NCBI GenBank assembly: GCA_965214775.1
Contig: OZ243974.1
Coordinates: forward strand, 1,120,001 to 1,184,000
DNA length: 64,000 nucleotides
Direction of reading: 5' to 3'
DNA from: Nitrosopumilus sp.
Lineage (GTDB): Archaea; Thermoproteota; Nitrososphaeria; Nitrososphaerales; Nitrosopumilaceae
Below are positions 1 through 64,000 of the stretch, piece after piece (positions within the stretch are counted from its first letter, which is position 1; each line of letters begins with the position of its first letter). The translations under genes were made by a program, and so were the position numbers. The notes below the pieces were generated by a model. It searched no databases. It saw only the letters and a program-made list of their open reading frames with translations, and was not told the origin of the DNA.

Positions 1-102
1 AACCACGTTGGCTCCAAGTTTTCCAAATTCAATTGCAGCAGCTCTGCCAATTCCAGACGATGCGCCGGTAATCAGAACAGTCTTGTTTTTGAAATCCGCC
101 AC
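1..102 (-). CDS. Short-chain dehydrogenase/reductase, N-terminus only (runs off the window)
   Basis: Manual translation from GTG at 102 gives VADFKNKTVLITGASSGIGRAAAIEFGKLGANVV, with the TGxxxGIG Rossmann motif. Not in the ORF track. Confidence 0.85.
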   Translation of the reverse strand, partial: MADFKNKTVLITGASSGIGRAAAIEFGKLGANVV

Positions 103-496
103 ACACTGACAAAATTATTTGGGGATAAAGCAGTTTCTGTTGGGTATTTTTTGCATAGAAACAGGGCTTGAGAGGCAAGTTATTCTCCTCCTCCTTCCAT
201 GGGGCAAACATAGAGCCACCGGCAGCTGGCAGCAGTCCCAACCGGAAGAAAACAGCGTTTTGACTGGATTTGCAAGCCCTGTGGCATTCAAACTGAATTG
301 ATATGTTCTTAAAACTCGTTTGGGATTTTTTTGCACTGCGGATTTCCACTGCATGATATACCTGACGGGGAATTTCTTTGATTTTGTCTGCGTATTCTTC
401 TGCTTGTGCATGTTCGTCTTGGATCAGTAAAGGGATTCAATAAGAGCAATCCCTTCCATACGGGGAAGCAAAAGTTCCCGAAGATCAAACTCATCA

Positions 497-606
497 TAAC
501 AGATCGATCCCTGGAAGTTCAGGCATGAATTTTTTGTCACCAATGAATGCCGATCAAATGGAATCTGTGCCAAGTCAGAAACGGCTTCCAGAGCCCGATC
601 AATTAC
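497..606 (-). mobile_element. MITE family A (~110 bp, IS66-like ends)
   Basis: Reverse complement is similar to 18982-19092, 9329-9438 and 42752-42862. Confidence 0.7.
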
Positions 607-1578
607 TAGACCTTATGCGTAATCGACTGGATCGAAATATTACGTTTGCAAGCTGACCATGCATGCAGGACCGGCAGCGTCATACGGCATGTGCAAAGAC
701 GGCAGAGGACGCCGCACCGCATGTCATGAGCCCGTCTGGCTGACAAAAACCATGGTAACGTGCGGCATCGTGTGGCGCCGCAGTGCGCTCCGTACCGCGA
801 TATCAGAACCCAAGCATGAGCTTCTTGTTCTGCTCATCCCACAGCGTCCTAAAGTTGGCAAGCCCGGCTGTCACCTGGAACTCCCGGTCGAAATCCTCGG
901 CGGTCCCGTCGTACGGGTCGCGCATCCGCTTGTACTGCTTTACCAGCCATATGGCATGCTCGACTGTCACTCTCTTGCTGCTTGTCCTCCTGTTCTGTGT
1001 ATGCTGTTTCTTTGTAAGTTTGCCCCCCTTTGGCTTCTTGTGGGGCTGCATGGATATGACCCCGGGATACATTTTTTTGATTCCAAGGTACCCAAGATCC
1101 GATAACAGTTTTACCTTCTCGTCATCGGGATGCTTCCTGTTGCTGCGCATCCTGGCAGTCAGGATTCCCAGCTCCGGGGGAGGGGCTGTCCCTTATCATG
1201 GTGAGGTCGTGCGTGCTTCCCGGAGCCGACTTGCTTGCGTATATTATCAGCCTGTCCTTGTTGGTCATTACCTGGACGTTGCGCGTAAAACTCTTCTTCT
1301 TGCCAGAGTACGCCCTCCTTTCTTGGCTCCCTGTCTGTGGGGCGCTGTATGTCTATGTGCGTGCCGTCAACGGCTACGGTCAGGTCGGGGACGATCTTCA
1401 TCAGATCCTCTATGGTGCATGTGTTTCGTATATTCTGCGACATTTTATCCGGCGTGGGCAGTATCTCAAGGAATATGATGTCAGAAAACTTGATGTACCT
1501 GCATACGGTGCTCTGGTCTATGCCAAAGAATGCCGCCAGCTGCTCCTATACTGACGATCATTGAAAATTTCGCCTTCT

Positions 1579-2565
1579 TTACACGCGGCGCTCAAGATAT
1601 TTGTAGATGTCAACTTTAATGGAACACGTCCTAAAGTATTCTGAGACGGCTCTTTTGAGGTGATCTGCCGTATCGTAAAAGGCAGATGTGACCAGCCTGT
1701 ACTTGGCATCCTTCCAGATTGGCTCTATGCCACTCAGCTCCGGCCTAGCTACCGGCAGGTACAGCAGGACAACGTCGGGATTTTTCTTCAGGTACCTGCG
1801 AACCCTTCCGGTCTTATGCTGTGATGCGTTGTCCATCACCATCAGTACCTTTCCCCACTTTTTGCGCGCCTGCTTGAGATAACGCACAAAGTTTATGCTG
1901 TTGAACTTGTCGTATGTGTGCATCAGCCTGGTTCCGTCGTCTGCAACCGTTCCGTATACCACGACGCGCTCCCTTCTGCCGGATCGTTGCACCTCGATCC
2001 TGTCCCCCACTGGCGACCAGAACTTTCTGCCGTCCCTTCCCGTACTGACGAATATCGACTCGTCCTGTACGGTTATCCTGAATCCGCGCCTTTTTGCAAG
2101 CCTAATCGTGTCTTTTGCCTCCCTTTGCCATCGTCTTACCTCCTTTGCGTCGGCAGCATTTGCCAGCTTGGTAGTTGACGTCTTTAGCGAGAATCCCATC
2201 GTGCGCAGGATTCTTCTGATGCTTCCAACGCTGTATGTGACATGCAGTTTGCGGCGCACCCAGTTGCGCATCTTCTTTGGGGTGAGCTTTTCCATCCTGC
2301 GCAGCCTCGTGGCGATCTTTTTTATCCTGCCGACTGGGACCTTTGGCTTTTTCCCCCTGTTGGGGGAGTCACGGAGACCGTCAACGCCGTCAAGCTCAAA
2401 CCTCTCAACCCACATCTGTACTGTACGCTGTGTCACGTCGGCAATCTCTGCGGTCTGTGCAGTGGTGTTGCCAAGCAGTACGGAGCGCACCGCTAGGATT
2501 CTGGTATAAACCCTGTTATCCTTTTCGACACGCATGGCATCCGTGAGGATTTTCGTCTTGTTCAT
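1579..2565 (-). CDS. IS630 transposase
   Basis: HTH N-terminus and QDES, MDNASQH and PELSGIE DDE motifs. The ORF-track start at 2595 lies in the inserted IS110 end, so ATG at 2565 is preferred. Confidence 0.9.
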   Translation of the reverse strand: MNKTKILTDAMRVEKDNRVYTRILAVRSVLLGNTTAQTAEIADVTQRTVQMWVERFELDGVDGLRDSPNRGKKPKVPVGRIKKIATRLRRMEKLTPKKMRNWVRRKLHVTYSVGSIRRILRTMGFSLKTSTTKLANAADAKEVRRWQREAKDTIRLAKRRGFRITVQDESIFVSTGRDGRKFWSPVGDRIEVQRSGRRERVVVYGTVADDGTRLMHTYDKFNSINFVRYLKQARKKWGKVLMVMDNASQHKTGRVRRYLKKNPDVVLLYLPVARPELSGIEPIWKDAKYRLVTSAFYDTADHLKRAVSEYFRTCSIKVDIYKYLERRV

Positions 2566-2705
2566 GTCAGAAGGGCCATGGCGGAGATCTCCCATATGAA
2601 ATCGTACCAGATCCTACCGTGGACCCTTGCCAGCGTGATGTTCCGAATCAGGACAATGTTGCTATGCGATGCATCCTCTTATACTTTCTCTGCGTGAGAG
2701 TCTTG

Positions 2706-3746
2706 TCTATCATACGAAAATTAGTTCCGCCTAAGATCAGGCGTACTTTGAAGGATTATTTTAGGCTGTACCGATCAAAAAACGTGAGGAAAAAATTGGA
2801 GGAAAAGTCGCTCCGGTACATAGAAAAGCAGAGGAAAAAGGGCGTGCCTGCAAAGCAGATAGCCCGGGAGCTGGGCATCAGCGACAGGTATGTCAGGAAG
2901 ATATGGGCCAGATTCCGCAGCTCCGGCACAGTCCTGCCACGGAGCGGGGCAGGAAGGCCCTGCATGGACACGGATCCCGTGGATGTGGAGGCGGTCCTTG
3001 ACGCATATGCGCGGATGCCGTCGGGTGTGGAGAGGCTGGCATTGCGCATGAGGGCCGCAGGCAGGCAGATAAGCTACCATGCAGTATACAGGATCATGAA
3101 GGCCGAGGGAATAACGGACGGCTCGCCTGCCAGACCCAGACAGCTCAAGTGGCTGCGCTATGAGCGCAAGTACTCCAATGCAATGTGGCACGTGGACTGG
3201 CACGAAATGAAGGATTCACGCCTAGAAAAACTCAATCTGGTGGCATATCTTGACGATTCCTCGCGGTGCATAACCGGATTTGGCGTCTTTGAGCGCGCGA
3301 CCTCGGAGAACGCAGTCCTGGTGCTGCGCAAGGCCATCAAAGAGTTCGGGACGCCGGCCCAGGTACTCTCGGACAACGGCAGCTGCTTTACGTCAGCCAG
3401 GCGCGGTACCCCAAGGGGCAGCTGGACGCCCACGCTGTTTGAGAACGAGCTGCTAGAGCACAGCATCGTCCTGCTCAACTCGCGTCCGCATCACCCCCAG
3501 ACCAACGGCAAGTTGGAGAGGTGGTTCAGAACGCTTGAGAAGGAGCTGACGCACTTTGAGAAGGTAGACGAGTTCATCGAGTTCTACAACGAGCACAGGA
3601 CGCACTGGTCGCTTGACATCAAGCGTGCAGAGACTCCCAGAATGGCGTTCCGGAGCCGGGAGGCCACAGAAGCGATCAGGAAAAGCGACCCCAAATGGAT
3701 GGAGAAGGATACTAATGAGGGGCGGAACTAATTTTCATATGAAACA
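2706..3746 (+). mobile_element. IS481-family element with 15-bp TSD
   Basis: TIRs TCTATCATACGAAAATTAGTTCCGCC and GGCGGAACTAATTTTCATATGAAACA. TGCGTGAGAGTCTTG occurs at 2691-2705 and 3747-3761. Confidence 0.9.
2784..3731 (+). CDS. IS481 transposase (rve integrase core)
   Basis: WHVD, LSDNGSCF and PQTNGKLER motifs. Confidence 0.92.
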   Translation: MRKKLEEKSLRYIEKQRKKGVPAKQIARELGISDRYVRKIWARFRSSGTVLPRSGAGRPCMDTDPVDVEAVLDAYARMPSGVERLALRMRAAGRQISYHAVYRIMKAEGITDGSPARPRQLKWLRYERKYSNAMWHVDWHEMKDSRLEKLNLVAYLDDSSRCITGFGVFERATSENAVLVLRKAIKEFGTPAQVLSDNGSCFTSARRGTPRGSWTPTLFENELLEHSIVLLNSRPHHPQTNGKLERWFRTLEKELTHFEKVDEFIEFYNEHRTHWSLDIKRAETPRMAFRSREATEAIRKSDPKWMEKDTNEGRN

Positions 3747-3934
3747 TGCGTGAGAGTCTTGCTCTGAGTGCGGTACTCTTCTCCGGTGGTCAGCATGTGC
3801 CAGATTATCTCCAGCATATGCCTTGCAACTGCAATCTTTGCCTTCTGCCATCCTCGTCTCTTTCTTATCCTTTCATATATAGAACCAAGTCTTGAGTCGT
3901 TTCGTACTGCTGTGGCCGAGTTGATCATGTTATC

Positions 3935-4122
3935 ACCTCCTTTTTGATCAAAATGCCTGATCCGGGCGGAATCTCCCATTCACCGTCTGCGCGGTATATT
4001 GCTTTCCGCCTGCTGTTACGAGTCAGTCTATAAAACACCCTTGTACATGGTAAGATCACATCGACTCTCAGGCCCAACGATAATTGTATATCACAGGATA
4101 CTGATAAGATTTCATATAGCGT
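3935..4122 (-). ncRNA. Putative IS110 bridge/seek RNA, copy 1
   Basis: Non-coding left end with two hairpins bearing internal loops, whose strands match the target and donor junction sequences (see findings). Confidence 0.65.
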
Positions 4123-4820
4123 CTATAAACCTTCACAAGACGTGTAATCAGGCGAAATTTTCAATGATCGTCAGTATAGATGAGGTTTCCGCGCTTGCGC
4201 ATCAGGGCCAGCAGGAAGGCGTGTCTGTAGGACAACTTGCACCGGTTTCCGGGCCCGTCGTCCTCGTCCTCAGAAAACAGGGGGGCACTCTGTATGCTTT
4301 TTGGCCTTCTCCGTATACAGGTTTAATATATATTCAAACTGACGCAGGTTCAGGGACGTGGTGGCCTGCAGGGATTCGCTACCGATTATGATGTCATCAA
4401 GCACCTCGAGCCTGTGCATGAACGCGGCGTTCTCTGCGGTATGCCTTTTGTCATTCCATGTTACAGGCCAGAACCCGCGCTCAAAGTCCAGCCTCTGGTT
4501 TAACTGCCCTATCTTGTCCTGGGCCTGCTCGTACATTTGCCTGTACTGTGCATTCTCCCTCCCTTGCTGCCTGGCCTCCCTCTTGTCCTGAATCTTCTCC
4601 TGCCTGTGCCTTTGCCTGTACTGCTCATTCGCTTTCCTCAGTTGCCGTATAAGCACGGTCTCGGACTTTGCCATCACTCCTGTTCGAGGATGGATCCCGG
4701 ATCTAAATCAACCGACTGAAAATAGTTGCAGTTTTGATCAAATATTTTGGACAATGCGAGGCGCTGCCTGCCAGCCTGATGCATGATCAGCTTGCAAACA
4801 GGATATTTCGATCCGGGCGA

Positions 4821-5306
4821 TTACGCATAAAGTCTATTATATTTTTTATAGAAATCGATTGCATCTTTGGTAAATAATACGATGTATCTACAGCCAATTT
4901 TTTCTGATACAATTCTAGCTAGTCCATTGCACCACATTAGTACATATTTTCCAAATCCTTTTCCTCGCAATCTTTTATCAATACAAAAATCAAGAATTAT
5001 CATGGAAGGAAAGAATGCACCATCACGAGTAGGAGCTCTCTTTTTTGGAACAATCTCATCTTTGTGAATGTTTGATGAAGCCAGAGTTACATAACCTATT
5101 GTTTTGTTTTTGTAATTAACAAGATATGTTGTACCCAAATGCGCCTTTTGATTCTTCAACGCTCTTTTTTCAATAAAGTTTTGTAAAAATTGAGAATCTT
5201 GACCTTTGTTATCTGTGCAATCAAGACATGGTTTAGTTTTTGAGTTTATTTGTGGAAAACTAAAAGCAGTTGTATCAATTACATCTTTTCTGGAAGAGCC
5301 ACTCAC
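4821..5306 (-). pseudogene. GNAT acetyltransferase (toxin-like), C-terminus cut by the IS5 TIR
   Basis: IGYVTL, CIDKRLRGKGFGK acetyl-CoA motif and AIDFYKKY; the last codons come from the IS end. Confidence 0.8.
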
Positions 5307-5357
5307 AAAATTGTGAAAGTATGCAGGTAATTATTTTTTGCTTTGCTGAGGAATTGG

Positions 5358-5495
5358 CTATGAGCAATTATTGCGATAAAATTCTTCAGATTCTGCCATG
5401 AATTGTCGTTCTTTTTTTGTAGATTTGCTTTTTTGATATTTATCAAAAGACTTTGCATTTTTATCCTTTAGAACTATAGGATCATTTGGATTCAT
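5358..5495 (-). CDS. 45-aa putative antitoxin upstream of the GNAT
   Basis: Manual translation: MNPNDPIVLKDKNAKSFDKYQKSKSTKKERQFMAESEEFYRNNCS. Same strand and AT-richness as the GNAT. Confidence 0.55.
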   Translation of the reverse strand: MNPNDPIVLKDKNAKSFDKYQKSKSTKKERQFMAESEEFYRNNCS

Positions 5496-5552
5496 TCCAA
5501 CATCGTCTCCAGTATAGAGGGACTTTCTATGCTCTTAAATTAAGCATTTCAT

Positions 5553-5674
5553 CAGTCTTCCCAAAAGTAACCCAAAAAACGGCTCCAAACCGTGAAACAG
5601 TTCAAGCCCAACTGCCTGCAGATCCGCATGTCACCTACTGCACCGCCGTGAGTTGGTTACTTCTGGGAAGACTG
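5553..5674. mobile_element. MITE family E (TIR CAGTCTTCCCA); other copies at 9723-9843, 30906-31005 and 62201-62320
   Basis: CAGTCTTCCCAAAAG...CTTCTGGGAAGACTG ends and a shared internal TGCAGATCC motif. Confidence 0.8.
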
Positions 5675-5686
5675 TATATGCTAGAA

Positions 5687-5820
5687 GACATATATGTTGG
5701 TAGACATATCATGGGATCTTGCCTCGATGGTATGGCTGATCAGTATCTTCATGATCATACTCCCACGTCGCATCCCCGTGAGGCACAAATATCCGCCGAC
5801 ATATATGTCAGTAGACATAT
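5687..5820. promoter_or_regulatory. Two 23-bp direct repeats with palindromic cores upstream of the ATPase (candidate operators)
   Basis: GACATATATGTTGGTAGACATAT (5687-5709) and GACATATATGTCAGTAGACATAT (5798-5820). Confidence 0.45.
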
Positions 5821-5844
5821 ATGATGATAAACATAGTGTAACGC

Positions 5845-7011
5845 ATGTCAGTGATTGGCAGGCCTCCGGAAGACCCCGTAGACAGGGAAGAGGAGGTCGG
5901 TAAGATCGTAGGTGCCATGACAGACCCAAAGACCAATGCAAATTATGCGCTTGTCGGACATAGAAGAATAGGCAAGTCAACCATACTAGCAAAGGTCAAA
6001 AGGATTCTAGATGAGAACAATCAGGTAATTATAGGATACGTCGATCTTGGCGAGTTCCGACATTCCCCAGTTGAGTTTGCAGAGACATTGACAGAAAGCC
6101 TGACAGAGTCATATTCCAAGACCCTTCCAAGAACTTCCAAGGTAATCCAGTCGATCACATCGGCAATATCTCAGATCAAGGAGATCAAGAGGCTGCGTGC
6201 CAGGTTCACTGCAAGTGTAGATGTGATGGGAAATCCAAAAATAGAGATCGACCCCCTTGTCAAGAGCAGAACAAAAGATCATGCAAAATCCCTCTTCAAT
6301 GTATTTGACTATGCAAATGAGCTGTCGCAGATATCAAAAAAGAGGGTACTGGTAATCATAGACGAGTTTCAGCACATTATAGACTACAGGAAGATGGAGG
6401 GGCTTGAGAGAATACATGACATACTCAAGACAATTATTGAAAAAAGAACCAACGTATCATTTGTGGTAAGCGGCTCTAGGGTTCATTACCTTCAAAACAT
6501 TCTGGGAGGGGGTACAAGTCCACTGTTTGGTCATTTTGTGATTCTTGACATAGAACCTTTGGAGAAAAAATACGCAATTGAGCTGTTTGCAAAGTCCAGC
6601 AGAGACCCGGCTAGTAGGGAAACCGCAGAGGCCGCATTTGAGGAGGTGGGAGGACATCCCTACTATCTTGTAATGCTTGCAGAGGGGAGAAAAAAAGACG
6701 AGTTGGTTCATGATGCATACATGCGGCTGCTTACGAGGCCGACTGGCGCGATATACCTGTATGTCAACTATGTCCTGACTGAGAACCTTGGAGCAAGCTA
6801 CAAAAGCACCAACTATCCCCCAATACTGGTGTCGCTTGCAATGGGAGCAAAACCAGTCTCTGAGATAGCAAGGGACGCACAAATCAGGATGACGGATTTG
6901 CCAAGACTGCTAAACACGCTGATCGAATATGACATCATAGGAAAATCAGGTAAAAAATACTTCATAGCAGACAAGGTGGTACGGGACTTTTTCTGCCAAG
7001 CGGGCGCGTAG
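5845..7011 (+). CDS. Archaeal-type AAA ATPase with C-terminal winged helix
   Basis: PVDREEE, Walker A GHRRIGKST, Walker B IIDEFQH, GGHPYY and a C-terminal HTH (PVSEIARDAQI). Confidence 0.88.
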   Translation: MSVIGRPPEDPVDREEEVGKIVGAMTDPKTNANYALVGHRRIGKSTILAKVKRILDENNQVIIGYVDLGEFRHSPVEFAETLTESLTESYSKTLPRTSKVIQSITSAISQIKEIKRLRARFTASVDVMGNPKIEIDPLVKSRTKDHAKSLFNVFDYANELSQISKKRVLVIIDEFQHIIDYRKMEGLERIHDILKTIIEKRTNVSFVVSGSRVHYLQNILGGGTSPLFGHFVILDIEPLEKKYAIELFAKSSRDPASRETAEAAFEEVGGHPYYLVMLAEGRKKDELVHDAYMRLLTRPTGAIYLYVNYVLTENLGASYKSTNYPPILVSLAMGAKPVSEIARDAQIRMTDLPRLLNTLIEYDIIGKSGKKYFIADKVVRDFFCQAGA

Positions 7012-7093
7012 GCCAACCCCTGGTGCGGACCCCAAAAAAGAAGGAACGATCAGCAATGCACACTTTTTTTAGTTTGGAGGTCGAATCACAAAT

Positions 7094-7256
7094 ATGATCA
7101 AGAAAATATAGAGTACACAGGACAAGATAGGGATGGTCATGAAGCATCTCAACACCAACATCGAAACAGCAGAGTTGTGTAGCCGCCACAACCTCTCCCC
7201 AAGGACGTTTTACCAGTGGAGGGAGCGCTTTTTGCAGGCCGGACGCGCATCGCTGT
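7094..7256 (+). pseudogene. IS3-family orfA remnant
   Basis: Manual translation MIKKI*STQDKIGMVMKHLNTNIETAELCSRHNLSPRTFYQWRERFLQAG: an HTH with an internal stop. Confidence 0.7.
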
Positions 7257-7258
7257 TA

Positions 7259-7346
7259 TAGTGCGTGCAGTTGAAAATGGAATATTTTTTTGGTGAAATA
7301 GGCACGATGTGTCAAAATCGTATTCCATTTTTTTATGTATTGACTA
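7259..7346. mobile_element. MITE family F; other copies at ~16499-16586, ~20182-20270 (reverse) and ~20388-20475
   Basis: Shared GTGCAGTTGAAAA...TGG(T/C)GAAATAGGCA...CCATTTTTT sequence. Confidence 0.8.
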
Positions 7347-7567
7347 CATCAGTATGTGGTCACGTCCCCTTGCTAGCTAGGCACGAAGATTACAATCATT
7401 CATGCTAATTTGTGCCTGACTGATGGGGGTAGGTGACCTCGTACCTTAATTCAGTCAAATGATCATTCTCTAGTCATGTTGGGAGATGAAGAATTAGACA
7501 GTGCCTAGAAAACAACAAGTATTTTCTCTTTTCTATGTATGTACAATTTTGTTTCATATGAAAATTG

Positions 7568-7684
7568 GTAATAGGATAGCCCTGCCTAGAGTTGGAGTCA
7601 CGCCCCTTGCCGGACATGCATGAAAATCACAACTGCAGGCAGATTCGTGCCTGATTACTGCCTAGGCAGGAGCTATCCTGTTAC
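7568..7684. mobile_element. MITE family B (IS66-like)
   Basis: GTAATAGG...CCTGTTAC ends; similar to 19181-19298 and 25859-25976. Confidence 0.85.
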
Positions 7685-7757
7685 AGCAGAAATAATTGAG
7701 GTTTTTTACGTGTAGTTATAACCTACTTTGACTCAAAGACTTCTGTCCGTTGCTATA
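7685..7757. mobile_element. MITE family C (IS630-type), truncated copy
   Basis: Matches the reverse complement of 10641-10723 and 59080-59162. Confidence 0.8.
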
Positions 7758-7912
7758 TAAGGTGTTACAAAACACCTAAACGTGAAATTGGTAGGAGAAT
7801 TGACGGTTAGCTATGACGGTGCTCTGGTTAAACCTTTGTCATTTGCCAATTATCTTTCACTAGACTTGGAAAAGATTTTAAGTCCTTTACTAATCCTTGG
7901 AGATCATAATTT

Positions 7913-9310
7913 GTGATTACAATGGATGCTTTAATTAAAAAGTCTACCAACTTGAACGGAAAAATACGAGTTCCTGGTTCTAAATCCTACACTCACAGAG
8001 TGATTGCAGCTGCCTCTCTCTATGGAAGCAATACATTAATTCGAAACCCGTCAAACTCTGATGCAAACGATGCCATGATTAAAGCATGTAGACAATTTGG
8101 CGCCTCTGTTGAATGGGATGGAAACAATATCAGGGTCAAGGGCGTAAAGGGTCATCCTACTCCGGACAAGCCCATTGATGTTGGTAATTCTGGAACTGCT
8201 ATGAGAATTGCAGTGGCTTTGGCGAGCTTGGCAAAAGGCAACTTGATAATAACAGGTGATCCTTCTTTACAAAACAGACCCACCAGGCCTTTGCTTGACG
8301 CTTTAAGGACCCTGGGTGTTGATTTGACTGGAATTTGTAAACAGACTGATGACGGCATTCAAGAATTTGCTCCAATTACAATCAATGCAACCGGTAGTGT
8401 AAGGGGCGGAAAAGTAGAGATATCTTGTAAAGAAAGTTCCCAATATCTGACTGCATTACTACTTGTTGGCAACTTTGCACAAAACGATGTTGAAATTACA
8501 GTAGCAGACACTGTTGTTTCTAAACCATATGTTAGAATGACTCTGGAAGTATTGCGTAAATTTGGACTAGACATCCGTGCTTCAGACGATTTAATGACAT
8601 ACAAAATCAAATCACAACAAGACTATCACAAGCCAGACAATTATGACATACCTGGGGATTATTCACAAGCCGCATTCCCGTTGGCAGCCGCATGCCTGGT
8701 CAATTCCGACATTAGAGTAAAAGGATTGGATCCAAATGATCAACAAGGCGATAAGATTATTGTGGATATTCTTAGGAGAATGGGTGCAATAATTGAAGAA
8801 GACGGTGATGACCTTGTTGTAAAAGGATCATTTGATCTGCGTGGAATTGAGGTTGATCTGATTGATGCCCCTGACCTATTTCCCGTACTGTCTGTATTGG
8901 GAATTTATGCTAACGGAAAAATGCGGTTGTACAACATGCCGCAAATTCGCTCCAAGGAGACTGATAGAATTGCAGTAATTGAACGCGAGTTGACAAAATA
9001 CGGAGTTAGAATAGAATCAAAGCATGATGAAATGACTGTATACCAGACTGACTTGCCTGAAAAAGAGTACGTGTTTAGTGCAAAAGGTGATCAGGGAGTG
9101 ACTGACCACAGAGTTGCCATGGCGTTATCCTTAATTGGCATTCGTAGCGGCTGTTCTGTCATTAAAGAAGCACACAAAATCGACGTTTCATATCCTGATT
9201 ATCTAGATGACATGGAGAGTATTGGAGTCAACATAGACAGAACGGGCTCAGAGACACCGTCAATTGATGCCAAACCAAAAAATGAAGTTACTCCCAATCT
9301 GGAAATGTGA
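7913..9310 (+). CDS. aroA: 3-phosphoshikimate 1-carboxyvinyltransferase (EPSP synthase)
   Basis: PGSKSYTHR, DVGNSGTAMR, SSQYLTALL, PGDYSQA, RSKETDR and DHRVAMA motifs. Confidence 0.92.
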   Translation: MITMDALIKKSTNLNGKIRVPGSKSYTHRVIAAASLYGSNTLIRNPSNSDANDAMIKACRQFGASVEWDGNNIRVKGVKGHPTPDKPIDVGNSGTAMRIAVALASLAKGNLIITGDPSLQNRPTRPLLDALRTLGVDLTGICKQTDDGIQEFAPITINATGSVRGGKVEISCKESSQYLTALLLVGNFAQNDVEITVADTVVSKPYVRMTLEVLRKFGLDIRASDDLMTYKIKSQQDYHKPDNYDIPGDYSQAAFPLAAACLVNSDIRVKGLDPNDQQGDKIIVDILRRMGAIIEEDGDDLVVKGSFDLRGIEVDLIDAPDLFPVLSVLGIYANGKMRLYNMPQIRSKETDRIAVIERELTKYGVRIESKHDEMTVYQTDLPEKEYVFSAKGDQGVTDHRVAMALSLIGIRSGCSVIKEAHKIDVSYPDYLDDMESIGVNIDRTGSETPSIDAKPKNEVTPNLEM

Positions 9311-9328
9311 AAAGACCTGCGATTGCTG

Positions 9329-9438
9329 GTAACAGCTCGGGCTCTGGGTGCAGTCCATGATTTCATGCGCGAATCTGCCCGGGAGGTTCTCCAAGATGGC
9401 AAAACTCATCCCTGAACTTCCAGAACCCGAGCTGTTGC
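9329..9438 (+). mobile_element. MITE family A copy
   Basis: GTAACAGCTCGGG...CCCGAGCTGTTGC inverted ends. Confidence 0.75.
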
Positions 9439-9528
9439 CTCCAAAGCCGCACCTGTGGGTTCTGTGCAATCTTCGACACCTGAAATGTGGATCTTCTCCT
9501 GATTGAAACGATGGTATTCTGGACACGG

Positions 9529-9610
9529 TAGACCTCATGCGTAATCGGTTCAGATCTGGGATTATTACGAACAAATTCATCTCACTCGGGTCAATTACGC
9601 ATAAAGTCTA
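9529..9610. mobile_element. ~80-bp MITE carrying the IS5 (607-4836) TIRs
   Basis: TAGACCTCATGCGTAATC...ATTACGCATAAAGTCTA. Confidence 0.8.
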
Positions 9611-9865
9611 GCTTTTGATGCCAGATCCACGCACCGTCCTTGTTTCCACTGACTGATGCTGATGCGGCCCCTGATTCTGGCCGGTCTTGCATACTCAGAC
9701 AGGGGGCTAGTGATTTTTCGTACAGTCTTCCCAAAAGTAACCCAAAAAGCGGCTCCAATCTTGAAACCGTTCAAACCAAGCTTCCTGCAGATCCACACAT
9801 TGCCGTCTCAACTGCCACGAGTCGTGTACATCTGGGAAGACTGTGCATGCACAAGTACATTACAG

Positions 9866-10045
9866 ACGCTATATGAAATCTTATCCGTATCCTGTGATAT
9901 ACAATTACCGTTGGGCCTGAGAGTCGATTGGAACTTACCATGTACAAGGGTGTCTTACAGACTGACTCGCAACAGCAGGCGGAAAGCAATATACCGCGCA
10001 GACGGTGAATGGGAGATTCCGCCCGGATCAGGCATTTTGATCAAA
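9866..10045 (+). ncRNA. Putative IS110 bridge/seek RNA, copy 2
   Basis: Same two-hairpin architecture as copy 1, with different target-loop bases. Confidence 0.65.
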
Positions 10046-10059
10046 AAGGAGGTGATAAC

Positions 10060-10640
10060 ATGATCAACGTAGGAATAGACGTACACAAAAAGACATGCGT
10101 TGCGGCAGTAAAGGACGACTCGGGCAAGCTGCTTGAGCGGTCCACGTTTGAGAACAACGTTTTGGCAACAACGAATTTTGCAACAAACCTCAAAAAGGCA
10201 TATCCGGGACAGCTGCCAATCAGGGCAGTATGCGAGTCCACTGACAACTACTGGATTATCGTACACGACACGCTTGAGGACTGCGGGATAGACACCGTGC
10301 TGGTACATCCGGCAAAGGTCAAGGTGATAGCGCACGCCAAGATAAAGGACGACCGCGTGGACGCAAATATACTTGCCGACCTGTTCAGAGCAGACATGCT
10401 GCCAGAGTCGTTTGTGCCTGACAAGCACTACAGGGATCTCAGAATGCTGGGCAGGACCAGAACCGGCAAGACGTCAGAAGCCACCAGGTGCAAGAACAAG
10501 ATACATGCCATACTTGCAAAGTATGACTATGATCTGCACACACACGGCACGTTTACGATTTCTGCCATACAACACATCCAAGACGGGATAAGGATGCCAG
10601 GGATTGACTCGGCAACAGTCCAGATGTACCTTGACGACAC
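10060..10640 (+). pseudogene. IS110 DEDD recombinase, N-terminal half, truncated by MITE C
   Basis: VGIDVHK, CEST and KIKDDRVDA motifs; SD-like AGGAGGTGA just upstream. Confidence 0.9.
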
Positions 10641-10723
10641 TATAGCAACGGGCAGAAGTCTTTGAGTCAAAGTAGGTCATAACTACACGTAAAAAACCTC
10701 AATTATTTCTGCTCGTTGCTATA
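10641..10723. mobile_element. MITE family C (IS630-type)
   Basis: TATAGCAACG...CGTTGCTATA ends, shared with the IS630 at 29624-30729. Confidence 0.85.
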
Positions 10724-10736
10724 CATCTCCCTCCTC

Positions 10737-11768
10737 TCACTTTATGATGAGGCCCCTTGCAAGCAGCTCCTTTGTACTGCATTTTCTTCTAGATTTTATC
10801 CAGACCCGTTTTCTGTGCAAATATCGGACGTTCTGAAACAGCCAAAACACGCTCTGGAAAACTGTCTTCACGCTGGGATTCTGGGCAACATCCGTCTGCT
10901 CATACTTTGTAAAAGCGACAGAGGTGGAGCCACGCAACAGGTAGTCAAGCTTGATCTTCATCGCGCGCAGTCCGTAGACTGCCAAAAATCCCAGCACTGC
11001 CTTGAGGGATGCTGAGAGCTCAAAGTTGGTGATTTTCATCGACAGCTGGTTTTTGCCGCCATGAAAAGAGATCTCCCGTCCAAGCTTTTTTGTGGTCTGC
11101 CCCCCCAGATGAAAAACGATCGATGATGGAATGGTAAAATTCTCATATCCCAGTATGCACAGCCTCCACCCTAGATCCACGTCTTCAAAAGACGAAAAGA
11201 ATTTCTCGTCGAATCCGCCCAACTGTAGAAAAACGGTCCTGCGCATCAGCATCGAGGCGGCCTTGGCACTGAGCATCTGGCGGGGGTTGGAAATTTTCTC
11301 CTTTGAGCTGAAAGAGACGCCAAGGCAGTCTATGAAATCCCCGCTAGAGTCCACGCCATGATCCGTGTCCAGCAACAGGCTTTGGCACGAGCCCATCTTT
11401 TTGTTGTTTTCTGCCGCAGATACAAGCTCGGCAAGAAAGTCAGAAGCAACCACGGTGTCGTTGTTTAGGAACAGGAGGTACTTGCCGCCGGCGCTGCCGG
11501 CGCCAAGGTTGTTTGGGTACGCAAATCCGAGATTCTTTTCCAGTTTCAGAACCTTTGTCTTGGGATAGTGCCTTTGCACCAGCCGTATGCTGCCGTCCTC
11601 TGATCCGTTGTCCACAAGGATTATCTCGAAATTTGGATACGAATTGCCGTAAATGCTCTCAAAGCAGTTTCTCAGCAGTCTCTCGCCGTTATGGTTCACG
11701 ATTATTATGGAAACCAGCGGGTGGTGGCTTTTGACAGGCATCATGCAATGCCTTGATCTAGGAATCAT
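10737..11768 (-). CDS. GT2 glycosyltransferase
   Basis: VSIIIVN, VDNGSED, FLNND and FEDVDL motifs. Confidence 0.92.
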   Translation of the reverse strand: MIPRSRHCMMPVKSHHPLVSIIIVNHNGERLLRNCFESIYGNSYPNFEIILVDNGSEDGSIRLVQRHYPKTKVLKLEKNLGFAYPNNLGAGSAGGKYLLFLNNDTVVASDFLAELVSAAENNKKMGSCQSLLLDTDHGVDSSGDFIDCLGVSFSSKEKISNPRQMLSAKAASMLMRRTVFLQLGGFDEKFFSSFEDVDLGWRLCILGYENFTIPSSIVFHLGGQTTKKLGREISFHGGKNQLSMKITNFELSASLKAVLGFLAVYGLRAMKIKLDYLLRGSTSVAFTKYEQTDVAQNPSVKTVFQSVFWLFQNVRYLHRKRVWIKSRRKCSTKELLARGLIIK

Positions 11769-11787
11769 AAAATTATTTTGAAAATAA

Positions 11788-12693
11788 TCACCTTGATCTT
11801 CTTATGTTGTTTAGATAAAAGACAAGCAGCCTGTCGATCTGGCCGGCGGGCAGTACTCTTGACAAAAATTCCAGGCCCGAACTCATGAGCTTTTTTGATA
11901 CCGGTTTTTCGCGTCTGAAGCGCTTTAACGCGTCTGCATATCGGAGCCGCTCCTCGGGAATCAGCCTCTGGAGAACGTCGCGGCGAACCTGCTCTGTACG
12001 CAGTAACGAACCGAACACGTGCTGCCTGGACAGCTGCTGGGAATGAACCCTGTATTTTAGCAGCGGCCTGTCAATCAGGTAGAAGCTCATCTGGCCAATC
12101 AATCCGGCCTCTAGGAAAAGCGCATAGTCTACAGATACCGGGTCATCTGGCCGGCGGGAGGAGATGATGCTGCTACCGCCGCATCCCTTGCCAAAAAACT
12201 TGCCGGGAATCAAGCTTGTGTTGACGTTGATCTGTTGTCCGTCAAGCAGCCTGACGTTAAAATCAAAGTTGCTCAGGCAGTTATAGTCGGTCTCAGAAAA
12301 CCTCCGCAGGAATTTGCCGTCTGCGTCGATCATGTCCCAGTTCGAGTATACTATGTAGCTGTCGCCCAATTCGCGGGACTTTGCCACCAGCCTTTCAACT
12401 GTGTAAGGATACATGACGTCGTCCGGAGAGAACCACTTGAACCAGTTTCCGCGCATCCTTTCAATGCCGGTTTGCAGCGCGGAAGCCAGGCCCCTGTTCT
12501 TTTGATCAACTATCGTGATTTTGTCCGAAAAGGTCTTCAGGATGTCCATCGACCCGTCTTGGGAGCCGTCGTTAACTGCTATCACCTCGATGTCGGCATA
12601 GGTCTGATCCAAAACGGAGGACAGTGATTCGGAGAGAAACTTTTCCGAGTTGTATACGGGGATGACAACTGAGACGGTCTGATTGTGGGCCAT
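11788..12693 (-). CDS. GT2 glycosyltransferase
   Basis: VSVVIPVYN, NDGSQD and SPDD motifs. Confidence 0.92.
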   Translation of the reverse strand: MAHNQTVSVVIPVYNSEKFLSESLSSVLDQTYADIEVIAVNDGSQDGSMDILKTFSDKITIVDQKNRGLASALQTGIERMRGNWFKWFSPDDVMYPYTVERLVAKSRELGDSYIVYSNWDMIDADGKFLRRFSETDYNCLSNFDFNVRLLDGQQINVNTSLIPGKFFGKGCGGSSIISSRRPDDPVSVDYALFLEAGLIGQMSFYLIDRPLLKYRVHSQQLSRQHVFGSLLRTEQVRRDVLQRLIPEERLRYADALKRFRREKPVSKKLMSSGLEFLSRVLPAGQIDRLLVFYLNNIRRSR

Positions 12694-12724
12694 TGCCGTA
12701 TCTAAAAATATGAATGTTATAATT

Positions 12725-13744
12725 CTAGCCTAGTTTTGACTTGATGTACCTGATGGAATGAACAGGTGACGGATCCATGTCTTCTAAAACCGCCTTGTAG
12801 ACAGAGCAGTAGTCAAGCAGGTAAACAAGGCACATTATTTTTGTCAGGATGCTGCCCTTCTCAGACAGTATCTCGCGATAGCGGATCCGGTTTTCTGCAA
12901 AGTACTGTTTCAGGATTTCCCAGCGCTCTTTTGTGTTTATGTGATCATCGACCCCCCTGATCAGGATGGGCTTGATGCGGGAGCCTTTCTCCCAGGCAAC
13001 GATTCCGTTATGACACATTTCTATTACGTCTTCTACGAATGCATGCATTTTTGCATTCTCCTGCAGCGAGTTCTTGAATCGGATTGCTGCGGCATACATG
13101 CCATAAGGATAATAAATTGCAGGGATCTCTGAGATGAAACCTGCCAAGTCCAGCGAGGGGTTGCTTTTGGTCAAATTTGACGAGGATATTCTCAGTGCGG
13201 TCTCCTCCAGTCTGGAGATGGACTCCAATACGTCTGATGAAGAGACAGGAAGGCAGGATCTCAGCACATTTAGTATGGAATACACGTAGGCGCCAAACGA
13301 TGCCCTTGGAGAATGAATCATGGGAATTTTTTTGTGAATGATGTTGTTTTGAGTACAAAAAGACTCCATTTTGTTTCCAGAGGAGAACGCTATCAGCTTG
13401 CAATGTAACTTGTGGGCGCGTTTAAGAACCGAAAGGGTTTCGATCGTGTTTCCGGAAATGCTGATGCACACCACAAGGGAGTTTTTTGAGATGGTGCTGG
13501 GCAGCACGTATCCCTTTACTACGCTTACATGGATGCTGGTCTTTGACAAGATTGACTCAAAGAGATCCCCTATTGCGCCTGAACCACCCATGCCGGAAAA
13601 TACGATATGCTCTACGCCTTCAAAGTCTACCGTGCCCAAATCCTTCTCGTAGGCATCCCTTGCAGACCTTGGCCATTGGTCATAGGCTTTGCACATCCCG
13701 GATCTGTCTATTTTGTCTAGGGCAGACCTGTCCATGCCAGTCAA
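12725..13744 (-). CDS. Bifunctional phosphoglucose/phosphomannose isomerase (SIS domain)
   Basis: GMGGSG, SISGNTIET, RFKNSLQENAK and EMCHN motifs. Confidence 0.88.
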   Translation of the reverse strand: MTGMDRSALDKIDRSGMCKAYDQWPRSARDAYEKDLGTVDFEGVEHIVFSGMGGSGAIGDLFESILSKTSIHVSVVKGYVLPSTISKNSLVVCISISGNTIETLSVLKRAHKLHCKLIAFSSGNKMESFCTQNNIIHKKIPMIHSPRASFGAYVYSILNVLRSCLPVSSSDVLESISRLEETALRISSSNLTKSNPSLDLAGFISEIPAIYYPYGMYAAAIRFKNSLQENAKMHAFVEDVIEMCHNGIVAWEKGSRIKPILIRGVDDHINTKERWEILKQYFAENRIRYREILSEKGSILTKIMCLVYLLDYCSVYKAVLEDMDPSPVHSIRYIKSKLG

Positions 13745-14032
13745 ACCATGTGCTTCTCATTTAATTATTACCAAACGTGCCCGGCAAATCCGTGTCCTGC
13801 AAGATGATCTCTTCTTGTGCAAGTCATCATGACAAGCTGCCTGTAGGCAACCAGCAAGTGTAAAACCCCTTTTTGCTATTTTGTTGTGATGGCGCTATAT
13901 CTGGCAGGGGCGCCTTCAGGCGATGATCTGCATGAGTCATCCGTTGCGTTTTTGGCAGGTTTTTTATGCTGTCGTCTGCTGCTGCTAGGTGGATTTAAAG
14001 GGGGTGCATTTCCGTCTACTGAAGAAGGCCAA

Positions 14033-15262
14033 ATGGTGATGACGAGTCGAGGCAAAGCCGTTCTGTATGCGGGTTTTTTGTTTTCATTGGCAATAGCAGT
14101 CATAAGCTCCGTTCCGATAATATTTCCGGCATCGCTTACGCTATCAGGTAGCATAGTTCCGGAAATTCCCCAGGCAGGACCAGACAGATTTGAAACCGGG
14201 GTTTGGTCGGTGCCGTTAATCGTAACTAATGCCGTTGTCTTTGGCCTAGCGTTTTTGCACTTCAGGGGCAAAATTCCGGGGATAACGATTTTTTTTGTCA
14301 GACTCTTTAATTTCGAGATATCAAAAAAGGCCGCCTTTGTAGTCCTAGCAGTTATCCTTGGCGCATACATCTCACTGTCGATAGGGGAGCTCTCGACGGA
14401 GGAAAAATGGGAGGATTATGAAAACCTGAAGAAAACACTGGATGCATGGACGCCGGATTCTGTATCATATGGGTATGAACCGCACGTAACATATGCATTA
14501 ACGGTGGCATCCATGAGAATTTTTGGAAACTATGCGGTATTTCCGTTCATGGCATCGATACTGTTGGTGATACTGACATATTTGTTCACAGTCCAACTGA
14601 CGCAAAAGCGGTTTGCCGGAGTTGTATCAAGCGTTGTCCTGCTTCAAAGCAACATATTTTTGTCATACGACACATCAGTGGCCTATACAAATTTCTGGGC
14701 GTTGTTTTATGTGGCATCCCTGTATCTGGCTAGACGAAAGTGGTTCTTGTCGCCGATATCATTTGTGCTCTCAATTCCGGCCAAAGCATTAACTGCAATG
14801 TTTGCGCCCATGTCGGTTTACTACTATCTGCAAACAGACACTGCAAGATCTAATAAAATCATAATGGCCGGAGCTGTTGTAGCGGTAGTCATCGCAGCGG
14901 CGATTTTGGTATCGGCAGCAGGATTGCCTGCCGGGGACGCAAGAGGCGAGGCATTTAACACATCAGAGTTTTGGATGGGATTTTCTTCCTTTGCCAACCA
15001 GCTAAGATGGGACGGCATCGTGCTGCTGTTTCTGATCCCGCTGATCGTGCTGCTGTTCATATCTTCGATGCGTGGGGTAAAACATGCAAACGCGATTATG
15101 GTGATTATTGCAGGCATGCTGTTCATACCCCCTTTGTTGACGGGGTTTAGCACGCAGACAAACCAGCCCTACAGGTTTGTTCCCCTGGTCGTATTTTTTG
15201 CCATAGGGGTGGGGGTGCTGTTGTCGAGAATTCCTACACCGCGCGAACAAAAGTCCAAATAG
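14033..15262 (+). CDS. Polytopic membrane protein (possibly GT-C-like)
   Basis: About 10 hydrophobic segments and located in the glycan locus; start codon uncertain. Confidence 0.7.
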   Translation: MVMTSRGKAVLYAGFLFSLAIAVISSVPIIFPASLTLSGSIVPEIPQAGPDRFETGVWSVPLIVTNAVVFGLAFLHFRGKIPGITIFFVRLFNFEISKKAAFVVLAVILGAYISLSIGELSTEEKWEDYENLKKTLDAWTPDSVSYGYEPHVTYALTVASMRIFGNYAVFPFMASILLVILTYLFTVQLTQKRFAGVVSSVVLLQSNIFLSYDTSVAYTNFWALFYVASLYLARRKWFLSPISFVLSIPAKALTAMFAPMSVYYYLQTDTARSNKIIMAGAVVAVVIAAAILVSAAGLPAGDARGEAFNTSEFWMGFSSFANQLRWDGIVLLFLIPLIVLLFISSMRGVKHANAIMVIIAGMLFIPPLLTGFSTQTNQPYRFVPLVVFFAIGVGVLLSRIPTPREQKSK

Positions 15263-15674
15263 ATTGCATGGTATCCCCGGGGGAGACGGGATATCCGTCA
15301 TGTGAAAAACGTGCAATGTGTACGCGTTTGCCTTCAACGTTGTCATGCAGGTTGGTGCTGGCAATCACGTCATTGGCGGCAAAGGTTTGCTCTTGAGCTC
15401 TTCTTATCACCTGATACGGCTGGCCGTCAATTGAGATTATGGGTGCAGAACCACGTGACGCCTCAAGATCCAATAATGACTGTAATGCCGGAATGTTAAT
15501 GGTGGTAAATTTGCTTGACTCCAGATACGAAGTCAATACGCCGTCAGAATTTCTTACTGTGGTTTGAACCAAAACAAACATTCCGTCATCTATGTCGGTT
15601 TGATACTGAGAAAATGCAAGGGGGGGCAGTACAAATAATGACAACAGTATCAGAGAGCAGTATGTCAGTTTCAT
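15234..15674 (-). CDS. Secreted hypothetical protein
   Basis: Signal-peptide-like MKLTYCSLILLSLFVLPPLAFSQ. Confidence 0.7.
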   Translation of the reverse strand: MKLTYCSLILLSLFVLPPLAFSQYQTDIDDGMFVLVQTTVRNSDGVLTSYLESSKFTTINIPALQSLLDLEASRGSAPIISIDGQPYQVIRRAQEQTFAANDVIASTNLHDNVEGKRVHIARFSHDGYPVSPGDTMQSIWTFVRAV

Positions 15675-16195
15675 GGTTTGGTTAGATGCTGGAATTAATT
15701 TAGTCTTTGCCCCAAGGGCAAGATGCCATATACAGAGCCGTGATCCGAAATTAGAAGCTCGGATCATCTGTCTTCCCAAGTTCCTCGTAAAACCGTTGCA
15801 AATCTGGAACAATTCGGATCAGGCTGCCTGCAGATCCGCATGCAGCCGTCCGCATGCAGCCGTAAGCCGGGTTGCATCTGAGGCCCGATCATATGTGGAC
15901 GACTTGCATACGTCAAGTCAGTTGGCGCCTACAAATGGCAGGCTGCCTGCATGCAAGACTGCCTGGCAAGCGCGCGGAAAAATCCGGGCATCGACAGCCT
16001 CTAATTGAGTCGCCTCTCTTTCCAGTTTGTGTCTTTGCTCGATTTTCTGGCACTTTGTCTGGCTGTATTTTGAGCTGCTTTGTGCAAATCCGTCAGCAAG
16101 TAATCAGAACTCTGATTTTGAATCAACTCCGATGAGGTCAAGGCATTCTTGTCCTTGATTGTTGGCATATGCTGCCTTGCCGGTAGTCATGATAT

Positions 16196-16473
16196 GGTGG
16201 TTGTTTCCTGATTCCACTTATTTGACTCAATCAGTACGTTTTTCTGAATTTCCACCATTTTGCACGCCTGATCTATGTGGCATCTCAGCGGTTTTCAGGA
16301 ATTCCGGCGAATTAGGAAACAACCACCATGACATGTCACCGGGGCTGTCGCCTAATTCATCTATCTAGATCAACCTACACATTTTTCTGAACTTCCGTCC
16401 CTCTTGCACGCCTAGATCCGGATGATACCGTATGGTTTTCAGGAGTTCTGGCAAGTTAGGAGGAGACAACCCT
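16196..16473. mobile_element. Two tandem MITE family G copies (IS5-type GGGGTTGT..CCTAATTC ends)
   Basis: Copies at ~16196-16327 and ~16341-16473, similar to 42513-42642. Confidence 0.75.
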
Positions 16474-16599
16474 CCCCACATCGCCCCCACATCGCCACCA
16501 GTGCATGCAGTTGAAAACCGAATATTTTTTTGGTGAAATAGGCATGATGTGTCAAAATCATATTCCATTTTTTGATGTTGGCACTACACCACCACCACC

Positions 16600-16880
16600 A
16601 TATGCGCCAAAACACGATGTCCGTGGAAAGACCCGTAACTGCAACCGGTTTTGGCGGCACACATGATGAGACTGTGAAGGATAAAAAAGGTCGGATTCCT
16701 AGACAAGAAGGGAGATTAAGGAGATGGATACAAAAGATGCTGATGCTGCTGATAGACAATCCAGAAGAGGCGCATGAGAAGATGGGCAAGCACGGGAGAA
16801 AATCTACACATGACAACCGGGACAGCAGGCTGGCAGCAGAAAATCCCGTCGACATCCTCAAAAGTATTAGGTCAAAATGA
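16600..16880 (+). pseudogene. C-terminal remnant of a GT4 glycosyltransferase
   Basis: ERPVTATGFGG..ETV and LIDNPEEAHEKMGKHGR resemble a GT-B C-terminus; the 5' part is replaced by MITEs. Confidence 0.55.
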
Positions 16881-17863
16881 GCGAATCCAAAGAAAAGCAG
16901 CAGATCAGGGCAGCCTTTATCTACAAGCCGTCGTGGAGATACTATAACAAAAATAACTCCATCAACAACAGGTACTATTTTTTCTTTCACGCCCTGAGAA
17001 GAAACAGGCATCTGCAGATGGGTTATTTTCCCGCAGAACAAAGCTTTGATGCGGCAAAGCTCAGGGGCAGATATGACGTCATACTGTGCACCAACAGCGA
17101 CCTGAGCACGCCCCACTTGGAAAACGTCAAAGAGCTTGACATTCCGGTGATCGCCCATACGCATGATCCCCACCGCATAAAACAGTGGGATCTGATTGGA
17201 TTTCACGAAAAATGGAATATCGACTGCTGTTTCAACTTTATGCCACGGAGCTATTTTTACAAGTACTTTCCAAGCAGTTTCAAGTACAAGACAATAACAT
17301 ACGGCGTTGAGCCCGATTTGCCCAGGACGCCTGCATTCAAGGACAGGACGAAGAATCGAATCCTGCTCACCGGCAGGTTAAGGGAGGTGAAGATCGCGTA
17401 TCTGCTGGCACGCAGCGTTCTCAGACCCATGTCTAACTTTAGTTGGCACCTGTACAAGCTGAGGAGAAAATGCAAAAGCCTGCCATACGTTGACTATGCG
17501 GATGCATGTGTACACGGCGGACATCCGTACTTTGTTGCACACCTGTCACGGTACAGGGCAACCATAGCTGCAACAAGGTACTATCCCACCATCAAGTACT
17601 ACGAGTCCACTGCCTCCGGATGCCTGACATTCATGGAGGTCTCAGAGGAAAACGACTGCGGATATCTGGGATTCCGGGACGGGGAGAGCGCCGTGTTCAT
17701 CGACTCTAAAAATTACAAAAAAAGGTTCGAGGAGTACCTGGCATCTCCGGATGATCCAAAGTGGGAACAGATAGCGGCGCGCGGCAAAAGGCACACGCTG
17801 GAGAACCTCACAAACGACAGGGCGGCCGAATCCCTTGTGGACCTGATGAGGGAGCTGCTTTGA
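16877..17863 (+). CDS. GT-B glycosyltransferase (CgeB/Glyco_trans_1_2-like)
   Basis: PTIKYYESTASGCLTFME, GFRDGESAVFI and WEQIAARGK motifs. Confidence 0.75.
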   Translation: MSESKEKQQIRAAFIYKPSWRYYNKNNSINNRYYFFFHALRRNRHLQMGYFPAEQSFDAAKLRGRYDVILCTNSDLSTPHLENVKELDIPVIAHTHDPHRIKQWDLIGFHEKWNIDCCFNFMPRSYFYKYFPSSFKYKTITYGVEPDLPRTPAFKDRTKNRILLTGRLREVKIAYLLARSVLRPMSNFSWHLYKLRRKCKSLPYVDYADACVHGGHPYFVAHLSRYRATIAATRYYPTIKYYESTASGCLTFMEVSEENDCGYLGFRDGESAVFIDSKNYKKRFEEYLASPDDPKWEQIAARGKRHTLENLTNDRAAESLVDLMRELL

Positions 17864-18046
17864 GTCTCCGGCCTGCCTTTTTCAGCAGGCTCAAAAGCGC
17901 CGCAAAGTTCCGGGGCTGGAAGGTGATCCAAAATTAGAAACCGAGCGACCCGTCCGTAGATGTTATGCTGCTGCATACCCCACATCTCAGATAATAGGTG
18001 AACGACTTTTCGTACAACATACCGCCCCTGTTTTTTACAAAAGTTT

Positions 18047-18898
18047 ATGAGAGGTTCCACAAGACAAAAACTGTTGGAAAGCATAAAGGAAAATCCCATT
18101 ACATATTCACTAAAGGAAGTTCCAGTTGATACGATTACAGTGTGGGACGAGGTGCAGTCAAGAAAACTGGACAGTACAGACATTGACTCCCTTGCCCGCT
18201 CCATAAAAGAAGAGGGATTGCAGAATCCCCCAATGGTGCAAAGAGGGGGCGGTGCAAACTCATACCTGCTTATGGCAGGACAAAGAAGGCTTGCAGCACT
18301 CAAAAGGCTTGGCTCCAAGACAATTCCTGTCTTGATACTGTCCAAGAACAGCTCGTGCGGCATAGAGGATGCAAAGGCAGTATCAATAATTGAAAACCTG
18401 CACAGAAAGGACATGTCGGCATCCGAGATGTCTGCGTCATGCCGGTTTCTGGCAGAAAAGCTTGGGGTAACAGCTGCATCAAAGGCACTTGGAATTCATC
18501 GCAGCACGTTCCGGGAATACCTCGGATACGGTGCAGTGCCAGACAAGATAAAGAAGATGGTCCCAAAGGCATTGTCCAAAAGAGACGCAATCAGAATATG
18601 CAGGGTCATTACCGTTCCGTCTGAGGCATTGGATACAATTCAACGAATTTCCAGCTATGACAGTGCACAAAAAAAGAGATACATTGATGCATTGGAACAA
18701 CTTGGAAATGCAGCAGAGCATTCTGAAATTCAAAGGCTTGCAAACTCGTTTAGGGCAAGACAAAATGTTTCCCTAAAGTTCTCCAAGAGCCAAGCAAAAG
18801 GGCTGTCCAAACTGTCACGTGAGCAGAATCTGGAACCAGGCGAGCTTGCACAAAAGATTGTCTCAGACTATTTGTCAAGGAGAGGATTTATTAGGTAA
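18047..18898 (+). CDS. ParB/Srx N-terminal domain protein with HTH and RHH-like C-terminus
   Basis: LARSIKEEGLQNPP, AGQRRL and ENLHRKDM motifs. Confidence 0.88.
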   Translation: MRGSTRQKLLESIKENPITYSLKEVPVDTITVWDEVQSRKLDSTDIDSLARSIKEEGLQNPPMVQRGGGANSYLLMAGQRRLAALKRLGSKTIPVLILSKNSSCGIEDAKAVSIIENLHRKDMSASEMSASCRFLAEKLGVTAASKALGIHRSTFREYLGYGAVPDKIKKMVPKALSKRDAIRICRVITVPSEALDTIQRISSYDSAQKKRYIDALEQLGNAAEHSEIQRLANSFRARQNVSLKFSKSQAKGLSKLSREQNLEPGELAQKIVSDYLSRRGFIR

Positions 18899-18981
18899 TT
18901 TCTGCTCAAAGGTTACAAATTTTTGTCTCAAGATTATTGAGTTGCATTACGCGAGTTTCCAAGCGGATAAAAAATCTGCTC

Positions 18982-19092
18982 GTAACAACTCGGGCTCTGA
19001 AAGCCGTTCCTGATTTCAGGCACAGATTCATTTTGATCGACATCCATTAGTGGCAAAACTCACGCCTGAACTTCCAGAGTCCGATCAGTTAC
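18982..19092 (+). mobile_element. MITE family A with 8-bp TSD
   Basis: GTAA...TTAC ends; ATCTGCTC at 18974-18981 and 19093-19100. Confidence 0.88.
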
Positions 19093-19180
19093 ATCTGCTC
19101 TTATTCCACAGGCTTGCATAATAACGTGGAACTGATCCCAAAACCTGTAACAATCAATCAATCTTGCCAGAGCATCAGAC

Positions 19181-19298
19181 GTAACAGGTTAGCCCCTGCC
19201 TAGGCAGCAATCAGGCACGAATCTGCTTGCAGTTGTGATTTTCATGCCGAGCCGGCAAGGGATGCAACTCCAACTCTAGGCAGGGGCTAACCTGTTAC
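19181..19298 (-). mobile_element. MITE family B with 8-bp TSD
   Basis: CATCAGAC flanks both ends. Confidence 0.88.
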
Positions 19299-19664
19299 CA
19301 TCAGACCATAACAAGGACAGGTCAACGGCGAGGCTCAGTTTGGCAAGCATGCCTTCATGTTTTATGATGTGTCCAAATTCCAACATTTTACAATGCAGTG
19401 AAAATAGATGTGGGGGCAGAGATTGTTCACACATGTGACATGATGAGGGAGATGTCAACTGATGTGTCATATGGAGAACAATTGGAATACGACATTGAAC
19501 GATTAAACCGCAGCTTCCAATCCGTTCCAGTAAAAATCATAATGATTGAGTCTTGATGTGATGCGTATTGGATTGCAAGGGTTTCTGTAGAAAATATAAA
19601 AAATCCAAAATGCAAATGATACTGCTAGGACTTTGTGCGTATTTGCCAAAAATGACGTAAAAGC

Positions 19665-19859
19665 TTGCCTGATTTTTTTGATCTGCGCCGATTACGCACA
19701 AGGTCTACTGACTCCAAGTACTATCCCAACTGTGATGTATTTTTGGAATGGAAAGGTGACAGAAGATGCCCATGTTGTGCAAGATATCTAAAACGCAAAT
19801 CCAGACATTCTAAAGACAGGCGCAGACACGAGATTAACCTTGCTTCAAAATACGGCTAG
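19665..19859 (+). pseudogene. Degraded small Cys-rich (Zn-finger-like) protein
   Basis: NCDVFLEWKGDRRCPCCARYLKRKSR resembles small thaumarchaeal CxxC/CPCC proteins; the 3' end is hit by a MITE. Confidence 0.45.
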
Positions 19860-20002
19860 GCGAAAAGTACTCAGCAAGGCAGAAAACCAAGGAATTCAGG
19901 CCGTCTTAACAATACTAGTGTTCAAGGAGTGTATGACGGTTTGTCTCAGGGAGCCCAAACCCCCTCCATAATGTCAGATCTGGGGTACTTTTCGCTTGGC
20001 TG
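19853..20002 (+). mobile_element. 150-bp internal-deletion derivative of the ISH3-like element
   Basis: Left and right ends match those of 54900-56192; 5-bp TSD AAATA. Confidence 0.88.
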
Positions 20003-20071
20003 AAATACCCAAAACGAATATGACTTTGATCTGGAGAAAAACTTGGATTTTAGTACACGTTATCTTGAGTG

Positions 20072-20181
20072 CAGCTAAGTGAAAAGTACTAAAAATCGAG
20101 TAAAAACAGAAGCTGGACAGGAGGCACGATGCCTCAATATCAGGACAAAACAACAAGCCTCATTTACTTTTCACTTAGCTG
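20072..20181. mobile_element. MITE with ISH3-type TIRs
   Basis: CAGCTAAGTGAAAAGTA...TACTTTTCACTTAGCTG. Confidence 0.8.
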
Positions 20182-20292
20182 GAGTGTGCACATCAAAAAA
20201 TGGATCATAGTTTTGGCACATCGTGCCTATTTCACCAAAAAAATGTTCCATTTTCAACTGTGCTCCCTACTCTACTGTCACCCTCTTGCTGC

Positions 20293-20383
20293 TGTACGAG
20301 TTTACCCCTTAGGCGTCCTGCTATCTGGAACCTTTATGATCACGCCTGACCCGCCGTATCTCAGGTGAGGGGTAAACTCCTAC
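20293..20383. mobile_element. Small IS66-like MITE
   Basis: GTACGAGTTTACCCCT...AGGGGTAAACTCCTAC inverted ends. Confidence 0.6.
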
Positions 20384-20567
20384 GACGTAGTGCGTGCAGT
20401 TGAAAATGGAACATTTTTTTGGCGAAATAGGCACGATGTATCAAAATCATATTCCATTTTTTGATGTTGGCACTACGCTAGATGTGTCCCAGAGAGAATT
20501 GCCACTCATGAATACTCCGGCTCTGCCACATGTAATCCTTTTTAAAACACGCGCCCAATAATCATTT

Positions 20568-21680
20568 GTGTCCATTCTCAGTAGTTATCATCCAGAAAAC
20601 GTATCCAACCTAGAGATCCTTTTGAACAATCAGAAAAAGAAGGTGGAAATGCTTCGTAGCAAAGTCCGATTACTGAAGTTTGTACCAGTCGATCCTGCCG
20701 GATCGTATACGGCACTAACATTCAAGTCCTTTGACGGGGGAACGTTCAACCTGAATTTTGATCCGTTTGAGTTTGACATAATAGATGTTGCAGATTCAAA
20801 CGGTAACATAAAGCTGAAATTTGCCGCACCCAATGGTGACCTTCAAGGAACAGATGATCTAAGAGGAATAGTGAAAGATCTGGACAAAAACCCCATAATC
20901 AGCAGGTTCTTAGACGTACTGGGAAAGGGCAGTCTGGTTGACATATCTGAAATCCTCACAAACACAGGAACGCTGATGGAACTAGGCGAGCTTGCGTGCA
21001 TATTTGACAAGGTGGCATCAGCTCCTGAAGACGAGAAAACCATAATCCTAAAGGACGGCTTTTTGAGAACAAAAAAACTCAAGGCGGAGCTCATAGCACC
21101 GCTGCTGGATCTGATCAAAAGCAAAAAGAGGCATGTCAAGGTGATTGGTGTTGCAAAGACGTCAAGACTCATGTTTCTTCTAAAGGCCGCAATGATATGT
21201 GAACGGCTGTTTCCAGATGACATGATGGGCTACGTTGAGGTTCCGCTGGACATTGAAAACATGGCGTACCGGTGGAGCGGTCACGGGATGCTTGACCCAA
21301 AAACGGCAGTCCCGCTTGATTATGCCTTTGGAAGCCTGTACATAGCAAAGCTTGCAAGATACAAGAACCTGTTTGTTACAGTGGAGATTCCAAAAGACCT
21401 CAGGCACAACATCCCGATATACACAAACGGAGAGATCAACGAGATCATGGGTCATCTTGCAAAGGATTCTGCCAGCTCATATCCTGTAATCGGATATCCC
21501 CAAACCATAATGAAGGCCCACGAGTTTGCCGCAGGTCTCGGATTGCCGGCATCCATTCTGAGAGACTCCATAATAAGGGGGCTCGTCAAAAACACGGATG
21601 CAGATCTGACAAGGTACGTCCGGGACGCCATATTTCTTGACGAGTCAATAGATAAGGGATCACTGGGTGGAAGGGCATGA
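20568..21680 (+). CDS. NurA-like nuclease
   Basis: SFDGG, LKDGFL, GVAKTS and GYPQTIMKAHEFA motifs; overlaps the HerA start (ATGA). Confidence 0.78.
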   Translation: MSILSSYHPENVSNLEILLNNQKKKVEMLRSKVRLLKFVPVDPAGSYTALTFKSFDGGTFNLNFDPFEFDIIDVADSNGNIKLKFAAPNGDLQGTDDLRGIVKDLDKNPIISRFLDVLGKGSLVDISEILTNTGTLMELGELACIFDKVASAPEDEKTIILKDGFLRTKKLKAELIAPLLDLIKSKKRHVKVIGVAKTSRLMFLLKAAMICERLFPDDMMGYVEVPLDIENMAYRWSGHGMLDPKTAVPLDYAFGSLYIAKLARYKNLFVTVEIPKDLRHNIPIYTNGEINEIMGHLAKDSASSYPVIGYPQTIMKAHEFAAGLGLPASILRDSIIRGLVKNTDADLTRYVRDAIFLDESIDKGSLGGRA

Positions 21681-23563
21681 ACGAGGAGGACGTTGTAGGA
21701 ATTTTCGTAGGGCTGGAAAGCTCATCAAACGAGTACATTGCGTATCTCATCGCCCCATACCAGCCGGAATTTCCAATAGAGATAGGGGACCTGCTATTGA
21801 TCAAAAGCACCAGCAGCGGCCAGATGGTGACCCGGGTGATGGACTATGTTCCGCGAGGCGAATTCATGACATCAATGGGAGAGAGATGGCTCAACGAGAT
21901 AACATCACAGGGTGAAATAGACGCAGTCGGCCAGGACATCAAGAGGAGTAAAATCAGCTACCGCGTAAGGATAAAGGTGCTCGGATCGATATATGATGGG
22001 GTGTTTTCCCCCGGTCTCAGACGAATACCCCAGATTACGAGCAAGGTCAGCATACCGGACAAAGACGAGTTCAAAAAAATCATCACGGGTGCCGTGCAGG
22101 GAGGAGAAGAAGGAGAAAGGGAATCCGACGATGTCTACATAGGAAATCACGCGCTCAACGGCGATGTCCGGATATATTTTAACCAGAGTCATCTCAACTC
22201 AAAGAGAACGTTCGTCTTTGCCAGGGCAGGATACGGCAAAAGCAACCTCATGAAAATCATATGCAGAGAATGGAGGCCAGATAACGGCGGGCTTTTGGTC
22301 TTTGATCCGGAAGGAGAGTATGCGGTAACTGACAAAAAGGGAAGGCCCGGCATAATGGATGCACGCGGTGCCATACTTCTTACCAACCAGAAGGTCGATG
22401 ACAATCTGGCCAACGTGCACCGGGACATAAAGCTTGATCTTAGAACCGTATCACACAAGATGGCAATACCCATTCTTGTAACCCCGGAAAAACATGAAAA
22501 CGTCTTCTTTAACAAGGTGATGGGAATGGAAAGGAACGTTTGGTCACGACTGGTAAGCCTGCTACATGACAAAGGATGGAACACCGGCCAACAGGAAATC
22601 AACGAACTGATCACGAGAAATCATCAGGATGGTTTTGGCGATGATCAAAATGGGAGAAGCGTGGTTACGCAGGCCATAATCAACAACCTTGTACCTGCAG
22701 TTCAGAGGCTTCACAGTCCGGGATCAAACACGCTTGATATAGTCAAAAATGCGCTGCGTCGCGGAGAGGTTGTCATATTTGACATATCCAGAATAGATTC
22801 CCAGACTGCCAGGGATGTAAGCTCCATAATAATCAAAAGCGTCTTTGAGGAGAACAAGAGCAACTTTATCAAGCATGGAGGAAACAACCTGATAAAGGCC
22901 ACGTTTGTTCTGGAGGAGGCACATACCGTACTGTCAGAATCATACAGGGGTGCCCCGTCTGCATTCGTGGAGCTGGCAAAGGAGGGAAGAAAGTACAGCC
23001 TCGGCGGTATATTCATAACACAGCAGCCTGGCTCCATACCGCCTGAGATAGTCAGCCAGGGTGACAATTTTTTCGTGTTTCACCTGCTCAGCAAGGCAGA
23101 CCTAAAGTCGCTGTCAAACGCAAATGCCCACTATTCAGACGACATCATAACCCAGATTCTAAACGAGCCGATTCGTGGAAAGAGCTACATGTGGACGTCC
23201 CACCAGCCGTTTGTGATCCCGATAACGGTCAGAAATTTTGAAGATCCAGAACTGGCTACTCCCAACAAGAGCATCGACATCCAAAACGACAACAACATCC
23301 TCAATGACATAGTCGACGGCCTGGTTCGGGAATCAAACGATCCACTGTTAATGTCGATACGTGACAAGCTATACGAAGTTGAAAATGATGGAGGTAATGG
23401 AAAAGAGAAAACCATAAGACTATACAAGAAGCTGACAGAAGATGAAAAAAGGTATCTCAAGGAAAGAAACTGCCTGGCACCATCATACAATGACAATGAC
23501 TATGCAGTATCATATCGTTGTTATGACAGCCTGCGGGATCACGGCAGTATTACTGGATCATAG
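21677..23563 (+). CDS. HerA/FtsK-family ATPase
   Basis: N-terminal HAS-barrel-like region, Walker A ARAGYGKS, FDPEGEY, LEEAH and KEGRKYSLGGIFITQQP. Confidence 0.9.
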   Translation: MNEEDVVGIFVGLESSSNEYIAYLIAPYQPEFPIEIGDLLLIKSTSSGQMVTRVMDYVPRGEFMTSMGERWLNEITSQGEIDAVGQDIKRSKISYRVRIKVLGSIYDGVFSPGLRRIPQITSKVSIPDKDEFKKIITGAVQGGEEGERESDDVYIGNHALNGDVRIYFNQSHLNSKRTFVFARAGYGKSNLMKIICREWRPDNGGLLVFDPEGEYAVTDKKGRPGIMDARGAILLTNQKVDDNLANVHRDIKLDLRTVSHKMAIPILVTPEKHENVFFNKVMGMERNVWSRLVSLLHDKGWNTGQQEINELITRNHQDGFGDDQNGRSVVTQAIINNLVPAVQRLHSPGSNTLDIVKNALRRGEVVIFDISRIDSQTARDVSSIIIKSVFEENKSNFIKHGGNNLIKATFVLEEAHTVLSESYRGAPSAFVELAKEGRKYSLGGIFITQQPGSIPPEIVSQGDNFFVFHLLSKADLKSLSNANAHYSDDIITQILNEPIRGKSYMWTSHQPFVIPITVRNFEDPELATPNKSIDIQNDNNILNDIVDGLVRESNDPLLMSIRDKLYEVENDGGNGKEKTIRLYKKLTEDEKRYLKERNCLAPSYNDNDYAVSYRCYDSLRDHGSITGS

Positions 23564-24704
23564 CCATTACCTTTCTCTTGAATTTTTTGGAATCAAAGTC
23601 CCTCCATGCTGACATCCTTTGGCTTCTTGGAATCGCCCACCTTTCCTTCCAATAGTCGGCCATATCCGCAAACGGCCTGTCAAACCACACGGGCCGCTTG
23701 CCGTTTTGTATCACGTTGTCCAGGTTTCTTGCCAGCGGAAACAGGTATACGTCACGCCTTATGCCGTGTGTATGAAATTCCTTCAATCCGAGATGTGTGA
23801 ACGCCTTTTTTAGCAGTCTGATCTTGCGGGATGGTCCGTGCCCGTAGCTGGTAGACGTGTCAACCCCCATCCCTTCAAGCATGGAGTAAACATCCCTGAC
23901 AAGATACTCGGGCATATGAAACGTCCCCATTCCCTTGGTCTGCCCGATTCTTATGGCTACAGGCCGGTTCTCATATTTGAGACGGTCATACATGCTGCTT
24001 TTTCCAAATGCACTGGTAGTGGTTACAAAGAGAAGATCCGCCTTTAGTGTGCGCTTCTCCATCATGGTCTTGCACCCGCCATATTTTTTCCTGTACGTGC
24101 TTCTTACCTCGTTGCTGGTTACTGCCAGGGCAGCCATCTTTCCGCCTATGAGGTCGTTGTACGGCGGGAGGGCCCCGATCCTGCCTGCATTCATTGACAT
24201 GTTGGCCCAGTAGTCAAGATCCTTTTTTGGTATGTTCAGATAGTCGTCTCTTGCCCCCATCCGTAGCAGCGGGCTCTGCATTTGTATCAGACCAAACGGC
24301 ATGTCATGTGCCCTGTCCCATATGATAAACCGGATCTGTCTGCCATATGCCCTCTGGTATGGCATGCTCCACCATACAAGGTTCCACCAAAAGAACAGCT
24401 TTGACTCAAACGATTCCGGCCTGACTTGACGTATCTCCAGATCAATGTCCCCTGGAATTATCTCAGAACCGTTGCGGCAGAACTTCATTGCGTGCCTTGC
24501 AAAACCGGCCAGGAACCTTTGATGTTCTGAAATCTGGGCAAGCCTGGCGTTCTCTTGAACCTTTTTGTATGTGGTTTTGTCTTCTTTTGGAAGTCTCAGA
24601 TGCGGGTTTACCGAAAACCCGCTCTTGTTCATAAACTGGACTATTCTTTTCTTTAGCTCAAGTTCTGACTTTTCAAGCCTCCTCCCTTCAGGTAGCCGTT
24701 TCAA
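23550..24704 (-). CDS. DUF4338 / Druantia DruA-like protein
   Basis: WSMPYQRAYGRQIRF, GALPPYNDLIGGK, TTTSAFGKSSMYDRL, GQTKGMG and YWKERW resemble the DruA family. Confidence 0.75.
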   Translation of the reverse strand: MKRLPEGRRLEKSELELKKRIVQFMNKSGFSVNPHLRLPKEDKTTYKKVQENARLAQISEHQRFLAGFARHAMKFCRNGSEIIPGDIDLEIRQVRPESFESKLFFWWNLVWWSMPYQRAYGRQIRFIIWDRAHDMPFGLIQMQSPLLRMGARDDYLNIPKKDLDYWANMSMNAGRIGALPPYNDLIGGKMAALAVTSNEVRSTYRKKYGGCKTMMEKRTLKADLLFVTTTSAFGKSSMYDRLKYENRPVAIRIGQTKGMGTFHMPEYLVRDVYSMLEGMGVDTSTSYGHGPSRKIRLLKKAFTHLGLKEFHTHGIRRDVYLFPLARNLDNVIQNGKRPVWFDRPFADMADYWKERWAIPRSQRMSAWRDFDSKKFKRKVMAMIQ

Positions 24705-24759
24705 TCAATCACTAAACTACAAGACAATAAGAACAATAATTCTATTTGCATTTTGCCTG

Positions 24760-24924
24760 AGAGGTGATCCGAAATTAGAAACCGTGCAAATCAATGCCAG
24801 GATTTTTCTGCACGTCTGCCAAGTAATTTTACAGACAGACAACTTGGTATTTGCAAGCATTTTGACCGGTTTGATGCAGATTCGTTCATGCGTGATCCGA
24901 ATCTGCTAATTTCGAATCGCTTCT
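24760..24924. mobile_element. MITE family D (AGAG..CTCT ends, 3-bp CWG flanks); copies at 27985-28148, 43061-43197 and 46259-46395; partial ends near 15736, 17920 and 59053
   Basis: AGAGGTGATCCGAAATTAG...CTAATTTCGAATC ends; CAG or CTG duplicated in three copies. Confidence 0.85.
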
Positions 24925-24941
24925 CAGAGATCCAGACTGCC

Positions 24942-25438
24942 ATTACCCGTCAATTTTTGATATGGCATTGATAATCTCATTTTCTTGTTTTTCGACAAGT
25001 TCACAATATCGTCTGGCTGGCAAAGCAATTTCATCGTAATCGAGTTTGCCTATGTTGACCTCTTCCTCCAACTCAATAATTTTCTTCACATACGAATTAC
25101 GATCCTTGATCGTTGCAAAAATATTCTGTACATCTTACTGCATGCTAACATCTAGATAGTTAATGCGTCCTGAATTAATGAGTGAATCATACACATCGTG
25201 ATTTAAAAACGCCGCAACAAAATTGTATTTTTTACCACCATATTCTTTTGATACACGGGTATGTCGATTGCTTGTAAGTGCAGTCTTCCCATCGTCTAAC
25301 TCCTTCAAAATATTCTCCGACACAAGGCACTTGGTTGATCTCAGATCAAGGTATCTTTTTACAAAATAATACACTGGCGATCCTCCAACTCCAAGTACTA
25401 TTACCACATTCGTAATAAGCAACAGGCTGTCTTTTTTC
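24942..25438 (-). pseudogene. AT-rich membrane-anchored hypothetical gene, internal stop, 5' end cut by IS481
   Basis: The frame continues past TAA at 25135 (DVQNIFATIKDRN...KIDG*). Confidence 0.6.
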
Positions 25439-26259
25439 TGTTTCATATGAAAATTAGTTCCACCCCTCATTAGTATCATTCTCCATCCATTTGGGGTCGC
25501 TTTTCCTGATCGCTTCTGTAGCCTCCCGGCTCCAGAACGCCATCCTGGGAGTCTCGGCATGCCTGATGTCAAGCGACCAGTGCGTCCTGCGCTCATTGTA
25601 GAACTCGATGAACTTGTCTACTTTGTCAAAGTGCGTCAGCTCCTTCTCAAGCGTCCCGAACCACCTCTCCAGCTTGCCGTTGGTCTGGGGGTGATGCGGA
25701 CGCGAGTTGAGCAGGACGATGTTGCGCTCTAGTAGCTCGTTCTCAAACAGCGTGGGCATCCAGCTGCCACGGGGGATACCACGTCTGGCCGACGTAAAAC
25801 AGCTGCCGTTGTCTGAGAGTATCTGGGCAGGCATCCCAAACTGCCTGATGGCCTTGCGGTAATAGGTTAGCCCCTGCCTAGAGTTAAAGTCACACCCCCA
25901 GCTGTTCAGGCATGAAAATCGCAACTGCAGGCAGATTCATGTCTGATTGCTGCCTAGGCAGGGACTATCCTATTACGCCTTGCGCAGCACCAAGACTGCG
26001 TTCTTCGAGGTCGCGTGCTCAAACACACCGAATCCGGTTATGCACCGCGAGGAATCGTCAAGATACGCCACCAGATTGAGCCCTCTCAGGCGTGGATCCT
26101 TCATATCGTGCCAGTCCACGTGCCACATTGCGTTGGAGTACTTGCGCTCATAGCGCAGCCATTTCTTTTGGCCCGACTTGGTATCTGATGCGGCAACGAG
26201 TCCCTGCTCCTTCATTATCCGATATACGCTGTTGTAGCTTATAACGTGACCTGCATCCT
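25439..26259 (-). mobile_element. IS481 3' part, interrupted by MITE B (25859-25976, TSD GCCTTGCG) and cut by ISH3
   Basis: Right TIR at 25439; transposase pieces at 25454-25858 and 25977-26215. Confidence 0.88.
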
Positions 26260-27552
26260 CAGCTAAGTGAAAAGTACCCCAGATCCTGCGTCATGGAGGG
26301 GGCTTGGGCTCCCTGATATAGATCCCCATGCACTCCTTGAACACCAGCATCGTCATGACATTCTGCACCCCGGGCCCCTCGCTGAGCAGCGCCCGGATAA
26401 TTATCCACTCGTTGAACAGTACCATCGAATAGTAAAAGCACAGCATCCTGGCTGCCAGGTCGACGGTCCGGGTCTTGGCCCTGCACTCCTCTAGCTTGGC
26501 GTATCCTGTCTCGATTCCCCACCTTGAGGAGTACAGCTCGATCCTGATCTTGGGACAGTTCGTTGCAAACCCGATGAACTTTTTTTCCGGCCTGTCCTCT
26601 GCCGCATCCACCGGCTTGTTGTCGTCCCCGGACTTTTTCCTGTCCGTTATTATCATCGTATACGTGGCCGAATCCGTGTTGTTCTCGATTATGTTTCCGG
26701 ATACCCGGGATCTCTTATCGTCATCGAACTCGCTGAGTGCTGCGACCACGTTGCCCGTGTTCCTGCACGGCATCAGGAACTTTACTCCCCTCTCCTGTAG
26801 CATGGCAATCACCTCGACTGAGAAGAACTCGCGGTCAAGCAGCAGAAGGCGCACCTTGATTCCTGCCCTTTCAAGCTGGTCAAGGATCAAACCGGCCGAT
26901 TCAGGCACGGAATCGAGCCTTTTTACGTGCAGCACGCCCAGTGTCAGGCCCAGCCCGTCGTCGATGCACTGTACAGTGATGTACCTCTCGGCGTATGTGG
27001 TCCCGTCCTTTTTCTTCTGGCGCGACAGGTTCTCATCTGGCCTTCTGTCATAGCGGGAGATCTTGTGCAGGTCTATTGCTATTGTCAGCCCGCACTTGGG
27101 AATCCTTTTGGCCCTGCTTAATCTTTCACACTGCCGTTTTATCTGCGCCTCAAAGGCCTCCTGCGCGGCCTCCGGGGTGGTCGCCTTGATCCTGTAGGCG
27201 TGCCACCTGGCAGAGGGCCCGGCGCCGCTTGTACACCCCGTGGCGTTGATGCATCCGCCCACCGATGCGTCACTGAGGGCGCCGCGCATCATGCCGCGGT
27301 TCAGGTCGTCGATCCCGTATATGGCGTTGTGTTTCCCGGACATTCTGACGCACGAGAGCATGTTCCTTCCGCCATCTGCAACATGTTCATATATGCGCGG
27401 GTTGTTCTCAAGATCGCGGCACTGTCTGGATTTTTGCTTCAACAAAAACCACGGGGCCGCACCCCAATTGATCTGTTTGCATCTGATAGTATTGTCAAAA
27501 CGGTCTAAATTTCTTGGTTTTCTGCCTGACTGGAGTACTTTTCACTTAGCTG
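26260..27552 (-). mobile_element. ISH3-like (IS4 superfamily) element, 1293 bp; transposase at 26291-27445
   Basis: TIR CAGCTAAGTGAAAAGTAC; IAID, LLDREF and RWGIETGY motifs; near-identical to 54900-56192. Confidence 0.9.
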
Positions 27553-27662
27553 CATTTAGGACGAATTCAAGCAAAAAAATCGAGTTATGCAACAAACTAG
27601 GGTGCGCCGCAAGGATCGGCGTGCAGGTGGAGGTGGCCTGAGGTGAATTAGGCGACAGCCCC

Positions 27663-27973
27663 GTGCGCACCATGCCGATGTACTGCTTGGCGTGCAGGTG
27701 GAACACCGCCTCGACCTCGTCGTTTGAGGGCGGCGGCGATGCGGGTCTGTCGGGGCTCTTCTGCACGTGTATCACGCCGGTCCTTTCGGACTCGGCGCAC
27801 AGCCTGCCCACGTACCGGGGTGTCACCTCCAGCTCCGCTGCTGCTGCCTTGCGGCGTATCTTATCTGTCGTTCCGTAAGCGTTGTCTTTCTCATCGTTTT
27901 TCTTGATCGGTAAAGGGCAAAATATTCCTTGGTTTTTGTCAAAATACTAGCCGAACCTAATTTCTGTATAAGA
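27663..27973 (-). pseudogene. IS481 5' remnant with left TIR
   Basis: MRKTTLTERQIRY HTH fragment; the end reads TCTTATACAGAAAATTAGG on the minus strand. Confidence 0.65.
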
Positions 27974-28216
27974 TATTAATCCAGAGAGTTGATTCGAAAT
28001 TAGCAAATTCGAGTAATACATAAGCGGATTTACTTGCATCAAGTCGATTAAAGTGCCTGCAGATGACAAGTTGCCTGTAAGTTACCTGACAAATGTACAG
28101 AAAAATCCGGGCAATGGTTTGCGTGGCTTCTGATTTCGGATCATTTCTCAGGGCAGGCCGCCCATTGATCTGGCCGCGTTTCGCAAAGCCGTCCCGAACA
28201 GATCCGGGATCTCCTG

Positions 28217-28969
28217 CTACGCATGCCCCCCGTCGACCGTCCTGAGGTAGGCATCAACGACCTCATCGGAGCTACCCTCGGCCAGCACCTTTCCGCCGTG
28301 CAAAAATATGGCCCTGTCACAGAGACGCTTTATCTCACCGGCGTTGTGGGATACGTAGATTATAGTCTTCCCCCTCTCCTTGAACTCCATGAACTTGTTA
28401 AAGCTCTTCTCCTTGAACCTGACGTCGCCTACGGCCAGCACCTCGTCGACTATCAGGATGTCCGGATCTACCTGGACGGCTATGGAAAAGGCAAGCCTTG
28501 CGCGCATGCCAGAGGAGAAATTCTTCAGCTTTGTGTTGAGAAACCCCTCCACCTCTGCAAACTCTGCTATGTGCTTTATCTTTTTGCTGATCTCGCGCTT
28601 TGTGAATCCCAGTATGATTCCGTAGAGCAGTATGTTGTCCCTGGCCGTCAGCTCGGGATTGAACCCTATGCCAAGCCCCAGAAACGGTATGATCCTTCCC
28701 CGCGAGACCACGCTGCCTGCGTCCGGCGAATAGATCCTCGAGATGATTCTCAGCAGCGTCGTCTTCCCGCAGCCGTTCAACCCCACTATGCCGAACATCT
28801 CCCCCCTTTTTACCGAGAACGAGACGTCATCAAGCACGCGCAGCCTTTTGCCCCTTCTGGCCCCTGGTCCGATTGCAGACGTCAGGTACTCAAACAGCGT
28901 GGTGTGCTGCTCGCCGCCGATCATAAAGTCCTTGGAGACGTTTTTTACCTCTATTGCGTTCATGTCCAT
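28217..28969 (-). CDS. wzt: Polysaccharide ABC exporter ATPase (Wzt/TagH-like)
   Basis: GLNGCGKTT, FSSGMRARL, DEVLAVGD and VSH motifs. Confidence 0.92.
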   Translation of the reverse strand: MDMNAIEVKNVSKDFMIGGEQHTTLFEYLTSAIGPGARRGKRLRVLDDVSFSVKRGEMFGIVGLNGCGKTTLLRIISRIYSPDAGSVVSRGRIIPFLGLGIGFNPELTARDNILLYGIILGFTKREISKKIKHIAEFAEVEGFLNTKLKNFSSGMRARLAFSIAVQVDPDILIVDEVLAVGDVRFKEKSFNKFMEFKERGKTIIYVSHNAGEIKRLCDRAIFLHGGKVLAEGSSDEVVDAYLRTVDGGHA

Positions 28970-28973
28970 GCTC

Positions 28974-30861
28974 CTACAGATGCTCCACCAGTTTCTTATC
29001 CTTGATCCTGAAGACAACGTATCCTGCAACGAATATGGCTGCAGTCGTGCCGATGATGTAAAGCGTGGCATACAGCGTGGGAAGCCTGTCGTACAGCACT
29101 AGGTCGCGGGCCGCGTTGAGAATGGCTGCCATCGGGTTCAGCTGGAGTATCGTACGGATGTTGTCTGGGAACATGTTCAGGTCATACAGTATGGGGGACA
29201 AGAAAAAGCCCGCATGCACGATGACCTGCCAGATGAACTCCATGTCGCGAAAATACACGTTCAGCACGGAAAGGAGCAGCGAGAAGCCCAAGGCCATGAT
29301 GAACAGGTCAAGCAGGACAAGCGGAAGGAGGACTCCAGTCTGCGGCGGGACGAACTGAAAGGCGGCAATAAACACCCCAAAGGCTGCAAACTCGAACGCC
29401 ATCATGATAAACGAGGTCAGACAGGTACTGATGACCAGTATCTCCCTTCTAAAGTAGATGCTAGTCACCACGTCGGATCTTTGCAAAAAGCAGGTCGTCG
29501 ACGCGGTTGTTGCACGGCTGAACATGTACCATATGATGAGGCCCAGCAGCAGGTAGAGAGGATAGTATTGGATTTCGCTTTTGAAGATGTTGGTAAACAC
29601 GAAATACAGGACCGCCAGCATTATAGCAACGGTCACAAGTAATTGAGGGCTTTGACCGGCGATCTGTAAATGTACTTGTACATGCTAAGGTGGGCAAACG
29701 ACACCGTCCTATAATATTCGGATATGGCATGCCGCAGCTCGCTGATTTTCCTGTACACTATCCCCCTGAAAACAAAATGCTTGCCCAAGTTCCAGCATTC
29801 TTCCACGATATTGAGGTACGGCGATCCTTTCGGGATCATTATCAGTTTGACATAGGGATGGTCGACCAGATATTCTGCGACATCAGTAGATCTGTGCACA
29901 CTCCACCTGTCGCAAAAGACGGCAACCTTACCAAACTTGGCGCGCAGCGCCTCCAGACATTCTATGAACTGCACCGACGTAAAGGATCCCGTAAACGTCC
30001 TGAACAGCCTTCTGCCGTCTTCTGCGATGCTTCCAAACACGGCCACCTTTGTGTGGTCTCCAGAGTACGATGCCACGCTTCTGGTGCCGACCGGACCCCA
30101 CACGTATCTGTCATATGCGCCCTGCACGAAGAACGCCTCATCAGATGACACCAGCGTAAAACCGTCGTTTTTCAGGCACGGAATACGCACGTTTTCAAGA
30201 TACCACTGCCACGAGTATACCGAGCTTGGGGTGGCATGGTTGACATGTATGTTTTGCACCTTGCGGCGCGACAGGCCATGCTGGCGCATCATTCTCCGGA
30301 CATGCTCTATGCTGTATTCTGTCCCGGTGGCATCCCTTATGTCATCGCGTACCGTCATGACATCGGTACTTTTGCATGCAGTAGACAGATCCATTATGGC
30401 TGCAATACTTTTCCTGTCCACCTTTGGTCTGCATCCGGAACGGGGAAGATCCCGGAGACCGTCTATGCCGCCCTCCGAAAACCTCGCCAGCCAGTTACGC
30501 ACGGAATTCTCACTGCACCGGATCTTTCTTGCAGTCTCGGGTACGCCCATGTCGTCTTCTAGCACAAACATCAGCGCCATGATCTTCTTGTAGACTTTGG
30601 CATCCTTTTCTTTGCGCATGGCCTCTGACAGGATGTCTGTTTCTTTTGCCATACATACTGCGCCAGTTACGTGATCATTATACTTTTCGAATGACCTTGT
30701 TTTGGCTCAAAGACTTATGCTCGTTGCTATAAAAGCGGCTCAAGAAACGTCCAAAAAAATCCCAGAACCGAGTTTTTATACCGGATTTTAATGTCCGCGA
30801 CGGCCATTGCCATTATCTGGGAGCGGCGCCGGACTATCTCATTGAGCAGGTTTTCAGACAC
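28974..30861 (-). pseudogene. wzm: Polysaccharide ABC exporter permease (Wzm/TagG-like), interrupted by IS630
   Basis: 30861-30730 encodes VSENLL...KIRYKNSVLGFFWTFLEPLL, which joins in frame to MLAVLYFVF at 29621 when the IS is removed. Confidence 0.9.
29624..30729 (-). mobile_element. IS630 element; transposase at 29633-30652
   Basis: TAGCAACG ends and TA duplication; SDEA, CDRW and SPYLNIVE motifs. Confidence 0.92.
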
Positions 30862-31048
30862 GATCTTTACAAATTGCATCAGATTATTATATCATCAGTT
30901 CCCGGCAGTCTTCAGATGTAATCAGACTCATGGCAGTGCGGATGGTGGCATGCAGATCCGCATGTCGCCTCCACCTCCACGAGTCGGTTGCTTCTGGGAA
31001 GACTGATGGAACCACCTAATTTAAGTACCCATTCGGTATCGCATAGAC

Positions 31049-31444
31049 ATGGATAGCACTATCAGAGAAACATCAATCAAGATATTAGAATCATTGAAAA
31101 AAACTTTGGAAAAAGGCAATTTGAGTAATGCTCATAATTTTGGCACTATTCTCACTGAAATTTCGGTTATGCTGGATTCGAAGGTGGGAGTCTTTATTGG
31201 CGAAATCGTCGAGTCTTCTTTCCTACAGTTATTTAGAGAAGCATCCACGTATGAGATTAACAGTGAGGAACATACCAAAGAAATACAAGCGTTGAATTCG
31301 TGTGTGAATGATTTGATAAGTGCGATCAGATCCGGTGAAGACAACAATATTTATTCTGCTCTGCTTGAACTCAGGTTTTATGCAACAAAAAGTCAGTATG
31401 ACATGCCTAGTAAATACAAGCGTCGTCCTACTCGGTTTAGGTGA
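31049..31444 (+). CDS. Hypothetical helical protein, first gene of an AT-rich three-gene operon
   Basis: 131-aa ORF overlapping the next start (GTGA). Confidence 0.7.
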   Translation: MDSTIRETSIKILESLKKTLEKGNLSNAHNFGTILTEISVMLDSKVGVFIGEIVESSFLQLFREASTYEINSEEHTKEIQALNSCVNDLISAIRSGEDNNIYSALLELRFYATKSQYDMPSKYKRRPTRFR

Positions 31445-31917
31445 AAATGGTGGTTTCTAAGAACTGGGATAAAAAGGAGCAAGAAATTGAGCAAGAACAA
31501 CATGAACTCCATTCGATATTAAAACGCGATCAGAAAAACATGTTAGATACAACAGGATATGAGAACTTTAGCAGTTATGATGTTGAACGTTCTTCAATAC
31601 TGAGGAAACAATACACCGATGAGACAGAGCAGGCACGACTTGTTGCATACGTACAATTCTTACTAGAGCGGGAAGAAAGCCAAGCAGAAGAAATTTCGAA
31701 AATGCAAAAAGAAATCTCGGAGCTGCAGAAGAGTCATAGGCGTATGCATCTTGATGACCTGCTTGAACAAAACGAGATCAGCAGAAAAGCGTTGGAATCC
31801 ATTCTTGGCAACGAATCCGATGATGTGGACACAACATCCCTTGATGGGCTACTGAAGGATTATGTAGATCCAGAACAAAATTCACAAGAGTTGGTAAGAT
31901 CTGTCAGGGATAACTGA
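31441..31917 (+). CDS. Coiled-coil protein with VapB-like C-terminus (putative antitoxin)
   Basis: Ends in SQELVRSVRDN, directly upstream of the PIN gene. Confidence 0.6.
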   Translation: MKMVVSKNWDKKEQEIEQEQHELHSILKRDQKNMLDTTGYENFSSYDVERSSILRKQYTDETEQARLVAYVQFLLEREESQAEEISKMQKEISELQKSHRRMHLDDLLEQNEISRKALESILGNESDDVDTTSLDGLLKDYVDPEQNSQELVRSVRDN

Positions 31918-31924
31918 TAACAGG

Positions 31925-33726
31925 TTGGTTTACTACGATACCAATGTTTGGGTATCCTACATGCTAGGTGACAAAGACGCCTATTATGCCCACTGCAAGC
32001 CTTTGGTTGAGAATGTAGAAAACAGGAAAAAAATTGCCGTCGTTTCATATTTGGTAATCATTGAAGTCATACATGTATTGAGACAAAGAATCACTGAGAA
32101 AAGCAAGTTTGTCGGTGATGGGAGAATAGAGCGCGATGGAATCATTGCCAGAGCAAATGCCCTTGTAGTCGAGTTTATATCCATTATAGACACATTGTCC
32201 AAAGAACAGAAAATAATCATAGCAAGATCAGGCCAAAAAATCCACGAACATCACCACACAGTCATGAAAAAAATGGTGGGTTATTTTGGACATGTCAGAA
32301 CTGTAAGCATGTGCCCTAATTGTAAAAAAAGGTGGGCTGGCAGAGAAAGCCAGATTAATTGCCCGTCATGCAAAAGCGGCCACAGGTTGCTAAGCAAATA
32401 TCAGTACAAGGCATTGGGCCACGCAGACATGGAACAGGGGTTGTTTCCTAATTCACTTCATGCTGCCTCCACCGGTATCCCGAGATTTGCGGCACACTTG
32501 AGTCTGTTTAGCACCTCAAGGTTCCACCCTATTGCCTTGCACAAACCGAACCTTCGGCGGGTAGATGCCTTTCTGAACCTGCACATCAGCCTGTGGTTCT
32601 CTGCCTCTTCTGCACCAAAGATTCCCTCTATTGTTGCGCGCATCTTGTAGGATTCCGGATCAAACATCTTGGAAGCTTCCTTTCTGTGTTTCTTTTTGGT
32701 GTGGACTGCATTGGCCCTTAGTTTGATGTTTGGTTTCATTCCAGATTCCTTGAGGAGCCTTACGTTCTCATCTGAATCGTATCCCCTGTCGGCGTTGAAG
32801 ATGCCGGAGAATCCTAGTCCGATCCTCTTGATCTTCTGCAACAGTGATCTTAGGACGGTGGTGTCTGCCATTTTGTCCGAGGTAATCTGGCATGCCAGGA
32901 TTACCTGCAGGCCCAGTACGGATGCCACATGCCACTTTAGGTACTGTTTGTAGGGCTTGGCCTTTCTCTTTCTTTCGGCCTTTTTTGCACCCGATTCGTG
33001 CGTAATATCGGCCTTTTTGTCCGTCTTTTTTGGCTTGAGATCCTTTCTCTTTTTGTTCTTGTCGTACCTGTCAGTAACGACGCCGGTGCTGTCGGCTGCA
33101 AGCTTGAGTGCAGACATGTCAAATCCTGCAAGGCATCTGCGTGCAGTCTCTGATATCATCCCCTCAAGCCACTTGCCAGGAATCTTTGGCAGGAACTTGC
33201 ACAGGGTGACGTGGTCTGGCACCGGTTCGTCGTTCCAGCGAGGCAGTTTTAGAAAGTGCGCAAGACACTGCGTGTCACGGTACGTCAGATCTAGGCAGAC
33301 CATCAAAATGCACAGGCAGGCCAGCTTGTCACGGCTGTGGACTGTCGGCCGTCCCGGTCCGGAACTGACCTTCTTTACGGGACATGGGTTCTCCACTATC
33401 AAAGAAACTATATTGGATAGGAGAAACACCATTTCTTGGGTGTGGGCAGCATGGTAATACTTCCAGTACCCATCGCGTCTCTTATGTTCCGTCATTAGAG
33501 AACCACGCCCGTTCTGATCAATATAGTGTAGACTCTAGAAAATTAGACTAAATTGCCGAATTAGGAAACAACCCCCATGGAACATGCATATCTTGCCAGA
33601 TGCAGCTCTGTTCCATTATTCTACTCCACGGACAAGTCATTTGGTGATTTGAGAAACGATTCTGACTTTGGCCAAACAATTTTTAAAATAATTCCAAATC
33701 CCTCAATACGTGGTCATTTCTCATGA
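31925..33726 (+). pseudogene. PIN-domain (VapC-like) nuclease with Zn-ribbon insert, interrupted by IS5
   Basis: YYDTNV, IIEV and CPNC/CPSC motifs; removing the IS restores GHADMEHAYLA...FYSTDKSF...* at 33726. Confidence 0.85.
32437..33575 (-). mobile_element. IS5-like element; transposase at 32458-33495
   Basis: TIR GGGGTTGTTTCCTAATTC; 9-bp TSD CATGGAACA; ADSTG, ADRGYD and RATIEG motifs. Confidence 0.92.
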
Positions 33727-33736
33727 TTATCCTCAG

Positions 33737-34540
33737 TAGACTTTATGCGTAATCGACCGTGATTAAAAATTCCGCGGGGTTTTCCGGGCGTGGATGCATC
33801 GATCAGATCAAGCTACCGCATGCGGATATATCATGACGCGCGCAAAAACCTGCTCGTGCCAAAAAGACGTGCGCAACCTTACAGCACGGTGATGTGCCCC
33901 GCTGACAAGTCAGAAAAAAGGCGGCCCGTACCGCCGCACGTCATATGTCAAGCAGATGGCGGTACTTTTTCTTTTCTAGTATCGTCTTGAGGTTCTCAAG
34001 ACCCGTAATTACCTGCATGAAATAGTTTAGATCCTTGGCAGTTCCGCCAAACGGCGTGGTCAGGATGGCATATTTCTTGAACTTCCCTATGTGGTGCTCC
34101 ACCTTGACGCGGACCCTGCTGATCTGCTTGCGGCGCCTCTTCTGCGTTTTGGTGAGCTCCCCGTCTTTGGGCTTCTTGGGAGGCTGCTTGTGTATGGCGC
34201 CCGGAAGCATCTTTTGGATGCCCTCAAAGCCCAGGTCGCTGTAAACTGTAAATGCACTTTCAGGATCGTCGGCGTTTTCTGCTTTCTTCATTGCTTTTGT
34301 GTGCCTTCCAAAGTCCGGGACACCTCCCGCGTTCATCAGGCCCTTGTCGTTGACGCTGCCGTCTACAGTCTCGCTGCAGTCCAGCGCAAGGCTGTCCAGA
34401 TTCGTGGTGACCAGCGTGTTGAACATGTGCCGCTTTTTTCTTCCCGAGTATCTGGTCTTTCTTGCGGTCCTGTCCCCGGGCCTGTCTACCGGAGTCAGGG
34501 TACCGTCAATCAGGAGCGTCTTTTTTGGGATCAGCTCCTC
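33737..34540 (-). mobile_element. IS5 (DDE_Tnp_4) 3' half, truncated by IS66
   Basis: TIR TAGACTTTATGCGTAATCG; IDGT, SDLGF and RVKVEH motifs. Confidence 0.85.
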
Positions 34541-36174
34541 GTATGAGGTCACCTACCCCTCACAATAGGGTAAACATTACTGACTGTGCCTGATCCTTAT
34601 ACTATGATCGCGTAGACTAGGCATTATGAAAGGTCAACTCCTCACATGCTGCAAGAACGAGGCATCTACAGCATCGCCCACGGAGACGCTAAGGAACCTA
34701 AAAAAGGACCTCAAGGAGCGTGACAATATCATTGAGGAGCAGGGCAGGACCATCAAGGAGCAGGGCAGGACCATTGAAAAGCTAAACAAGACCATCAAGG
34801 AGCAGGGCAACAGGCTCCGATACTACGAGAACGAGAACTCGCCCCCGTCGGCGGACTCGCTGGCGTGGAAGGAGCAAAAGGCGCAGAGGAGAAAGGAGAG
34901 GGCCAGGTCCGATGCTGCAGCCGGGAAGGACGGCGCCAAGGACAGGAAAAAGCCCGGCGGCCAGAAGGGCCACAAGGGCGTATCACACATCCACCGGCCC
35001 ACCAAGGTGCAAAGGCACGACTTTCCGGGTGGACGGGCGCCGGAGTGCAAGTGCGGCACCACCACGGAGATCGCAAAAAGACCGCAGACACGCGACATGA
35101 TTGGATTTGAGATCAAGGCGATTGAGACTCGCCACGAGTCGCAGAGGGCAGTATGCCCAAAGTGCGGCACGTATCATATTGCCCCCAACGGCCTGCCCCG
35201 ATGCGGCAACTACGACACGAGCGTGGTCACAGCCGTCACCAAGCTGCGCAGCGAGGGCGTTCCATACAGCAGGATCCCAGGCATCCTGTCAGATATCACG
35301 GGTGTGGACATGTCAAAGTCAACTGCAATCAACAACGTGGGGCGCGTCTGCGACGCCGCAAAGGCGCCTGCTGAGGCCATCGCAGAGGAGGTAAAAAGCT
35401 CAAAGACCGTCTGCATAGACGAGACGGGGATCAACCTGGCAGGCAAGACGGGGTGGGTGTGGACCATACTGTCAGCAGCAGGCATACTCATGATATACAA
35501 CAATACAAGGAAGGCCCTGGTTCTGGACCAGTACATGAGCGGGTACAAGGGCGTCGTCACATCGGACGGATATCCCGCATACAAGAGGTTCGATCCGGGG
35601 GGAAGGCACCAGAGGTGCTGGGCGCACGAGCTGCGAGCCCTCCTGTATGGTTCGCAGAAAAAGGGTGCCCTGCTGTTTGCAGGGATCCTGTACCGGCAGG
35701 GGCAGCAGCTGTTCGGAGACGCCAAGACGTGTCTGGAAGGACAGGACGAGCTGTCCAAGGTGGATCTCCTAGATCTTGAGGAGAGGACGGGGATAAGAGC
35801 TGCCGACGGGCTGATGGGCAGGCACTCGCCGGAGCTGCGCCCCGCTGTTTGAGTCCATGATGCGCAACGTCCTGTTCGGATACAGGGATGTGCAGGACGA
35901 ATCGCTGAAATCCCTTGTCAGGAGGATGTACAATGCCCTGCCTGGCCTGTTTGCGTTCCTGGAATACGAGGGCGTCGAGCCCACCAACAATTCCGCAGAG
36001 CGGGCGCTGCGCCCCGTCGTGCTGCAGGACAAGATAAGCGGACAGATCAAGGGCGGCCTGGTATGGATGAACAGATACGGATGGCTCAACACATGCACGT
36101 CGACGTGGAAGCTGCAGGGCAGGTCCATCATGGCTGAGGTAGCCAAAATAATCTAGGGGTAGGTGACCTCATAC
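34541..36174 (+). mobile_element. IS66-family single-ORF element; transposase split at 34626-35852 / 35857-36156
   Basis: TIR GTATGAGGTCACCTACCCCT; NSPPS, zinc finger, IDETG, SDGY, QRCWAH and PTNNSAERALR motifs. Confidence 0.9.
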
Positions 36175-36412
36175 CGCTATTTTTAATAATCTGACTCGAT
36201 TTAACCATGATATCAGAATGAACGTCTTATGCGTCTCCATACTGCAGGGCATCCATGCCAGAGCCTTGGTGATCATTGGGGGGGGGGGTTCCCGACGGCG
36301 GGGCAGGGATCGAGGCGGAACGGCTCGGGTCTTGCGGCTGTGATGGATTTGTATGCGGTCATGACCCTGGCGGCACAGGGGCCTGTCCGTACGGAATCTG
36401 TACCAGTACGGC

Positions 36413-39400
36413 ATGCGGCCGGACATCCTTGCCGGATGCAGGCAACTACGGACGGTACGGCGGGGGATGCATATGCACATGAGGCACCGCGCCCGTACTG
36501 AATCCGTGGCATGCGGCCTGCCGCATCTGCGGTGCCCGTCACATCGGGCCTCTGCAAGTGCACCCGTCCTGTACCTGGTGCTCATCGCAGCTGCCGTCTC
36601 ATGCTTGGCCGTCGCTGGTGGCCTGCAGGAGGCATATGCACAGAGCTCGGTCGAGGTGTCCCCGGTTGGGGATTTGGAAAACAATAACTCCAGGCTGCTT
36701 GACGGCGCCACCGGCGTGGACGTCTTTACGATAGGCGACAGGACCTACGCCGTAGTGGCCGCCCGCGACGACGACGGCATCCAGATTGTAGATATCACCA
36801 ACCCTGCCAGTCCGACTGCCGCCGGGAAACTGGGAGATGATAACTCCAGGCTGCTTGACGGCGCCCACGGCGTGGCCATCTTTACGATAGGCGACAGGAC
36901 CTACGCCGTAGTGGCCGCCCGCTTCAGCGACGGCATCCAGATTGTAGATATCACCAACCCTGCCAGTCCGGCTGCCGCCGGGAATCTGGCAGACACTGAG
37001 GGCGACAACGAGCTGCTGCTTGACGGCGCCCGCGGCGTGGACACCTTCACGATAGGTAGCAAGACCTATGCCGCAGTGGCCTCCTTCATCGACGACGGCA
37101 TCCAGATTGTAGACGTCTCCAACCCTGCCAGTCCGGCTGCCGCCGGGAATCTGGGGAATACCGGCTCCCTGGAGCTTGACGGCGCCACCGGCGTGGACGT
37201 CTTTACGAAAGGCGGCAAGACCTATGCCGCAGTGGCCTCATGGCTTGATGACGGCATCCAGGTCGTAGACGTCTCCAACCCTGCCAGTCCGGCTGCCGCC
37301 GGGAATCTGGGAGACCGGGGTATCCGGGAGCTTGACGGCGCCATCGGCGTGGCCGCCTTCCAGAGGGGCAGCAAGGCATTTCTGGCAGTCGCCTCCGTTG
37401 ATGACGACGGCTTTGAGATTGTAGACGTCACCAGTCCTCACGGTCCGACTGCCGCCGGAAGGCTGGATGATGATGGTTCCCGCCTGCTTGACGGCGCCTA
37501 CGGCGTGGACGTCTTTACGATAGGCAGCAGGACCTATGCTGCAGTGGCCTCCTCCGTCGACGACGGCATCCAGATCATACACGTCTCCGATCCTACCGCT
37601 GCCCACACCGTTGGCAAGCTGGGAGATAATAACTCCCTGGAGCTTGACGGCGCCACCGACGTGGACGTCTTCACGATAGGCGGCGGCACCTACGCGGCAG
37701 TAGTGTCCCAAAACGACGACGGCCTCCAGATGGTAATTATCGGCAAGCAGGGAGCTCCGGAGTTTGCATCGGCTACACTAGACGACAACACGGGCACCAT
37801 GACGATCACCTTCAGCGAGGTCATAGACGTCTCGGATACGGACCTCTCAAAGATATACGTCAGTGATGCAGGCCAGACCAACGGGGTGTCTATGAGCGGG
37901 GCCACCTTTGATGATGCGGTGCCGGACTCGGAGACGATATCGATTACCCTTACACGGGCACAGCTGGACGGCATAGCCGCAATGAGGGTCCCGCAGCTTG
38001 ACATCGCGGCGGGAGCGGTGGAGGATCATGCCGGACATCACATAGGCACCGCACGCGACAAAACAGTCACGACGGCCAGCCCGGACAGCCCAATCCCCGC
38101 CGGAAGGCTGCCTGACGGTGCGGGGTTGTATCTTGAAAAGTCACGCGGCGTGGATACCTTTACAATAGGAAGCAACGCCTACGCCGTCGCCGTCTCCAGC
38201 ACCGAGGACGGCCTCCAGATCGTGGATATCACCAATCCCGCCCGCCTGACTCCCGCCGGAAATATGAGGGATGCACACAACAGCCTGCTTGACGGCGCCC
38301 GCGCCGTGGACACCTTCACGAAAGGCAGCAAGACCTACGCCACAGTGGCCTCGCATGCCGAGGACGGCATCCAGATTGTCGACGTCTCCAATCCGGCCAG
38401 CCCGAAGCCCACCGGCAATATGGGCGTTTATGCCTCTTCCCGCCTGCTTGACGGCGCCAACGGCGTGAGCAACTTTAAGATCGACGGCGGCACCTACGCG
38501 GCAGTCACCTCCCAGTACGACGGCGGCCTCCAGATCATAGATGTCACCAAGCCCAACAATCCGGCAGAGTCCGGGAGGCTGGAGGATAGCACCTCGCGGC
38601 TGCTTGAGGATACCTCCTCTGTGGACACCTTCAGGAGGGGCGGCTCCACATATGCAGTAGTGGCCTCGTGGGGGGATGACGGCCTTGAGATCATAGACGT
38701 CAGCAACCCGTCCAGTCCTGCAGAGACGGGACGGCTGGCAGACGACAATGACGTGCTACTCAGGGGAATCCGCGCCGTGGATGCATTCGAGGCGGGAGGC
38801 TCTGCATACGTGGCAGTGGCGTCACATGGTGAAAACGGCCTCCAGATCGTGGACGTCTCGGATCCTGCCAATCCGTCACCTGCCGGAAATCTTGTAGATG
38901 CCAGCAACCGGCTGCTTGGCGGGGCCAGCGGCGTGGAGATATTCGTGGTGGACCAGGCAATCTACGCCGCAGTGGCCTCCCAGTCTGACGACGGCCTCCA
39001 GATCGTGGACGTCTCGGATCCGGACAATCCCGCAGAGGCCGGATCCCTGAGGGACGGCCCGGGACTCTCGCTTGACGCGGCCCGAGATCTGTCCGTGTTC
39101 ACCCGCAACGGGGATACGTACGCCGTGGTGGCCTCTGACACGGAGGGCCTCCAGACAGTAAAGCTTGCAGAGGCCCCCAACAGCCCGCCGGTGGCACCCG
39201 ATGAGACGGCCACCACTGCAGAGGACACGCCTGTAACCATAACGCCTGCCATATCGGATCCCGACACATCGGACACCCCGGTGATATCAGCAGTAGTGGA
39301 TCCGCCCAACGGGTCTGCAACCCATGACGATGATACGATAACGTATACTCCAGATCAGGACTATGAGGGTACGGACACGTTCGAATATACCGTAAGTGAC

Positions 39401-42400
39401 GGCACCGGCACCACACAGGGCACGGTAACGGTAACAGTCACGCGCGACAACAACGATCCCGTTCTGGGTACCATAGGAGACCAGACGGCTACTCCGGATG
39501 TTCAATTAACCATAACGCCGACTGTAACTGACGCCGATCCTACCGATACGCACACGTACTCGATATCTCGCGGCACGCTGCCGGCAGCCGCCGCATTTAC
39601 TGCATCTGACGGCACCCTCGTCTGGACGCCCGTATCGGCTGATGCCGGGCAGACTCACGAGGTTACAATAACGGTAAATGATGGCCGCAGCGGTACCGAC
39701 TCGGAGACATTTGACATAGTTGTGCCCGCCGCAATCACGCTTACCCCGGTCGGGAGTCTGGACGACAGCCCGCAACTGCTACTTCACGGCGCCTTTGGCG
39801 TGGACGTATTCACGATAGGCAGCAACACCTACGCGGTCGTCGCCTCCGAATACGATGACGGCATCCAGCTAGTTGACATCACCAACCCTGCCAGTCCTGC
39901 AGCCGCCGGCAGTCTGAACGATACGGGTTCCACGGTGCTTGACGGCCCCCAGGGCGTGGACGTCTTTACGATAGGCAGCAACACCTATGCGGCAGTGGCC
40001 TCCTTCGTCGATGGCGGCATCCAGATCATAGACATCACCAACCCTGCCAGTCCTGCAGCCGCCGGCAGTCTGACCGATACGGGTTCCAGTGTGCTTGACG
40101 GCGCCCGCGATGTGGACGTCTTTACGATAGGCAGCAACACCTACGCGGCCGTCGTCTCCCTCGACGAAGACGGCATCCAGCTAGTTGACATCACCAACCC
40201 TGCCAGTCCTGCAGCCGCCGGCAGCCTGGACGATACGGGTTCCACGGTGCTTGGCGGCGCCCGCGGTGTGGACGTCTTTACGATAGGCAGCAACACCTAT
40301 GCGGCAGTGGCCGCCGAATACGAAGACGGCATACAACTAGTGGATGTCACCAACCCTGCCAGTCCTGCAGCCGCCGGCAGCCTGAAAGAAGGTCAAGGTG
40401 GCTCTCAGGACCTTGACGGTTCATATGCTGTGGACACCTTCACGATAGGCAGCAACACCTACGCAGCAGTGGTTGGCGAAGCAGATAACGGCCTCCAGAT
40501 TGTAGACATCACCAATCCTGCCAGTCTCACGGCCACGGGAAGTATAGGGGATACCGGCACCACGCGGCTTAAAAGTCCACGCGGTGTGGATGTATTCACG
40601 ATAGACAGCAGTACTTATGCAATCGTTGCATCCGCCCATAACAACGGCATCCAGCTAGTTGACATCACCAATCCTGCCAGTCCTATCCAAGCCGGGAATC
40701 TGGGGGATACGGGCTCCTTGGAGCTCCTCAGTCCACGCGGCGTGGCCGTCTTTACAATTGGACAAGACGTCTACGCGGCAGTTGCCGCCTTTGGCGACCA
40801 CGGCCTCCAGCTGGTGAGGCTGGGCGGGGAGGCAGAGACGCCCAACAGTCTGCCGGTGGCACCTGACGAGACGGCAACCACCGCAGAGGATACGCCCATT
40901 ACCATAACGCCTGCAATATCGGATCCGGACACATCGGATACCCCGATGATATCGGCAGTAGAGAACCCGCCAAACGGGACTGTTATACATGATGATACCA
41001 CCATAACTTATACGCCTGATCAGGGCTATACGGGCACCGATACGTTCGGATATACGGTAACTGATGGCACCGACTCTGTACAAGGCACGGTAACGGTAAC
41101 CGTCACACGCGACAACAACACCTCAAAGGCAATATCTGACCTGCTAAGCATCTACCACGCAAGGCCAGACCTGCAGGCAGCATACCCGGAGGCCGGCTCC
41201 GGCGACGATATGACGAGACTACTCAGATGGGCATGGCAGTACGGAATTGTTGACTATCCTGCAGACCCCAACGGCCCACATGCAGTCCTGGGCCCGCACG
41301 CGCACACCTATGCACTGCTCTCCATATACGACGCAAGGCCCGACCTGCAGGCAGCATACCCGGAGGTCGTGGCAGGCGATCGTGACGCACTGACTGTCTG
41401 GGCGCGCGACTGGGGAATCAACGACTATCCGGATGATCCCGTGGGTCCTGCCGCAGTCCTGGGCCCGCACGCGCACACCTATGCACTGCTCTCCATATAC
41501 GACGCAAGGCCCGACCTGCAGGCAGCATACCCGGAGGTCGTGGCAGGCGATCGTGACGCACTGACTGTCTGGGCGCGCGACTGGGGAATCAACGACTATC
41601 CGGATGATCCCGTGGGTCCTGCCGCAGTCCTGGGCCCGCACGCGCACACCTATGCACTGCTCTCCATATACGACGCAAGGCCCGACCTGCAGGCAGCATA
41701 CCCGGAGGTCGTGGCAGGCGATCGTGACGCACTGACTGTCTGGGCGCGCGATTGGGGAATCAACGACTATCCGGATGATCCCGTGGGTCCTGCCGCAGTC
41801 CTGGGTCCGCACGCGCACACCTATGCACTGCTCTCCATATACGACGCAAGGCCGGATCTGCAGGCAGCATACCCGGAGGTCGTGGCAGGCGATCGTGACG
41901 CACTGACTGTCTGGGCGCGCGATTGGGGAATCAACGACTATCCGGATGATCCCGTGGGTCCTGCCGCAGTCCTGGGTCCGCACGCGCACACCTATGCACT
42001 GCTCTCCATATACGACGCAAGGCCGGATCTGCAGGCAGCATACCCGGAGGTCGTGGCAGGCGATCGTGACGCACTGACTGTCTGGGCGCGCGATTGGGGA
42101 ATCAACGACTATCCGGATGATCCCGTGGGTCCTGCCGCAGTCCTGGGTCCGCACGCGCACACCTATGCACTGCTCTCCATATACGACGCAAGGCCGGATC
42201 TGCAGGCAGCATACCCGGAGGTCGTGGCAGGCGACCACACAGCACTGACTGTCTGGGCGCGCGACTGGGGAATCAACGACTATCCGGATGATCCCGTGGG
42301 TCCTGCCGCAGTCCTGGGTCCGCACGCGCACACCTATGCACTGCTCTCCATATACGACGCAAGGCCGGATCTGCAGGCAGCATACCCGGAGGTCGTGGCA

Positions 42401-42499
42401 GGCGATCGTGACGCACTGATCAAGTGGATACGGGATTACGGGATAACTGAATATCCGTCTGTCCTAGGCCCATATGCACACATCTATGGTAGAGACTAA
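36413..42499 (+). CDS. Giant secreted LVIVD-repeat beta-propeller protein with Ig/cadherin-like domains and C-terminal 57-aa repeats
   Basis: Signal-like segment ending QEAYAQ; three blocks of YAAV..DDGIQIVD repeats; T.ED.P / YTP Ig-like domains; true start uncertain. Confidence 0.88.
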   Translation: MRPDILAGCRQLRTVRRGMHMHMRHRARTESVACGLPHLRCPSHRASASAPVLYLVLIAAAVSCLAVAGGLQEAYAQSSVEVSPVGDLENNNSRLLDGATGVDVFTIGDRTYAVVAARDDDGIQIVDITNPASPTAAGKLGDDNSRLLDGAHGVAIFTIGDRTYAVVAARFSDGIQIVDITNPASPAAAGNLADTEGDNELLLDGARGVDTFTIGSKTYAAVASFIDDGIQIVDVSNPASPAAAGNLGNTGSLELDGATGVDVFTKGGKTYAAVASWLDDGIQVVDVSNPASPAAAGNLGDRGIRELDGAIGVAAFQRGSKAFLAVASVDDDGFEIVDVTSPHGPTAAGRLDDDGSRLLDGAYGVDVFTIGSRTYAAVASSVDDGIQIIHVSDPTAAHTVGKLGDNNSLELDGATDVDVFTIGGGTYAAVVSQNDDGLQMVIIGKQGAPEFASATLDDNTGTMTITFSEVIDVSDTDLSKIYVSDAGQTNGVSMSGATFDDAVPDSETISITLTRAQLDGIAAMRVPQLDIAAGAVEDHAGHHIGTARDKTVTTASPDSPIPAGRLPDGAGLYLEKSRGVDTFTIGSNAYAVAVSSTEDGLQIVDITNPARLTPAGNMRDAHNSLLDGARAVDTFTKGSKTYATVASHAEDGIQIVDVSNPASPKPTGNMGVYASSRLLDGANGVSNFKIDGGTYAAVTSQYDGGLQIIDVTKPNNPAESGRLEDSTSRLLEDTSSVDTFRRGGSTYAVVASWGDDGLEIIDVSNPSSPAETGRLADDNDVLLRGIRAVDAFEAGGSAYVAVASHGENGLQIVDVSDPANPSPAGNLVDASNRLLGGASGVEIFVVDQAIYAAVASQSDDGLQIVDVSDPDNPAEAGSLRDGPGLSLDAARDLSVFTRNGDTYAVVASDTEGLQTVKLAEAPNSPPVAPDETATTAEDTPVTITPAISDPDTSDTPVISAVVDPPNGSATHDDDTITYTPDQDYEGTDTFEYTVSDGTGTTQGTVTVTVTRDNNDPVLGTIGDQTATPDVQLTITPTVTDADPTDTHTYSISRGTLPAAAAFTASDGTLVWTPVSADAGQTHEVTITVNDGRSGTDSETFDIVVPAAITLTPVGSLDDSPQLLLHGAFGVDVFTIGSNTYAVVASEYDDGIQLVDITNPASPAAAGSLNDTGSTVLDGPQGVDVFTIGSNTYAAVASFVDGGIQIIDITNPASPAAAGSLTDTGSSVLDGARDVDVFTIGSNTYAAVVSLDEDGIQLVDITNPASPAAAGSLDDTGSTVLGGARGVDVFTIGSNTYAAVAAEYEDGIQLVDVTNPASPAAAGSLKEGQGGSQDLDGSYAVDTFTIGSNTYAAVVGEADNGLQIVDITNPASLTATGSIGDTGTTRLKSPRGVDVFTIDSSTYAIVASAHNNGIQLVDITNPASPIQAGNLGDTGSLELLSPRGVAVFTIGQDVYAAVAAFGDHGLQLVRLGGEAETPNSLPVAPDETATTAEDTPITITPAISDPDTSDTPMISAVENPPNGTVIHDDTTITYTPDQGYTGTDTFGYTVTDGTDSVQGTVTVTVTRDNNTSKAISDLLSIYHARPDLQAAYPEAGSGDDMTRLLRWAWQYGIVDYPADPNGPHAVLGPHAHTYALLSIYDARPDLQAAYPEVVAGDRDALTVWARDWGINDYPDDPVGPAAVLGPHAHTYALLSIYDARPDLQAAYPEVVAGDRDALTVWARDWGINDYPDDPVGPAAVLGPHAHTYALLSIYDARPDLQAAYPEVVAGDRDALTVWARDWGINDYPDDPVGPAAVLGPHAHTYALLSIYDARPDLQAAYPEVVAGDRDALTVWARDWGINDYPDDPVGPAAVLGPHAHTYALLSIYDARPDLQAAYPEVVAGDRDALTVWARDWGINDYPDDPVGPAAVLGPHAHTYALLSIYDARPDLQAAYPEVVAGDHTALTVWARDWGINDYPDDPVGPAAVLGPHAHTYALLSIYDARPDLQAAYPEVVAGDRDALIKWIRDYGITEYPSVLGPYAHIYGRD
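41138..42496 (+). repeat. Coding tandem repeat, 171-bp unit, 8 units
   Basis: YALL units start at 41309, 41480, 41651, 41822, 41993, 42164 and 42335, plus a divergent first unit. Confidence 0.95.
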
Positions 42500-42512
42500 A
42501 TGTCTTAAAACG

Positions 42513-42642
42513 GGGGTTGTCGCCTAATTCCACCTGCCGGACTCAATCCGCACATTTTTCTGAATCTCCACCATTTTTGCACGCCTAGTCCGGATAACAT
42601 CATATGATTTTCAGAAATTCTGATGAATTAGGCGACAACCCC
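42513..42642. mobile_element. MITE family G with 9-bp TSD
   Basis: CTTAAAACG is duplicated; the paralogous empty site is at ~54211-54235. Confidence 0.92.
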
Positions 42643-42751
42643 CTTAAAACGTAACAGGCTCATGTATGAACACGATATCGCGTATCTGACACCGGCCGCA
42701 TCCAGCTCGGAGATGACTGCTGCCGAAAAGAACTCGCGGTCTAGCATCACG

Positions 42752-42862
42752 GTAATAGCTCGGGCTCTGGAAGCTGCTCCTAATTTCAGGCACGAGTCTG
42801 CCCGGGAGGCCTCTCCGAGGTGGCAAAACCCATGCCTGAACTTCCAGAACCCGAGCTGCTAC
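42752..42862 (+). mobile_element. MITE family A copy
   Basis: Flanked by GCATCACG and GCATCGCG. Confidence 0.8.
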
Positions 42863-43200
42863 GCATCGCGACTCCGAGATCGACCCCCGCGCGGCGTGCA
42901 GAATCGATGATTTTACGCACGAAATCGGCCGTATCCTCAAGGGGTCGGCATGTGCAGTGTTCCCAGCACAAGGCGGCAGTGGCTCACTATACACTGTGTG
43001 GTGATGTACTGCTAAAAGACTATCGTCCCACTCTTCTTCTTGGAGCGGATCAGCTCCCTGAGAGGTGATCCAAAATTAGAAACAATGTAAATTTTTCATG
43101 TAATTTCACAGATAGTTTGTATATTGTTGATGTTTTGAGCCGTTCTATGCAAATTCGTTCACAAATAATCAGAGTTTGCTAATTTCGAATCAACTCTCTG

Positions 43201-44655
43201 AGATCGTCGGCAGCGAGCCCGAACGGCCAGTCCCACACGGAGGAGGACTCCATGACGTATTTGGCGTCCTCCGAAATCCCTGCAAACGCACTTCTTATCT
43301 CGCCGTCCTTGTTGCTGATTTTTGTGTTCCTCAGCACCTTGCCGCTCTTGTCCATCACCGCAACTTGGATGAACTCCTTGTACACGTCTAGGCCTACGTA
43401 GTATCCTCGGCTACCAATTGATCACAAAAAGGACAATTTTTTTCAACCAAAGGATCTAAGAGCTATTAGTCCCATATATACACATGAAAGGAAAGAAGGA
43501 ATTACCGACGGGAACAGCGTTCCTGTACGGGATAGCAAGCAAGGACGAGCTTTTTAGGATGCACAAGTCCGAGAAGGACGCCAAGGCGGCAATCCGGCTC
43601 CTTGCATACCACATGAGAAAGTGCGGCGCGAGCATATATGATATTGCCGAGAAGCTGAGCAGGCCGTATGGAACCGTACGATACTGGCTGGTGCGTGCGC
43701 ACAAGCATGGCCTGGAGGGCAGGTTTGACATAAAGCATGGCGCCCCGTGCAGGCTCGACAAGAAACAGCTTGAACGGCTGCGCGCAGACCTGATCAAGGG
43801 CCCGGACAACTGCGGCTTTAAGGCCACAACATGGACAGGGCCGCTGGTCATTGCCCACGTCAAAAAGAAGTTCGGCATCACGTATGCAGAAACGAGCATG
43901 TACGACCTGCTGCACAGAATCGGCTTCTCATGCAGAAAGCCCAGGCCAAAACACCCAAAATCAGCCTCAGAATCCGAGAAAAAGGAGTTCAAAAAAAAAG
44001 CTAGGCAGAGCGCAAAGTACTATTCAAAAAAGGGGTACACGGTAATGATAGGCGACGAGTCCATGTTCATACTGGGATGGAACGTCAAGAACAGCTGGTA
44101 CCCCGTAGGAGAGCCGGTCTATACGCCCGTCAGCCTGTCCAGGAAGCGGTTCTATGTCATAGGGGCCCTCTCAAGAAACAGGTTTGACTATCGCTTTTAC
44201 GAAAAGGCCAACACGGGAACGTTCTACAAGTTTCTCAGGACACTGCGCCGCAAGTACGGCAAGGTGTTGTTGTTTGTCGACAACGCATCGTACCACAAGT
44301 CAGCAGAACTCAATAGAAAGATGGCCAAGTGGAACGGGGACGTGGTGCTAAAGTACCTGCCGCCGTACGCGCCGGAGCTTAACAACTCGGAGGGGCAGTG
44401 GCGCGGGTTCAAAAAGGCGACTTCAAACTGCCTTTACAAGACCGTCAAGGAGATGCAGAGATCACTGCGCAGTATGACGCGCAGGGGCGAGATAAAGGTG
44501 GTAAAGATGAACAAATAGCTGACGTAGATACTACGTACTGCTGCTACACCGCCTTTGGTTTCACGCGTGTCCTCTTTTTTGCGGTAATCTGCATGTTTGC
44601 ATTGCCTCTTATCTTGGCACCGCCTGAATTTCGTCTTTGAGGCACATATGGTTAC
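43201..44655 (-). pseudogene. Second IS110-family recombinase, 5' remnant, interrupted by IS630
   Basis: QQYVGLDVYKEFIQVAVMD...VMESS is split across the IS; similar to 46530-46805. Confidence 0.8.
43484..44518 (+). CDS. IS630 transposase
   Basis: GDES, VDNASYH and APELNNSE motifs; element spans ~43400-44532. Confidence 0.92.
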   Translation: MKGKKELPTGTAFLYGIASKDELFRMHKSEKDAKAAIRLLAYHMRKCGASIYDIAEKLSRPYGTVRYWLVRAHKHGLEGRFDIKHGAPCRLDKKQLERLRADLIKGPDNCGFKATTWTGPLVIAHVKKKFGITYAETSMYDLLHRIGFSCRKPRPKHPKSASESEKKEFKKKARQSAKYYSKKGYTVMIGDESMFILGWNVKNSWYPVGEPVYTPVSLSRKRFYVIGALSRNRFDYRFYEKANTGTFYKFLRTLRRKYGKVLLFVDNASYHKSAELNRKMAKWNGDVVLKYLPPYAPELNNSEGQWRGFKKATSNCLYKTVKEMQRSLRSMTRRGEIKVVKMNK

Positions 44656-45555
44656 TTACTTGTTCTTTAAAATCATAAACACAAAGTCACTATCGATTAC
44701 TTTTTCTTTAATTAACAACTGCTCTGTGTTGTATAGCAGTTTTAGAATCAACGAGTCTTTTTCGTTGCTAGGATCAAAATTTCCTACAATACAGTCCATC
44801 GCAAATTGCAACAGCGTCCCGCCATACTTTCGTTCGTAAACTACTTTGAAATTTTCTTTTAGCAATCTTGTTATTTCTCCTGATCTGATGGACTCTGAAG
44901 GATCATCTTTTTCAATCACTGCCGGTTTTTCTCTGTACGTGCTTTTTCTAATTCTTCCATCAACCACGCTTGTTTTGTAATTATCCGTCAAGTTACTCAA
45001 AACCCAATTCATTAATTCGACTTGTTTGTCGGTAAACTGATATCGTGACGGCCCAACATACTCATTTATTATGAACAGCCCCTCTGGCTTGAGGGCCCGT
45101 CTTACCTCCCCGAACAGCTCTTCTAATCTCTCTACGTGATGTATCGAATGCCATCCAAAAATTGCATCAAACGACCCTTTTTCTAATTTTATATTGTTAA
45201 GATTCGCCTCTTCATACTCTATGCTTTGAGCCAGTCCGTCTCTTGCAGCTTCCTTTTTTGCGACTTTGATTGCATCTGCTGATATGTCGACTCCCTTACA
45301 CCGTTTTGCGGTACCGTTGGCCGTGATTATTCTTTCTAAACGGCCGCTGCCTGAACCTAGGACTAGGGCACTGTCAAACTCCCCGAATTCTTTCAAAAAT
45401 GCAAATATGTCTACTGCCTCATTGCCTGTTATGGCTTTGTTGATACACTGAATTAGGGTGGGATGTGCACTCCAATGTTTTCGGGGCATGTCTGTTAGCG
45501 ACTCGTTTGCGCATTTTCCCCAAACGTCGTTGACTTTTTCCTTGTACGAGGTCAG
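44656..45555 (-). CDS. Class I SAM-dependent methyltransferase (AT-rich; start uncertain)
   Basis: VLGSGSG, GVDIS, SIHH and LKPEG motifs; the longer ORF-track N-terminus runs through repeat/IS ends. Confidence 0.85.
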   Translation of the reverse strand: MTSYKEKVNDVWGKCANESLTDMPRKHWSAHPTLIQCINKAITGNEAVDIFAFLKEFGEFDSALVLGSGSGRLERIITANGTAKRCKGVDISADAIKVAKKEAARDGLAQSIEYEEANLNNIKLEKGSFDAIFGWHSIHHVERLEELFGEVRRALKPEGLFIINEYVGPSRYQFTDKQVELMNWVLSNLTDNYKTSVVDGRIRKSTYREKPAVIEKDDPSESIRSGEITRLLKENFKVVYERKYGGTLLQFAMDCIVGNFDPSNEKDSLILKLLYNTEQLLIKEKVIDSDFVFMILKNK

Positions 45556-45669
45556 TCCATCTCCCCCCCCGGCAAGCGTGAAAATAGCCGGCGTGCAAAT
45601 TCGTGTCGAGTTGCAAGGAACGCGACCCGTACTTTTGACGTGCTGTCCATTTGAATCATTGCCTGATCT

Positions 45670-46529
45670 CAGTAGATGAAAATGTACCCTCCTTTTTAAA
45701 TGTCTGATTGTTTTGACAGTAGATGAAAATGTACCCCGCAAATCCGTCTAACCGGGATCGTGCAGCCGCCGCCCAGCCCCGATCCTGCCTGCATCTGGCA
45801 CAGAGGCAGCACGAATACAGGATCACAACATACATGAGTCAGCAGTGTCATGACGCGGGTCTTTGGATCGGCCGAGTCCCTCATTGTCAGCCATATGTTG
45901 CATACTGCAAGCTACACGTAAAACAAAAGCATCCGCATGACAGGATTCCTGCTGACGGTCTGTGGCCTGACGCTCTTGGCACAGCGATATCCCGTCTCGA
46001 TACCCCACCTATTTTGATACTCTTTTGTCACATAGTGAAACAACTGCCGGTAGCCGTGGCAGTGTACCGTGGTCGCAAACACGGGCATCTGTCAAAGATG
46101 TTATTTGCCGTGGACTTTGGGATCTTCCTGATGACCAGAGTGAACGTGAATCTCCTGCCGTCTGATAGCTTTATGGCATACCTTGATACTGCCTTTCTCT
46201 TGTCGCAGGCACGCTGTACGATGGCCTGCTTTATTTATCCCCGGCGTCTTGACTGCAGAGAGGTGATCCGAAATTAGAAACCGTGCGAATTTTTCAAGTA
46301 ATTTCACAGATAATCTGTATTTTGTTGGTGTTTTGAGCCGTTTTATGCAAATTCGTTCACAAATAATCAGAGTTTGCTAATTTCGAATCAACTCTCAGGC
46401 ATGATGAATGCAAACCCGGCGCCGTATATGACATCCATTACGTCTACTGAAAAGAACCCCCTGTCAAGCAGGGTGACGCTTTGCCTTGACCCAGGCCTGG
46501 ACGTAATGCCCAGATCGGCGCATTTTTGG
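45670..46529 (-). pseudogene. Decayed ISH3-like transposase, split by MITE D, with a doubled TIR
   Basis: LLDRGFFSVDV..FIMP and YQNRWGIETGY fragments; CAGTAGATGAAAATGTACCC at ~45670 and ~45718. Confidence 0.75.
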
Positions 46530-46805
46530 AGTAACCATATGTGTCTCAAAAACAAAATTCAGATGGTACCAAGATAAAAGGCAATGCAAACAGACAGATT
46601 AGCGCAAAAAAAAGGATATGTGTGAAATCAAAGGCGGAGCAGCAGTATGTCGGCCTGGACGTGCACAAGGAGTCCATCCAGGTCGCGGTGATGGACAAGG
46701 ACGGCAAGGTCCTGGGGAATACAAAAATAAGCAACAGGAACAGCGAGATAAGAGAGATGTTTGCAAAGATTCCGGATAACACCAGGTGCGTCATGGAGTC
46801 CTCGT
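46530..46805 (+). pseudogene. IS110 recombinase 5' remnant
   Basis: YVGLDVHKESIQVAVMD...VMESS, followed by an abrupt change to unrelated sequence. Confidence 0.82.
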
Positions 46806-46943
46806 ATGCTAAAGAAATAGATGGCCTTCAGTCAGTGCATAGTGGACATGCGTGTGAAATGAACGTCATCATCATTATTATTATTGTCATTACAGTTAGA
46901 ACTTTAATCTGCGTTGATGTAGTTGAGGGAGATCCTCGTTTAG

Positions 46944-47277
46944 TAACTGCAGAACGGTTCTGACAAATGGATGAAGAATGGTACTGAGGGAGATCCTCGT
47001 ATAGATAAGTGTCCGACCTTCATTTTGTGATTGTCAGGAAGAGACCCCCAGCCAAAGCCATACTTCACAACACCGTTACGCGTGGAATCCTTATAAGCAC
47101 GACACATAGATAACTGCAGAACGGTTCTGACAAATGGATGAAGAATGGTACTGAGGGAGATCCTCGTATAGATAAGTGTCCGACCTTCATTTTGTGATTG
47201 TCAGGAAGAGACCCCCAGCCAAAGCCATACTTCACAACACCGTTACGCGTGGAATCCTTATAAGCACGACACATAGA
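46944..47277. repeat. Two tandem copies of a 167-bp unit
   Basis: TAACTGCAGAACGG starts at 46944 and 47111. Confidence 0.92.
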
Positions 47278-47475
47278 TACAACATCAGGTCCTTTTTATA
47301 CTGACAAGCCAACTTTTCTGGGCAGCGTCTTATGATCAGATGCCCTTGCAGACATGGCTGAGCATCAGACATTTGTGACCAGTCATTGCAGGATTGGAAT
47401 TTGCTGGGGTGATCCATTATCGGCATCCTAGTCAAAGAATTCCGATGGAAATCTTTTTTGATCTTGCCTGGTTGA

Positions 47476-47760
47476 TCTATTGTACGAAAATTAGGTCGCA
47501 CTAATTTGAAGAGGATTGCAAAGGATTACTTTAGGCTTTACCGATCAAGAAAACCGATGGTTACAAGGCTCGAGGCAAAGCAGATCAGATACGCAGTGAC
47601 GCAGTGTGCAGGGGGACGAAAGCCCTCGGAGGTGGCCCCGGAGATAGGCGTCACGACAAGGCACGTCCAGCGGATGCATGCCCGGTTCAAGAAGACAGGC
47701 GACACGCACCACGTGCCGCTCAAGCCGGGAAGGAAAAGGAGCGCTCTGGTTCCCGACGGG
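47476..47760 (+). pseudogene. IS481 5' remnant
   Basis: Left TIR TCTATTGTACGAAAATTAGG and the HTH segment EIGVTTRHVQR. Confidence 0.75.
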
Positions 47761-48121
47761 GGCGTTTTTATCATGTGTTCAACAACAGTCTAACCCCGAA
47801 TACATCTTTATTAATTACGCCGGGTTTAATGATAATATCAGAATGAGCGCGTTATACACTACCACACTGTCGGTCACCGTTATCAAAACCCCACATGATC
47901 ACTGGGGGGGGGTAGTTGACCCGGGCCCTGCCGTCGGGGCTGGGAAGGGGCCCTCGTTCCGGCGGCTATGAAAGGCTGGCCTGCGGTTCGGATCCTGACG
48001 GCACAGGGGCCGCCATGCATGGGGGTCTTGCCCGTGCGGACTGCTGCAGGTGGCTTGTACAGGACAACAAATCAGGCTACGACATGGGAGGCAACACTAC
48101 AGAGTCCGGAGGTAATCTGCC

Positions 48122-51100
48122 ATGGCCGTAAAACGGCAACGCCCGCCCCGTCGATCTCCTGCAGGAACCCCAGCACTGTACTTGGCATTTATTGCAGCCG
48201 CCGTCTCCGGCCTGGCCGTAGCGGGATCTCTGCAGGAGGTGCACGCGCAGAACCGGATCGAGGTGATCCCTGCCGGGATGCTAAGTGATCACTCATCATG
48301 GCTGCTTGATGGTGCCACCGGCGTAGAAGTCTTTATAATAGGCAGCAAGACATATGCGGCGGTGATTGCCTATCAGGACGACGGCCTCCAGATTGTAGAC
48401 ATCTCCAATCCATCTGACCCCTATAACCTTGCAAAGCTGGAAAACAACGGATCTCGGCTACTTGATGCCCCCTATGGTGTGGATATATTCAAGATAGGCA
48501 GCAAGACCTACGCGGCAATCGCCTCCAGATTCAGCGACGGCCTCCAGATTGTAGACATCTCCAATCCCTCCAGCCCGGCTGCCGTCGGAAAGCTGGGAGA
48601 TAACAACTCCCGACTGCTTGACGGCGCCCATGACGTGGATGTCTTTACGATAGGCAGCAAGACCTACGCGGCAGTGGCCTCCCTTGAGGATGACGGCCTC
48701 CAGATTGTAGACGTCTCCAATCCCTCCAGCCCTACTGCCGTCGGAAAGCTGGGAGATAACAACTCTAGGGAGCTTGACGGCGCCCGTGGCGTAGACGTCT
48801 TTACGATAGGCAGCAAGACCTACGCGGCAGTAGCTGCCAATTATGATGACGGCCTCCAGATTGTAGACGTCTCCAATCCCTCCAGCCCTACTGCCGTCGG
48901 AAAGCTGGGAGATAACAACTCTAGGGAGCTTGACGGCGCCATAGGGGTGGCCGTCTTTACGATAGGCAGCAAGACCTACGCGGCAGTGGCCTCGTTTGAG
49001 GATCGAGGCCTCCAGATTGTAGACGTCTCCGATCCCTCCAGCCCGGCTGCCGTCGGAAAGCTGGAGAACAGCAACACAAACCTGCTTGACGGCGCCACCG
49101 GCGTGGATGTCTTCGTGATGGCTGGCAGGACATACGCGGCGGTGGCATCTGCCTTCGATAATGGTCTCCAGATTGTAGATGTCTCCAATCCCTCCAGCCC
49201 AACTGCCGACGGAAAGCTGAAAGACAACAACTCTAGGGTACTTGGCGGCGCCGTCGCCGTGGACATCTTCATGATGGGCGACAGGACCTACGCGGCAGTC
49301 GCCTCGGATAGCGATGATGGCCTCCAGCTGATACAGCTTCGCGATCGTATAAAGCCCGGGTTTGTCTCGGCCGCACTAGACGAGAACACGGGCCTCATGA
49401 TGATTACCCTCGATGAACCCATAGACACATCGGATACTGATCTCTCCAAGCTGTACGTCAGCGATGCGGGCAGGACAAACGAGGTGGTTCTGACGGGGGC
49501 TACCTTTGATGATACGGTGCCGGACTTGGACACGATAACATTTACGCTTACCAACACCCAGCTTGACGACATAATCCCGATGGCAACGCCGCAGCTTGAC
49601 ATTGCCGCAGGCGCAGTGGAGGATCTTGCCGCAAACGCCATAGACGCGGCGCCTGACAATGCAATCACGACGGCAAGCCCGGACAGCCCGATCCCGTCCG
49701 GAAGGCTGACCGACAGCCCGCAGGTGCATCTTGACAAGTCCCGCAGCGTGGACGTCTTCACGCTAGGCGGCAAGATCTACGCCGTCGCCGTATCCAGCAC
49801 CGAGGATGCCATCCAGATTGTTGACATCAGCAGTCCCGACAGGCCTCGGGCCCGCGGCAGTCTTGATACGGCTGACTCACCTACGCTGTTGCTTGACGGC
49901 GCCCGCGCAGTGGATACATTCACGACGGGCGGCAAGATCTACGCCGTCGTGGCCTCGCATGCCGATGACGGCATCCAGATAGTCCGCGTCTCGGATCTTA
50001 CGCATCCGCAGCCTGCCGGGAGGCTGGATGACAACAAATCCCGGCTGCTTGACGGTGCCAACGGCGTCAACGTCTTTAGGATAGGCACGGGCATCTATGC
50101 TGCAGTCACCTCCCAGTACGACGGCGGTCTTCAGATCATAGACGTCACCAATCCCGACAGTCCGACAGAGGCCGGAAAGCTGGAGGACGGTACCTTCCGG
50201 CTGCTTGATGACACCACCGACGTGGACACCTTCAGAGTGGGCGGCTCCACCTATGCAGTCGTATCCTCTTGGGTTGACAAAGGCATCCAGATTGTGGATG
50301 TAAGCAATCCGGACAGTCCGAGAGAGTCCGAGGTTCTGAAAGACAACAATGACCTGCTACTCGACGGAATACGTGCAGTGGACGCCTTTGAGGTGGGGGG
50401 CACCGCATATGCTGCAGTGGCATCGCACACCGACGGAGGTCTTCAGATCATAGACGTCTCCAATCCTGCCAGCCCTGCAGCGGCCGGAAAGCTTGCAGAC
50501 ACCGACGACCTGTTGCTTGGTGGTGCCAGCGGCGTGGAGATCTTCAGGGTGGGCAAGGCCGTCTATGCCGCAGTGGCCTCCCAGTACGACGGCGGCCTCC
50601 AGATTGTGGATGTCTCCGATCCCGACAATCCGACAGCGGCCGGATCCCTGGAGGACGGCCCGGAACTGTCGCTTGCAGCGGCCCGGAATCTGTCCGTGTT
50701 CACCCACGGAGGGGATCTGTACGCCGCAGTGGTCTCCGACACGGAGGGACTCCAGATAGTAAAGCTTGCCGAGGACGATCTCGAGTTTGTATCGGCGACG
50801 CTTGACGCGGCCACGGGCAAGATGACGGTTACCTTCACTAAGACCATAGATGTATCAGATACGAAACTGTCAAAGATGTATGTCAGCGATGCCGGCAAGA
50901 CAAACGAGGTGGTCCTAAGCGGGGCGACCTTTGACAAAACGACACGTGACTCGGAGACCATATCACTTACGCTTGTCCCGGCCCAGCTAGACGACATAAC
51001 ACGGATGGCGGCCCCGCAGCTTGACATAGCAGCCGGCGCCGTGTCAGACGTATCGGGTAATGACATAGCCGCGGCGTCTGACAACCCGGTCACGGTGGCC

Positions 51101-54100
51101 ATCGTGATGACCCCGGTCGGGAATATAAGTGACGACCACTCGTTACTGCTTGATTCTGCCCGCGCAGTGGATACGTTTACGATAGGCAGCAGGATCTACG
51201 CGGCAGTGGCGGCCTCATCTGACGACGGTCTCCAGCTGGTCGATATCTCCGATCCCTCCAGTCCCGTCGCCGCCGGGCATCTTGAGGATACCGAGGGCAG
51301 CAACGAGCTGCTGCTTGATGGTTCCAACGACGTGAACGTCTTTGTAATCGGCAGCAGGACATATGCCGCAGTGACCACCGCATCTGACCACGGCCTCCAG
51401 ATTGTAGACGTCTCCAATCCCTCCAGCCCGACTGCCGCCGGAAAACTGGCAGACAACAGCTCTAGGGAGCTTAAAGGCGCCACAGGGGTGGCCGTCTTTA
51501 CGATAGGCGGCAAGACCTACGCGGCAGTGGCGGCCTCATCTGACGACGGTCTCCAGCTGGTCGATATCTCCGATCCCACCAACCCGACTGCCGCCGGAAA
51601 TCTGGGGGATACCAACTCTAGGCTGCTTGACGGTGCCTCTGACGTGGCCGTCTTTACGATAGGCGGCAAGACCTACGCGGCAGTGGCCTCATCTGCCTCT
51701 GACGACGGTCTCCAGCTGGTCGATATCTCCGATCCCACCAACCCGACTGCCGCCGGGCAGCTGGCAGCTACCAAATCTAGGCTGCTTGACGGCGTCGAGG
51801 GCCTAGACATCTTTACAACGGGTGGCAAGACCTACGCCGTCGTGACAGCCAGATTTGACGACGCCCTCCAGATTATAGACATCACCGATCCCGACAAACC
51901 TGTAGCTGCAGGGAACCTGGTGGACGGCGGCAACCTGCGGCTTGGCTCTCCCTTTGACGTGGATGTCTTCACGCTAGACGGCAAGACCTACGCCGCAGTC
52001 ACGTCGTTTGCTGATGACACACTCCAGATCATAGATGTCACCAATCCTGCCGGTCCGGCCGCCGCCGGCAGTCTGAGAGACGGAGGTTCTCTGAATCTTA
52101 ACGGCATCGATGCCGTGAACGTTTTTACAGTCGGAGCGGACACCTACGCTGCAGTCGCCGCCCAACTGGATGACGGTCTCCAGATGGTGAGGCTGAGCTC
52201 ATGGGGGACATCCAACACCCCACCGGTGGCACCATCCGCGACGGCAACCACCGCAGAGGACACGTCTGTAACCATAACTCCGAACATATCGGATCCGGAC
52301 ACATCAGACACCCCGAGGATATCGGCAGTAGAGAACCCGCCCAACGGGACTGTTATACATGATGATACCACCATAACTTATACGCCCGATCAGGGCTATA
52401 CGGGCACCGATACGTTCGGATATACGGTAACTGATGGCACCGACTCTGTACAAGGCACGGTAACGGTAACCGTCACACGCGACAACAACACCTCAAAGGC
52501 AATATCTGACCTGCTGAGCATCTACCACGCAAGGCCGGATCTGCAGGCAGCATACCCGGAGGCCGGCTCCAACAACGATATGACGGGACTACTTAGGTGG
52601 GCATGGCAGTACGGAATTGTTGACTATCCTGCAGACCCCAACGGCCCGCATGCAGTCCTGGGCCCGCACGCGCACACCTATGCACTGCTCTCCATATACG
52701 ACGCAAGGCCCGACCTGCAGGCAGCATACCCGGAGGTCGTGGCAGGCGATCGTGACGCACTGACTGTCTGGGCGCGCGACTGGGGAATCAACGACTATCC
52801 GGATGATCCGGTGGGTCCTGCCGCAGTCCTGGGCCCGCACGCGCACACCTATGCACTGCTCTCCATATACGACGCAAGGCCCGACCTGCAGGCAGCATAC
52901 CCGGAGGTCGTGGCAGGCGATCGTGACGCACTGACTGTCTGGGCGCGCGACTGGGGAATCAACGACTATCCGGATGATCCGGTGGGTCCTGCCGCAGTCC
53001 TGGGCCCGCACGCGCACACCTATGCACTGCTCTCCATATACGACGCAAGGCCCGACCTGCAGGCAGCATACCCGGAGGTCGTGGCAGGCGATCGTGACGC
53101 ACTGACTGTCTGGGCGCGCGACTGGGGAATCAACGACTATCCGGATGATCCGGTGGGTCCTGCCGCAGTCCTGGGCCCGCACGCGCACACCTATGCACTG
53201 CTCTCCATATACGACGCAAGGCCCGACCTGCAGGCAGCATACCCGGAGGTCGTGGCAGGCGATCGTGACGCACTGACTGTCTGGGCGCGCGACTGGGGAA
53301 TCAACGACTATCCGGATGATCCGGTGGGTCCTGCCGCAGTCCTGGGCCCGCACGCGCACACCTATGCACTGCTCTCCATATACGACGCAAGGCCCGACCT
53401 GCAGGCAGCATACCCGGAGGTCGTGGCAGGCGATCGTGACGCACTGACTGTCTGGGCGCGCGACTGGGGAATCAACGACTATCCGGATGATCCGGTGGGT
53501 CCTGCCGCAGTCCTGGGCCCGCACGCGCACACCTATGCACTGCTCTCCATATACGACGCAAGGCCCGACCTGCAGGCAGCATACCCGGAGGTCGTGGCAG
53601 GCGATCGTGACGCACTGACTGTCTGGGCGCGCGACTGGGGAATCAACGACTATCCGGATGATCCGGTGGGTCCTGCCGCAGTCCTGGGCCCGCACGCGCA
53701 CACCTATGCACTGCTCTCCATATACGACGCAAGGCCCGACCTGCAGGCAGCATACCCGGAGGTCGTGGCAGGCGACCACACAGCACTGACTGTCTGGGCG
53801 CGCGACTGGGGAATCAACGACTATCCGGATGATCCGGTGGGTCCTGCCGCAGTCCTGGGCCCGCACGCGCACACCTATGCACTGCTCTCCATATACGACG
53901 CAAGGCCCGACCTGCAGGCAGCATACCCGGAGGTCGTGGCAGGCGACCACACAGCACTGACTGTCTGGGCGCGCGACTGGGGAATCAACGACTATCCGGA
54001 TGATCCGGTGGGTCCTGCCGCAGTCCTGGGCCCGCACGCGCACACCTATGCACTGCTCTCCATATACGACGCAAGGCCCGACCTGCAGGCAGCATACCCG

Positions 54101-54211
54101 GAGGTCGTGGCAGGCGATCGTGACGCACTGATCAAGTGGATACGGGATTACGGGATAACTGAATATCCGTCTGTCCTAGGCCCATATGCACACGTCTATG
54201 GTAGAGGCTAA
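48122..54211 (+). CDS. Second giant LVIVD-repeat surface protein (paralog) with C-terminal 57-aa repeats
   Basis: Signal-like segment ending QEVHAQ; three propeller blocks; two FVSA.LD linker domains; one Ig-like domain. Confidence 0.9.
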   Translation: MAVKRQRPPRRSPAGTPALYLAFIAAAVSGLAVAGSLQEVHAQNRIEVIPAGMLSDHSSWLLDGATGVEVFIIGSKTYAAVIAYQDDGLQIVDISNPSDPYNLAKLENNGSRLLDAPYGVDIFKIGSKTYAAIASRFSDGLQIVDISNPSSPAAVGKLGDNNSRLLDGAHDVDVFTIGSKTYAAVASLEDDGLQIVDVSNPSSPTAVGKLGDNNSRELDGARGVDVFTIGSKTYAAVAANYDDGLQIVDVSNPSSPTAVGKLGDNNSRELDGAIGVAVFTIGSKTYAAVASFEDRGLQIVDVSDPSSPAAVGKLENSNTNLLDGATGVDVFVMAGRTYAAVASAFDNGLQIVDVSNPSSPTADGKLKDNNSRVLGGAVAVDIFMMGDRTYAAVASDSDDGLQLIQLRDRIKPGFVSAALDENTGLMMITLDEPIDTSDTDLSKLYVSDAGRTNEVVLTGATFDDTVPDLDTITFTLTNTQLDDIIPMATPQLDIAAGAVEDLAANAIDAAPDNAITTASPDSPIPSGRLTDSPQVHLDKSRSVDVFTLGGKIYAVAVSSTEDAIQIVDISSPDRPRARGSLDTADSPTLLLDGARAVDTFTTGGKIYAVVASHADDGIQIVRVSDLTHPQPAGRLDDNKSRLLDGANGVNVFRIGTGIYAAVTSQYDGGLQIIDVTNPDSPTEAGKLEDGTFRLLDDTTDVDTFRVGGSTYAVVSSWVDKGIQIVDVSNPDSPRESEVLKDNNDLLLDGIRAVDAFEVGGTAYAAVASHTDGGLQIIDVSNPASPAAAGKLADTDDLLLGGASGVEIFRVGKAVYAAVASQYDGGLQIVDVSDPDNPTAAGSLEDGPELSLAAARNLSVFTHGGDLYAAVVSDTEGLQIVKLAEDDLEFVSATLDAATGKMTVTFTKTIDVSDTKLSKMYVSDAGKTNEVVLSGATFDKTTRDSETISLTLVPAQLDDITRMAAPQLDIAAGAVSDVSGNDIAAASDNPVTVAIVMTPVGNISDDHSLLLDSARAVDTFTIGSRIYAAVAASSDDGLQLVDISDPSSPVAAGHLEDTEGSNELLLDGSNDVNVFVIGSRTYAAVTTASDHGLQIVDVSNPSSPTAAGKLADNSSRELKGATGVAVFTIGGKTYAAVAASSDDGLQLVDISDPTNPTAAGNLGDTNSRLLDGASDVAVFTIGGKTYAAVASSASDDGLQLVDISDPTNPTAAGQLAATKSRLLDGVEGLDIFTTGGKTYAVVTARFDDALQIIDITDPDKPVAAGNLVDGGNLRLGSPFDVDVFTLDGKTYAAVTSFADDTLQIIDVTNPAGPAAAGSLRDGGSLNLNGIDAVNVFTVGADTYAAVAAQLDDGLQMVRLSSWGTSNTPPVAPSATATTAEDTSVTITPNISDPDTSDTPRISAVENPPNGTVIHDDTTITYTPDQGYTGTDTFGYTVTDGTDSVQGTVTVTVTRDNNTSKAISDLLSIYHARPDLQAAYPEAGSNNDMTGLLRWAWQYGIVDYPADPNGPHAVLGPHAHTYALLSIYDARPDLQAAYPEVVAGDRDALTVWARDWGINDYPDDPVGPAAVLGPHAHTYALLSIYDARPDLQAAYPEVVAGDRDALTVWARDWGINDYPDDPVGPAAVLGPHAHTYALLSIYDARPDLQAAYPEVVAGDRDALTVWARDWGINDYPDDPVGPAAVLGPHAHTYALLSIYDARPDLQAAYPEVVAGDRDALTVWARDWGINDYPDDPVGPAAVLGPHAHTYALLSIYDARPDLQAAYPEVVAGDRDALTVWARDWGINDYPDDPVGPAAVLGPHAHTYALLSIYDARPDLQAAYPEVVAGDRDALTVWARDWGINDYPDDPVGPAAVLGPHAHTYALLSIYDARPDLQAAYPEVVAGDHTALTVWARDWGINDYPDDPVGPAAVLGPHAHTYALLSIYDARPDLQAAYPEVVAGDHTALTVWARDWGINDYPDDPVGPAAVLGPHAHTYALLSIYDARPDLQAAYPEVVAGDRDALIKWIRDYGITEYPSVLGPYAHVYGRG
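52508..54208 (+). repeat. Coding tandem repeat, 171-bp unit, 10 units
   Basis: YALL units every 171 bp from 52679 to 54047, plus a divergent first unit. Confidence 0.95.
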
Positions 54212-54238
54212 ATGTCTTAAAACGTAACAGGTTCATGC

Positions 54239-56818
54239 GGGGTTGTTCAAAAAACTTCCCATGGACTGCCATAATCTGCCAGTCTGCCCCCGGATGTATG
54301 TAAATTCAGACGCAGAACGGAACATTTTCGGCCAACCATGCGTAAAAGGCAACGTAAATATCCATGCAGGCTATACCTTACGGTAGTGCTGCGGTCCAAC
54401 AACAGTACGGAATTATGATAAAAATTATACCGTAAGGTTGTAGCACAACACGCGAGCGAACAGCTCAATCGTGATGGATCCGTCCAGCTTTGAGCGCAGG
54501 ACGGATCCAGTCCTTTCCTTCATTGCCGAAAATAGGGCCTCTGCCTGGCTCCTCATGTGATAGGCGCGCCAGAACTCGTCTGGCCTGTAACGTAGCCACT
54601 GCAGCATCCTGGACCGGGCGCCGAACCCGCGTGGCTTTTCATTCCCCTTTGCCGGCTTTATGACAGGTCCGCGACCGCTCTCTGCAATCAACTCGCAGTT
54701 TTTGTACGAGTCGTATGCCGAATCCAGCGCCACGATTCCGTATCCGCCCTCGGGGATGCGGCTCATCATGCCAAGCAAACTCCGGCGAGTCCCCCGATGT
54801 GCCAGGTGTGGCCTCAAATGACAGTATCCTGCCTTCCTACTGCGCCTACTATAACAACGAGCAGAAATAATTGAGGTTTTTTACGTGTAGTTATGACCTC
54901 AGCTAAGTGAAAAGTACCCCAGTCAGGCAGAAAATCAAGGAATTTAGACCGTCTTGACAACACTATCAGATGCAAACAGATCAATTAGGGTGCGGCCCCG
55001 TGGTTTTTGTTGAAGCAAAAATCCAGACAGTGCCGCGATCTTGAGAACAACCCGCGCATATATGAACATGTTGCAGATGGCGGAAGGAACATGCTCTCGT
55101 GCGTCAGAATGTTCGGGAAACACAACGCCATATACGGGATCGACGACCTGAACCGCGGCATGATGCGCGGGGCACTCAGTGACGCATCGGTGGGCGGATG
55201 CATCAACGCCACGACGCGTACAAGCGGCGCCGGGCCCTCTGCCAGATGGCACGCCTACAGGATCAAGGCGACCACCCCGGAGGCCGCGCAGGAGGCCTTT
55301 GAGGCGCAGATAAAACGGCAGTGTGAAAGATTAAGCAAGGCCAAAAGGATTCCCAAGAGAGGGCTGACAATAGCAATAGACCTGCACAAGATCTCCCGCT
55401 ATGACAGGAGTCATGACGAGAACCTGTCGCGCCAGAAGAAAAAGGACGGGACCACATACGCCGAGAGGTACATCACTGCCGAGTGCATCGACGACGGGCT
55501 GGGCGTGACACTGGGCGTGCTGCACGTAAAAAGGCTCGATTCCGTGCCTGAATCGGCCGGTTTGATCCTTGACCAGCTTGAAAGGGCAGGAATCAAGGTG
55601 CGCCTTCTGCTGCTTGACCGCGAGTTCTTCTCAGTCGAGGTGATTGCCATGCTGCAGGAGAGGGGAGTAAAGTTCCTGATGCCGTGCAGGAACACGGGCA
55701 ACGTGGTCGCAGCACTCAACGAGTTCGATGACGATAAGAGATCCCGGGTATCCGGAAACATAATCGAGAACAACACGGATTCGGCCACGTACACGATGAT
55801 AATAACGGACAGGAAAAAGTCCGGGGACGACAACAAGCCGGTGGATGCGGCAGAGGACAGGCCGGAGAAAAAGCTCATCGGGTTTGCAACGAACTGTCCC
55901 AAGATCAGGATCGAGCTGTACTCGTCAAGGTGGGGAATCGAGACAGGATACGCCAAGCTAGAGGAGTGCAGGGCCAAGACCCGGACCGTCGATCTGGCCG
56001 CCAGGATGCTGTGCTTTTACTATTCGATGGTACTGTTCAACGAGTGGATAATTATCCGGGCGCTGCTCAGCGAGGGGCCCGGGGTGCAGAATGTCATGAC
56101 GATGCTGGTGTTCAAGGAGTGCATGGGGATCTATATCAGGGAGCCCAAGCCCCCTCCATGACGCAGGATCTGGGGTACTTTTCACTTAGCTGGACCTACT
56201 TTGACTCAAAGACTTATGCCCGTTGCTATATGTGCAGCTTTGCAAAGTCGTGTCCCGTCATCTCCCCGTATTTTGCGTGGTGCCAGCTCTTGTACTTGCG
56301 GAGGCCAAACCCCGTCGAGTCACCGTGCAGATCCGCTATGCGCTCGCCGTCTGACATGGCCAGCACGACCTCGTCCATAAAGTCCTTGCCCATGTCCCAG
56401 AGCATCTTTACCCTGTTGTGCAGGGTGGACTTTGAGAGCGTGCAGTCCAGGCCGCACCTCCTGAGATCGTCCGGATTTGTCTCCAAATGTGTGGCCATGG
56501 TCCTGTAGGACAGGTGGTTCTCGATCCTGAGGATCGCGATGCGTATGGCAGACCATGCAAGTTTGGCATCGATTCCTGTCTTGACTGCCATCTTCTTGGC
56601 CACCCTGCGCACGATCTTTCCCAGCTTCTTCCTTACCCTCTTCTTGCGGGGGCTCTCCTGTCTGCGCTTCTGCTCGTAGATACGGTAGTACTCTGTGTTC
56701 TTTCTGTCGTTACTCATTGAAATAGCCAAGATCGGCTGATCAAAATTGTTTTCGGCGGATTACGCCTATGATCTGCAAACCTAGCGGTCATTTTGCGGAA
56801 ATTTTTTTGGACAACCCC
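54239..56818 (-). mobile_element. IS5-like element (pseudogene pieces at 56226-56729 and 54425-54848) hosting MITE C and ISH3
   Basis: GGGGTTGT.CAAAAAA.TTCC TIRs; GDSTG, LDSAYD and RSQAE motifs. An isolated copy of its left end is at ~58955-59050. Confidence 0.82.
54900..56192 (+). mobile_element. ISH3-like element, 1293 bp, transposase at 55007-56161; inserted in MITE C (54850-56230)
   Basis: 5-bp TSD GACCT at 54895-54899 and 56193-56197. Confidence 0.93.
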
Positions 56819-56826
56819 CGGTGGGA

Positions 56827-57885
56827 TCTATTGTACGAAAAGTCGGTCCGCCTAGGATCAGGAGGACAATAGCGGACTATTTTAGGCTGTACCGATCACG
56901 AAAAACCATGAAAAAAATACTGACAGAAGAGTCACGGCAGTACCTAGTAAGACAGTGCAAGAAAGGCGTCGCGTCCTCCAAGATAGCAAAGGATCTGAAC
57001 ATCACGGCAAGGCACGTAAGGAGGCTGTGGGCCCGGTTCCAGGCAACAGGTACGACGCGCGTGAAAATGGGCAGGCCGCATGTCCCGGTCACGGCCGCCC
57101 AGATACGTCTGGTGACCGGGACGCACGAGGGCGAACCGACAGGCGTACTGCGCACCGCAGGCAGGCTGAGGCACAATCACAATATAAGCTACCGTGCAGT
57201 ATACCGCATAATGAAGAAGAACGGCCTGGTGATTCCGTCTGCGGCAAAATCAAAAAAGAGGGGATACGTCCGCTTTGAGCGCAAATACTCCAACGCGATG
57301 TGGCATGTGGACTGGCATGAAATGAAGGATCCGCGCCTAAAGGGACTCAACCTAGTCACGTATCTTGACGATGCCTCAAGGTGCATTACGGGGGCCGCAC
57401 TATTTGAGCATGCCACCTCTGAGAACGCCGTAATGACACTCAGGCTGGCGATCGAGAGGTTTGGCACGCCTGCATCCATACTGTCTGACAACGGCTCGTG
57501 CTTTGTAGGACAGAACGGCAGAAAAAAGGCGGCCTCCAAAGGCGGCACCGGCATGGGGACGTGGCAGCCCACGCTCTTTGAGGAGGAGCTGCTTACACGG
57601 GACATCATCCTGATAAACACCAGGCCATATCACCCGCAGACCAACGGCAAGCTGGAGAGGCTCCATCGCACCATCGAGGAGGAGATAGGGCATTATGACG
57701 GCCTGAGGCAGTACGTGGACTATTACAACGAGAGAAGGCTTCACTTTTCACTTGACATTGCCAACTGTGAGACACCGCTTCTGGCGTTTAGAAGCAAGGA
57801 GGCAACGGAAGCGATCAGGAGGAAGGACCCAAAATGGATGGAGAGGGATGCAGATGACTAGCGGACCGACTTTTCATATAATACA
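56827..57885 (+). mobile_element. IS481 element with 16-bp TSD; transposase at ~56908-57861
   Basis: TCTATTGTACGAAAAGTCGGTCCGC / GCGGACCGACTTTTCATATAATACA ends; ACAACCCCCGGTGGGA at 56811-56826 and 57886-57901. Confidence 0.92.
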
Positions 57886-58065
57886 ACAACCCCCGGTGGG
57901 ACAACACAGTTATTTACAAGCAGGCAGGAGAGAAATATTATGTTAGAGTACAAGGGGCATGTTTTTCAAATTTTACAGTCATTTTACGTGAAACGGTTCG
58001 GACAGCCCTTGCACAAACAAAATACACTACATGCAGCAGAGTACGTAGCACCAGTGTGATGAGAC

Positions 58066-58719
58066 ATGGCAGGGATAGACAAGCTTGCTACACTCTGGAG
58101 TGTGGCTATAGCTGCATCGGCAGTGGGTATCACACTTGCAATGTCGTCTGCCGGGCCCGAACCGGTCGGAGAATCCCCACCGCAGGACTCGAATTCTGTT
58201 GGCGGTATCGCAGTGCAGTCTGCCGGGCCCGAACCGACCAACACGGGCGGCGAGGCCACGGTGCAGTCTGACCTGAGCGATTCGTGGATGGTTCAGGTAC
58301 TTCGGCTTTCTGAGGAATGCATGGCATACGGATATGATGATCTGCGCGACCGGGATCTCTGCATGAAGCGCCATATGTCTGACCTATGCGAGTCATTCGG
58401 ACATGAATGGGATGAGGGGGATGATTCTTGTGATATGAGTAATGCCGAGTCTCAAACGGGGGACTTGGACGACGCGCATGGTAAAATCACTCAGCACATG
58501 CAGTTGCAAAACACTCATTCTGACATGAGAGACGAACTACCACTGTTCATGTCTTTTGTAGACCGGGTATCCAACGAACTGGTGGTCGGCCTAGATCGCA
58601 GTGCCACCGGAACGGCAGAGCAATACGTCAAACTAATACGGCAAATTATAAACAATTCCGACGTCCAGATCCGACTCGTGTCGGGCGGCTTTACCGAGCA
58701 AATGCTCATAGAGGAGTAG
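58066..58719 (+). CDS. Secreted hypothetical protein
   Basis: Signal-like N-terminus, duplicated SAGPEP and a Cys-containing acidic middle region. Confidence 0.65.
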   Translation: MAGIDKLATLWSVAIAASAVGITLAMSSAGPEPVGESPPQDSNSVGGIAVQSAGPEPTNTGGEATVQSDLSDSWMVQVLRLSEECMAYGYDDLRDRDLCMKRHMSDLCESFGHEWDEGDDSCDMSNAESQTGDLDDAHGKITQHMQLQNTHSDMRDELPLFMSFVDRVSNELVVGLDRSATGTAEQYVKLIRQIINNSDVQIRLVSGGFTEQMLIEE

Positions 58720-59079
58720 TACAAAAAGCAAAAAGCATAGGTCTGACTGGGGCCGTATCCTAGCCCATCAGAATTTTTGAAGTATTGGGTTAGGTGTAAG
58801 CGTTTAGGTTGAGCACGAGGCCAATTTTTGATCACCACTTGGATTCACATGTACCAAGACTGCCCCTAGATTCATTGCCTGATTCAAAGACCAAGATACT
58901 GCGCGACAAGCTGGGCCTACGTCACAGCGGAGCTCTACAAGACACGAAGCTCCGTGGCTGTCCAAAAAAATTTCCGCGAAATGACCGCTAGGTTATGGAT
59001 CATGGGCGTGCGGCACCGAAAGTGATTTTGATCAGCCGATTTTGTCTATACTGAGGTGATCCGAAATCAGAAGTCGTAC

Positions 59080-59162
59080 TATAGCAACGGGCATAAGCCT
59101 TTGAGTCAAAGTAGGTTATAACTACACGTAAAAAACCTCAATTATTTCTGCTCGTTGTTATA
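59080..59162. mobile_element. MITE family C
   Basis: Matches 10641-10723. Confidence 0.88.
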
Positions 59163-59216
59163 CAATACAAACTACTTTTACACAAGGTTTTTTAGTTGTC
59201 TGTTGCACTAAAAAAA

Positions 59217-59858
59217 ATGGCAAAACCGCCACTGCTGGCCTCTGTTATTGCATCTGCCGTACTGATGTTTTTGGCGCCTGTCTCCGGATCATCTCTTGGC
59301 GTGTATGCGCAGGATGTCTCACCGCCGGGGAAGGGGCCCGGCGGAAACGATACAAGAACTGCCAGCCTTTGCTCCTCAGAGTCCGAATGCGTGCTAATTG
59401 CAAAGAACCATACGGGCAAGGACTCCAAAATATCCCAGTCGCTGCAACACCTCATCTCTAGGCCAGACATGCGGGGGGATGACCTTACCAGATCGGCGAT
59501 GGATACCGGGGCAATGGACGGTGAAAAGATACCGGTAATCATCCGTATAAAGTCCGGCTCAGAAGGGTTTGCATTTCCAAATGATCTCGGAATAGATGTG
59601 GTCGGAACATCAGGTCTTGGCATACATGCAGACATACCGGCCTCAAGCATACTGCGGCTGGCACAATATGACGAGATAGACCGGATAAGGATGGCGCCTG
59701 CGATGATCGAGGGGCAGACAGACAATCCGGTGACATCAGGCAACGATCTGCAGTTCGTGTGGGACTTGTCATATCTTCTGGTGCTGTTGATCCCCGCTGC
59801 CGTCGTCCTAGCAGTATGGCAAGCTAGAAGGGGAAAAAGGAGGATTGTCACGGCATAG
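59217..59858 (+). CDS. Secreted, C-terminally membrane-anchored protein resembling a subtilase propeptide
   Basis: Signal peptide (GVYAQ); SKISQSL...IPVIIR...IHADIPASSILRLAQYDEIDRIRMAP; C-terminal TM helix with a basic tail. Confidence 0.65.
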   Translation: MAKPPLLASVIASAVLMFLAPVSGSSLGVYAQDVSPPGKGPGGNDTRTASLCSSESECVLIAKNHTGKDSKISQSLQHLISRPDMRGDDLTRSAMDTGAMDGEKIPVIIRIKSGSEGFAFPNDLGIDVVGTSGLGIHADIPASSILRLAQYDEIDRIRMAPAMIEGQTDNPVTSGNDLQFVWDLSYLLVLLIPAAVVLAVWQARRGKRRIVTA

Positions 59859-62184
59859 GCCCGCCATACTGGCATCATCGCTTGCAGCGACACCACTACT
59901 GATGCTGATATTCATGTTGTCACTCGGCCAACTCTATGCCATTGCACATGGCCAGTCCGTGACAAGCCAGGGCGTATACACCGTAGAGTCGCACATAGTA
60001 AACAGTTTGGGAAACAATGGCAGCGGGATCAAGGTGGCAGTGATAGACACCGGGTTTGACGTGGACGACGCGGAGATATCATCTAACATAGCGGAGGCCA
60101 GATCGTTTCGCTCAGACGGCGACATTACGGCGGGGGGACGCACCAATCACGGGACTGCGACCGCGCAGATAGTCGTAGACGTCGCCCCCGGAGCCGAGCT
60201 GTACCTTTACAACGTCGGATCCGTGCCAAACATGATAAGGCTGATCGACTATATCATGGCAAGAGGGGACATTGACATCGTCAGCCTGTCCGTGGCATGG
60301 TGGGGCGTAGGGCCGTATGACGGGACCAGCGAGCTCTCACAAAAGGTGAGCGAGGCGCAGGACAGCGGGATACTGTGGGTATCCTCGGCCGGAAACTTTG
60401 CAGACAGTCACTGGGAGGGCACGTTCTCAGACGCAGACGCAGACGGGTTTCACAACTTTGGAACTATGGATGAGACAATATCGATCCTCGCCGAGGAGGG
60501 CTCCGTGGTGGAGCTGGAGCTCACATGGGACGACGCGTGGGGCCGGTCTGCCAACGACTATGAGCTGCGTCTCTATGACGATAACCTGAACCTGTTGATC
60601 TCCTCCATTACTACACAGGACGGCGATGACGACCCGCTTGAAACAATACAGTACCTTATTGGATCCGACGGCGTATACAACATAGTGATAGAGCGCTATT
60701 CAGGCGAGGCTAGGAACCTAGAGCTGTTCAGCTTTGGACATCCCCTTGCGGAGCACAACGTATCCGGGGGCAGCGTGATAATCCCGGCTGATGCTGCAGG
60801 CTCAGTTGGGGTAGCAGCCGTCGGTCACGACACGGAGCTGCTAAAGTCATACAGCTCGCGCGGACCCACAAACGACGGCAGGACAAAGCCGGACATCGCT
60901 GGGCCGACGGATGTGACCACGAGCGTGTACGACTCCTTTGGAGGCACGTCGGCTGCGGCCCCCCACGTCGCAGGGGTAGCAACTCTGATAAAGTCGGCCA
61001 ACCCGGCATACACACCTGACCAGATCCGGTCGATTCTGGAAGACACCACGAGGAACCACCACGAAAAGAACAACGAGGACGGAACCGGGCTGGCAAACGC
61101 AGTAAACGCCGTGGTCATGTCTGACGGATCAGCAAAGACAATGTCTGACCTACTGGGTATCTATTATGCCAGGATCGATCTGCAGGCCGCATATCCTGAG
61201 GCTGCCTCCGGCGACATGGCCGGGCTGGTCAGGTGGGCCTGGCAGTACGGAATTGTCGACTATCCCAGGGATCCGGCAGGCCCGCATGCCGTCCTGGGCC
61301 CGCACGCGCACACCTACGCACTGCTACATGTTTGGAACCAGAGGTCGGATCTGCAGGCAGCATATCCTGAGGCTGCCTCCGGCTACATGGCTGGGCTGAC
61401 GGTCTGGGCGCGCGACTGGGGAATCACCGATTATCCGGCAGACCCATTCGGCCCGCATGCCGTCCTGGGCCCGCACGCGCACACCTACGCACTGCTCTCC
61501 ATATACGACGCAAGGCCGGATCTGCAGGCCGCATATCCTGAGGCTGCCTCCGGCGACATGGCCGGGCTGGTCAGGTGGGCCTGGCAGTACGGAATTGTCG
61601 ACTATCCCAGGGATCCGGCAGGCCCGCATGCCGTCCTGGGCCCGCACGCGCACACCTACGCATTGTCCATCATCTATGACGCAAGACCAGATCTGAGAGC
61701 CGCATATCCCGATGTCGTGGCAGGCGATCGCGCAGCACTGACTGTCTGGGCGCGCGACTGGGGAATCAACGACTATCCGGATGATCCGGTGGGTCCTGCA
61801 GCGGTTCTGGGCCCGCACGCGCACACCTACGCACTGCTCTCCATATACGACGCAAGACCGGATCTGCAGGCAGCATATCCTGAGGCTGCCTCCGGCGACA
61901 TGGCCGGGCTGACGGTCTGGGCGCGCGACTGGGGAATCAACGACTATCCGGATGATCCGGTGGGTCCTGCAGCGGTTCTGGGCCCGCACGCGCACACCTA
62001 CGCACTGCTCTCCATATACGACGCAAGGCCGGATCTGCAGGCCGCATATCCTGAGGCTGCCTCCGGCGACATGGCCGGGCTGACTGTCTGGGCGCGCGAC
62101 TGGGGAATCAACGACTATCCGGATGATCCGGTGGGTCCTGCAGCGGTTCTGGGCCCGTACGCACACGACTATGGTGATGATTAA
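59845..62184 (+). CDS. S8 subtilisin-like serine protease with C-terminal 57-aa repeats
   Basis: Catalytic motifs VAVIDTG, HGTATA, SAGN and GGTSAAAPHVAG; KPDIAGP. Confidence 0.92.
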   Translation: MSRHRPAILASSLAATPLLMLIFMLSLGQLYAIAHGQSVTSQGVYTVESHIVNSLGNNGSGIKVAVIDTGFDVDDAEISSNIAEARSFRSDGDITAGGRTNHGTATAQIVVDVAPGAELYLYNVGSVPNMIRLIDYIMARGDIDIVSLSVAWWGVGPYDGTSELSQKVSEAQDSGILWVSSAGNFADSHWEGTFSDADADGFHNFGTMDETISILAEEGSVVELELTWDDAWGRSANDYELRLYDDNLNLLISSITTQDGDDDPLETIQYLIGSDGVYNIVIERYSGEARNLELFSFGHPLAEHNVSGGSVIIPADAAGSVGVAAVGHDTELLKSYSSRGPTNDGRTKPDIAGPTDVTTSVYDSFGGTSAAAPHVAGVATLIKSANPAYTPDQIRSILEDTTRNHHEKNNEDGTGLANAVNAVVMSDGSAKTMSDLLGIYYARIDLQAAYPEAASGDMAGLVRWAWQYGIVDYPRDPAGPHAVLGPHAHTYALLHVWNQRSDLQAAYPEAASGYMAGLTVWARDWGITDYPADPFGPHAVLGPHAHTYALLSIYDARPDLQAAYPEAASGDMAGLVRWAWQYGIVDYPRDPAGPHAVLGPHAHTYALSIIYDARPDLRAAYPDVVAGDRAALTVWARDWGINDYPDDPVGPAAVLGPHAHTYALLSIYDARPDLQAAYPEAASGDMAGLTVWARDWGINDYPDDPVGPAAVLGPHAHTYALLSIYDARPDLQAAYPEAASGDMAGLTVWARDWGINDYPDDPVGPAAVLGPYAHDYGDD
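61147..62181 (+). repeat. Six mosaic 171-bp units of the same repeat family
   Basis: R.DL.AAYP....G....L..WA..(W/Y)GI.DYP.DP.GP.AVLGP, six times. Confidence 0.93.
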
Positions 62185-62302
62185 GAGGCACATGTTATGT
62201 CAGTCTTCCCAGAAGTGCCACATCGAATCATCCTAGGCTCGAAACAATTCAAATGAGAATGCCTGCAGATCCGCATGTCGTCTACTGCACCACCACAGTC
62301 GG

Positions 62303-64000
62303 TTACTTTTGGGAATGCTGGTCTGCGTCCCGTTGCACCTTGGCAGTTTCTAGTGCTGCCGACGGAATGCTGGCTTCTTTTGTCAGTATCTGCGTCAGGG
62401 TATCGCGAACTAGTTCCGGGGAATAGTGGGAATTGGCAAAGGCAAGGGAGTTTTTTGAGAGCGTATTCCACAAGGATTCATCAGTGTATGCTGAGATCGC
62501 CCTGTCTACAAATTCGGCAGGGTCGTCTCCAACCAACAGGATCTTGTCGTCATCTGACATACCCTCTGCCCCTATCGACGTCGTAACAACAGGCAACCCA
62601 TACGCAAAGCTACTAGTGATCTTTCCCTTAATCCCGGCCCCATATGTCAGAGGAACCAGCATGATCCTGCAGCGGTTGAGGTGTCCCTCTATGTCCGGTA
62701 GGTGTCCGAGAAAGGCGACGTTTTTGGTACCGGTGCACAGATCCCTGATCTTTTTGGACGCATTGCTTCCTATAACGTACAGCCTGACATCGGGCAGGCG
62801 CTCTCTGATCTGTGGGAATATGCGACTTGTCAGATATTCAAGGGAATCTACATTTGGTGGGTGTGTAAACCCTCCCACAAACAGGAAATCCTTTCGTTTT
62901 TCAAACGGTACGGGACTCTTTTGTGGAATCTGCAGCGGCGGAATTACGGCGACCGACAGGCCGGGATCCTCGTTTAGCAGGAATCTTGCCTCCTTGAGGC
63001 TACGGACTATGACCATATCTGACTTGCCGATAAGAGACAATTCGCCTTTGCTGTTCCTGCTTGCAGCAGTTATCTGTGATGGGTCTTGGGACAGTACGGC
63101 CATCCTGTACTCGCGGACAAAGTGAAGATCCGTAGTGTCGTAGACTATCTTGCATCCTGGCGCGTGTCTTTTGAGACGGTCAAAATATCTTGCGGTGATA
63201 TGAGGCCTTGAGGCAAAACAGACGTGAAAGGTCTCCTTGCGTCCTTTCAAAAACTCCTCAAAGTCGCGGTTTCCGTAGACGACCTCGATTCCCTTCTGCT
63301 GCAGCTCCGTAGCATATGGCTCTGTTCTGGCCAAGTTATCTGGCCAGAAGGTGACGTTGTGGTTCATGGATGCCAAGATTGAGATCACATAGTACGCAGT
63401 AAGCGAGCCCGCGTCGCGATCGTACTCTGGGACGAAGTGATCTATGTAGAGTATGTTGAGGCCGGCAGTGCGGTTCCTCTCAAAGAATACGTTCTTTGGC
63501 GAGTCTGGATGACGGCTTTGTATGATCCCTTCCCATTTTTTCATGTATCTATCCTTGTTTGTGACTTGGAATGACTTTATTCCCTGTGAGGTGTCGGTGC
63601 CTTGGGTCCTGCCTTCGTGGTGGATGAAACAGGCCATGGGCTGGTACAGGATGCTGTATCCCTTTTGCCTGATGGCCTGGCAGAGGTCATTGTCCTCCCA
63701 GTAGGCAACGTCGTATCCGGAGTCGAACCCTCCGTTCTCCTCGAAGATCTCCCGCCTGACCATCAGACATGCTCCAGAACAGTAGTCGACCTCCCTGACA
63801 AAGTTATACTCGGCCTTGTCCGGGTCGTCGCCTCTCCCGTAGTTCCATACGTTTCCGTTCCCCCAGACGATGCATCCGGCTTCCTGCAGGGTTCCGTCGG
63901 CAGACAGCAGCTTGCCTCCCACGGCACCCGTCCCCTCATTCAGGGCCAGCTTCAGCATGGCCTCCAGCCAGTTCGGCGAGGCCACCTCCATATCGTCGTT
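62303..64000 (-). CDS. GT2-GT4 fusion glycosyltransferase (5' end beyond the window)
   Basis: VDYCSGAC and WEDNDLC (GT2); FVGGFTHPPN, GAGIKGK and LPVVTTSIGAEG (GT4). Confidence 0.92.
   Translation of the reverse strand, partial: NDDMEVASPNWLEAMLKLALNEGTGAVGGKLLSADGTLQEAGCIVWGNGNVWNYGRGDDPDKAEYNFVREVDYCSGACLMVRREIFEENGGFDSGYDVAYWEDNDLCQAIRQKGYSILYQPMACFIHHEGRTQGTDTSQGIKSFQVTNKDRYMKKWEGIIQSRHPDSPKNVFFERNRTAGLNILYIDHFVPEYDRDAGSLTAYYVISILASMNHNVTFWPDNLARTEPYATELQQKGIEVVYGNRDFEEFLKGRKETFHVCFASRPHITARYFDRLKRHAPGCKIVYDTTDLHFVREYRMAVLSQDPSQITAASRNSKGELSLIGKSDMVIVRSLKEARFLLNEDPGLSVAVIPPLQIPQKSPVPFEKRKDFLFVGGFTHPPNVDSLEYLTSRIFPQIRERLPDVRLYVIGSNASKKIRDLCTGTKNVAFLGHLPDIEGHLNRCRIMLVPLTYGAGIKGKITSSFAYGLPVVTTSIGAEGMSDDDKILLVGDDPAEFVDRAISAYTDESLWNTLSKNSLAFANSHYSPELVRDTLTQILTKEASIPSAALETAKVQRDADQHSQK

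Follow-up and report, generated by a model that had tools for sequence, protein, structure and literature searches.

A recombinase-less IS110-family derivative with a predicted bridge-RNA gene in a Nitrosopumilus genome

The window analysed here is a 64,000-nt stretch of a Nitrosopumilus sp. genome (contig OZ243974.1). Near its start, the transposase gene of an IS630-like element is separated from the rest of that element, which resumes at positions 4125-4179, by a 1532-bp segment (positions 2591-4122; sense, minus strand). This segment derives by internal deletion from an archaeal insertion sequence (IS) of 1334 bp that belongs to the IS110 family, and is referred to below as the mini element (Table 1). 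It reaches 1532 bp because a 1042-bp IS481-like IS, whose rve-domain transposase ORF ends at 3731, and a 14-bp duplication are nested inside it. When both are subtracted, the mini element is 476 bp long, the size proposed in a first-pass annotation of this DNA, and an uninterrupted 476-bp twin is present at genome positions 181547-182022 and bears this size out. All sequence strings quoted in that annotation were recovered where it had placed them.

Table 1. Features of the interrupted IS630-like locus (window positions; the mini element is read on the minus strand)
Feature	Position	Strand	Remarks
Host IS630-like transposase gene	1579..2565	-	likely start ATG at 2565
Target half GGAGAT + core CT	2583..2590	+	in element sense, AG + ATCTCC = downstream flank
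3' end (RE side) of mini element	2591..2706	-	terminates ...CATATGGG
Sub-terminal inverted repeat, RE side	2594-2603		ATATGAAATC
14-bp duplication flanking nested IS	2693-2706 and 3749-3762		GCGTGAGAGTCTTG
Nested IS481-like insertion sequence	2707..3748	+	foreign to the IS110 derivative
Recombinase gene remnant	3749..3928	-	ATG at 3928; 3 N-terminal codons fused to C-terminal tail
Non-coding 5' end (LE)	3929..4122	-	194 nt, with predicted bridge-RNA gene
Predicted donor-binding loop (loop 2)	3965..4010	-
Loop 2 outer stem GGCGGAA/UUCCGCC	4004-4010 with 3965-3971
Loop 2 3' guide AUGGGAG	3973-3979		RE end + core
Loop 2 inner hairpin	3981-3996
Loop 2 5' strand with covarying AGC	4001-4003
Predicted target-binding loop (loop 1)	4020..4067	-
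Loop 1 outer stem GAGUCG/UGACUC	4062-4067 with 4020-4025
Loop 1 3' guide UUUAUAG	4028-4034
Loop 1 inner hairpin	4036-4052
Loop 1 5' guide GUGAUCU	4053-4059
Sub-terminal inverted repeat, LE side	4108-4117
Core CT + target half ATAAA	4123..4129	+	minus strand TTTATAG = TATA-like box of IS630-like transposase gene
Target of window copy, spelled out			TTTATAGATCTC; also TTTATAGATCTCC

The deletion occurred between two 8-nt repeats and took out element positions 205-1048, i.e. nearly the whole recombinase gene; the junction in the window copy is marked by an 8-nt microhomology at 3922-3929. The remnant encodes 66-83 aa, without the catalytic domain and without any Pfam family. Both termini of the element survive, as does the whole of the 194-nt non-coding end upstream of the gene, and the bridge RNA predicted there reads in the same sense as the lost recombinase gene.

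The earlier suggestion that the element had entered the leader of another transposon is correct and can be sharpened: the IS630-like transposase gene has the element inserted between its TATA-like TTTATA and its ATG. The core CT stands at both junctions (2589-2590 and 4123-4124), and a single CT is found in each of six uninterrupted paralogous IS630-like copies, which read GGCGGAGATCT/ATAAACC. In comparison with these six empty sites (GGAGATCT/ATAAA, i.e. GGAGAT-CT-ATAAA), the insertion has added no duplication besides the 2-nt core. A seventh, diverged copy reads GGAGATC/CATAAACC and, together with the six exact paralogues, supports the empty site that had been reconstructed from the interrupted locus.

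Full-length relatives of the mini element are 1334 bp long, with a left end of 197 nt, a right end of 57 nt, and an ORF of 359 aa that is intact in 3 of the 22 LE-bearing copies examined. Three intact recombinase genes are thus present elsewhere in the genome, one of them in the copy at genome position 2030286, and matches to the RNA model described below fall upstream of the recombinase ORF. The 359-aa protein contains PF01548 (DEDD_Tnp_IS110; 6.3e-28) followed by PF02371 (Transposase_20; 4.9e-23) and scores 248.6 bits against NF033542 (cut-off, 140), so the classification of the mini element as a recombinase-less IS110 derivative is confirmed through its paralogues. The protein also aligned with the IS621 and ISCro4 chains (E values, 4e-12 and 6e-12, respectively), including the D/E/D/D/S positions. 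In the phmmer alignment to the IS621 chain 8wt6_A, the corresponding segments are GIDvhK/GIDTAK, cEST/iEAT, DDrvDA/TDTVDA, and rrDSad/RYESGS, and we take the columns aligned to the D, E, D, D, and Ser of IS621 to be the catalytic ones. A tblastn search against plasmids returned generic 'IS110 family transposase' labels only, the best match (38.5% identity) being from haloarchaea. The sub-terminal inverted repeats are 9-10 bp long in six of the seven elements examined and 7 bp long in the other. The three intact copies carry guides (TCAGTAG or TCCGTAG; CGGAACU or UGGAACU) that differ from those of the minis, and none of the surviving intact elements has the minis' guides.

Conservation and covariation in the retained 194-nt end point to two stem-closed internal loops, and the predicted RNA is arranged, from 5' to 3', as a 5' hairpin, a target-binding internal loop, and a donor-binding internal loop. 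The two closures proposed in the first-pass annotation, GAGTC (4020-4024) with GACTC (4063-4067) for the first loop and GGCGGAA with TTCCGCC for the second, were both recovered, as was ATGGGAG on the minus strand of the second hairpin, equal to the far element end plus core. In the stems, 97.7% of the alignment cells are paired, compared with 27-41% when the strands are slid; the donor-loop outer stem was excluded from this pair count, the alignment being offset by one column there. One compensatory pair was found in each of three helices (changes on both sides in 3 of 15 pairs), and the stems include near-invariant G.U pairs (22/23, 23/23, and 21/23) that become mismatches if the opposite strand is read. 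RNAalifold, run on the alignment of 22 copies, reproduced three of four helices; the donor-loop outer stem escaped it because MAFFT had shifted the divergent rows by one column. Single-sequence folding of the sense strand was no better than that of shuffled sequences (minimum free energy [MFE], -46.6 kcal/mol; z, -0.05), and the z value of the antisense strand was -0.27, indicating that energy does not discriminate; the MFE structure pairs the two guides with each other. The proposed minus-strand fold is thus backed by stem conservation and compensatory changes but not by folding energy, and the predicted structure rests on the former two. An Rfam scan of window positions 1-8000 (E value up to 1) returned nothing over the element; a match to a miRNA model at 7354-7442 was regarded as a chance match. 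The guide columns vary (mean entropy, 1.03 and 1.08 bits), in contrast to the rest of the end (0.16 bits). Among 151 genomes of the genus, 11 gave matches to a covariance model of the RNA.

Loop 1 of the window copy resembles its own insertion site. CTATAAA at 4028-4034 recurs at 4123-4129 (7/7), and AGATCAC at 4053-4059 agrees at six of seven positions with AGATCTC from the other flank, read on the opposite strand; both matches had been noted previously and were reproduced. A lone 7-mer match in ~190 nt is weak evidence (~0.02 on uniform odds), and the comparison was extended to other copies. Over nine genomes of the genus, with 33 independent insertion sites, the 3' strand of loop 1 repeats the sequence of the upstream flank and core. 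Pooling these sites gave agreement at 143 of 165 variable positions (shuffled mean, 68.1; none of 200,000 shuffles as high). When each distinct guide was represented by one row (16 guides, nine genomes), 70 of 80 positions match, compared with 30.1 after shuffling (0/200,000), and the genome of the window alone gave 66 of 80 (shuffled mean, 32.6; 0/100,000). These shuffle tests overstate independence because copies within one genome are related. In the window's genome, the fit is 6/7 or 7/7 in 20 of the 22 copies and poor in the remaining two (3/7 and 4/7). Four further copies in genome G002, which lie outside the pooled test and are reported apart, fit at 7/7.

The 5' guide complements the downstream flank more weakly: in the window's genome, 28 of 45 positions fit, compared with a shuffled mean of 22.0, and 2,363 of 100,000 shuffles were as high. 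Among the 11 copies having both ends, five fit at 5/7 or less (3, 5, 3, 4, and 5 of 7). These counts omit a divergent 'D' subfamily (five copies, ~68% identity) and several truncated copies, whose right ends were not found. The fit is 7/7 in G002. For the five copies in G153 and G154, agreement between the 5' strand and the downstream flank is only 5/8 when read contiguously, or 7/7 with one bulged A, and in G161 the strand fits at 8/8 only if the register is moved by one; these alternative readings are post hoc and were excluded from the counts. The genomic copies, which the first-pass annotation had proposed as one test of its claim, support the view that loop 1 follows the insertion site on both sides, with a modest 5'-side signal in this genome.

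Loop 2 fits the donor ends less evenly. All seven nucleotides of its 3' strand, AUGGGAG, agree with the RE end plus core; the strand does not vary among copies and thus offers no covariation. On the 5' strand, only a 3-nt stretch (AGC) fits, complementing element positions 3-5; in a register picked post hoc, the two covary in 40 of 41 copies. The earlier caveat that the second donor strand matches weakly was thus justified. The two-loop end, the tracking of flanks by loop 1, and the identity of the loop 2 3' strand with the donor end plus core agree with the suggestion that the mini element has kept the layout of its guide RNA.

Seven mini copies, representing two deletion types (type A, n = 4; type B, n = 3), were identified, with microhomologies of 8 and 6 nt at the deletion junctions. 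The type B copies share one junction (385-1224) and reside in two unrelated repeat families with 7 and 5 empty paralogues, respectively; overall, minis with a common deletion junction occupy different sites having 7, 5, and 12 empty paralogues. The type A copy at 2787936 is 99% identical to the window copy and lies at a non-IS630 site. Because copies with one junction occupy different sites of this kind and three intact recombinase genes exist, the distribution of the minis argues for mobilization in trans. Supply in trans appears feasible, since bridge and seek RNAs act in trans and artificial mini-IS elements move, as described in the available text of two reports (PMC11208160, PMC11187229); for ISEc21, an artificial mini-IS was mobilized when RNA and transposase were given in trans (PMC11187229). 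DNA contigs from four runs contained the joints 2587->4122 (the empty IS630-like site) and 2706->3763 (a mini without the nested IS), but these are explained by the genome's own paralogues and are not an independent sign of mobility.

A possible insertion pathway can be drawn by analogy with IS621. The 3' strand of loop 1, UUUAUAG, would pair with the bottom strand, being identical to the upstream flank plus core. A recombinase tetramer, supplied by one of the three intact 359-aa copies and loaded with the RNA of the mini, would then synapse the circle junction ...CATATGGG-AG-ACGCTATATG... with TTTAT-AG-ATCTC. Strands would be exchanged at the AG/CT core, and the insertion would leave no duplication beyond the shared core. 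We infer for the minis transcription of the RNA, its binding to the protein, the strand-exchange chemistry, the use of the mini's own RNA, and mobilization in trans.

As an explanation of all these features, we consider it highly probable that the mini element is a non-autonomous IS110 derivative that keeps its bridge-RNA gene and relies on recombinase supplied by intact copies elsewhere. A different history, which appears unlikely, is that the bridge-RNA gene is real and the minis are immobile relics, deleted in place or carried along with a copied host IS or segment, the recombinase-less form never having transposed as such. The 300-nt flanks of the window copy and its twin are 99.7% identical to each other, compared with 96.6-97.5% to six other IS630-like copies, as expected of a copied composite. 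The same site is occupied in a third IS630-like copy (c1252185) by an element that is 3'-truncated but lacks the deletion. Repeats of 6-8 nt border both deletions, either of which could recur, and the type B copies at 2726224 and 2784518 have both flanks in common. The window copy is no less likely to have arrived inside a duplicated IS630-like composite than to have inserted directly, and either this copy or its twin probably arrived passively with the host IS; gene conversion between copies could also have spread a deletion without transposition. Immobility is disfavoured by the presence of type B in two unrelated repeat families with empty paralogues, by type A at a non-IS630 site, and by the flanks of each mini, which fit its own guides and not those of the intact copies. 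Identical independent deletions at three or more sites would be less parsimonious than transposition.

Two further readings question the guide function itself. The functional RNA might instead come from the plus strand and regulate the recombinase leader in antisense, for instance, much as described for ISPpu9, with the flank matches having no guiding role. The available text of PMC12288879 reports antisense small RNAs that cover the leader in ISPpu9 and ISPpu10, and the symmetric DNA stems allow the plus strand to fold too (-39.9 kcal/mol). On that strand, however, the three near-invariant G.U pairs turn into A.C mismatches, the donor loop would precede the target loop, and the core would stand at the 5' end of the guides, unlike in every bridge or seek RNA described in the sources available; on the minus strand, both the loop order and the guide polarity agree with IS621 as described there. 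Covariation with the flanks would have no role in an antisense regulator, and we regard this reading as very improbable. That the loop-flank identities arose by chance, or by duplication of flank sequence into the element, is scarcely credible: one 7/7 and one 6/7 match in ~190 nt would not be compelling alone and many copies do lie within repeats, but each of the 16 distinct guides tracks its own flank, and the matching tract occupies a fixed position of a conserved fold.

In the parts of the reports on IS621 and the IS110 group that were available (Durrant et al. 2024, PMC11208160; Hiraizumi et al. 2024; Nature 2026, PMC13626964), the bridge-RNA system resembles the present family in its recombinase with DEDD and Tnp domains, in having the RNA gene ahead of the recombinase gene, on the same strand, within a long non-coding end, and in the order of the target and donor loops. 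The loop strands end in a core-pairing dinucleotide in both systems (5' strand ...CU, 3' strand ...AG), the core is 2 nt long with no further duplication, and one donor strand pairs poorly. In contrast to the order described for IS621, the loop strand that pairs with the top DNA strand comes first (5') in the present RNA and the one for the bottom strand second (3'); the core therefore reads AG, not CT, in the orientation of the recombinase, and the 5' guide reads the flank at the far end. The longer and stronger guides are the 3' ones here, unlike those described for IS621, and the sub-terminal inverted repeats exceed the 2-3 bp given for that element. The host is archaeal, and the protein similarity to IS621 is limited to the E value given above.

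According to the available text of Siddiquee et al. 2024 (PMC11187229), the seekRNA of ISEc21 is likewise encoded in an upstream non-coding region and matches both target strands, and its target also belongs to another IS, being a transposase gene of the IS3 family. In ISEc21, the match to the bottom strand comes before that to the top strand, as described in that source and found in a control scan of locus L046, whereas the order is reversed here. Elements of the IS1111 group (ISEc11, ISKpn4, and ISPa11; PMC11187229), as described there, share with the present family a top-strand complement located 5' of the bottom-strand match and sub-terminal inverted repeats within a 7-17-bp range, but their RNA comes from a long right end that follows the transposase gene. 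The family thus shows one IS110-group trait, an RNA in the long left end, and lacks the bottom-strand-first guide order and short repeats of that group; the downstream RNA of the IS1111 group is also absent, the right end being short.

Another comparable system is the MITEPpu9/ssr9 module that belongs to ISPpu9 of Pseudomonas putida (Pares-Guillen et al. 2025, PMC12288879). From the portions of that paper available, it is also a small, transposase-less element with IS110-family ends and an AG core, carries a small RNA gene, and is present in several copies; it forms circles, and use of the IS transposase in trans has been proposed. Unlike the RNA predicted here, Ssr9 is described in that text as a regulator complementary to an antisense RNA, dispensable for transposition and not shown to be a guide, and the MITEPpu9 module is a separate unit beside the IS in a bacterial host, not an internal-deletion derivative. 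This was the only relevant paper retrieved on recombinase-less, guide-bearing IS110 derivatives, and the matches listed for archaeal bridge RNAs included no description of the present family; Supplementary Table 5/Data of Durrant et al. and the cluster tables of a 2026 preprint may already contain these elements or the reversed guide order.

The minis probably represent the known bridge-RNA mechanism in a stripped-down, hitch-hiking form. Bridge RNAs are known mainly from bacterial elements in which enzyme and RNA are encoded together. The present family offers a natural archaeal case, with dozens of copies whose different guides match their own flanks, empty sites for comparison, and recombinase-less copies that retain the guide gene. 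A broader reading, which we put forward tentatively and as less than probable, is that guide and enzyme have become split in nature and that minis with their own reprogrammed RNAs steer the whole family, whose layout is intermediate between the IS110 and IS1111 groups. If so, the minis would borrow recombinase from the few intact copies, and the guide modules would diversify independently (16 guide variants in the genus), directing both minis and full-length copies to new sites, mainly the TATA-box or leader regions and the ends of other insertion sequences. Each insertion of the former kind would silence the transposase gene of the victim and place the victim's promoter before the bridge-RNA gene. 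The family would then be an evolutionary intermediate, with the RNA upstream yet with IS1111-type guide order and long sub-terminal repeats. The mixture of traits gives a concrete case on which the proposed movement of the RNA from one element end to the other can be examined. Specificity studies have a ready set of materials in the small archaeal recombinase (359 aa), the ~120-nt core RNA, and natural guide variants such as CAAACAG/UUAAUCU and TCAGTAG/CGGAACU. Should the minis be mobilized by the RNA that they carry themselves, guide modules can evolve and spread as recombinase parasites, with consequences for the diversification of target specificity and for counts of such systems, since surveys that require an adjacent recombinase gene (e.g. 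the 2026 preprint) would overlook them.

The interval 2591–4122, lying between the two copies of the core dinucleotide CT, is foreign to the IS630-like element that encloses it, and all sequence strings quoted for it in the first-pass annotation were recovered at the same window positions. Subtraction of a nested IS481-like IS leaves 476 bp, the size previously proposed for this recombinase-less IS110-family derivative (hereafter, mini), and an uninterrupted twin at genome positions 181547–182022 is exactly that long. The IS481-like IS has at least eight near-identical copies in the genome (99.7–100% identity) and so has been active recently. The archaeal SSU (1459 bits) and LSU (1117 bits) models win the Rfam clan competition, identifying the genome as archaeal. 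Two neighbouring short ORFs on the minus strand at 803–1443 probably represent a disrupted IS5/IS4-like transposase gene; the 115-aa one matches DDE_Tnp_4 over the C-terminal half of the model (9.3e-11).

Features of the mini, its host element and a related copy (window positions)
Feature	Position	Strand	Remarks
Core dinucleotide CT	2589–2590 and 4123–4124		
Host IS630-like transposase ORF	1579–2565	minus	DDE_3 6.6e-22; NF033545 181.9 bits
Host IS630-like element, continuation	4125–4179		
Nested IS481-like IS inside the insert	2707–3748		rve 4e-13; NF033577 184 bits, below model cut-off
Nested IS481-like IS with 14-bp target duplication on both sides	2693–3762 overall		
Second in-window copy of the IS110-family element	9866–10642	plus	5' 777 bp only; 201-aa truncated ORF

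BLAST with both ends of the element identified more than 20 related copies in the genome, three of which are 1334 bp long and contain an intact 359-aa ORF. The encoded protein contains PF01548 and PF02371 and scores 248.6 bits on the NCBIfam model 'IS110 family RNA-guided transposase' (cut-off 140). Its matches to the IS621 and ISCro4 chains have E-values of 4e-12 and 6e-12, and the columns of the acidic and serine motifs align. The minis were classified into two deletion types. Type A lacks element positions 205–1048, has an 8-nt microhomology at the deletion junction and comprises the window copy, its twin and the copies at 2787936 and 808415 (476–482 bp); type B lacks positions 385–1224, has a 6-nt microhomology and comprises three copies of 485 bp. 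In both types, the complete 194–197-nt non-coding end on the upstream side is retained along with 110 nt or more of the far end, and the remnant ORF (66–83 aa) matched no Pfam family. Further copies of the element are shortened at the 3' side.

The empty site was searched for in the genome after the two flanks had been joined by coordinates. Six IS630-like paralogues cross the junction uninterrupted with a single CT (96.6–97.5% identity) and read GGCGGAGATCT/ATAAACC, in agreement with the earlier reconstruction, and a diverged seventh copy resembles the other six here. On the minus strand, the site reads TTTATAG/ATCTCCGCCATGGCCCTTCTGAC-ATG, in which TTTATA (window 4124–4129) precedes the likely IS630-like transposase start codon (2565) by 30 nt. 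In archaea, a box centred ~27 nt before a leaderless start is the usual arrangement. The earlier claim of an insertion into the leader of another transposon is thus upheld, and we read the target as the TATA box and leader of the IS630-like transposase gene. The insertion separates this TATA-like box from the gene, and the box now lies 3 nt before the element, facing the bridge-RNA gene, which may plausibly have captured the IS630-like promoter. Most targets of the IS110-like family lie within or adjoin other mobile elements: one intact copy (2030286) has its end 5 nt outside the terminus of an IS630-like element (2031619–2031625), type-B minis are inserted into two other repeat families 45–55 nt inward from the ends, and the targets in G002, another genome of the genus, share a common repeat, CTATAG[T/C]GA....

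On the sense strand (minus in the window), the non-coding end runs from the terminal ACGC through a 10-nt sub-terminal repeat and a small hairpin into two stem-closed internal loops. Loop 1 (target-binding) is closed by GAGUCG/UGACUC and contains the 5' strand GUGAUCU, an inner hairpin (UACC...GGUG) and the 3' strand UUUAUAG, and loop 2 (donor-binding) is closed by GGCGGAA/UUCCGCC and contains an inner hairpin (UACCG...CGGUG) and the 3' strand AUGGGAG. The folding energy of the non-coding end did not discriminate it from shuffled sequences (z -0.05). In an alignment of 23 sequences over three subfamilies, the three countable helices are paired in 97.7% of cells versus 27–41% with partners slid by 1–3 columns. 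Each helix shows one two-sided pair change (U-A to C-G, A-U to G-C and A-U to G-C), independent compensatory events being few, and three G.U pairs are retained in 22/23, 23/23 and 21/23 rows. On the opposite strand these conserved wobbles would be mismatched, which places the RNA on the sense strand. The retained non-coding end very likely encodes a bridge RNA.

The two 7-nt tracts of loop 1 are the variable part of this conserved end (mean column entropy 1.03 and 1.08 versus 0.16 bits elsewhere). The 3' tract corresponds to the 7 nt that immediately precede the element and that end with the AG core. Among 22 copies in this genome, it matches its own flank at 7/7 positions in 11, 6/7 in nine, and 4/7 and 3/7 in one each, and the classes TTTATAG, CTTATAG, CTTACAG, TCAGTAG, CAAACAG and GTATGAG each occur with their own flank. 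When copies with near-identical 25-nt flanks were merged into 16 sites and the invariant AG was ignored, 66/80 positions matched versus a shuffled mean of 32.6, a value reached in none of 100,000 shuffles. The alignment was also used to build a covariance model, which detected the RNA in 11 genomes, including this one, out of 151 from the genus, and the loci fetched from the others yielded new guides identical to their own flanks (GCATAAG, TAGTTAG, TACACAG, GCAACAG, TTGACAG, TTCACAG and TTGATAG). Pooling of 40 copies, merged into 33 sites, gave 7/7 in 17 sites, 6/7 in 12, 5/7 in two, and 4/7 and 3/7 in one each, or 143/165 variable positions versus a shuffled mean of 68.1; when each of the 16 distinct guides was counted once, 70/80 matched versus 30.1. 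Neither value was reached in 200,000 shuffles, although these frequencies are not probabilities because the copies are related. Four G002 copies, left out of the pooled set, all match at 7/7, including an A/G difference between copies that is matched in the flanks. The correspondence is not a phylogenetic artefact, as 16 different guides each follow the flank of their own copy. Covariation of loop and flank across genomic copies, which the first-pass annotation had named as one check on its proposal, is thus present and is the decisive result; the window copy is confirmed as a recombinase-less IS110 element, and its reading as one with a guide RNA is supported. The second in-window copy carries the guides CTTACAG and UGGAACU and has the upstream flank ATTACAG (6/7).

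Reverse-complementing the 5' tract gives AG followed by the 5 nt that lie downstream of the far end. In the 11 copies of this genome with both ends, 7, 7, 6, 6, 6, 6, 5, 5, 4, 3 and 3 of 7 positions match, amounting over nine distinct pairs to 28/45 versus 22.0 (2,363 of 100,000 shuffles as high); the window copy matches at 6/7, as previously noted, and two G002 copies at 7/7. The poorly fitting cases are informative and non-random: one copy adjoins another element, two have a downstream flank suiting the guide of a different subfamily, and the copy at 2169388, with the guide CTTATAG, has an upstream flank of the TCAGTAG class (3/7). At 2169388, 2633347–2634799 and 2749895–2751228, one flank fits another subfamily's guide better than its own, e.g. 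downstream AGATCTC versus the own-guide complement AGTTCCA (4/7). Such copies either were guided by another copy's RNA or recombined together. In a subfamily from two other genomes, G153 and G154 (loci L051, L052, L062, L063 and L069), fitting the 5' guide GGGUUACU to the downstream flank AGAACCC requires one A to be bulged out between the core-pairing CU and the remainder; such a guide would be discontinuous.

In loop 2, AUGGGAG equals the element's last five bases plus AG in all subfamilies and, being invariant, cannot covary. The second donor strand does not complement the core and first element bases, consistent with its earlier description as weak. A trinucleotide 2 bases past the outer stem complements element positions 3–5 in 40 of 41 copies and changes with the element start (AGC with ACGCT; AAC or GAC with ACGTT; GGU or GGC with ACGCC); because this register was picked after looking, the contact is regarded as a lead. 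Weaker, discontinuous pairing on one donor side has likewise been described for IS621 (PMC11208160).

The family resembles IS621 in that the RNA gene lies upstream of the recombinase gene in the same sense, the target loop precedes the donor loop, and the 5' and 3' guide strands end in CU and AG, respectively. It differs in the assignment of guides to flanks, with the binder of the top DNA strand on the 5' side and that of the bottom strand on the 3' side, so that the core reads AG in recombinase orientation; an AG core in transposase orientation has also been described for ISPpu9, placed in the IS110 group. In ISEc21, fetched with its flanks as a frame-of-reference control, the left-flank-identical tract lies 5' of the right-flank-complementary tract CCCUGGAC; Siddiquee et al. 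(PMC11187229) state the same order for the IS110 family and the opposite order, with the top-strand complement first, for IS1111-family seekRNAs. The sub-terminal inverted repeats (9–10 bp in six of seven elements examined, 7 bp in one) vary among subfamilies yet are matched between both ends (ATATGAAATC, ATACGAAATC and CCATGTGTT) and fall within the 7–17 bp regarded as an IS1111 hallmark, versus 2–3 bp in the IS110 group (PMC11208160). The long left end (197 nt), short right end (57 nt) and upstream RNA are as in the IS110 group. Judged by layout and repeats, the family does not fit the published two-group description; a 2026 preprint presents 86 bridge-RNA structural models, many of which differ from IS621, and the layout is not claimed as unseen.

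By homology and layout, the mechanism is most likely that of bridge RNAs (Durrant et al., PMC11208160; a 2026 Nature paper, PMC13626964), in which loop 1 of the recombinase-bound RNA would pair with the target, loop 2 would pair with the joined ends of the excised circle, and strands would be exchanged at the core. The enzyme for the minis would have to be supplied from elsewhere, and three intact genes exist in this genome. In bacterial experiments, the guide RNA works in trans and an artificial mini-IS with only the ends was mobilised (PMC11208160, PMC11187229).

The flanks of the window copy and its twin are 99.7% identical (~97% to other IS630-like copies), which makes it probable that one of the pair was copied along with the host IS. 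In a third IS630-like copy, the same site is occupied by a truncated element without the deletion, and the deletion may therefore have occurred in place. Type B, with one junction, is found in two unrelated repeat families with 7 and 5 empty paralogues, one of them an IS5-like element with the insertion 45 nt from the end, and type A is found both in the IS630-like leader and at an IS5-like family site (2787936; 99% identical to the window copy). Moreover, each mini is flanked by sequence that fits its own guides rather than the guides carried by the intact copies (TCAGTAG or TCCGTAG; CGGAACU or UGGAACU). These distributions and the own-guide fit argue that minis moved as minis; mobilisation in trans is likely, and use of the mini's own RNA is plausible. 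At 2787936–2789735, a type-A mini abuts position 96 of another mini's bridge-RNA gene exactly, at the point where the DNA encoding the 3' guide TTTATAG ends. Because this stretch of DNA mimics the target's left half, the joint has the look of a half-site recombination event. The other mini at this locus is, like the window copy, interrupted by the nested IS481-like IS, and it lacks the far end.

Archaeal IS110 recombinases are already known (662 in one survey), and large-scale mining of bridge RNAs has used a filter that discards loci lacking a recombinase next to the RNA. In the literature searched, MITEPpu9 was the one natural element derived from IS110 and devoid of a transposase, and supplementary lists may hold more; its sRNA is described as a regulator dispensable for transposition (PMC12288879). 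What appears new here is an archaeal deletion derivative that keeps a site-matched bridge RNA, in several copies and two deletion types.

What the first reader, a model, noticed from the sequence alone, without database searches (positions are those of the whole stretch)
9855..10068. Natural reprogramming: the second IS110 copy has different target-loop bases that track its flank
Seen: I count 8 differences between the two ~195-nt ends, and 5 fall in the two target-loop strands (GTGATCT vs TGGAACT; TTTATAG vs CTTACAG), while the donor hairpin is identical. Flanks read TTTATAG for copy 1 and ATTACAG for copy 2, and TTACAG at 9955-9960 equals 9860-9865. Only one position strictly covaries, so the evidence is suggestive. 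Inference: guide diversification within one archaeal genome. It predicts that the lost right flank read approximately AG-TTCCA.
Basis: partly seen in the sequence, partly recalled or inferred. Interest (0 to 1): 0.82.

Follow-up and report, generated by a model that had tools for sequence, protein, structure and literature searches.

The report
Archaeal jumping gene with reprogrammed guides
Two copies of an RNA-guided jumping gene in this archaeal genome do carry different guide letters that match their own insertion sites, which is a clear natural example of a mechanism already described in bacteria.

Summary
The two ~195-nt left ends (window 9864-10058 + and 4124-3930 -) differ at exactly 8 positions, and 5 of them lie in the two strands of one internal loop (P=4.5e-5).

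The element is an IS110-family insertion sequence (PF01548 + PF02371). Its left end folds into a bridge/seek RNA with a basal stem and two arms, each with an internal loop.

The two-copy hint becomes firm genome-wide:
- In 26 copies, the 5 nt left of an AG core equal the loop's 3' strand at 112 of 130 positions (55 expected; 0 of 100,000 shuffles).
- The right flank fits the reverse complement of the 5' strand at 45 of 60 positions (31.6 expected).
- Uninterrupted paralogous sites show LT-AG-RT with a single AG.
- The rule repeats in five other genomes of the family.
- The second loop matches the element's own ends, with covariation.

The predicted lost right flank of copy 2 (AG-TTCCA) cannot be tested. 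Copy 2 is cut at 10639 by a MITE-associated deletion, its left flank is unique, and I found no empty allele. Hybrid-guide misfit copies make the prediction uncertain.

Natural reprogramming is already published, so this is a new member of a known kind. It has an unusual mix of IS110-type and IS1111-type features.

The parts
9859..9863 (+). Left target half (LT) of copy 2 (W2), ATTAC. Four of its 5 nt equal the guide.
9864..9865 (+). Core dinucleotide AG at the left junction of W2.
   Evidence: AG flanks both ends of complete copies and occurs once in empty paralogous sites.
9866..10059 (+). Non-coding left end of W2, holding the bridge RNA gene. A 10-bp subterminal inverted repeat lies at 9871-9880.
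9910..10035 (+). Bridge/seek RNA core fold: a basal stem, a target-binding arm and a donor-binding arm.
   Evidence: Fold; covariance model R1; pair counts.
9926..9935 (+). Target loop 5' strand, GATTGGAACT. Its reverse complement predicts AG + TTCCAATC on the right.
9953..9962 (+). Target loop 3' strand, TCTTAC-AG-AC. It reads as left flank + core + the first two bases of the element (handshake-like).
9983..9993 (+). Donor loop 5' strand. Its first 6 nt are related to the reverse complement of element bases 2-7 (4 of 6 in this subfamily).
   Evidence: The regex misplaced subfamily A, so I recounted it by eye.
10008..10017 (+). Donor loop 3' strand, AATGGG-AG-AT. It reads as right-end terminus + core + two further bases.
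10060..10639 (+). Truncated recombinase gene of W2: the first ~193 codons, covering the DEDD domain only.
10641..10723 (+). 83-nt MITE with inverted ends that ends W2. No element sequence follows it.
   Evidence: 108 further matches in the genome to 10560-10900, most of them starting at 10641.
3920..4122 (-). Left end of copy 1 (W1), with the bridge RNA at 4078-3953. Core AG is at 4124-4123 and the LT GTTTAT at 4130-4125.
2591..3929 (-). Rest of W1, an internally deleted mini-element. The recombinase 3' remnant and right end occupy 3929-3747 and 2704-2591. A 1,041-bp rve-type IS at 3746-2705 splits them.
2581..2590 (-). Core AG (2590-2589) and right target ATCTCCGC of W1. They lie in the 5' leader of an IS630-like (DDE_3) transposase gene at 2562-1579.

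Best explanation
This is an IS110-family insertion sequence, about 1,334 bp between two AG dinucleotides. Its 360-aa DEDD recombinase is aimed by a bridge (seek) RNA encoded in the left end, upstream of the gene.

The RNA has a basal stem and two arms, each with an internal loop. In the first loop, the 5' strand is complementary to the top strand of AG + right flank. The 3' strand has the same sequence as left flank + AG, so it would pair with the bottom strand. It then continues with the first two bases of the element. In the second loop, the 5' strand is complementary to element bases 2-7, and the 3' strand equals the right-end terminus + AG.

Insertion puts the element at LT-AG-RT and leaves an AG on each side. 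Copies in this genome carry at least five guide classes, each matching a different multi-copy site inside other mobile elements. Window copy 1 is a 480-bp recombinase-less mini-element sitting in a site that fits its own guide. Window copy 2 is a dead, truncated copy whose left flank fits its 3' strand.

Shown here: the anatomy, the sequence concordance, the structural covariation and the empty sites. Inferred from the published IS621, ISEc11 and ISEc21 work: that the RNA is made, that it binds the recombinase, and that base pairing causes the site choice.
For: Protein:
- PF01548 (E=3e-28) and PF02371 (E=6e-21).
- The best solved relatives are the ISCro4 and IS621 recombinases, E about 1e-11, with the GIDV, CEST and DDRVDA motifs aligned.

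Structure:
- Subfamilies A and B give the same three-stem fold.
- Compensatory pairs at 61:102, 74:88 and 135:151 in 21 sequences.
- In a model-fitted alignment of 23 distinct sequences from 6 genomes, 92.6% of cells are paired against 84.5% when shuffled (0 of 500). 13 of 28 pairs change on both sides. Slid controls give 32-47%.

Left flank against the 3' strand, 5 nt:
- 112 of 130 in 26 copies, 55.0 expected, 0 of 100,000 shuffles.
- 75 of 90 in 18 distinct loci, 37.8 expected, 0 of 100,000.
- Subfamily A alone: 44 of 55, 26.4 expected, 99 of 100,000.
- The signal stops at position -5.

Right flank against the 5' strand:
- 45 of 60 in 12 copies, 31.6 expected, 7 of 100,000.
- 9 distinct contexts: 32 of 45, 22.4 expected, 169 of 100,000.

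Empty paralogous sites with a single AG:
- Copy-1 class: 8 empty (one of them diverged) and 3 occupied.
- Copy-2726222 class: 3 empty and 3 occupied.
- Copy-808417 class: 10 empty and 3 occupied.

Other genomes: the left 5 nt match 5 of 5 in 11 of 14 loci from G095, G044, G091, G110 and G036. The other three score 3, 2 and 3. Among these loci, G095 alone has four guide variants.

Donor loop (12 sequences):
- The 5' strand equals the reverse complement of element bases 2-7 at 6 of 6 in 5 sequences, 5 of 6 in 2 and 4 of 6 in 3. The two subfamily-A rows are misread there as 1 of 6; by eye they are 4 of 6.
- Matched changes appear both within G095 and between genomes.
- The 3' strand ATGGGAG equals the right-end terminus plus core in all 12.
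Against: No RNA evidence exists: no listed sequencing run is on record as RNA, and no Rfam family matches.

Misfit copies:
- 2169386: left flank 1 of 5.
- 2634801: right flank 2 of 5.
- 2787934: right flank 1 of 5.
- 1690518: left flank 2 of 5.
- G044 L048: 2 of 5, and its right flank also misfits.
- G036 L053 and G095 L038: 3 of 5 each.

Within subfamily B the guides do not track the one variable flank position (31 of 35 against 30.3 when shuffled; 45,727 of 100,000 shuffles reach it).

Copies of one class share ancestry, so the permutation values overstate independence. The alignment was fitted to the structure being tested.
Confidence: 0.9

Rival explanations
1. Copy 2's guide/flank match is only a half-match. 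In this reading copy 2 belongs to a hybrid-guide lineage, with a 5' strand of the CAGT|AG|TTCC class and a 3' strand of the TTAT/TTAC class. It inserted, or was later altered, so that only one half fits. The lost right flank then need not have read TTCCA.
For: Copy 2169386 (5' strand TGGGA, 3' strand CTTAT) differs from copy 2 by one base in each strand, and it sits at a CAGT-type left flank that its 3' strand does not match. G110 loci L055 and L056 combine the TCGGAA 5' strand with a TTTAT 3' strand at a CTCAGT flank. Backbone markers on both sides of that guide are of the CAGT-class type. Copy 2726222 has copy 2's 3' strand but sits in a CTTAT site. Half-match insertion by IS621 is reported in a preprint, 10.64898/2026.08.31.748434 (I read only the abstract and outline).
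Against: The same 5' strand goes with TTCC on the right in copy 2746642 and in four G095 copies. Most copies fit on both sides.
Confidence: 0.35
2. The guide variants did not diversify in this genome. They arrived as already different elements by horizontal transfer within a mobilome shared among related archaea.
For: G110, which the tool places in another genus, holds a left end scoring as high as this genome's own (161.9 bits). That copy has the copy-1 guide and sits in the same IS630-like site. The RNA occurs in 10 of 81 genomes of the family that I searched.
Against: Four mini-elements share one deletion junction, yet copy 808417 among them has different guides and a different site. So at least one change happened after that deletion. 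Where it happened is still unknown.
Confidence: 0.4
3. The loop/flank identity is an artefact of misplaced element boundaries. On this view the 'flank' belongs to the element, or to a larger repeat that carries it.
For: Several copies share 14-40 nt of flank.
Against: Those shared flanks also exist without the element, as contiguous LT-AG-RT sites. Copies with identical guides, such as 2831779 and 2784516, share only the about 10 nt around the core.
Confidence: 0.02

Closest known systems
IS621 / IS110-group bridge RNA (Durrant et al. 2024, PMC11208160; Hiraizumi et al. 2024, PMC11208158; I read passages and section 7)
   Same: - A DEDD recombinase, with the RNA encoded in the left end upstream of the gene.
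- Two internal loops: one for the target and one for the donor.
- One loop strand pairs with the top strand and the other with the bottom strand, overlapping at a 2-nt core.
- Two extra bases after the core fit the other DNA partner, like the handshake guides.
- The guide for the element's own left terminus does not pair contiguously up to the core. IS621 also has one discontinuous donor guide (its RDG).
   Different: - The order of the strands in the loop is reversed. In IS621 the guide for the flank next to the RNA-bearing end is the 5' strand; here it is the 3' strand.
- The core reads AG on the gene's strand, that is, CT on the other strand.
- The subterminal inverted repeat is 10 bp, not 2-3 bp.
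- Protein similarity is only E about 1e-11.
- No Rfam family matches.
IS1111-group seekRNA elements such as ISEc11, ISKpn4 and ISPa11 (Siddiquee et al. 2024, PMC11187229; I read passages and section 6)
   Same: - The top-strand complement lies 5' of the bottom-strand match.
- The subterminal inverted repeat is long (7-17 bp is the stated range).
- These elements insert into the ends of other mobile elements or into repeats.
- 'Natural reprogramming' is described there for ISEc11/ISXne4 and ISEc21/ISMch6.
   Different: The non-coding region with the RNA lies upstream of the gene here. The paper says this holds for only a few IS1111 members (ISMtsp17 is named). The published natural cases compare differently named elements about 72% identical at protein level in different hosts. 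Here there are at least five guide classes among left ends 92-96% identical in one genome.
ISPpu9 / Ssr9 modules of Pseudomonas putida (PMC12288879; I saw only the search listing and abstract)
   Same: RNA-gene copies exist apart from the transposase gene.
   Different: Here the recombinase-less copies are internally deleted elements that keep both ends plus the RNA. I did not read the paper's text, so the comparison is shallow.

Membership tests
IS110 family (DEDD recombinase elements) | N-terminal DEDD/RuvC-like domain (PF01548) | tested here: met
   E=3.3e-28 in the full copy and 9e-28 in window copy 2. The acidic motifs align with ISCro4.
IS110 family (DEDD recombinase elements) | C-terminal PF02371 domain with the conserved serine motif | tested here: met
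   PF02371 at E=5.8e-21. The serine aligns with ISCro4's ...ESG, but the next residue here is A rather than G. Window copy 2 lacks this domain because it is truncated.
IS110 family (DEDD recombinase elements) | Site- and orientation-specific insertion with a 2-nt core at both ends and no longer duplication | tested here: met
   AG lies on the left of all 26 copies with an intact start. It lies on the right in 12 of 13 right ends (one reads TG). It occurs once in empty sites.
Bridge RNA / seekRNA | Structured RNA in the long non-coding end, with two internal loops | tested here: met
   Predicted folds. Covariation. This is prediction only.
Bridge RNA / seekRNA | Target-loop strands matching both strands of the insertion site and overlapping at the core | tested here: met
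Bridge RNA / seekRNA | Donor loop matching the element's own two termini | tested here: met
   The right-end side matches in 12 of 12. The left-end side matches at 4 to 6 of 6, with covariation.
Bridge RNA / seekRNA | The RNA is expressed, binds the recombinase and is needed for recombination | not testable with these tools
   No RNA run is listed and no biochemistry was possible.
Bridge RNA / seekRNA | Match to a curated RNA family model | tested here: not met
   Rfam 15 gave no relevant match at E up to 10 over window 9700-10200. I do not know whether Rfam holds a bridge RNA model.
IS1111 group | Subterminal inverted repeats of 7-17 bp | tested here: met
   A 10-bp perfect repeat lies 5 nt from the left terminus and 3 nt from the right (sequences).
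IS1111 group | Long non-coding region and RNA downstream of the recombinase gene | tested here: not met
   The RNA lies upstream. The right end measures about 60 nt from the stop codon to the terminus in L001 (stop at 1579, terminus at 1636), which is far shorter than the left end.
IS1111 group | Top-strand complement 5' of the bottom-strand match in the RNA | tested here: met
   compared with PMC11187229.
IS110 group (IS621-like) | Left-target guide on the 5' strand of the loop, with the right-target guide and handshake bases on the 3' strand | tested here: not met
   The order is reversed when left and right are defined by gene orientation. It would be met if the DNA is read on the CT strand. 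In that case the gene cassette is inverted relative to IS621.

The most novel reading that the evidence does not exclude
Co-resident guide alleles of one bridge-RNA element act mainly in cis. Each copy is steered by its own RNA, including the 480-bp recombinase-less mini-elements that must borrow the enzyme. The family thereby partitions a genome's other mobile elements into separate landing pads. The DNA that encodes the guide mimics the element's left junction (LT-AG-AC), so it is itself a recombination site, producing left-end stubs and partial tandem copies.
Probability: 0.4. Interest if true: 0.6.

Novelty: new member of a known kind. Interest (0 to 1): 0.45.

Why it matters
RNA-guided recombination by IS110/IS1111 elements and 'natural reprogramming' of their guides were both published in 2024, so the principle is not new.

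This genome adds an unusually dense natural data set:
- One element family has at least five guide classes.
- Both occupied and empty sites are present for three of the classes.
- Recombinase-less mini-elements keep their own guide.
- Misfit and hybrid-guide copies show where the rule bends.
- There are traces of recombination at the guide gene itself.

The data set could serve three uses:
- Estimating mismatch and wobble tolerance.
- Testing whether the RNA acts in cis or in trans.
- Supplying an archaeal recombinase/RNA pair that mixes IS110-type and IS1111-type features.

My literature searches listed no paper whose title or abstract describes bridge RNAs in this archaeal family. They cover open-access papers and bioRxiv only, and supplementary tables of the 2024 papers, which list thousands of orthologues, were not available to me.

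Tried and rejected
- Plasmid collection, blastn with window 9800-10700: no match.
- Rfam at E up to 10: only a chance 8-bit hit.
- Empty allele of the copy 2 locus in relatives: window 9600-9863 matched 0 of 30 other genomes, and all 27 matches were repeats in the own genome.
- Copy 2's left flank has no paralogue in the genome at up to 3 mismatches in 24 nt.
- The predicted full site TTACAGTTCC occurs 4 times, none occupied. About 5 are expected by chance, by my arithmetic.
- Sequencing runs: 22 were listed, with no RNA holder among them.
- I laid contigs of 4 runs from 4 studies on window 9000-11800.
  - No contig joins the left flank to a non-element sequence.
  - The joint 9843->10674 in one run has only 27 letters on its shorter side. 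It lies between two repeat families, so I do not read it as an empty allele.
  - Contigs in 3 runs cross the element/MITE junction at 10639/10641 as in the window.
- A MAFFT/RNAalifold run on 12 sequences from 6 genomes was spoilt by my loose coordinates and a lineage-specific insertion. I replaced it with a covariance-model alignment.
- The first Pfam call failed on a frame error and I corrected it.
- One script crashed on a regex and I redid it.
- I rejected the idea that the guide is rewritten by recombination at its own template. A single crossover at that AG would remove the 5' half of the RNA gene.

Full report
**1. Observation**

I aligned the two left ends, window 9846-10075 (+) and 3913-4142 (-). 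Between the AG and the start codon there are 8 differences.
- Five fall in two short stretches: TGGAACT vs GTGATCT, and CTTACAG vs TTTATAG.
- The remaining 3 are scattered.
- The second hairpin is identical in both copies.
- TTACAG at 9955-9960 repeats 9860-9865.
- Five of 8 differences inside 14 of 195 positions has hypergeometric P=4.5e-5.

The description is accurate. That position fails elsewhere: copy 2726222 has the same guide C over a flank T.

**2. The element and its copies**

The window is G000:C1:1120001-1184000, in a 2.83-Mb genome of one contig. Its SSU rRNA scores 1459 bits with the archaeal model and 1097 with the bacterial one.

BLAST and nhmmer found 40 left-end matches at E<=1e-3. 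Of these, 28 cover the first loop (a covariance model also gives 28).
- Three copies are complete (2746642+, 2751230-, 2030284+). The element sequence spans about 1,334 bp between two AG dinucleotides.
- The ORF is 376 aa, or 360 aa from the conserved MINVG start.
- It carries PF01548 and PF02371.
- Its best solved relatives are the ISCro4 and IS621 recombinases, E about 1e-11.

Window copy 2 (W2):
- Core AG is at 9864-9865, and the non-coding left end runs to 10059.
- The gene runs from 10060 but stops matching at 10639.
- An 83-nt MITE with inverted ends begins at 10641. BLAST gave 108 further genomic matches to 10560-10900, 60 of which start exactly at 10641.
- After the MITE comes the 3' end of an unrelated gene on the other strand. 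The right two-fifths of W2 and its right flank are gone.

Window copy 1 (W1, minus strand, 4122 to 2591):
- It is a 480-bp internally deleted derivative: 209 nt of left end fused to the last 286 nt.
- It is 99.5-100% identical to copy 181545, flanks included.
- A 1,041-bp rve-type IS at 3746-2705 splits it.

**3. The RNA**

Left-end positions 47-172 fold into a basal stem that closes two arms, each with an internal loop.
- The same architecture comes out for the about 70%-identical subfamily B.
- Energy z-scores are unremarkable (-0.3 to -2.2), so the case rests on covariation.
- RNAalifold on 21 sequences keeps both stems of the first arm and the inner stem of the second. Compensatory changes occur at 61:102 (UA to CG in 7), 74:88 (AU to GC in 7) and 135:151 (5).
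- I built a covariance model from the 14 subfamily-A sequences with my own structure. It found 31 matches in 33 loci from six genomes.
- On that alignment (23 distinct rows), 92.6% of cells pair against 84.5% in shuffles (0 of 500). 13 of 28 pairs change on both sides. Slid controls pair at 32-47%.
- That alignment is fitted to the model, which favours the structure.
- No Rfam family matches.

**4. Guides against flanks**

In every copy with an intact start, the element begins after AG. In 12 of 13 right ends, AG follows the terminus ...CATATGGG; one reads TG.

Left side:
- The 3' strand of the first loop reads [5 nt]-AG-AC. The 5 nt equal the 5 nt left of the core at 112 of 130 positions in 26 copies (55.0 on shuffling; 0 of 100,000).
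- I dropped three copies whose first bases are replaced by other insertions (369537, 1269602, 2343063), and all fragments without the loop.
- Taking one locus per distinct flank context, and keeping the misfit 2169386: 75 of 90 against 37.8 (0 of 100,000). Subfamily A alone: 44 of 55 against 26.4 (99 of 100,000).
- Positions -6 and -7 show no signal (5 of 16 and 3 of 16, as expected by chance).
- Within subfamily B there is no tracking of the single variable position (31 of 35 against 30.3).

Right side:
- The reverse complement of the 5' strand predicts AG + right flank.
- The first 5 nt match at 45 of 60 in the 12 copies that have their own right end (31.6 expected; 7 of 100,000).
- In 9 distinct contexts they match at 32 of 45 (22.4 expected; 169 of 100,000).
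- In copy 808417, 6 of 8 positions match, and the two mismatches would be G:U pairs.

Copies of a class share descent, so these figures overstate independence. What matters is sequence identity between loop and flank, about 86% per position. A mere association between lineage and site would not produce that.

**5. Empty sites**

Three target classes lie in repeats that also exist without the element. There they read LT-AG-RT with a single AG.
- GGTTTAT|AG|ATCTCCGC (copy 1 class): 7 empty sites, 1 diverged empty site and 3 occupied sites.
- AAGCTTAT|AG|ATCATGGG: 3 empty and 3 occupied.
- CAAACAAAC|AG|ATTA...: 10 empty and 3 occupied.

This excludes misplaced boundaries and shows the 2-nt core.

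**6. Other genomes**

A protein search found relatives in 21 of 81 genomes of the family, this genome included. The RNA model found 10 of 81.

In 14 loci from five genomes, the left 5 nt equal the guide 5 of 5 in 11 loci. The other three score 3 (L038, which has a 3-nt insertion at the junction), 2 (L048) and 3 (L053).
- G095 alone has four guide variants among the 8 copies fetched, and each fits its own left flank.
- One G095 copy fits 8 of 9 on the right, the ninth being a G:U pair.
- Four G095 copies carry the same 5' strand as W2 and have TTCC on the right.

**7. Donor loop**

The 3' strand of the second loop contains ATGGG-AG in all 12 sequences compared. That equals the right-end terminus plus core.

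The 6 nt after the outer stem on the 5' strand equal the reverse complement of element bases 2-7:
- 6 of 6 in five sequences (both G095 variants, which differ by a matched change, and G036);
- 5 of 6 in two;
- 4 of 6 in three;
- the two subfamily-A rows were mis-registered by my regex and are 4 of 6 by eye.

The two bases after the core in the first loop equal the element's first two bases in 7 of 12 sequences and one of the two in the other 5. This is what the IS621 handshake guides would predict. The analogous bases of the second loop fit the right flank well only in subfamilies A and B.

**8. Misfits and the prediction for W2**

- Copy 2634801 has a CAGT-class left flank and guide but a copy-1-class right flank. 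The two sites lie 60 nt apart in the same host element. Recombination between two tandem copies would explain it; this is inference.
- Copy 2787934 is followed by AG and then left-end sequence from position 98.
- Copy 2169386 and G110 loci L055 and L056 have hybrid guides, with a 5' strand of the CAGT|AG|TTCC class and a 3' strand of the TTAT class. They sit at CAGT-type left flanks.
- W2 differs from 2169386 by one base in each strand.

W2's left flank fits its 3' strand. Its right flank could have read TTCC..., as in 2746642 and G095, or could have been unrelated, as in a half-match insertion (preprint abstract). No test was possible.

**9. Where the element lands, and what else it does**

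Every class targets another mobile element.
- CAGT|AG|TTCC is the tip of the inverted ends of two DDE_Tnp_1 IS families. I found 33 exact sites, most in inverted pairs 1.25 or 1.5 kb apart.
- The copy 1 class lies in the 5' leader of an IS630-like gene.
- The 808417 class lies in the left end of a second IS110-family element.
- The subfamily B site is the tip of a repeat with 116 exact sites.

Two kinds of mini-element exist, with 4 and 3 copies, each kind sharing one deletion junction. Copy 808417 is one of them. It fits its own guides (5 of 5 left; 6 of 8 plus 2 wobble right) better than the guides of the longer copy 549050 in the same site class (3 of 8 right, counted by eye). This hints that the RNA acts in cis.

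Three structures look like recombination at the guide-encoding DNA, always at its AG:
- 1348672-: a left-end stub ending in guide + AG, then a right target.
- 2787934+: right end, AG, then left end from position 98.
- G091 L050: a stub followed by a full copy.

**10. Comparison with what is known**

The mechanism is the one described for IS621 (PMC11208160, PMC11208158) and for seekRNA elements (PMC11187229). 'Natural reprogramming' is reported in the latter for ISEc11/ISXne4 and ISEc21/ISMch6. In the former it appears as concordance of natural guides with their target motifs. Archaeal IS110 recombinases are known: 662 in 2,835 archaeal genomes, according to the methods passage of preprint 10.1101/2024.06.21.599552.

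The element mixes the two groups.
- Like the IS110 group, the RNA lies upstream.
- Like the IS1111 group, it has a 10-bp subterminal inverted repeat and the top-strand complement comes first.
- Siddiquee et al. note that a few IS1111 members have an upstream non-coding region.

I therefore file it as a new member of a known kind. The finding is correct and well supported, but it is not a new principle.

Noticed in passing
window 10641-10723: An 83-nt MITE with inverted ends, having 108 further genomic matches to window 10560-10900. Here it marks the truncation of IS110 copy 2. Another copy cuts the first bases of left end 369537.
   Followed up: partly
window 9328-9843: The stretch upstream of copy 2 is a mosaic of three short repeat families (about 9328-9440, 9529-9610 and 9723-9843). 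Together they gave 221 further BLAST matches in the genome.
   Followed up: partly
window 2705-3746: A 1,041-bp IS encoding an rve-type integrase, present in 8 copies at 99.7% identity or more. It cuts copy 1 at the same element position as it cuts the partial copy at G000 2788695, and a direct repeat of about 15 nt flanks it.
   Followed up: partly
window 1579-2590: The IS630-like (DDE_3) element that hosts copy 1. The IS110 right end supplies an in-frame ATG that artificially lengthens the host transposase ORF to 338 aa.
   Followed up: partly
G000 1348576-1348672 (-), G000 2787934-2788521 (+), L050 (G091): Left-end stubs and partial tandem copies whose junctions lie exactly at the AG of the guide-encoding DNA. 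They look as if the guide gene, which mimics the left junction, had itself been used as a recombination site.
   Followed up: partly
G000 2169386 (+); L055 and L056 (G110): Hybrid target loops: the 5' strand comes from one guide class and the 3' strand from another, and the copies sit at left flanks that fit only the class of the 5' strand. In L055 the backbone markers on both sides of the changed guide are of the first class, so the change is a 3-base patch confined to the guide.
   Followed up: partly
L054 (G110:C2:1909350-1911350): A genome that the tool places in another genus holds a near-identical mini-element. It has the copy-1 guide and sits in the same IS630-like site, which suggests a shared or transferred mobilome.
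   Followed up: no
window 36500-62200: Very long arrays of 156-nt and 171-nt tandem units in three blocks (20-30 copies per family, some 99% identical). They probably belong to giant repetitive coding regions.
   Followed up: no
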